From Acaryochloridaceae cyanobacterium VAR_48_metabat_390 (lineage in GTDB: Bacteria; Cyanobacteriota; Cyanobacteriia; Thermosynechococcales; Thermosynechococcaceae): a stretch of DNA of 29,333 nt. A program made the translations under genes and the position numbers. The stretch lies in assembly GCA_031422435.1 (NCBI GenBank), contig JANPLU010000114.1, forward strand, positions 1 to 29,333, in the 5' to 3' direction. Positions 1-29,333 of this stretch are shown here, one piece after another (position 1 is the first letter of the stretch; each line of letters starts with the position of its first letter). Below the pieces are notes generated by a model. The model ran no database searches and was not told the origin of the DNA. It worked only from the letters and a program-made list of their open reading frames with translations.

Positions 1-136
1 GCAAGCTTAAGATTTTTCGGATTCTGGCTGAACGCTATCGTAATCGGCGTAAGCGTTTCGGATTACGATTCAACTTGATTGCCGCGATTATCAATTTTGA
101 ACTTGCACTCTCTCCATGATTCACGCAAGAGGTCTA
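1..136 (+). mobile_element. Right end of an IS5-family (ISL2/IS702-like) insertion sequence, running off the window start
   Basis: Frame from nt 3 reads KLKIFRILAERYRNRRKRFGLRFNLIAAIINFELALSP* (TGA 117-119), the typical C-terminus of cyanobacterial ISL2-group transposases. It is followed by TTCACGCAAGAGGTCTA (120-136; reverse complement TAGACCTCTTGCGTGAA), resembling the terminal inverted repeat. Exact end uncertain by about 2 nt. Confidence 0.85.
3..119 (+). CDS. IS5-family transposase, C-terminal 38 codons (partial at window edge)
   Basis: Manual translation; KIFRILxERYRNRRKRFGLRFNLIA motif. Confidence 0.85.
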   Translation, partial: KLKIFRILAERYRNRRKRFGLRFNLIAAIINFELALSP

Positions 137-893
137 TTGAAAACAGCCCTCCATTCACATAAGGAAACCCATTCGCCCAATTCGGAATCTTCGCTCCCTC
201 TCGCGCCTTCAGGGGCGTACCCATTGCCCGAAACAACACCGACAGCACCTCATGAGTATTCGACGAATTGATCGCGCTCATCTGCTGCACGGTTGACGTA
301 AATAAACCAGCGCCGTGAAAAATATTGGTATCCTCTGCAAAAAAGCAGAAGATCAGCCGCGCCATAAAATGATTCAGCGCCTCCCGTCGCTCTGCCTTGT
401 CCCAGTCAGGGTTATCCTTCAGTAGCTCAATATAAAGGCGGTTGAGGCGACCCGTCGCTTTAATATCAAACGCATTCTCACGGATCTGCTTAACCGTCGT
501 AATGCCCGCCAACGCCAAGAAAAAACCGAAGTGATCGGGAAAGTCAGGATAGTCACAGGCGATCGTCTCCCCATCCGCCAAGTTTTCTGCTTCAAAGCTT
601 TTGCCATCCGTCGCCAGAATAAACTTCGCCTTATATCGAGCCGTCGCCCCACTCTGCCGTAACGCTGCGAGGGTCGTTGTTACCTCGCCTTCTGGACAAA
701 CCTGCAAATGGATATTGTTGCGCTGGAGTACGCCATTGGGTAAATCAGATTGATTTGAGCTACCGCTTTTGAGCCTCTTGAGGGTCGTTGGCTTGTTACC
801 AAACGCTTCGAGAAATGCAAAAGGGAACTCTTCTGGGTCAAAGGGCGCTTCCGCCAGCCTAGAAACGGCTTCCTCAATTTCGACTGCATTCAT
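137..893 (-). pseudogene. MmeI/YeeA-like type IIL restriction-modification DNA methyltransferase, N-terminal part, interrupted by the IS
   Basis: ORF MNAVEIEEAVS... has ILATDG, RLIFCFFAEDT and FPYVNGGLF motifs of the MmeI N-terminal/helical spacer region. After GGLFS the reading frame enters the IS terminal repeat (IDLLRES... = ATA GAC CTC TTG CGT GAA). The methyltransferase and target-recognition domains are absent from the window. Confidence 0.85.
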
Positions 894-1002
894 AACTGCG
901 ACCGTCAATAGCTTAGGAAATTAATTATCGCCTCCCAACGTGATTTTTGACTTTACCCTGACTTTCAATACGCCCGCCCAAAATAAGGCAAGCTAACGGG
1001 TC

Positions 1003-1632
1003 TTAGATAGGCTTATGCGCCTGCAAAATCTGCAAACTGCCCCCCACTGCGTAAACAGTCTGCTCGAGCTGAAGGTTTGCCTTTGCTAAAGCATCTTCTA
1101 ATCCTGAGCGGATCAGCTCCCAAGACGTATGGGTCTCAAATAGCCATAGAAAAAGGGCTAGCCCAGGCCAAAAAATAGGGTTAGAGGGCGCATGAAAATC
1201 AATGAGCGTAAATACACCTCCTGGCTTTAGGACACGATACACCTCTTGCAAAATTTGGCTACGCTGGTCTGGCTCCATTTCGTGGAGCGCCATGCTAGTA
1301 TGCACCACATCAAAAGTTGCTTCTGCAAAAGGCATCGCTTCTGCAAACCCCTCGACAAAAATAGCCTGGGGAACATTGACTTGGGCACGGGCGATCGCCT
1401 TGGGTGACGCATCTAGCCCCGTAACGTGGTCAGACTGCTGCACCAACACCTGCGTCACAGGGCCACTGCCGCAGCAAAGATCCAGCACTTGGGTTTGGGG
1501 CTGAAGGTCAAGATGTTGAAGTGCCAAACGCCGCAGCCTGGCTTCTCCGCCCACGCTAATCGCCGTTAACTTCGTAATGCCGTCATAAAGCCAAGGATAG
1601 CGATAGCTCCAGGTTCTGAGAAGAGTTGCCAT
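1003..1632 (-). CDS. Class I SAM-dependent methyltransferase (UbiE/Methyltransf_11-like)
   Basis: VLDLCCGSG motif I, GLDAS, FDVV, EVYRVLKPGG; likely ATG at 1632 (MATLLRTWSY). Confidence 0.88.
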   Translation of the reverse strand: MATLLRTWSYRYPWLYDGITKLTAISVGGEARLRRLALQHLDLQPQTQVLDLCCGSGPVTQVLVQQSDHVTGLDASPKAIARAQVNVPQAIFVEGFAEAMPFAEATFDVVHTSMALHEMEPDQRSQILQEVYRVLKPGGVFTLIDFHAPSNPIFWPGLALFLWLFETHTSWELIRSGLEDALAKANLQLEQTVYAVGGSLQILQAHKPI

Positions 1633-1781
1633 AGGTCTATGTCTGTACAAAATTTTGATAAATTGGGAACCCTAGCAGTAAGCAGGTATTGTAGGCAGCG
1701 AGGTAAACTTTCGAGAAAGCCTACAATACACATTAACGTTGCTCCTCTGGAGTGTGTGCTCTTTCGGCTAAATGGTTTTCT

Positions 1782-2900
1782 ATGCTTAAGGCTTTCAACA
1801 CGTTTCGCAAATCTCTCAAAGTTTGGCACATCGCACCGCTGTTTCTACCACTGCTGCTTGGCTCAACCAATATTCGCGTTTCCCCTGCCACATCTAGCCT
1901 TCAGGGTGCAGTTCCTCCCATTCCGACCAGCGTTTTAATTGATCGCGAACTCGCAAAGTTTAGACAAACTCAGCCCCTCCCCAGCCAAATCCTCAGCACT
2001 TTTGCTGCACGTCCTTCACCCTACAAAAACCCAAAAGCGGCTGTGGTTCCTAAAACGCAGAGCAAGGTCCGGGCAGCATCCCCATCCGTTTCCTCAACTG
2101 TGATCGCTGCACCTAGCGCTCCTGCTCAAGCATCTTTGGCATCGCTGGCTACGCCCAAGCCTGCCCAAAATTTACCCCCGATTCCGCTGCGGGTGGCGAT
2201 CGCCTTCAAAGCAAAAACCCTCACCATTGCGACTTCAGACAACGGGGCGATCGCCAATCAGAACGGTCAAGCCATAGGTCAACTTACTGCTCAGACGGGT
2301 ATTGCCGTCACGCCGCTCTCTAATGGCGGGTTCCAGATTGGCGATTGGCAAACCCCTTCCATCGTGTGGATTAAGCCTCGCACAGCGGACGGACTTGTAT
2401 CTGTAGAGGGACGCTGGTACCGTGGCTCAGTGCAGTTGGTGGCGCAATCTGACGGCATCTTAGCTGTCAATCACGTTGACTTAGAGTCTTACCTCTATAG
2501 CGTTGTGGGGTCAGAAATGCCTACCTTTTGGCCTGCTGAGGCGCTCAAAGCACAGGCGATTACGGCTCGTTCCTATGCTCTCGTCCACATGACACGCAAT
2601 GCGGGTGAACTTTACGACCTAGGCGCAACCCCGCGCTGGCAAGCTTACAACGGCGCAGAATCTGAAACCAACACCACCCAAGCTGCCGTCAACGCCACCA
2701 AAGGGATCTTGCTGTCCTATCAAGGGGGAGTTGTGGAATCCCTCTATGCGTCCTCCATTGATATTGTCAAAGACGTTCATGGCGGGTTTGGCATGAGTCA
2801 AGAAGGGGCAAACCAGCTTGCCCAAAAAAGCTTTAGCTATCCGCAAATTTTGGGCTATTTTTACCCCGGCACGAGTTTAGCGGTACTCAACATTCGGTAA
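1782..2900 (+). CDS. SpoIID/LytB domain protein (peptidoglycan lytic transglycosylase-like)
   Basis: YRGSVQL, VNHVDLESYLYSVVGSEM, EALKAQAITARSYA, HGGFGMSQ, ILGYFYPGT motifs; hydrophobic N-terminus and Pro/Ala linker; ATG at 1782 preferred. Confidence 0.9.
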   Translation: MLKAFNTFRKSLKVWHIAPLFLPLLLGSTNIRVSPATSSLQGAVPPIPTSVLIDRELAKFRQTQPLPSQILSTFAARPSPYKNPKAAVVPKTQSKVRAASPSVSSTVIAAPSAPAQASLASLATPKPAQNLPPIPLRVAIAFKAKTLTIATSDNGAIANQNGQAIGQLTAQTGIAVTPLSNGGFQIGDWQTPSIVWIKPRTADGLVSVEGRWYRGSVQLVAQSDGILAVNHVDLESYLYSVVGSEMPTFWPAEALKAQAITARSYALVHMTRNAGELYDLGATPRWQAYNGAESETNTTQAAVNATKGILLSYQGGVVESLYASSIDIVKDVHGGFGMSQEGANQLAQKSFSYPQILGYFYPGTSLAVLNIR

Positions 2901-3203
2901 AACTTATGCTTGTAGACAAGTGGCTTTAAATGGCTGCAACTGCAAATTCAGATTTTGATGAAAGGAGTAGAAAACTAAAAAGATAGGCCAAACCCTTGAG
3001 AGGAAAAGTTTGTAGAGTCAAAGGCGCTGAGCATTCAGGGTTTGTTGAGATATCTGTATCGGGTAATCACAGCGATCAAAGCCCCCCGAAAGACGACATA
3101 GGAAACCCCCTTAAACTCAATGAGATAAGAACTGATTGGGATTCAAGGGTTGAAGCAAGATTGATAGCCTTGCACCCTAATTGATAGGGCCACTGATATA
3201 GAA

Positions 3204-3290
3204 CGGAGAGGAGAGGATTCGAACCTCCGGATACATTGCTGCATCATCTGATTTCAAGTCAGACGCAATCGACCACTCTGCCACCTCTCC
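3204..3290 (-). tRNA. trnS: tRNA-Ser (anticodon TGA)
   Basis: Reverse complement GGAGAGGTGGCAGAGTGGTCGATTGCG-TCTGA-CTTGAAA-TCAGA, long variable arm, GGAGG-TTCGAAT-CCTCT-CCTCTCCG. Acceptor stem GGAGAGG/CCTCTCC; CCA not encoded. Confidence 0.97.
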
Positions 3291-3386
3291 AAACAAAAGA
3301 CGTCCCTCAAAAGGACGTTCTATTTCTATACTATCCTAACTTAGAGCTGAGCGTTCCTTCTTCCTATCGTAAGCTTTTTCTCCCCT

Positions 3387-3833
3387 ATGACCGTAGCCCA
3401 AGACCGTCCACTGAATGCCCTGCCGTTTATTTTAGGGTTTGACCCAGGCCGAGATAAATGTGGTGTGGCGGTTGTTTGTACCGATCGCAACGTATGGTTT
3501 CATCAAGTGGTTCCTGCCGCTGAGGCGATCGCCATCATCAATAGGCTGGGGCAGCAGTACGACATCACACAGCTTGTGTTAGGCAACCAAACCACCGCGC
3601 TGCAGTGGCGACAGCAGCTAGAGCAACATCTTGCGCCCCCCTTACCCATTGCCCTCATAGATGAGCGTTACAGCACCCTTGAAGCCCGCGATCGCTATTG
3701 GGCGATGTACCCGCCCAAAGGTCTAACGCGGCTCATCCCCCAAGGGATGCGTGACGTACCGCGTCCCATTGATGACATTGTGGCCATCATTTTAGTAGAG
3801 CGCTATTTAGAACAACGCGCCTTAGGCTCCTAG
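3387..3833 (+). CDS. yqgF: YqgF/RuvX family pre-16S rRNA nuclease (RNase H fold)
   Basis: ILGFDPGRDKCGVA, IDERYSTLEAR, DDIVAIILVERYL motifs. Confidence 0.9.
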   Translation: MTVAQDRPLNALPFILGFDPGRDKCGVAVVCTDRNVWFHQVVPAAEAIAIINRLGQQYDITQLVLGNQTTALQWRQQLEQHLAPPLPIALIDERYSTLEARDRYWAMYPPKGLTRLIPQGMRDVPRPIDDIVAIILVERYLEQRALGS

Positions 3834-4748
3834 CCGATATTGTTCATACACCTGACTAGCAGCACGGTGAAGCAAAGAATGTCGGTAAACAAGACCGGAG
3901 AGATCTTTGCTATAGCCGCCACCAATGACACAGGCCACCGGATACCCGTGACCCACACAGGTGCTTAATACCTGCATTTCTCGCCGAAAGAGTCCCGTAT
4001 CGGTCAGGGCGAGTTTGCCAAGCTGGTCGTCAAGGTGAGGATCAACCCCAGCATCGTACAGAACTAAATCGGGCTTTACTTGGGTTAACAAGTCTGGCAG
4101 ATACTGGGCAAGGGTTTGTAGGTAAGCGTCATCTTCCATTCCCTCGGGCAGCGGTATATCTAAATCGCTCTGCTGTTTTTTACCTGGAAAGTTACTGTCG
4201 CAGTGCATCGAAAAGGTAAAGACGCTGGGGTCGTTTTGGAAAATATAGGCCGTTCCGTCGCCTTGATGCACGTCTAAATCGACAATCAAGATTTTTTGCA
4301 CTAGGTTTAGAGACTGTAATGTGCGAGCGGCGAGCGCCAAATCATTAAAAATGCAAAAACCAGACCCATAGCCCGGAAAGGCATGGTGTGTCCCTCCCGC
4401 TGTATTGCAGGCTAAACCATGAGCCAGCGCCAATTGCGCGGTCAGCACCGAGCCACCCACTGCAATGTGGGTGCGGTGGGCAAGCGCCTCGCTCCAGGGT
4501 AGGCCAATGCGCCGCTGGGCTTTTTCATCCAGCGTTCCGGTTTGATAGGCTTTGACATATTCTGGTAAATGTACCAGCTCAAGCCAACACGCTGGCGGCA
4601 GCTCAGGGGTATAAAACTGCTGAGGTACTGCAACGCCATCCTCTAGTAAGAGTGCGTAGAGATCTCGAAACTTTGCCATCGGAAACCGATGCCCCTCCGG
4701 CAGAGGCGCAACGTAGTCTGAGTGATAAACCAAAGGCAGCAACGGCAT
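3822..4748 (-). CDS. Histone deacetylase family (Zn-dependent) protein
   Basis: HRFPM, GGTHHA, GFCIFND, DLDVHQGDGT, YDAGVD, GGGY motifs. Confidence 0.93.
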   Translation of the reverse strand: MPLLPLVYHSDYVAPLPEGHRFPMAKFRDLYALLLEDGVAVPQQFYTPELPPACWLELVHLPEYVKAYQTGTLDEKAQRRIGLPWSEALAHRTHIAVGGSVLTAQLALAHGLACNTAGGTHHAFPGYGSGFCIFNDLALAARTLQSLNLVQKILIVDLDVHQGDGTAYIFQNDPSVFTFSMHCDSNFPGKKQQSDLDIPLPEGMEDDAYLQTLAQYLPDLLTQVKPDLVLYDAGVDPHLDDQLGKLALTDTGLFRREMQVLSTCVGHGYPVACVIGGGYSKDLSGLVYRHSLLHRAASQVYEQYRLGA

Positions 4749-6151
4749 TAAAGCAATGGCTGAAGAGCTTCGGCAACAGCTGCGGCAGACTCATAGCGCT
4801 GATTCGGCTGTGGATGGGTAAGCTTTTCAATAATGTCGGCAAGTTGAGGACTGATATTAGGGACGTCCTGTACCTGTAAGCGAAAATCATTGTCCCCCAG
4901 TCGATAGAATGCATCAGGCTCTTGCCCCGTCAATAAATAGATGAGCGTCGCACCCAACGCATAGAGATCAGACAGCGCCCCATCTTCGTTTATCTGCTGT
5001 TCAGGAGAGTGATAGCTTCCAGCACCACTGAGGGTTCCCGACTCTGAAGATATTCCTTTAATTTCGCCAAATCCTATCAACACGGCCTGACTAAACCCAC
5101 GGGGTATTCTGGGGCGGATTAAATTAGACGGTTGAATTCTGCGGTGGATATAGGGAGGCGTTTGGGTATGCAAAAAGTCGAGTAGCCGACTTAGCTCTAA
5201 GGCACACTGAATGGCCTGATAGGATGACATCGATCCTCGCTGCACAATCCAGTCTCTCAAGTTAGGGCCGTGAATCATTTCACTCACGAGGTAGGGCTGA
5301 CCTCCACTTTCAAATGCTTCAAAAAACTTAGGCATGCCAGGATGCTCTAAGTGACACAATAGCTGTGCCTGAGCTTCAAACTCCTGCACTAAAAGAGCAC
5401 TTTCTTGATCTCCCTGCCTCAGGGTATTCAACACGACGGTATGACCACCGCGCCATGCCATCAAAATGTTGCCGAGAGAATTGAGCGGCTTTAAGACCTG
5501 GTAATCGCCAATGACCTTAAGGGAATGAACGGGAAAGCCGCAGTCTGTGCAGATCAGCGAACCCTCTGGTGCACCTTGATGACGGCAAGGGTGCGACGGC
5601 AGCAGGGCCTCGGCATTGGTTTCCCCAAAGAGCGGGTAGCGCCCACTCACGTAAAATGGAGAGCGACTTGGGACATACGGCGCCGCTGCCGCTACCCCTT
5701 CCTGTTCATCTTCGGGCGGTTCTCCCTGACTCAGTTCAGCCACCATAGCCTGGGGGGGATGCTCTACTTCAGCCGCTACACTTTGGCTTGTGCTTGCGAG
5801 TTCTCCATGCCCTTCAGAACGACTAACCCCTTCTCCCCCCTGAGAATAGCTATCATCAATAGAAATCTGAATGTTGGGTCCAGATCGAGCCAAACGCATA
5901 ATGCTGCCGTTGATGAGTGGCGCTTGGTGAACGCGTTTGCCATCTAAGTAGGTTCCATTAGTGCCTAAATTCACAACCTCCCACTGGTTGTCTGTGAGTC
6001 GAATCTCGACGTGATATCGAGAAACAACTGCACTATAGAGAACGACCTGATTATCGACGGCTCGACCAATCCGAACCGCAGGGTCTTGCTCAAAGCTCCA
6101 GCTTTGAACGGGTGTAGATTGAACCGGATGCAAGAGCGTTAGCGTAATCAC
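4748..6151 (-). CDS. FHA domain + Cys/His zinc knuckle + Ser/Thr kinase-like domain (apparent pseudokinase)
   Basis: FHA: RIGR..DN, VSRYH, GTNGTYLDG; CRH...CTDCG; kinase scaffold LEHPGMPKF, YHSPEQ, SDLYALG, RY; catalytic motifs substituted. Confidence 0.88.
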   Translation of the reverse strand: MITLTLLHPVQSTPVQSWSFEQDPAVRIGRAVDNQVVLYSAVVSRYHVEIRLTDNQWEVVNLGTNGTYLDGKRVHQAPLINGSIMRLARSGPNIQISIDDSYSQGGEGVSRSEGHGELASTSQSVAAEVEHPPQAMVAELSQGEPPEDEQEGVAAAAPYVPSRSPFYVSGRYPLFGETNAEALLPSHPCRHQGAPEGSLICTDCGFPVHSLKVIGDYQVLKPLNSLGNILMAWRGGHTVVLNTLRQGDQESALLVQEFEAQAQLLCHLEHPGMPKFFEAFESGGQPYLVSEMIHGPNLRDWIVQRGSMSSYQAIQCALELSRLLDFLHTQTPPYIHRRIQPSNLIRPRIPRGFSQAVLIGFGEIKGISSESGTLSGAGSYHSPEQQINEDGALSDLYALGATLIYLLTGQEPDAFYRLGDNDFRLQVQDVPNISPQLADIIEKLTHPQPNQRYESAAAVAEALQPLL

Positions 6152-6153
6152 GG

Positions 6154-6894
6154 TTAATTCATTTTAAAGATGAACGTCATAAGCTCGCCCTTTCCTAGGG
6201 TAATGCGATCGCCCACTCGGAGGCGGTATCGTGTACTGGGCGTCAGGGGCATGTTGTTGAGATAGGTTCCATTGGCGCTACCCACATCTTCAATAAAGAA
6301 GTGCCCTTCTTCAAGATGGATGGCAGAATGAACCCTGGAAACCACTTCAGCACTTGAAAAGAGACTAACATTTATATCAGGCGGCACTCGCTCATTGGGC
6401 TTGCCAATATAAATGATCGACTTGGCGTCTTGGATGAGCGAGATTAGCGTATTGCTTTGAGCGTGGAGCAGTGATGCAGATTGTGTTTGAATCTGAGTAT
6501 CGACTACTTTTTCGTGAGGCTGATCACTGGGCGTTGCGTCTTGATTTTCTAAATTTACACTGACAGATTGAACGGTCGTCTGGAGCTTGAAATCATCACC
6601 CTCTTTTTCTGGCACAAAGGCAGTAATGGGGGGGCTTAAGTCTGCAATCGGCTCTGGCGGGAAAGGGATTGGCAAGATAGTGTCACTGTCAATCTTCTTC
6701 GTATTTACAGACTCAATGGGCCGATTGGCGGAAAGCTGTAAATTGAAGCCGCAGTTGCCGCAGAAATGAGCATCCTCCAAAACAGGAGACCCGCAGTTGG
6801 AGCAGCTAGACAACTCTGGAAGCTTGGATCCACAGGCTTCACAGTATGATGCTTCATCGAGATTGTGATGGAGACAGTTAACGCAGACAATCAT
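6154..6894 (-). CDS. Double zinc ribbon + FHA domain protein
   Basis: CVNC/CEAC/CSNC/CGNC at the N-terminus; IGKPN, VSRVH, DVGSANGT FHA motifs at the C-terminus. Confidence 0.9.
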   Translation of the reverse strand: MIVCVNCLHHNLDEASYCEACGSKLPELSSCSNCGSPVLEDAHFCGNCGFNLQLSANRPIESVNTKKIDSDTILPIPFPPEPIADLSPPITAFVPEKEGDDFKLQTTVQSVSVNLENQDATPSDQPHEKVVDTQIQTQSASLLHAQSNTLISLIQDAKSIIYIGKPNERVPPDINVSLFSSAEVVSRVHSAIHLEEGHFFIEDVGSANGTYLNNMPLTPSTRYRLRVGDRITLGKGELMTFIFKMN

Positions 6895-7209
6895 AGTGGG
6901 ACAAACAAATACTTAGAACTTCTGCCAAAAAGTAACCATGACAATGAGTTAAAAGGCTTCGAGCTTAAAAACGATGCACTTTTGGATGGTTCGACAAAAG
7001 CAAAAACGTTTTTTAAATTAAGCTAAAACGTAGAGGCAGCTTTACTCCTGTGAGAGAGACACTATTGTCGCATTTCTTCTCCTATTTTGGCGATGGGGTT
7101 AATTTACAAGCTAGTGCTATCACCTTCAAAAGACCGATCTTTCAAGACTATATCCTATGCGCTTTTAATTCAATTAAAAAAGACGAATACAAAGGCTGAC
7201 CGTGATGAT

Positions 7210-7941
7210 TTATTGAACCACCGAACTAACGTTGAGGTCTTCTCCAGCCGCCTGATCGAGGAGCCAATACAGTTTGCCGTTGGGCTGTACAAATCGAGCG
7301 GGGTAGGTAAAGGGATCTGCTCGATCTAACAAAATGGATTTGAGAGCAGGCTTTTTGTTTGAGCCTGCTACTAAAAACAAGACGAAATGCGCTTCATTAA
7401 GAAGCGGAATCGTAAAGGTTAATCGCGGGTCAGACCCACGATAGCCTACACCAATGAGGCGATCGCACACGTTAAGCACTGCAGTATGCGGAAACAGTGA
7501 GGCGGTATGTCCATCATCGCCTAGCCCTAGCAAGATCAGATCAAAGGCGGGAATAGCTTGAGTGCCAAAAAACGACCGTAAGTGTGCCTCGTACTGCTGG
7601 GCCGATTCTGCTGGATTTTGCGCTTGGGTAGGCATCGGGTGAAGATTTTCAGCAGGGAAAGGGACACGATCCAGCCATGCTCGACGCGCCATACCTTCGT
7701 TACTGTCTGGATGGGTAGCGCTGACATACCGTTCATCACCCCAAAAGACGTGAATTTTATTCCAGGGCAAATCTTGTGTAGACAGCTTTTCGTACAGCGG
7801 TTTTGGCGTGGAGCCTCCTGCTAAGGCGATGGTGAATTGTCCCCGTTGGGCGATCGCCACCCGACAGGCATCAACAACCAGCGCTGCCGCATCATCTACC
7901 AGCGCATTCACATCCGCTAGCACTTTAAGGTTGAATTCCAT
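7210..7941 (-). CDS. pgl: 6-phosphogluconolactonase
   Basis: ALAGGSTP, FWGDERYV, LLGLGDDGHTASLFP motifs; ATG at 7941 (MEFNLKV) preferred over the longer ORF. Confidence 0.95.
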   Translation of the reverse strand: MEFNLKVLADVNALVDDAAALVVDACRVAIAQRGQFTIALAGGSTPKPLYEKLSTQDLPWNKIHVFWGDERYVSATHPDSNEGMARRAWLDRVPFPAENLHPMPTQAQNPAESAQQYEAHLRSFFGTQAIPAFDLILLGLGDDGHTASLFPHTAVLNVCDRLIGVGYRGSDPRLTFTIPLLNEAHFVLFLVAGSNKKPALKSILLDRADPFTYPARFVQPNGKLYWLLDQAAGEDLNVSSVVQ

Positions 7942-9562
7942 AAGCAGACCTTTGGGTAGAGGGCATTGTTGCCAGAGTTTGAATCGTGAGCGCCTGAGGC
8001 GGCGTCGCATCAGGCGGATACAGATAATCGAGTGAAATCAGCCTATCCTCCTTGGATGGGAGATTAACCACTGCTAAAGGCTCCCCCTGTTGTCCTTGTC
8101 GTTGGTTCAGATGATAGTACCGAAGCTGGGGGGTTCCGCTGTCATCCTTATAACGAACCCGAACGGTTCCCCGAAAAAAGACCTGGTCAGGTAAAGATCG
8201 TAAAAAGTGCAGCCCTTTATTCCATTGGTTCTTTTTGAGCGGGGTCTGAATTGAAACCGCAACCTGCTGAGCTGTTTCGGTGGGGTTATACAGCGGCAGC
8301 GACATCTCATAGTGAACGCCGTAGTTACCGTGAGACATCCAGGCCGTATCAGGATAGCGAACCAGCATGGGCGCACTTTGAATTTGACCAGTACCAAAGG
8401 TGCCACGGGGCAGCGTACTTAACCCATAGGAAAACGCTCCCCCTGTCACCGGAATCGTCAATCGTTTGCTGCGTGGCGTATCGGTAATTCTGGCCTGCCA
8501 CTGAGAACCCCGACTAATGCCAGCCCCTCGCCCGTAGAAAAATTGATTAGTTTCGCTATCGGTTGTAGAAGGCGGCAGGTCGCGGGGCTGCACCAGCTTT
8601 CCCTTCACCACCAAGTTTTCCCAGTCAGATTTTTGCGGCACCCCTTCTAGCCCATTGGGCGCAACAGCAGCATACATCGCTAAGTAGGCCATATAAACAG
8701 GCCCATCGCTGTAGAGCTGAAGCATTGTAGAGCGCGTATTTGAGGAAGCCGCAGTATTAAGAAGAATCGCTTTTGAGGGAATATTTCGCCCTAAAGACAA
8801 TTTTTGCTGAAGGATTGCGGGCAGCGTAATGCGGGAGGTTGGAAGCACAGACAATCTTGAAAGCGCAGGGCGTGGGACTGGCGTGGGCAGACTCATGAGC
8901 ATCTGGGACGACTTAGGACGCAAGTAAATCCGCGACGGCCAATGGGGGAGTCGATTACTGCGCAGCAGCGCATCGGTCAGACGACCTCCAGGACCCGAGA
9001 AAATACGCCCCAGTGGATTCTCTAAAAAAGAGGGCAGCTCAACATAGGGCGCTTCGGGGTTGCCTAAAAAGCTGCCTGCTTTTAAGACGCTAACCACAAT
9101 GGGTTTACTGGCGCTGGGGTTATAGATCAGGATGCCGTTGTAAAGCGTGGGCGTGGTATCGGGCTTATCTGTTTTGGCAATGTGGTGGGCAAAAACATCA
9201 AAGCGACCCTGGAGCGGATAGTTGAGGTGTACGTTTGGGTTTAGTTTCCCTTGGGGGGGAAAGGTAGAGAGCAGAATCCCAGGCTCCCGAATAGCTTCTG
9301 GGCTGTTGCTATTAAAGACTGGAACTGAATCCAAGCTCCCTGGCAACGGTCTAATATCTTGAGGCTGAAGAATTTCTCTGCCGCTAACGATGATTTGACT
9401 GGCGATTGGATAGCCATTTACAGCCTGAAGAGAAGGCAGTTGAGCGACAGATTGCCTGGAAGTCGCAGGATTTGCGTCCGTTAGAATGATGGGAAGTTGG
9501 GCTAGTGCGACTGCCGTCCCTAAGGTTAAAAATCGTGCGCGCCAATTCTGAAGCATTGACAT
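7925..9562 (-). CDS. DUF3370 family secreted cyanobacterial protein
   Basis: Signal-like N-terminus; RPLPGSLD.VPVFNSNSPE, GILLSTFP, HGNYGV, YPPDATPPQ motifs. Confidence 0.8.
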   Translation of the reverse strand: MSMLQNWRARFLTLGTAVALAQLPIILTDANPATSRQSVAQLPSLQAVNGYPIASQIIVSGREILQPQDIRPLPGSLDSVPVFNSNSPEAIREPGILLSTFPPQGKLNPNVHLNYPLQGRFDVFAHHIAKTDKPDTTPTLYNGILIYNPSASKPIVVSVLKAGSFLGNPEAPYVELPSFLENPLGRIFSGPGGRLTDALLRSNRLPHWPSRIYLRPKSSQMLMSLPTPVPRPALSRLSVLPTSRITLPAILQQKLSLGRNIPSKAILLNTAASSNTRSTMLQLYSDGPVYMAYLAMYAAVAPNGLEGVPQKSDWENLVVKGKLVQPRDLPPSTTDSETNQFFYGRGAGISRGSQWQARITDTPRSKRLTIPVTGGAFSYGLSTLPRGTFGTGQIQSAPMLVRYPDTAWMSHGNYGVHYEMSLPLYNPTETAQQVAVSIQTPLKKNQWNKGLHFLRSLPDQVFFRGTVRVRYKDDSGTPQLRYYHLNQRQGQQGEPLAVVNLPSKEDRLISLDYLYPPDATPPQALTIQTLATMPSTQRSAYGIQP

Positions 9563-9795
9563 TTAATAAGCGAACAGTTGGACTATACGTTTTGAGTGGG
9601 GTGGGCTTCAGCACGTCGCAATGGTTAGAAGGATGCCAAAACCGACGCAGCCTGCTTAAATTAGCCACCATTAACGACAAATTGCCCCACAACGTTGTGC
9701 AAGCTTTTGTAGCAAACCACACATAACCCTACCACTGCTCATCAAAAGCAGTCTAGTCCCAGCCCGGGTCGACTGGCTCAAACTGTCGCTGTTAC

Positions 9796-10416
9796 TCAAG
9801 AATATTTGTCGCCGCTGAGGATAAAAATTGGATCAACTGCGGTAAAAACCTGATTGTTGCCGCGAGTTTCCAGTCGATTAATAACGGATTGAACCACCTC
9901 AACGTTTCGTGCCTGAAGTTCTGAGAAGGTTTCTGAAATGGCGTAGAGATGCTCTAGAGAAGTGGCAGTGGCGACAATCCGGCCTTGGGGCAAAAGATAT
10001 TGCCAGACTTGTCGCAAAATATCGCGTACAGAGCGCCCGCCTTCTAAACACACGCGATGAGGTGCTGCGGTTAATTCAGCCAAACATTCCGGTGCGCTGC
10101 CCTGAATCACCGTCACGTTTTTGACCCCAAAGCGATCGCAGTTCGTGCGAATCAGGCTTGCTACTTCGTCATCTCGCTCAATGGCGACAATATGCCCGTG
10201 CCGACAGAGCCGTCCGGCCTCAACGGGAATCGTTCCAGTACCGGCTCCAATATCCCAGAGCGTTGTGTCCTCTTGAAGCCTGAGCTGAGAGAGCAGCAAT
10301 AGCCGGGTTTCTCGTTTGGTCATGGGGATGCCAGGGAGTTGCTCAAAAAGCTCGTCGGGGATACCAGGACTCACATAGGGCCAGGGAAGTGTAGATGATT
10401 CGATCGGCTCAGGCAT
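9796..10416 (-). CDS. cbiT: Precorrin-6Y/cobalt-precorrin-6B C15-methyltransferase (decarboxylating) CbiT
   Basis: PGIPDELF, PMTKRETR, WDIGAGTGTI motifs; ATG at 10416 preferred. Confidence 0.9.
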   Translation of the reverse strand: MPEPIESSTLPWPYVSPGIPDELFEQLPGIPMTKRETRLLLLSQLRLQEDTTLWDIGAGTGTIPVEAGRLCRHGHIVAIERDDEVASLIRTNCDRFGVKNVTVIQGSAPECLAELTAAPHRVCLEGGRSVRDILRQVWQYLLPQGRIVATATSLEHLYAISETFSELQARNVEVVQSVINRLETRGNNQVFTAVDPIFILSGDKYS

Positions 10417-10705
10417 AGCGGTAAGAAACAATCCAGCAGTTGCATACAGTTTAAACTTACCCTTTCCGATCACAGCACCTGAAAATTTAGGTTTTGACAA
10501 GAGGCGTAAACAACGAACTGCTAAGGTTAAGCGTCATAGCATGAGAAAGTTAGTTCTACGCGCATTTGCAGCTTTTTCATGCGGTACAACTCATTTATTG
10601 CGAGGGACGCAGGGGGCGATCGCTCGAACTTCGCCTGTTAGGATTGTATCGGTTACTCCAATCTCCAACGTTTGTACTAAACCTTGAGAACATCAACTTT
10701 AGAAA

Positions 10706-11635
10706 ATGTCTAATTCTTATTCTCTCATCATTCATGGGGGTGCAGGTGCCCTAGAAGATCTCAAGCAAGAGGCCAGTGAGGCAGTTTTTCAACAGAGCAT
10801 TACCGCAATCTTAGAGCAGGGTCGTCAACGCTTAGAGCAGGGAGATAGTGCGCTAGACGTGGTGGAATATTGCGTCACCCTTCTGGAAGATGATCGGCTT
10901 TATAACGCCGGATGCGGCTCGGTTCTGAATGCCGAGGGTAAAGTAGAAATGGACGCTGCCCTGATGGATGGGCGCAACCTCCAGGCGGGGGCAGTGGCTT
11001 GTCTGCGCAATATTAAAAACCCAATTGCCTTAGCCCGTCGTGTACTAGACCATGGGGAACATGTGCTGCTCATGGGCGATGGTGCCTTAGAATTTGCTCA
11101 CTTCTGCCAAATAGAACCTTACCCCGATGACTACTTCATTACGGATTCACGCATTAAGCAGTTATCAGAAGCCAAGGCAGCTGGGCGAATGACGTTAGAC
11201 CATGAGCGAATCAAGCCTTCCCAAAAGCTAGGTACAGTGGGCGCAGTGGCGCAAGATCTCCAGGGTAATCTAGCGGCGGCAACCTCAACGGGCGGATTGG
11301 TCAACAAGCGCTGGGGGCGGGTTGGAGATACGCCTGTCGTAGGGGCGGGGGTGTTTGCAGATAATGAAACCTGTGCGGTATCGGCGACGGGCTATGGAGA
11401 GCAGTTTCTGCGAACGGTATTGGCAAAAACTATTTCTGATTTTGTGCAGTTTAATGGAATGGATGCAGACGCTGCGGCGAAGGCTGGGATTGAGTATTTG
11501 GTGAGAAAGGTAAAGGGAGACGGCGGCGTGATTGTGATTGATGGGGCGGGGAACTGTGCCGCCGCTCAGTCTACCTCGGGCCTAATTCGCGGCTGGATTG
11601 AGCGAGGCGGAGAAGCGTACTGTAAGTTAGGGTAG
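10706..11635 (+). CDS. iaaA: Isoaspartyl peptidase / plant-type L-asparaginase (Ntn hydrolase)
   Basis: IIHGGAG, EMDAALMDG, GTVGAVA (nucleophile Thr), ATSTGG, GRVGDTP, SATGYGE. Confidence 0.93.
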   Translation: MSNSYSLIIHGGAGALEDLKQEASEAVFQQSITAILEQGRQRLEQGDSALDVVEYCVTLLEDDRLYNAGCGSVLNAEGKVEMDAALMDGRNLQAGAVACLRNIKNPIALARRVLDHGEHVLLMGDGALEFAHFCQIEPYPDDYFITDSRIKQLSEAKAAGRMTLDHERIKPSQKLGTVGAVAQDLQGNLAAATSTGGLVNKRWGRVGDTPVVGAGVFADNETCAVSATGYGEQFLRTVLAKTISDFVQFNGMDADAAAKAGIEYLVRKVKGDGGVIVIDGAGNCAAAQSTSGLIRGWIERGGEAYCKLG

Positions 11636-11678
11636 GCAGCTTTAACGCTGGGTGATAAAAATTGAACCTTCAGCAGTC

Positions 11679-12638
11679 TTACTCAGCACTAGACGATTGA
11701 TCGGGTGCGAGAGGCTGTTTCTGTTTTGCCCAAGTCAGTCCCTTTTTTATGAGCCAAATGACACCGACTCCACCGCAGAGATAAGGACTAAAAACCAAAA
11801 GCCATAGCGCAAGACGCAATAGATTGGTGGTGGTTTCACTGACGGCATGGGTCGATTGTGACCAGGTTTCTTTGAGGCGATCGCCCAAAGGCTCTCCCTG
11901 CTGATTTTGGGCGATCGCTGCCCGTAGGGTCAAATTAATCGTCGAGTAGGCCACCTGTCCCTTCAAGTTTTGAACCTGCGCCTGAATTTGCTCAATCTGG
12001 CTGCGAATTTGCCCCAATTCTTGAGACACCTTAAGCACATCCGATACCGAACCGGAGCGCTCCATAATGCCCAGCACCACTGTTTCAGACTTGCGCAAAT
12101 TTCGCAGCCGAGCCTCAGAATCGACAATTTGGGTACTGACATCCTCTGCCTGAATAGCGCGAGTTTCGACGGTTCCCAACTTGGCAAGCTCAGCCAGTAT
12201 GCTATCTAAATCCGCTTGGGGCACTCGAAACTTAAACGTTGCCGTTCGTCGTGTCTCTAAATCTTCGGGCACTTGATCCTGTAGCCCTAGCAGGTCGCCG
12301 CCGCGCATAGTAACAACTGCCGTCACCTTCTGAGTCGTTGTTTCTACATTTTGCACCCGTAGCGCTAGACTTGCGGTTTTAATCAGTTGCGCCTTGGGCT
12401 GTATGGCAATGGTCTTAGCAACGGCTGAAGACGATATGTCTTCGGCATTGCTCTGCGATCGCACCTGCTGCGCTAAATCCTGAGTACTTTCCGCCTCTAT
12501 TCCCGCCGCAGTTGGGGCATTTCCAGAAACTGCCTGGGGCTGACCTTCATTGACGGCAGCAGAGCAGCTTCCGAGCAGAATTTGACCCAATATGACGCTG
12601 GTAATGAGCAATCCTGACCTTTTTTTACTGCTGTTCAT
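11679..12638 (-). CDS. DUF4349 domain lipoprotein
   Basis: Lipobox-like LLGSC; LIKTASL, FRVP, EDVSTQIVD..ARL, coiled coil, YSTINL, C-terminal TM helix. Confidence 0.85.
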   Translation of the reverse strand: MNSSKKRSGLLITSVILGQILLGSCSAAVNEGQPQAVSGNAPTAAGIEAESTQDLAQQVRSQSNAEDISSSAVAKTIAIQPKAQLIKTASLALRVQNVETTTQKVTAVVTMRGGDLLGLQDQVPEDLETRRTATFKFRVPQADLDSILAELAKLGTVETRAIQAEDVSTQIVDSEARLRNLRKSETVVLGIMERSGSVSDVLKVSQELGQIRSQIEQIQAQVQNLKGQVAYSTINLTLRAAIAQNQQGEPLGDRLKETWSQSTHAVSETTTNLLRLALWLLVFSPYLCGGVGVIWLIKKGLTWAKQKQPLAPDQSSSAE

Positions 12639-12955
12639 TACACATTTCCGATACGCTATCAGGGTTTATTATCACCCTGAGCTAGACCCTCTGGCAGATT
12701 GGTTACAGTTTAGGCAACACTTTTTTATAGAGAGGAGTGTTTACCAGCGCTCAATCTTGTCTACGCTAACTGGTCTCAAAAACAACCCTCTGAGAAACCC
12801 ATGAGTTTCTTTCTCCAAGCTAGATGTGAGAAATTTAAAGCTATAGAAGCTACAGGCTACAGCCCCTACTCTTTGCTCAATTCTGGTGCCTAAAGTCACC
12901 AAAAATGGCGTTGAAACTTTTCAACGCTAGACCGTAAAAACTAATCAGTCATAGA

Positions 12956-13417
12956 TTAATTACTAAGGATCTTTTGAACAATTTGTGTGCCTGTCACGGC
13001 CTGCCAACCAAACAAGCCTAGTAAAGCAACGTTGATTGAAATATGGCTATAGCGAGCGATATTGTTACCCTTCTGCATAAACGGAGTCAGACTGGCAGAA
13101 ACTGCGATGAGTCCTGTCATACCGAGTCCTACCAGCAAATGAGGACTAAAGAATAGCTTATGATTTTCGGTGTAGGTAGATGCCATGCCACCCAGGGTTC
13201 CAAGCACCATCAGTGCTAGCAGTAGAGAACTGGTCTGGTGGTGCTTGAGATTAAATTTTTTTTGAATTAACGCTTTCTTGGCATCTCCTTCAGCAGAACG
13301 AGTGCGACGGATCTGAAACCCTAAATACATTGTGTAAAAGGTCAGCCCCAGCAATAGCCACATGCTTAACGGATGTGCAAAATCAACAATCGGCTTCAAG
13401 GTAGGAGAGAGGGTCAT
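12956..13417 (-). CDS. DUF4079 family membrane protein
   Basis: HPLSMW, HHQ, SPHLLVGL, HISIN, QAVTG motifs; four hydrophobic segments. Confidence 0.85.
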   Translation of the reverse strand: MTLSPTLKPIVDFAHPLSMWLLLGLTFYTMYLGFQIRRTRSAEGDAKKALIQKKFNLKHHQTSSLLLALMVLGTLGGMASTYTENHKLFFSPHLLVGLGMTGLIAVSASLTPFMQKGNNIARYSHISINVALLGLFGWQAVTGTQIVQKILSN

Positions 13418-13619
13418 AGCCTAAATATAGTGAGGACAGGACTATCGCGTTTTTGACGTTCAGGACTTTATAAAAGTTATCATACGCCACAAGTTCTAGT
13501 CTGGCACAGCCTGAAGATGTAAGCGGTTTGGCGCTAGGTGATCGCCTAGTTCAGTCTTCAGCGCTAATGAACACACTGCCTTACTGCGTTGATGGCGTCA
13601 CAACTAATCCTACTAGCTG

Positions 13620-14291
13620 CTAATCCCACGACCTTCCACTCAATACAAGTGTTTTAGTTGACCTTACGGCTGGATAGGTAGGTCTAACCTCTGGCAGACA
13701 TGCACCGCTCAAGTTTGAATCTTTGAGATCAACATCATCCATCTTGACGAAGCTCAAATTTGCATTGGTCAAGTTTGTTCTAGAAAACGTCGCCTGACTG
13801 AGTACCGCAGAGCAAAGGCTCACACCTGTTAGGTTGGCTCCCGTAAGATCGGCCCTACTCAAGTTTGCGCCTTCCAGGTTTGCACCCTCTAGGTTGGCAT
13901 AGCGTAAATCGGCACCCACTAAAGTCGTGCAGCTCAGGTCTGCGTCTCGCAGGTGAGCTAAACGTAAATCTGCATTTCGTAAAGATGCCTTGTGCAGGTT
14001 TGCCTTGGCAAAGAGCGCATGGATTAAACTTGCCCCGTTTAGACTGGCGTGGATCAGTTGTGACCCGCTGAAATTGGTACGCCACAACATTGCCCTGTCT
14101 AAGATAGTCCCATTGAGCATCGCATTCTGCACACTAGCAACAGAAAGTGTGGCCTGAGATAAATCAGCACGGCTTAAATTTATCCCACCGAGGCAAGCTT
14201 CACTTAGATTTGCATCTCGTAAACTAATCTGGTAGAAGTCTCGTCCTCCGGCTGAGTAAAAACTTAGAAATTCAGCGACACCTACATCCAT
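13620..14291 (-). CDS. Pentapeptide repeat protein
   Basis: Y..G.RDF start followed by tandem A(N/D)LxX repeats. Confidence 0.92.
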   Translation of the reverse strand: MDVGVAEFLSFYSAGGRDFYQISLRDANLSEACLGGINLSRADLSQATLSVASVQNAMLNGTILDRAMLWRTNFSGSQLIHASLNGASLIHALFAKANLHKASLRNADLRLAHLRDADLSCTTLVGADLRYANLEGANLEGANLSRADLTGANLTGVSLCSAVLSQATFSRTNLTNANLSFVKMDDVDLKDSNLSGACLPEVRPTYPAVRSTKTLVLSGRSWD

Positions 14292-14505
14292 CGTCTAAAA
14301 TTCATCGCTACTGGAAACTGTACGAGCGCAGTAGTTAAAACCCGCTCCTATCGTCATGACTTACAAATTTTAAGGCGCACAACTCTTGGATTAAGCAGTT
14401 CTCTCGGATGTAAGTAGACTGACCGCCACAAAGAAAAAATCTGCTTTTGCATTGCACAAAAAGTGCTGCGCAAGACTGAAGGCGTCAGTAAACTCACAAT
14501 AAAAC

Positions 14506-14790
<285 letters not shown>

Positions 14791-15137
14791 TTAAAGAATA
14801 AAATCTTCTCGTCCTACACTCTGAATAGCCTTTGAATAAAGCGATTGAAGACGTTGAGCAATAAAGATCAAAATTCTGAGAAAAGTCTAACGTTGGGCTA
14901 AATGATGGGACCCAAAGAACGCTCTTAATGGTGAAAGCATTGGTGACGCACTCACTTAGTGCGTCAGATTTAAATCAAATTGCTGGATAGACAGAATGAC
15001 TGAAAACGCTGGAAGAAGCGATTTAAAATGTCTGTTTTTTGACGTTTTTGGAATGATGCTGTAAATTTGCCGCTTTTCTGCTCGGTAAAGTCTGTAAGCT
15101 AAAATACAAGCCCGACTGTCGTAGACAATAGCCAATC

Positions 15138-16253
15138 ATGCAGACTGTTATTCCTGTTCCGATCCCGCAAAATGCTTATAAAGTTGTGTTGGCAGCGGGT
15201 GGACTACGGCAAATTGGAGCTGTTTTTCAAGATGCTGCATTGGTGTGTCCTAATCTGGGTAAAAAGATTTTAATTGTCTCTAATCCAAAAATTTGGAAAC
15301 ACTATGGCGAAGCTGCATTGAGTGCTTTACAAGCAGCCGGATTTGATGTGGCGTGCTGCATTTTGCCTGCGGGGGAACGCTACAAAACCCTTCGCTCAAT
15401 TGAAAAAATCTTTGATAGTGCCTTAGCCCATCGCCTTGAGCGATCTTCAACGATGGTGGCGCTGGGGGGTGGCGTGATTGGGGATATGACGGGCTTTGCT
15501 GCGGCAAGCTGGTTGCGAGGCATTGCGGTGGTGCAAATTCCGACGACGCTATTGGCAATGGTGGATGCGTCTATTGGGGGCAAGACAGGGGTAAATCACC
15601 CTCAGGGTAAAAATTTAATTGGTGCGTTTCATCAGCCACGCCTGGTACTCATTGACCCAGAAACACTCAATACGCTGCCCACGCGCGAATTTCGCGCGGG
15701 GATGGCTGAAGTAATAAAGTACGGCGTGATTTGGGACTCTGATTTATTTGAGCAGCTTGAAGATTTCTCTCGTATCGATCAGCGCCGCTCTTTTTCCATG
15801 GAACTGCTGATGGAGATTCTGCGCCGCTCTTGTCAGGCAAAAGTGGATGTGGTGTCTCAGGATGAAAAAGAAGCGGGGTTAAGGGCGATCCTGAACTACG
15901 GTCATACCATCGGTCATGCCATTGAGAGCTTGACCCACTACCGAACCTTTAATCACGGGGAAGGGGTAGGGTTAGGGATGATGGCGGTGGGGCACATTGC
16001 CGCACAGCTTGGGTTGTGGTCGCAAGACTGCTGCGATCGCCAGTATCGTCTCATTCGCAAGGTTGGCCTGCCCGTTCAGCTCCCTGCTGATTTTGCAACA
16101 GAAGCCGTATTAGAAATGCTGACTGCCGATAAGAAAGTAAAGGCAGGTCGGGTGCGATTTATTATGCCCCACAACATCGGCATGGTGAAAATTACAGATG
16201 AAGTGCCCGATGACGCAATTCTCGCGGCACTCCGTGAGATGCAGGCGGCATAA
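15138..16253 (+). CDS. aroB: 3-dehydroquinate synthase
   Basis: [54 protein letters not shown] motifs. Confidence 0.97.
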
Positions 16254-16255
16254 AA

Positions 16256-16588
16256 ATGAGTAGAGCAAGCTGGCTCCATCGGTGGATGATTACTGCACTT
16301 TTGTTCGCCTTAGTCTGGACGACGGGCATGACTTTACCTGCCGTTGCCGCTCAGTGCCAAACGGTCGCCAGCCAAGAGGTTTGCATTCTAAACCTGCGTC
16401 GCAGTGCTAAAAACTATTGGGAGTACTGGGCGCAGTTGAGCATCAACGGCGTGAAGCAGCCCGAACGAGTCTATGACTGCCGCGTATTTGCAAAAGTGCG
16501 ATCGCGCAATGTCCCTCCTGAACTGACCGCAGAAACGGTTAAAGCTGAGAGCATCGGTAGCTTAGTCTGCCGTCTCTACAGACCGTAG
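16256..16588 (+). CDS. Small secreted hypothetical protein (cyanobacterial type)
   Basis: Signal peptide, C..C, RSAKNYWEY, YDCR; starts 2 nt after the aroB stop. Confidence 0.75.
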   Translation: MSRASWLHRWMITALLFALVWTTGMTLPAVAAQCQTVASQEVCILNLRRSAKNYWEYWAQLSINGVKQPERVYDCRVFAKVRSRNVPPELTAETVKAESIGSLVCRLYRP

Positions 16589-16604
16589 AACGAATGGCCT
16601 TAGA

Positions 16605-18308
16605 TTAATCCACACTGTCGAGAATAGTCGCAAGGCCAGGAGATGGAAGCTTTGGCACTGAAAAAGCCGCTGCGTAAAGGTTAGGATTTTCCTGAGCAAT
16701 CTGAACATAAGACGCTCGAACCTGAGCATTCACCGCAATCATTTTTGCATCATAGACTTGGGTTGCCAGTTTTGGATAAACCCCTATGCCAATGACCAGC
16801 ATTAAAAAGCAGACGGCAATAAACACTTCGCGTGGCTTCGCATCAATAAATTCTGCATCCTCCGGCAAGACACAGCTTGTGCCAAAGCACACCGCATCTT
16901 GAGCGCCCTGGTTTTGAAACTGCATCTCTCCCACCTCACAGGATGGGGAAATATCGCAGCTTTGCATAGCGCCAGAGTCGTAAAACACCTGTCGCAGCAT
17001 AGACAGCAGATAGATGGGGGTCAGAATTATCCCGACTGCCGACAAAAATACCGTCACAATTCGGAAAGGGCTGCTAAAGACATCGTTAGTCGTCATGCCG
17101 ATAAACACGGCAAGTTCACTTACAAAGCCGCTCATCCCAGGTAAGGCAAGGGAAGCCATTGCACTTGCGGTAAACAGCGCAAACACCTTGGGCATGACCT
17201 GAGCAATGCCGCCCATCTCTTTCATAGACATCGTGTGGGTACGGTCATAGGTTACGCCTGCCAGGAAAAATAGCACCGAGGCAATGAGTCCGTGAGAAAT
17301 CATCTGGAGCATGGCACCGCTCATGCCAATATCGGTAAAAGACGTAATGCCCAGCAGCACAAACCCCATGTGAGACACAGAAGAATAGGCTAAACGGCGC
17401 TTCATATTGGTCTGGGCAAAGGAGTTAAATGCGCCATAGATAATATTGACGACGCCTAAAATGGCTAGCATCGGTGCAAAGTAAATATGAGCATCACCCA
17501 ACAGCTCCATGTTGAGCCGAATGAGTCCATAAGCTCCCATTTTGAGCAGCACACCTGCCAAAATCATTGAAACAGGGGCAGAAGCTTCGCCGTGGGCATC
17601 GGGCAGCCAAGTATGCAGCGGAAAAACCGCGAGCTTTGCACCAAAGGCAATCAGCAGTCCGGCATAGAGGGGTATTTCGAGGGCAAGGGGATAATGTCTC
17701 AGTCCCAACTCAGCGATATCGAAGGTAATGTCTGTGCCGCCATAAAGCCCCAACCCTAGTGCTGTGACTAGGATAAAGATAGAAGCCGTTGCGGTATACA
17801 GCAGAAATTTAGTTGCGGAGTATTGACGATTCGGTCCGCCCCAAATGGAAATTAGTAAATAAATCGGAACCAGCTCAAGCTCCCACATAATAAATAGCAG
17901 CACCAAATCTTGAGCCACAAAGACCCCAATCTGGGCAGAGTACAGCAGCAGCATGAGGCAGTAGTACAGACGTGGCTTACGATCTACCTGCCAAGACGCA
18001 AAAATAGATAGCGTTGTAACCAGCCCCGCCAAAATTACGAGGGGAACCGATAGCCCATCCACCGAGACGGCCCAGCTTAGCCCTAGGGTGGGGAGCCACG
18101 CATATTTTTCGACAAGCTGAAATGAGGCGTTACTGGCATCGTAGTGCGTCCAGAAAACGTAGCACATCAAAACAAATTCTAAAATGCCAACTCCAAGGGC
18201 ATACCATCGAACGGTCTTACCGTCTTTGTCGGGCAGGAATGGGATGGCAATGGAGGCCAAGACAGGCAGCAAAATAATTGTGGTCAACCAGGGAAAGTGA
18301 TCCGCCAT
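16605..18308 (-). CDS. ndhD: NAD(P)H-quinone oxidoreductase subunit 4 (NdhD, D1/D2 type)
   Basis: [66 protein letters not shown] at 18308 preferred. Confidence 0.95.
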
Positions 18309-18455
18309 GATGTTGATGAGCAAAAATACTTATTTACCAATAAGACTATCTTATGAAAAATTGTGAAGTTTTATACATTGGTTTTCATGAGGATAAATCT
18401 ATACAAAATCTATTCTGCATAGAGAAAGTAGGGGTTATGGCTGCTTAAGGCGGGC

Positions 18456-21400
18456 TTAGAAGCGCAGGCGATACTCTAGAATGCCCAGAGCATCACCCTG
18501 AAAATTCACTGAGCTTCTAAGACGAAGCTGATCGGTAAAGTCATAGCTGAGATTAAGCTGCGGCAGCTCATTAGGAGCCGTCACGATTTGAAGCACCGAG
18601 ACCGACAGGCGATCGGTTACATCGTAGCCAAATTCTGCCCCCAAGTTGAGCGTTGACCCCGTATTGCTGTTGTTGTCTTTGATGGGCGTGAGTAGCGGAA
18701 ATAGCCGGAAGCTGGCGCGACTGCCCAACACGTCATCCACAATGCTCTGAAACCGATTGAAGACCGCTGAGCTGGCAAAGTTGACAATGGCCCCCTGGGC
18801 GTCTCCCGCCTCAAGAGACTGCGTAATGCCGCCGCTGAGGAGGGCTAAGATCTCGTTTTGAGTGCGCCCTGGCGTGCTGCTCAGCTCTAAAATGTCGCTA
18901 AAGCGCGTGTTGAGCTGGCTGGCTCTGCCCTGAATATTGGCTCGAACCCGAACCGATTCAATGGAGCCAAGAGTTCCCGCTTGGACATCTGCAAATTCAT
19001 TAAGGTTGGTTTTGCGACCTGCGGCAACTTCTGTCACTGTGGTGCGGAGACTAAGGTTTAGAAGTGGGTCTAGGCCATAGGCAGGCGTAAATTGGGCGTA
19101 GTTGTCTTTGCGTTCGTCTACTCTAAACTGCGTCGTAAAGAGATAGACATTGCCTTTTTTGAAGCGCACAATCCCGCTGGGGCGCGGGGCATCGACGGAG
19201 CCGTTTAAATCAACCTGCCCTGTGGCAATGAAGCTTAGAACAGGCGGCTGTAAAATGCGGATATTTTCACCTAGACGTACCTGTAGCCCCTGAAACGCTG
19301 CCGAGGCTGCTCCTCCCCCTGAGGTAGAAGTGTCTGTCTGTCCTGTTGCTGAAGATTGAGCAGCAGAGGCCGCCGCCAGCAGCACTTCACCATTGTCTAG
19401 GGCAACAAAGCCTTTAATGACAGGTCGAAAAACACTCCCAATCACGTTGAGGTCGCCATTGACCTGCCCTTTATATAGCCCTTTAACGCTGAGGGCGGTG
19501 TTATTAAGCAAGACAGAAAGTGGCGTTTCGACGGGCAATTTCTCATCAAAAATGGGAATGCTGCCCTTTACGATGAGTTGGCCTTTGTTATAGCGTCCGA
19601 TTAATTCAGGTACGTTAAGGCGATCGCTATTAAAGCGCACGGAGCCATTCACGTTCGTCAGCGGCTCTGGAAAGGTGGGCGATCGCAGGGTTGCATCCTG
19701 AAGCGCTAAATTGCCGCGCAGTAAAGGCTTATCGAGGGTTCCCCTGACCTGAAGATTAAGACTCCCTTTGCCATCAACCCAGGACACCTGATCTGAAAAT
19801 AAATTCACCAGCGCTAAGCCCTGATCTTTGACAGCCATCGAAATATTGACCTGATTATCCGAAGGCTTCACGGAGGAGAAGGGCAGCGCATAGGGCACAT
19901 TGCCCTGAATTTGAATGGGTTCAGGAGAATCAATATTGGCGGTGCTGTTAAATGCCAGCCGCGCATCTTTATAGCTAAACTGCGTGAACGCATTTTGGAC
20001 ATTGGCGCGGTTGATGACGCCTTGGTCAATGCTAAATTGCCCCTGAAGGCTGGGGTTGTCCCACTGACCCGCTAGAGTGGCAGTGCCATTGAGTTTTCCG
20101 GTGACGTTGACGGGTAAATCTAATAAGTCTGCAATGGATTCAACGGGCACTTGCGTGACGGTGAGCTGACCGGACTGGCGATCGCCACCCCCCACTCGCC
20201 CCACAAAGGAAGCCATACTTTCACCACTGGTGATGCTCAGTGGCTCCACGGTGATGCCGGATGGCGTAATGCTGCCCTTTGCTATCACCTGATCGAGGCG
20301 GTAGGGGTCTAGATCCCAATTTTGACCTGCAAGATCAAAGCTGCCATTTAGCCCTGTCTTAAGCGATCCGGCAAAGCGAACCTCGCCTGCAATGCGACCC
20401 TTTAGTTTTTCCCAATTGGGCAGCGCTACGCCATTGCCCGCCTGCTTCTGTTTAAGCTGAGCTAATAGCGCATCCACCTCTGCTAAACGCTGGAACTGCT
20501 GCCAAAGCGGAATCTCAGACAGGTTGACGGGTTCTGTCTGTACATTACCTGCACGACCCAAATTAGGGGAGGCTGGATCGATTGCGCCGAGGGAAGACCC
20601 AAGGGATTGACCGACGGCAATTAAATCTTCAATCTGCGCTTGGGCAATGAGCAAACGCCCCGAGACCTGAGGGTTGGCAAAATTGCTCAGGGTGGCATCA
20701 AGCTGATACTGATTTTCGCCCTGGACTAAGCGCGCCTGGGTAAGCGTTGCCACGCCCTTGGCATAGCGAATTTGACCTGTGAGGCGATCGCCTACAAACC
20801 GACCATAGCCGACGCGCCCTAGTCCGGGCTGCTCTACAACAAAAGCGCCATCGGCATCTAAGGTTTGTAAGTTGAGCGCCAGGGTTGCAGAGGCGTTGCC
20901 TGAAACTGAGCCGATGTTTTGTGAAATTTGCGGAAACTCATTGAGCGCCATGAGCGGCACGTCTTTTAGGACCAGACCAAAGATATTGGGCGTGGTGCGC
21001 TGCCCCACAATTGAAGCCGTATCGCGGCGGATGTCTATCGCAATGGGGCGCTGTTTTGCATCCAGCGCCACCTGGATGCGATCGCGCGTACCCCCTAAAT
21101 TCAGATCTAGCCCCTGCACAGCATCAAAATTGAAACGACCGACCATCAGTGGCTCAAAGGCCAAGTTAGATACCTTGAGGGTAGAGACTTCTATCCTGCT
21201 GGTTAAGACCGGAGCGCTGAGCGTCCCCGTGAGCCTGCCGTTGAGATCGGCAAGGCCGTGGAGCGGATTTTGGGAGAGTTGGGGTGCCGCAAGCCGATTT
21301 AACTCAAAGCCCTGCGCCACTACGTCTAAATTTAGGGTCGTAATTTGCGGTGCCTGAGGGCCTTGTAAAATTGCGCCGACTACCCCACGCGCCTCAAAAT

Positions 21401-23723
21401 TAGGCGCAGAGGCACGATCCACAAGAATTTGGCGTCCATCCCAACGAATCTGGGTTGTCAGCGGATCTTGCAGAACCGAAAGCCCTTTTGAGAACAGCAA
21501 AGCTCCCTTCGCACGGGCGGTTTGGGCACTGAAGCCCGATAGCGCCCCTGTGATGGCAAGCTGACCGGAGAGTGCGCCTTTGAGGTCGGCAGAGTAGCCG
21601 GTCAGATCAATTCCAGGCAGCACCGCGTTCAGGTCAACCTGGCCGTCAGCGATAAGGCCACTAATCTGAACACTGCCGCCCTTCACTTGAGCTACTACGT
21701 CCTGTAAGGTCGTTCTGCCTTGACGGATGACGGCTCGCCCAACGGTTGGGTATACGCCCCCAGGAGCCTGAAACTGCACGGTCGTCTCAATATCGCTGAC
21801 AGGGCCTGCAACTAATGCACTGCCGCCCACTAGCCCAATAGCAAAACCAGGAGATGCCTGATAGAGCTTGGCGATCGCATCTCCTGATAGCCCGCTGGCC
21901 TGAAACTGTGCGCTCAAAACGCTTTGGTTCGGCTCTGGCTGAATTTGCAGCGTCGCAACCCCTATGATATTGCCCCCGTCAGTGGGCGTTGCGGCAATAT
22001 CTGAAACGGTGAGTAAAGACGGCACCAGCTTAAACTGTGCCGAGGCGGTCTGCATTGGAACTCGGTCCAGGGTCACGATGCCAATATTCTGGACGCTGCC
22101 CGTGAGGACAGGCTGGGCGATCGCACCCCCCACCCGAATGTCACTGGACTGAACCTGACCCGCCACCGGAAAGGGCAGCGCACCCACTTTAAGGGTTTGA
22201 AGGGCAGTATTCACCTCAATGGGTTCGGTCTGCGCCACAAGGTCATAGCCGCGATCTGGATCGATGGAACCCCGCGCCCTGACTGGAATTGCGCCATAGC
22301 GGGTAGTAACGCCTTCTAGCGTCGCCGTTAACCCCCTGAGGCGAACGATGCCGTTTGTATCTAGAAACGGCTGAGGTACCCCCGGCACCGCAGCATCCAC
22401 GCGACTCAACGACGCAATGCCCTGAAGGAAAGGGCGCTCGTTTTTCTGAAGCCGCACCCCAATGTTGCCGCCCACGCGCCCCGCGCTTACTCTAATGGGT
22501 AGTTGATAGGCTTGGTCAAAGAGAGCTGCCGGAACGTTTTGAGCCTGAATCAGCAGATTGGCGCTCTCTAAGGGGAGACGAACATTCCCTTTGACGGCGG
22601 CATTTCCCCCGGCGGCTAGGGCACCTTTGAGGTCGAGCTGCATAATTTGAGAAGCGCCCAAAAACTTAAGGGTGCCGCTAATATTCCGCGCCGTTTGGCG
22701 GTTACTCCGACCATTCGCCAAAATCAGCTTTTCTGGAATCTGACCTTCTGCGCCTTGAATAAAGGCGTTGCCCTGTACGATCGGCTGCTGATTGGATGGC
22801 ACAGAAACCAGCACGTCTAGATCAATCTGGGCGGCTTTTCCAGCAATAAACTGCTCTGTCCACGCCCCCTGCGCCTGCCGCAGTTTACCTTTACCGCCCA
22901 GACGCCAAGGCTGCTGCGGGGCGTAAGCTAACTGAAGCTGACCATCAAACTGCCCCCCACTGACGAGTACTGGACTCGGCGGCAACAGCGGCAGGAGTGG
23001 CGCTATCGTAAGCTGCTGGGTTTGAGCCGTAAGGTCTAGCGCTTGCTGGGGTGGCCTCCAACTGCCATTGAGCGCTACGCGCCCCCCAGAGTCAATTTCA
23101 GCGGTGCTGCGAAAATCAATATTTTTGTTATTGTTCTTAAACTGCACCACCCCGCTGCTGCGCTGCAAAATTCGAGGTGCGCCAACGGTCGGCGCTAGGG
23201 TAACGGTTGCGTTTGAGGTCTGAATGGAGAGAAGCTGAATTTTAATGCCGCCAGACTCAGATAAGGGGCTGAGGGTGGTGCCAATCCAGCGGTTATCGGG
23301 CGCCTGATCGAGATAGACCGTGGGACGATTCAGAGTTAAATCAAGTCCCAGCCTTTGATTGAACAAAACCGTCCAGAGATTAAAGCGAACCACCACGGAT
23401 TCTGCTGTGGCCTGATCTCGATCTAGGATATTCTTACCATTGAGCCGAGTGGGGTGAGGCGGAATGGTTGATCGCCCATACTCAATCTCGGTTAAGGAGT
23501 AGCGCTTTAGTGGCCCAAGTTTGACAGGTCTGTTGAGCAGCTTCATGAGGTTTAGCTCAAGCAGCGGAGCCAACTCATTTTCTACAAAAATGAGTCCACG
23601 CCATGCCGCTGTTCCAAAAAGACCACCCAGAATAAATAGACTCCAGAGTACAGGAGGGCTGAACAGCGCCAGCCCTAGCTTTTTGGGTCCCCGTGGAGAC
23701 GGATCTGGAGAAGAATAAGACAT
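18456..23723 (-). CDS. tamB: Translocation/assembly module TamB (DUF748/DUF490) protein
   Basis: 1755 aa, N-terminal TM anchor, long beta-rich repeats, C-terminal LDP.L, LSSTP.R...EI.ALL, EYRLRF. Confidence 0.88.
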   Translation of the reverse strand: MSYSSPDPSPRGPKKLGLALFSPPVLWSLFILGGLFGTAAWRGLIFVENELAPLLELNLMKLLNRPVKLGPLKRYSLTEIEYGRSTIPPHPTRLNGKNILDRDQATAESVVVRFNLWTVLFNQRLGLDLTLNRPTVYLDQAPDNRWIGTTLSPLSESGGIKIQLLSIQTSNATVTLAPTVGAPRILQRSSGVVQFKNNNKNIDFRSTAEIDSGGRVALNGSWRPPQQALDLTAQTQQLTIAPLLPLLPPSPVLVSGGQFDGQLQLAYAPQQPWRLGGKGKLRQAQGAWTEQFIAGKAAQIDLDVLVSVPSNQQPIVQGNAFIQGAEGQIPEKLILANGRSNRQTARNISGTLKFLGASQIMQLDLKGALAAGGNAAVKGNVRLPLESANLLIQAQNVPAALFDQAYQLPIRVSAGRVGGNIGVRLQKNERPFLQGIASLSRVDAAVPGVPQPFLDTNGIVRLRGLTATLEGVTTRYGAIPVRARGSIDPDRGYDLVAQTEPIEVNTALQTLKVGALPFPVAGQVQSSDIRVGGAIAQPVLTGSVQNIGIVTLDRVPMQTASAQFKLVPSLLTVSDIAATPTDGGNIIGVATLQIQPEPNQSVLSAQFQASGLSGDAIAKLYQASPGFAIGLVGGSALVAGPVSDIETTVQFQAPGGVYPTVGRAVIRQGRTTLQDVVAQVKGGSVQISGLIADGQVDLNAVLPGIDLTGYSADLKGALSGQLAITGALSGFSAQTARAKGALLFSKGLSVLQDPLTTQIRWDGRQILVDRASAPNFEARGVVGAILQGPQAPQITTLNLDVVAQGFELNRLAAPQLSQNPLHGLADLNGRLTGTLSAPVLTSRIEVSTLKVSNLAFEPLMVGRFNFDAVQGLDLNLGGTRDRIQVALDAKQRPIAIDIRRDTASIVGQRTTPNIFGLVLKDVPLMALNEFPQISQNIGSVSGNASATLALNLQTLDADGAFVVEQPGLGRVGYGRFVGDRLTGQIRYAKGVATLTQARLVQGENQYQLDATLSNFANPQVSGRLLIAQAQIEDLIAVGQSLGSSLGAIDPASPNLGRAGNVQTEPVNLSEIPLWQQFQRLAEVDALLAQLKQKQAGNGVALPNWEKLKGRIAGEVRFAGSLKTGLNGSFDLAGQNWDLDPYRLDQVIAKGSITPSGITVEPLSITSGESMASFVGRVGGGDRQSGQLTVTQVPVESIADLLDLPVNVTGKLNGTATLAGQWDNPSLQGQFSIDQGVINRANVQNAFTQFSYKDARLAFNSTANIDSPEPIQIQGNVPYALPFSSVKPSDNQVNISMAVKDQGLALVNLFSDQVSWVDGKGSLNLQVRGTLDKPLLRGNLALQDATLRSPTFPEPLTNVNGSVRFNSDRLNVPELIGRYNKGQLIVKGSIPIFDEKLPVETPLSVLLNNTALSVKGLYKGQVNGDLNVIGSVFRPVIKGFVALDNGEVLLAAASAAQSSATGQTDTSTSGGGAASAAFQGLQVRLGENIRILQPPVLSFIATGQVDLNGSVDAPRPSGIVRFKKGNVYLFTTQFRVDERKDNYAQFTPAYGLDPLLNLSLRTTVTEVAAGRKTNLNEFADVQAGTLGSIESVRVRANIQGRASQLNTRFSDILELSSTPGRTQNEILALLSGGITQSLEAGDAQGAIVNFASSAVFNRFQSIVDDVLGSRASFRLFPLLTPIKDNNSNTGSTLNLGAEFGYDVTDRLSVSVLQIVTAPNELPQLNLSYDFTDQLRLRSSVNFQGDALGILEYRLRF

Positions 23724-24153
23724 GACACGCTCTGGTTAAGACAGCGGTGGCCTATGGAGCGATTGCTCTAAGCAGTAACGATAGAGAAGTGAAGAGTAGA
23801 AGCGATCGCCAGATAGGAGTGAGGAGTCGTATTCAGGGCTTGCACAGCACTTTAACAAATTTAATTCTGTATATTCTCACAGGACGGCGACAACCTGTTC
23901 AAAGTGCCGACTAAAACGGCGCTTTGAATTGCCACAGCAAGGCCAATATGAAACAATTTTGAACGAGTGCCGCTACCCTCTCTTAATATTGGGACATAAT
24001 TCTGTGAGAACATCTACCTATTGACAGACCTTGCGAGGTCTATCAAGGTCGTGCCCAAGCGTCAAGGTGAACGCAGGACTGGGGTGCAGGGCGCAGCAGC
24101 AAAGGCAACAGTAAAGTTTTAATTTTCAGTTTTTGATTTCCATAAGGGTGGCT

Positions 24154-24549
24154 ATGCGAGTATATGTACTTCTGTTTAACGTAGGCACTGATAATGAAGG
24201 CATTCACACCCTTAAGCTGAAGCAGCCCGAAACAGAAGATGACTACCAAGATGTGGTGCTGGCCTTTGAGGAAGAGGATGATGCGACCCGCTTTGCGGTG
24301 CTGCTAGAAGCCCAGGATTTTCCAGAGCCTGCCGTGGAAGGCATTGACACCGAAGAGCTTGAAGAGTTTTGCGAAAGTTCTGGCCTAGGACTGCAATATG
24401 TCTCTGAAGGGATGCTGGCAGTGCCTCCTTCCTCTAATGTGGATGAAACCGATTGGCAGGAGGAGGGGGCAGTGCCGAGAGCAGAAGAGCCAGAACCCGC
24501 AATGGCTGACCTAGATGAAATTAAGCGACGCCTGGAGCGGTTGCTGTAG
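24154..24549 (+). CDS. DUF3110 family protein
   Basis: MRVYVLLFN..TDNEGIHT, FEEEDDA.RFA.LLEAQDF, PP..N, RRLERLL. Confidence 0.88.
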   Translation: MRVYVLLFNVGTDNEGIHTLKLKQPETEDDYQDVVLAFEEEDDATRFAVLLEAQDFPEPAVEGIDTEELEEFCESSGLGLQYVSEGMLAVPPSSNVDETDWQEEGAVPRAEEPEPAMADLDEIKRRLERLL

Positions 24550-24707
24550 CTTGTGTTTAGGGGTTGACGTTTAGGCAAGAAGCTTTTGCGGTGATGATAC
24601 AATCACGGCAGGTTCAGTCATTTTTGGCAGAGGCGATCGCGTTTTGCCAAAATGTTTGGGTGTGAGTAGGGACGTGTCGACGTTGGGGTTTTCCCCACAT
24701 TGACTCA

Positions 24708-26213
24708 ATGGCTGGATATTTTCTGATCCTTGCGATCATTATTTTGGGTGGTGTGATCGCGACGGTGGGCGATCGCATTGGTAGCCGCGTGGGCAAAGCG
24801 CGGTTAAGCCTGTTTAACATGCGCCCCAAAAAAACGGCAGTGCTGGTCACTATTTTGACGGGCAGCATTACGGCAGCGTCTACCCTTGGATTAATGCTTG
24901 CCGCTAATAGAGAGCTAAGGGACATTGTGTTTCGCACTGATGCGATTATTCGCCAAAATCGCAAGGTGAATCAAGAGCTTGACCAGGCGCTGTCTCAAAA
25001 GTCTCAAATTCAGACCGAACTATCGGTATCAAGAGCAGATTTGACGGAGGCGGTACGGCGACTGCGGAACGTCAATGACTCACTTAAGTTTTCGGTTCAG
25101 CGGCAAAAGGTGAGTGAGGCGAAGCTGAAACAGCTCCGCTCTCGCTATGATTTAGCGCAGGCTAATCTGCTTCGGTTTGGTAAGCAGGCAACGACGTTGC
25201 GATCGCAGATTGGACAGCTTTCTACGCAACGGCAGCAGTTGGTAGCGCAGCGCAATCAAATCCAAGCCCGTCTAAGAGATGCCAATAGCCAAAAACAGGC
25301 GCTAGAGTCTGCGGCCAGAACGGCTCAACAGCGCATCCAGAGCGTTGAGCAGCAGATTACCCAAGCGCGACAGCAGCTCCAGTCTGCGGTGGCGCAGCAG
25401 GCTAGTCTTCAGCGATCGGTTTCTGAAGCACAGGTGCAGCTCCAAAAGGCCACTAATGAGCAAAATACCCTGCGTCAACAGCGGCAGTCTCTAGAACGCG
25501 AAATTGCTGCATTAGACGAAAATCGGCAGCGACTGTCAGAAAATCTACGGGTGCTGCTCTTGGGCTTACGCCGAGGAAATGTCACGATTCGAGCAGGTCA
25601 AATTTTGGCGGTTGGGGTGGTTCAGAATATCCGTGATCCTAATCAGGCTTTACAGGCTATTAATACCCTTCGGCTTCAGGCACGACGCACCGCTATTATT
25701 TTGACCAATCCTCGCAATTTATCGCCCGACCAGCGGGTGGTTGAAATGGCGAAAGAAGATGTAGAGGGACTCATCAAGCAGGTCAGCGATGGAAAAACCT
25801 ACGTCGTCAGAATTTTATCGGCTTTAAACTATTTAGAGGGCGAAAGTCAGGTAATTGCAGTGCCCCAGGTTGCGCTAAACAATGAGATTTTTCCCCAGGA
25901 AGCGGTTATTTCTACCCTCACGCTTACCCCATCTACCCTTACGGACGAGCAAATTTTAGCCCGAATTAATGCGCTTTTTAGTGCCGCAAACCGTCGAGCT
26001 ATTGAGTCAGGCGTGCTGCCCGATCCGGTAACTGGGACGGTGGGATCTTTTCGCCAAATTGATTTATTCCGGTTTGTGTTAGCACTTAAGGAACAAAATA
26101 ATGATGCCCCCGTTGAAATTCAGGCGGTTACTGCTGCTAAGGTTTTTAGCTCAGGACCACTGACGCTCAATTTAGTGGCGGTGCAAAATGGCAGGCAGAT
26201 TTTAAGGAGCTGA
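24708..26213 (+). CDS. DUF3084 family coiled-coil membrane protein
   Basis: LGGVIATVGDRIGSRVGKARLSLF..RPK.TA N-terminus and long heptad region. Confidence 0.88.
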   Translation: MAGYFLILAIIILGGVIATVGDRIGSRVGKARLSLFNMRPKKTAVLVTILTGSITAASTLGLMLAANRELRDIVFRTDAIIRQNRKVNQELDQALSQKSQIQTELSVSRADLTEAVRRLRNVNDSLKFSVQRQKVSEAKLKQLRSRYDLAQANLLRFGKQATTLRSQIGQLSTQRQQLVAQRNQIQARLRDANSQKQALESAARTAQQRIQSVEQQITQARQQLQSAVAQQASLQRSVSEAQVQLQKATNEQNTLRQQRQSLEREIAALDENRQRLSENLRVLLLGLRRGNVTIRAGQILAVGVVQNIRDPNQALQAINTLRLQARRTAIILTNPRNLSPDQRVVEMAKEDVEGLIKQVSDGKTYVVRILSALNYLEGESQVIAVPQVALNNEIFPQEAVISTLTLTPSTLTDEQILARINALFSAANRRAIESGVLPDPVTGTVGSFRQIDLFRFVLALKEQNNDAPVEIQAVTAAKVFSSGPLTLNLVAVQNGRQILRS

Positions 26214-26348
26214 CACCTTAATGTGGCAACAAAAAGAACAAGATGGAATGCTCTATGGTGGGCTGATCTCTATATCGCTGCCCCAAAGACAGTAGAGAAG
26301 ACCAAGCTGATTAGATTCGCTCTAAAATTATCCTGACTTGTATAGGTT

Positions 26349-26550
26349 GTTCAGAACCTTCAAAAATAATAATGTATGCCGTTCTGGAGGTTGGTTTTGG
26401 GCACGAAACCTATGCCCTGAAACTAGACTGATAGCGGGGTTCACATTGTCAACCCATACTACGATTACTTTCTTATATGCGATGGAAGTAATGCTTAAGA
26501 TGAATGGCATCACGCATTTATTCTAGAAAACTTCTAGAGTGGTTATTAAT
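26349..26550 (-). pseudogene. intI: Decayed integron integrase (IntI) N-terminal SAM-like domain
   Basis: Minus-strand manual translation INNHSRSFLE*MRDAIHLKHYFHRI*ESN, then +1 frameshift VVWVDNV...AQNQ...TLLFLKVL. This resembles the IntI N-terminus (…PRKLLEQVRDAIRLKHYSYRTEE.YV.W…V..NV..STQNQA..ALLFLY..VL). Two in-frame stops; start codon appears decayed to ATT. Confidence 0.78.
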
Positions 26551-26621
26551 AAGAATGAATGGGCGATGCATAGGTAAAGAAGAGTTGATGATTTGGGAGT
26601 ATTATGTTAACTTTCCTAAAT

Positions 26622-26797
26622 TTAGACTGCAAAATCCTGTCTAACCACCCAAAACCAAGCTACTTTAAAACAATTGCTGTCTAACTACTCAATTCGGGGT
26701 GTTAAACTGCAAATATTTTGCCTAACATGCTAAATTCGGCAGATTAGGCTGCAAATATCAGTCTAATTATAGTTAGACTGATATTTGCAGCCTAATC
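26622..26797. repeat. Four ~41-bp spaced degenerate repeats bearing GTCTAAC/GCCTAAC boxes, ending in a 56-bp palindrome
   Basis: GTCTAAC 26639, GTCTAAC 26679, GCCTAAC 26720, GTCTAAT 26761; TTARRCTGCAAA at 26622, 26702, 26744; perfect 25-bp inverted arms 26742-26766 and 26773-26797. Confidence 0.85.
26761..26778 (+). other. Putative integron attI recombination site
   Basis: GTCTAAT-TATA-GTTAGAC: inverse-core-like box plus GTTRRRY core, located between the divergent intI remnant and the first cassette ORF. Confidence 0.6.
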
Positions 26798-26822
26798 AGG
26801 AACAGTTATCAAATGTCAACCA

Positions 26823-27371
26823 ATGAAAAATCATTCTTTACTTATTTTCCTGGGTAGCTTATTACTTCAGCTTTTCTTGCCATCTTTTGTTTTTGCTACT
26901 AATACTATTCGCTATAAAGGTTTCACAATAGTTAGGGAGAGTACACCAAAAACAACTACTTCTACTACCTTTGTTGACTTACCTGGAGCCACGGGTACAA
27001 TTCACGTAATGACAAGGGAACCATCTCTATTAATAGTCCGCTTCTCTGGAAATAGTTCTTGTGCTAAAGAATTAACATTTGATAAAGTACAAACATCAAG
27101 TGCTGGAGGATTTTGTTTACTAAAAATTCTTGTTAATGGTCAGAGTATTCAACCTAGAGACTCTCGATTTGATAGTACAGAATCAATTGGTTCTTCAGTT
27201 GATAGATCTTATCACAATGTTTCTATCGATAGAGCGAGTATTCTTCGCCCTGGCTACCATACTGTGAGGGTTGTATGGGCAGTAGTCAATGCATTTCCAC
27301 CTTCAACAAAGCCCCCTATATTTACTCTCGATAGTTGGAGTCTAACTCTTCAAGAAGTGTTTCCAGAATGA
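26823..27371 (+). CDS. Low-GC secreted hypothetical protein (beta-rich, possible C1q/TNF-like jelly roll); putative gene cassette 1
   Basis: Signal peptide (LLIFLGSLLLQLFLPSFVFA), two Cys, alternating beta patterns; visibly more AT-rich than core genes. Confidence 0.75.
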   Translation: MKNHSLLIFLGSLLLQLFLPSFVFATNTIRYKGFTIVRESTPKTTTSTTFVDLPGATGTIHVMTREPSLLIVRFSGNSSCAKELTFDKVQTSSAGGFCLLKILVNGQSIQPRDSRFDSTESIGSSVDRSYHNVSIDRASILRPGYHTVRVVWAVVNAFPPSTKPPIFTLDSWSLTLQEVFPE

Positions 27372-27581
27372 AAAGTAAATCTCTTTTTAGCTAATTTCAT
27401 CTGTATGGCTTAAGATAGACCTACTTCTGATCTAAGTTTTGTTGCTGAGTTTAAGTAGTACATTTTTAAAACTTTATTTGTAAATTTTTGTTGTTGTGGC
27501 GGGGTAATCGCAACAAAAAGTAGCAGAAATATTTTGGCTCTGGCGGTACAATATTTTGGGTTAAGGTTGCTGTACTGACGG

Positions 27582-27674
27582 ATCTAACTGCTCAGTGCAC
27601 CAGACGCACGGATGATCACTGTGGGTTTGCTTCAAAGTGCATCGCGTCCGCCGATAAGCTCGATAACGTTAGAC
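27582..27674 (+). other. attC-like site 1 (degenerate)
   Basis: ATCTAAC (RYYYAAC) 27582 ... GTTAGAC (GTTRRRY) 27668; 93 bp; internal complementary stems GACGC/GCGTC, GATG/CATC, CACT/AGTG. Confidence 0.7.
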
Positions 27675-27938
27675 TTCGCCAGCAGTTTTTAGTAACTGTA
27701 TGTTAGGTTAACATTAGCAAACCCACTGCCAGACAATCAGCCGAGACAATCGCTTCACCCTGCAACAATTTACCTAAGCATGAGCCTTTCATTCGCTTAT
27801 GTGATCGCCGCCTCAGCTTATAATGTGCCAAGGCGGTGATCGTTTTTTTCAAGATTTTGGGGTTGCTGAAGGGGGCGATTTTAGATTGAAGGTTGGTTTA
27901 AAAGAACGATTGAGTTGGCTTAAATTGGCGATCGCATT
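27669..27938 (+). repeat. ~270-bp non-coding direct repeat, copy 1
   Basis: Aligns by eye end to end with 28925-29196; begins TTAGACTTCGCCAGCAGTTTTTAGTAA, ends GGCGATCGCATT. Confidence 0.92.
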
Positions 27939-27969
27939 TATGTACGTGTGTGATTGACCAGAGAAAACA

Positions 27970-28137
27970 TTAGCGTGAACGCAGCCAATTATCCAGATCC
28001 GCAGCACTAGAAAAATCGAGTAACGCTTCGCCCAGTAACTCTAAATGCTCAAGGGAGAGACATTCAACCTGCGATGTCAGGGTTGGAGATATTTGACCGA
28101 CGCGGCGAGTGAGCTGGCGGATGATGAGCGATCTCGG
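27970..28137 (-). pseudogene. DUF4351 domain fragment (C-terminal domain of Rpn/PD-(D/E)XK-type proteins)
   Basis: Manual translation PRSLIIRQLTRRVGQISPTLTSQVECLSLEHLELLGEALLDFSSAADLDNWLRSR*; preceded by in-frame TGA, no start codon at its 5' end. Confidence 0.82.
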
Positions 28138-28277
28138 TCATTTTGAAATCATTCCCGTCAGAACTTCGGCAGAGGCTGCTCAACGTATTGCGGATAAGCT
28201 CTAGAGATATTCTCTGGCTGCGGGCAGAAAGAGGTTTAGGTATAGTGTTAGGTAGATATTTTTCCCGATAGCGTTTT

Positions 28278-28502
28278 ATGAACTACCAAGACATTATTAC
28301 GATCGAGCCTGGGAAGCGCAGTGGCAAGCCATGTATTCGAGGACTGCGAATCACTGTGTACGATATCTTGGAATATCTAGCAGGTGGGATGACTGAGGCA
28401 GAAATTCTAGAAGATTTCTCTGAACTCACCTCCGAAGATATCAAAGCTTGTCTTGCTTTTGCGGCAGATCGTGAGAAGAAGTTGTTTGTGGCCTCGCTGT
28501 GA
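28278..28502 (+). CDS. DUF433 family antitoxin (VapB45-like)
   Basis: ITIEPGKRSGKPCIRGLRITVYDIL..LA.G....EIL.DF..L..EDI.ACL.FAA. Confidence 0.93.
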   Translation: MNYQDIITIEPGKRSGKPCIRGLRITVYDILEYLAGGMTEAEILEDFSELTSEDIKACLAFAADREKKLFVASL

Positions 28503-28831
28503 AACTGCTTTTGGATGAAAATCTCTCAGACCGGATTGTGTACCGGATTATCGATTTATATCCTGAATCTGAGCATGTCAAAACCTTGGCACTGACAAAC
28601 ACTGATGACGGCATCATTTGGGAATACGCAAAAGCAAGTGGTTTTGTGATTGTTTCAAAAGATTCTGATTTTCATCAGCGTAGTTTGCTGTATGGCCATC
28701 CGCCTAAGTTTATCTATCTTCAGGTTGGTAATTGTCCAACATCAAAAATTGTTCAGATTTTAAGAGACAATCTTGAAACGATTATTCAGTTTGGAGATCG
28801 AGAATCAGAAAGTATATTAGTGTTGACGTAG
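28499..28831 (+). CDS. DUF5615 family PIN-like toxin (VapC45-like)
   Basis: MKLLLDENLS, D..IW.YA, IVSKDSDF, GHPPK.I.L..GN; GTGA overlap with the antitoxin. Confidence 0.92.
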   Translation: MKLLLDENLSDRIVYRIIDLYPESEHVKTLALTNTDDGIIWEYAKASGFVIVSKDSDFHQRSLLYGHPPKFIYLQVGNCPTSKIVQILRDNLETIIQFGDRESESILVLT

Positions 28832-28843
28832 TGTGAAACCGTC

Positions 28844-28930
28844 GCATAACAGCCCCAATGCAGCGCACAAACAGAATCTTCGCGCCTCGTTTCAAGTTTT
28901 CTCGTCGTCACTGATCGGGAACGATTAGAC
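28844..28930 (+). other. attC-like site 2
   Basis: GCATAAC 12 nt after the toxin stop; CCCAATGCAG pairs with CTGATCGGG leaving an extrahelical G; ends GATTAGAC (core with an extra A); 87 bp. Confidence 0.72.
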
Positions 28931-29196
28931 TTCGCCAGCAGTTTTTAGTAATTGTCTGATAGATTGACATTAGTAGACTCATTGCCAGACAATTAGCCGA
29001 GACGATCACTTTCTCCCTGCAACAATTCACTCAACCATGAGCCTTTCATTCGCTTAGGCGATCGCAGCCTCAGCCTACGATTTGCCAAAGCAGTTATCGT
29101 TTTTGCTTAAGATTTCGGGGTTGCTGAAGGGACGATTTTAGCTGGAATGGTTGGCTTAGACGGGCGATTGGGTTGGCGTAGAAGGGCGATCGCATT
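28925..29196 (+). repeat. ~270-bp non-coding direct repeat, copy 2
   Basis: Diverged copy of 27669-27938 with many substitutions and small indels. Confidence 0.92.
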
Positions 29197-29198
29197 GG

Positions 29199-29333
29199 GA
29201 GCATCTCACTTTTGCGATAAGTATTTATACTCAAGCATTTAAGACATTAAAAACGGGAGACTTGAGGCACTGTACTTGGAGTGAAGCGTATGACTCCCGA
29301 AGAAAAACAGACCATAAAAGTCCACTTGGATGC
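29199..29333 (+). mobile_element. Left end of an ISKra4-family insertion sequence with transposase start, running off the window end
   Basis: GAGCATCTCACTTTTGC terminal-repeat-like sequence at 29199; ORF from ATG 29290 reads MTPEEKQTIKVHLD, like cyanobacterial ISKra4 transposase N-termini. Confidence 0.7.

Follow-up and report, generated by a model that had tools for sequence, protein, structure and literature searches.

The stretch of DNA that we analyzed (29,333 nucleotides, contig C114; hereafter "the window") contains, near its right-hand end, an integron relic at a chromosomal locus of a cyanobacterium. The relic consists of 83 nt of an integrase gene (intI), a complete attI region, and a short, decaying row of cassettes. 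On its left, this island is bordered by a core gene, DUF3084 (PF11283; 24708..26213, plus strand), and on its right, on contig C89, by core PBP and metK-like genes. In genomes G009 and G005, an FHA-PBP gene follows DUF3084 within ~115 nt, representing the empty site, and the island lies between these two genes, which adjoin each other in relatives. Local alignment showed 26226..26366 (plus strand) to be a decayed duplicate of the FHA-PBP gene start, covering its first codons and the sequence upstream of them, with a score of 68 that none of 500 shuffles reached. The corresponding copy on contig C265 of genome G003 (G003:C265) scored 78 (0 out of 500 shuffles as high), and the window copy did not beat shuffles when aligned to the more distant G009 (75 out of 500 as high). 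This decayed left-hand copy and the intact one on C89, at the island's opposite end, form an old direct repeat around the island. None of nine full-length DUF3084 loci from same-genus genomes carried the integron in the stretch of contig available (less than 1 kb downstream in G001 and G008), and one extra contig, G003:C265, did. The gene content at this locus varies among relatives. The original prediction had named a lack of attC model matches, a lack of similarity to IntI, and an invariant locus as grounds for abandoning an integron; attC matches, intI similarity, and variable content were all present.

The intI stub occupies 26468..26550 on the minus strand, as delimited by alignment to an intact intI of the same type in G001:C715. 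It retains about 28 of ~323 codons, its ATG has become ATT, a stop lies at codon 11, and it is unable to encode a recombinase; the array has no intact intI beside it, as a complete integron would. Together, the stub and the attI region share 78% DNA identity over 312 nt with an intact intI locus. The remnant had been proposed to span 26349-26550 on the minus strand, of which only the 83-nt portion aligned to intact intI; the remainder comprises a palindromic repeat and the decayed PBP-start copy. Reading 26349-26467 as frameshifted intI was plausible in translation but failed shuffle tests, with 41 out of 300 shuffles scoring as high as 26214-26467 against the intI body. Much as anticipated for ORF-based annotation, profile searches with TIGR02249 and PF13495 missed the stub, returning no match on C114. 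At the break in intI lies a degenerate palindromic dispersed repeat (26385..26468), 81% identical over 84 nt to an element of G001 that sits directly after the DUF3084 stop, with no integron in the ~0.9 kb present there. Seven partial copies occur elsewhere in the same genome. We take this repeat to be REP-like, and our literature search found no description of it.

The attI region (26622..26778, plus strand) contains four phased dyads and a core site, matching sites beside intI. The dyads end at 26644, 26684, 26725, and 26766, with a period of 40-41 nt, and the G|TT crossover falls at 26772/26773. The predicted core, GTCTAAT-TATA-GTTAGAC, is present at 26761-26778, and an identical core accompanies intI on C69, C129, and C61 of this genome and in relatives. 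Dyads in the same phase were found in C69 and G001:C715 (four each) and in G003:C265 (three matched). Judged by sequence, attI lies upstream of and divergent from intI, as in complete integrons. A promoter scan yielded seven sites against 7.1 expected and did not locate Pc. The attI left arm (26742-26766) recurs in inverted form, without a mismatch over 25 bp, at 26773..26797 on the minus strand, the pair being centered on the 6-nt overlap at 26767-26772; these arms around the attI center were absent from the original prediction. No arms longer than 6 bp were seen in 16 further attI candidates or five additional loci. One contig of sequencing run X1, which is possibly the source sample, crosses the palindrome with 0 differences. 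The genome holds eight perfect inverted repeats with arms of at least 25 bp, seven of them away from attI. Metagenome pattern scans gave zero and 44 matches; none of the 44 had an intI match or an arm longer than 2 bp, and we read them as chance. We found no palindromic attI described in the literature. We dropped the identification of the palindrome as a protelomerase or dif site, which it may resemble, because the left arm shares homology with attI sites of the usual kind.

For attC sites, we built a covariance model (R1) from 14 sites, none from the window and eight from other contigs of the same genome. The model check proposed earlier was borne out for attC1 (27582..27674, plus strand), a full-length bottom-strand match with 29.9 bits (E 1.1e-5 in the window, E 0.0013 genome-wide), an intact R box, and a slightly degenerate L region. 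In this respect the relic matches a complete integron, which needs one or more attC sites in the orientation that its array calls for. The second proposed site, attC2 (28844..28930, plus strand), was also matched over its full length on the bottom strand, but weakly (13.7 bits, E 0.15): an extra A at 28924, which the original prediction did not mention, breaks the GTT, and there are substitutions in the stem. The two sites were the top two of 11 R1 matches (E ≤ 5) in the window. The attC2 region is spanned by runs X1 and X2 with 0 differences, and its counterpart behind the same toxin-antitoxin (TA) pair in G296 is 90-91% identical with the GTT intact. One attC is recognizable and the other is broken at the crossover. 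Bottom-strand folding was unremarkable, with z values of -1.0 and +0.6 for attC1 and attC2 (control sites, +0.4 to -3.8), and free-energy folding separated neither these sites nor three out of five control attC sites from shuffles. A loose attC regular expression was rejected as too noisy, with 347 matches genome-wide.

The first cassette carries a gene for a 182-aa protein (26823..27371, plus strand) with a hydrophobic N-terminus and a predicted TNF/C1q-like beta-sandwich. This AT-rich open reading frame (ORF), with 37% GC against 49% for the genome, proved to be a real gene family, with 219 clusters at E ≤ 0.001. The protein had no Pfam or PADLOC match, a word-indexed protein search returned only itself, a PDB sequence search gave nothing significant, and its Atlas matches had no family in common. 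The best Foldseek matches of its structure model (pLDDT 87) were the BC2L-C N-domain and PLTL lectins (E 3.6e-6 and 5.4e-6; TMq about 0.5; 13-16% identity). The product is likely exported and, going by the model, is possibly a lectin. The non-coding spacer that follows (27372..27581, plus strand) is related to a cassette of the C95 array that lacks an ORF, with 70% identity over 122 nt (27436-27553) and a score of 113.5, against a shuffle maximum of 64.5.

Unit 2 (27669..28130, minus strand) begins at the crossover with a ~270-nt non-coding leader, followed by the 3' end of a reversed DUF4351 gene (PF14261, E 3e-20 on 27973-28122) whose 5' part is deleted. Its leader is 84% identical to that of unit 4 (28925..29196, plus strand), whose reversed DUF4351 gene lies beyond an insertion sequence (IS) on C89. 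Neither of these ~270-nt DUF4351 units appeared in the original prediction, and a literature search on DUF4351 found no description of such units. All frames of the leaders are broken, so we discarded the idea that they are decayed genes and treated them as non-coding. Near a GATC at about 28130, unit 2 runs into the 5' remnant of the TA cassette (28126..28277, plus strand), which comprises the end of a DUF3303-like ORF and a likely promoter region. This remnant aligns upstream of TA homologues in G059, G259, and G296, with PF11746 on the G259 ORF. Two cassettes have thus been fused by a deletion. The TA pair itself (28278..28831, plus strand) consists of intact, overlapping ORFs for a putative DUF433 antitoxin (74 aa, PF04255) and a putative DUF5615 PIN-like toxin (110 aa, PF18480), both over the cut-off; as predicted, it ends 12 nt ahead of attC2. 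A copy of the TA cassette in G296, from another family, matches it at 95.5% identity over 733 nt, and comparison with G296 shows the pair to be under purifying selection (dN 0.007, dS 0.153). Sites resembling attC often follow TA homologues. PADLOC gave no matches at the locus. The window closes with the end of an ISKra4-family element (29197..29333, plus strand), identified from NF033572, which exceeded its cut-off on a C61 copy with the same end (254.7 bits), and from a 9-bp target duplication (29188-29196). Among five opposite ends of this IS in the genome, only the one on C89 shares the flank, and the IS split the last unit. The original prediction had allowed for the array to continue beyond it, and we rejected a long continuation: C89 lacks any attC and holds only the remainder of one unit before the core PBP gene is reached.

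The locus is a real integron remnant of an already known kind and of modest interest, integrons being known to end in this way. The integron reading of the original prediction held overall, with a much shorter intI remnant than claimed and an array that barely passes the IS. The label "sedentary," in the Vibrio/Xanthomonas sense, did not fit: the position is chromosomal and between core genes, but the locus is not conserved across the genus, and in place of a large array of closely similar attC sites there are two dissimilar ones and none on C89. Its assignment to integrase-less attC clusters (CALINs) is tentative. No integrase lies nearby, either in profile searches of C114 or beyond the IS on C89, and of the at least two attC sites required within 4 kb, attC1 is clear by our own R1 model, so that CALIN status hinges on the degenerate attC2 (13.7 bits, E 0.15), which is homologous to a copy with an intact GTT. 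An Rfam scan of the window gave a single match, a tRNA at 3204-3290, and none at the integron locus. In the available part of the CALIN survey (Cury et al. 2016, PMC4889954), cyanobacterial integrons are reported, half of CALINs occur in genomes encoding IntI, and CALINs resemble the window in having attC sites and cassettes with an IS among them and no integrase close by, and in the presence of an intact IntI at another site in the genome. By contrast, the window retains its visible origin (attI and the 5' stub), and its second attC is degenerate. The accessible account of Xanthomonas (10.1101/2025.06.18.660453) likewise describes a chromosomal integron beside a core gene that lost intI through deletion or stop codons; there, however, the genus inherited the locus from its ancestor and strains with a common intI lesion usually have identical arrays, whereas our locus is patchy and its two carriers of a single lesion have no cassette in common. 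The Treponema phagedenis remnant (PMC3607928) also keeps attC sites and cassettes at a chromosomal locus after intI loss, but the portion of that report at hand mentions no trace of intI, unlike the window with its stub, attI, and second intact integrase. The TA pair, with a DUF433 gene ahead of a PIN-like gene in one operon, resembles VapBC10 of Synechocystis PCC 6803 (ssr2962/slr1767; COG2442/DUF433-PIN), in which, according to the available excerpts (PMC3834315, PMC4963859), the DUF433 gene is directly upstream of the PIN-like gene. Unlike VapBC10, the window pair is an integron cassette; the likeness is one of domain order, and its toxin activity is predicted from sequence.

The genome search suggested in the original prediction uncovered an intact IntI on C129, which is non-cognate (71% identical to the cognate type). 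The assembly contains no intact cognate integrase; C69 carries a same-type intI copy that is now broken. The attI of C129 lacks phased dyads, and the 6-nt overlap and core pattern are common to both attI types. The first cassette at the C129 attI is identical over 115/115 nt to one behind an attC on C95, which indicates that an integrase acted in this genome recently. As stated in the accessible part of PMC2095811, attC sites are recombined by several integrases and attI only by its cognate one. The intI of G003:C265 likewise breaks off at nucleotide 83 and carries the codon-11 stop, and its dead region is 83% identical to that of the window (462/556 nt). The DUF3084 fragment of this contig is 97% identical to the window gene (the last 94 nt differing at only three positions) and 82% identical to the full gene of its own assembly, and the contig may derive from a co-binned strain. 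In the 6.6 kb of its array, which is ended by the contig end, no cassette was shared with the window in either direction; an 84% TA homologue lies on another G003 contig. The divergence of the TA cassette from its G296 copy (dS 0.15, non-coding identity 91-93%) is no greater than that separating the two carriers in the dead stub region (17% difference).

The same lesion combined with wholly different cassettes suggests turnover in trans after intI was lost, although the dating is no proof. On the account that we favor, with some hesitation, this integron kept attI and its 83-nt intI remnant, its cassettes likely changed after the loss through an integrase elsewhere, and it is now likely near-frozen. 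As in every integron, an IntI would have inserted the cassettes at attI, and intI would have been cut in an ancestor common to the window and G003:C265 loci. A trans-acting IntI, most plausibly of the same type (such as the now broken C69 copy), would then have replaced cassettes in one or both lineages. The remaining C129 IntI could at most excise at attC, where only attC1 is near-intact, and the TA pair, under purifying selection, would likely prevent deletion of the island. Against turnover in trans, there is only one other stub carrier, and with its contig ending inside the array and a co-binned strain as its possible source, the missing cassettes may be merely unassembled; the first junction, altered by the inverted copy, would also allow integrase-free loss of the first cassettes. 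The comparison of TA and stub divergence, with only three differences in the last 94 nt of DUF3084, does not settle the dating, and the lack of an intact cognate integrase in the assembly, of excision joints in the run contigs, and of distinctive attC folding likewise count against it. The integron may instead have frozen when intI was cut, a long ancestral array then eroding differently in the two carriers with no later integrase action, by deletion between similar attC sites or repeated leaders, IS activity, or template switching. Integrase-independent decay is visible in the window (the fusion near GATC, broken attC2, the IS, and a last unit without attC), the G003:C265 array stops at a contig end, and freezing after intI loss is the norm described in the available parts of 10.1101/2025.06.18.660453 and PMC3607928. 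We nonetheless consider freezing somewhat improbable, as no cassette is common to the 6.6 kb and the whole window array, and the TA cassette seems no older than the split of the carriers.

Compared with turnover in the past, ongoing traffic, in which the C129 integrase inserts and excises cassettes here today through the retained attI, is very unlikely. That integrase is intact and apparently was active recently, the window attI retains its dyads, and the overlap and core pattern are common to both attI types; yet the enzyme is non-cognate with an attI of its own that lacks phased dyads, attC2 is broken, and X1 and X2 have the same sequence in the listed pieces, with no excision joints. Across all four runs examined, no such joint was seen, but these were contigs, which drop rare forms. 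Least credible of all, and already largely refuted, is the notion that we are looking at motifs arising by chance or debris from unrelated mobile elements, or that the palindrome is an assembly artifact. The lack of significance of attC2 alone (E 0.15) and the 347 loose-pattern matches would suit chance, but the 312-nt similarity to an intact intI/attI locus, attC1 (E 1e-5), and the attC2 counterpart that follows this TA pair in G296 argue against it, and a second assembly (X1, possibly the source sample) crosses the palindrome unchanged.

Taken alone, this is a decayed integron of the ordinary sort, with no resistance genes. It nevertheless shows directly how a CALIN can originate by 3' trimming of intI. 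In the accessible text of the original survey (PMC4889954), 95% of CALINs had no recognizable intI pseudogene (pseudogenes in 15/279 CALINs), as judged with a C-terminal profile only, to which a 5' stub would be invisible. Stubs retaining only the 5' end of intI, accompanied by attC sites, were common in relatives (11 out of 17 hand-picked loci), so integrase loss may account for a larger share of CALINs than has been estimated. One lesion in two carriers with different cassettes also offers a natural case on the reloading of dead integrons in trans. Our searches of the literature on trans activity and cyanobacterial integrons found no description of the present locus features, nor did we find anything relevant in PMC8876359. 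A bolder reading, which we regard as speculative and rather unlikely, is that cyanobacteria keep integrase-less satellite integrons, with 3'-trimmed genes and retained attI, as several docks loaded in trans by one integrase elsewhere, the 56-bp palindrome being a fossil of IntI-mediated self-recombination of attI; many CALINs would then be such stubs, invisible to C-terminal-profile searches.

Fold-back copying, primed by the inverted repeat of the site itself, is the likely origin of the inverted copy at attI, probably in a single event. For the 6-nt crossover interval, our comparison used what we take to be the attI1 sequence. A scar of IntI acting on attI alone, through left-arm/left-arm fusion or a hairpin that was later rescued, is an alternative origin that we hold tentatively and find the less convincing. 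It would explain why the arms meet exactly at the 6-nt center, which has the same length as the stretch separating the two crossover points of IntI1, provided that the geometry of attI1, with its top-strand A/A crossover in the available part of PMC4792948, carries over, and why the copy covers one whole dyad plus 2 nt. The seven other repeats with arms of at least 25 bp, however, point to a general process that makes such repeats; the 6-8-bp inverted repeat of attI would seed copying at the same center, the right end has no clean second junction, and this is a single case. Like attI1 of class 1 integrons, as described in the accessible portions of PMC8946536 and PMC4792948, the window site has a core with a G|TT crossover and upstream accessory repeats, but where attI1 has two direct repeats (DR1/DR2), the window has four phased dyads plus a fifth, inverted, past the crossover.

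Our analysis established the anatomy of a decayed integron at the right end of contig C114, together with its breaks, its borders and a second carrier of the same lesion whose cassette array differs; the original prediction had spotted a real decayed integron. The host genome comprises 3.7 Mb in 136 contigs at 49% GC, and the window is all of C114. The genome is cyanobacterial: HIP1, a cyanobacterial marker, occurs at 1.04 per kb, and a protein from the same genus has relatives in named cyanobacterial records. GC content falls to 35% over 26501-27500. To the left of the island stand ordinary core genes, among them a TamB-family gene of 1755 aa (18456-23723, minus strand) and a DUF3110 gene (24133-24549, plus strand); a tRNA gene lies at 3204-3290 (minus strand; Rfam RF00005).

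Over 26468-26776 the window shares 78% DNA identity with an intact intI of the relative G001, covering that gene's 5′ end and its attI region. The homology stops at intI nucleotide 83; position 26550 corresponds to the ATG, which is mutated, and a stop stands at codon 11. The intI remnant originally proposed was longer: its 26468-26550 region indeed matches intact intI, but the remainder was rejected as intI, with 41 of 300 shuffles scoring equally high. To its left, 26226-26366 is a decayed copy of the FHA-PBP gene start (0 of 500 shuffles as high), and a palindromic repeat at 26385-26468 also directly follows DUF3084 in G001 and has seven partial copies in the host genome. Profile searches of the genome revealed no integrase on C114, broken IntI copies on C69 and C61 and, on C129, an intact IntI (484 bits against a cut-off of 265). 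The stub's integrase type is that of C69, G001:C715 and G003:C39 (mutual identity 92-97%); its identity to the intact IntI of C129 is 71-72%. The host carries at least three more integron heads: one with an intact second-type IntI (L004, G000:C129:1213-2154), one with a 5′-truncated copy of the window's intI type and its own array (L001, C69:3905-4530) and one with a frameshifted intI (L006, C61:13716-14290).

To model attC, we used 14 sites outside the window, chosen by pattern and by eye: six from five other genomes and eight from C69 and C95. In the aligned structure, 10 of the 21 pairs show compensatory changes, more than in any of 500 shuffles or any slid control, although related sequences inflate this count. 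Among the model's 11 window matches, the best two coincided to the base with both predicted sites, attC1 at 27582-27674 (29.9 bits, E 1.1e-5) and attC2 at 28844-28930 (13.7 bits, E 0.15). attC2 has an extra A within a GTT that is intact in its homologue from the relative G296; the window's form was also read in sequencing runs X1 and X2, both from one study. Genome-wide, with 150 of 882 candidates scored, the model gave 18 matches at E≤1, eight of them training sites. The whole of C95 (L002) is an array with at least eight attC matches, ORF-less cassettes that recur (about 300-390 nt; one family in three copies) and a two-gene cassette that by eye resembles a HicAB-type pair. Eight further single attC-like matches lie on C124, C105, C98, C79, C112, C128, C103 and C82, several directly behind AT-rich or TA-like genes; behind that on C98 stands a reversed DUF4351 gene, the arrangement also seen in the window.

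The product of cassette 1 (182 aa; 219 related clusters) has a protein model (pLDDT 87) resembling TNF-like bacterial lectins; the TM score is about 0.5 and the identity 13-16%, which gives no more than a lead towards a surface or sugar-binding role. In G008 an attC match (E 0.0018) lies about 140 nt downstream of the cassette 1 homologue, whereas the homologue in G006 has none. From the crossover of each window attC runs a leader of about 270 nt (copies 84% identical), then a reversed DUF4351 gene. The first DUF4351 unit is cut, and what remains of the TA cassette's 5′ part is fused to it near 28130, so that one attC was likely deleted. Similar leaders before DUF4351 genes in G003 and G007 had no attC match, and 1 of 19 related loci had attC matches; the DUF4351 unit is a candidate cassette.

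TA cassettes can stabilise arrays. The TA pair of the window has both genes intact and evolves under purifying selection. Its DNA has matches in 78 of 301 class-level genomes. Of the 29 best other loci, six have an attC model match at E≤0.01, five of these directly behind the pair; a further site directly behind the pair, in G296, is split by an IS within its loop (L177, 2226-3532). At L180 (G053:C31), an ORF starting at the attC start after the pair resembles, by eye, the reverse transcriptase of a group II intron; group IIC-attC introns begin at attC in the same manner.

An ISKra4 element interrupts the second DUF4351 unit. Among five opposite IS ends, that on C89 alone shares a 9-bp IS flank with the window. 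Past the IS, where the original prediction had held that the array may continue, C89 carries a DUF4351 gene and then the FHA-PBP gene, with no attC. Because C89 shares this flank and carries FHA-PBP, which directly follows DUF3084 in G009 and G005, the island is a bounded insertion, about 3.4 kb long without the IS.

The attI core (26761-26778) recurs adjoining intI at other loci, and four dyads with a phase of 40-41 nt lie upstream of it, likewise in C69 and G001:C715. Of 30 loci that include the start of intI, 13 yielded an attI candidate by our pattern, two of them doubtful; three of the other loci have <130 nt upstream. Only in the window do the 25 bp past the attI crossover repeat the left arm perfectly in inverted orientation; no inverted arm longer than 6 bp occurred in 16 other attI candidates (18 rows with 2 duplicates) or five further loci. 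One contig of X1, which may be the source sample, spans the palindrome unchanged. The copy could be a scar of integrase action, but the host genome holds eight perfect inverted repeats whose arms reach ≥25 bp, which makes this origin less probable; because of these repeats we favour fold-back copying as the probable source. Long repeats of this perfect kind are frequent genome-wide (some 60 have arms of ≥16 bp), many with A/T-rich tails.

IntI exceeded the cut-off in 29 of 61 genomes, host included. This integron appeared at none of nine full-length DUF3084 loci of the genus, two with <1 kb downstream. The only other known carrier of the stub, G003:C265, has in common with the window the PBP copy, the repeat, the break at nucleotide 83 and the stop (83% identity over 556 nt). 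Its attI is clean and non-palindromic, and its cassettes are wholly unlike the window's. This contig, possibly from a co-binned strain, ends inside the array; between two of its attC sites (L087, 222-6540) lie 6.3 kb, unusually long for one cassette, with a Ser/Thr kinase-like gene, two further large ORFs and a TA-like pair.

Cassettes would have been loaded at attI by IntI, and intI would have been lost before the two carriers diverged. We lean slightly towards later cassette turnover by an IntI acting in trans: the two carriers have no cassette in common, the TA cassette is 95.5% identical to a copy in another family, and one cassette start recurs without a difference (115 of 115 nt) in first position behind the C129 attI and behind an attC on C95, the contig ending in this sequence. 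Erosion of a frozen array is conceivable but less probable. Against turnover in trans, the sole comparison is with the possibly mis-binned G003:C265, divergence estimates overlap, the window's first junction is altered, and the host genome today has no intact cognate integrase for the window attI; PMC2095811 reports that attI requires one.

The window locus is not a complete integron; it works like a decayed integron en route to a CALIN, an integrase-less attC cluster, with membership hinging on attC2. Published work (PMC4889954, 10.1101/2025.06.18.660453 and PMC3607928) already covers integrons in cyanobacteria, CALINs and the decay of intI. Neither a palindrome-extended attI nor intI 5′ stubs from cyanobacteria came up in our literature search; the supplements of PMC4889954 and the preprint 10.1101/2025.06.18.660453, outside that search, may list such elements. 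We surveyed 20 5′-anchored partial intI matches, hand-picked from a larger number in the search of the 61 genomes and each with >1.2 kb of contig past the break. Seventeen had no intI match past residue 240, and attC (E≤0.01, cassette side, expected strand) was found at 13 of the 20, including 11 of the 17; four of the seven loci without attC have <1.3 kb upstream. Therefore, intI 5′ stubs are common in these cyanobacteria; this makes the locus less novel and supports the general point on 5′ stubs.
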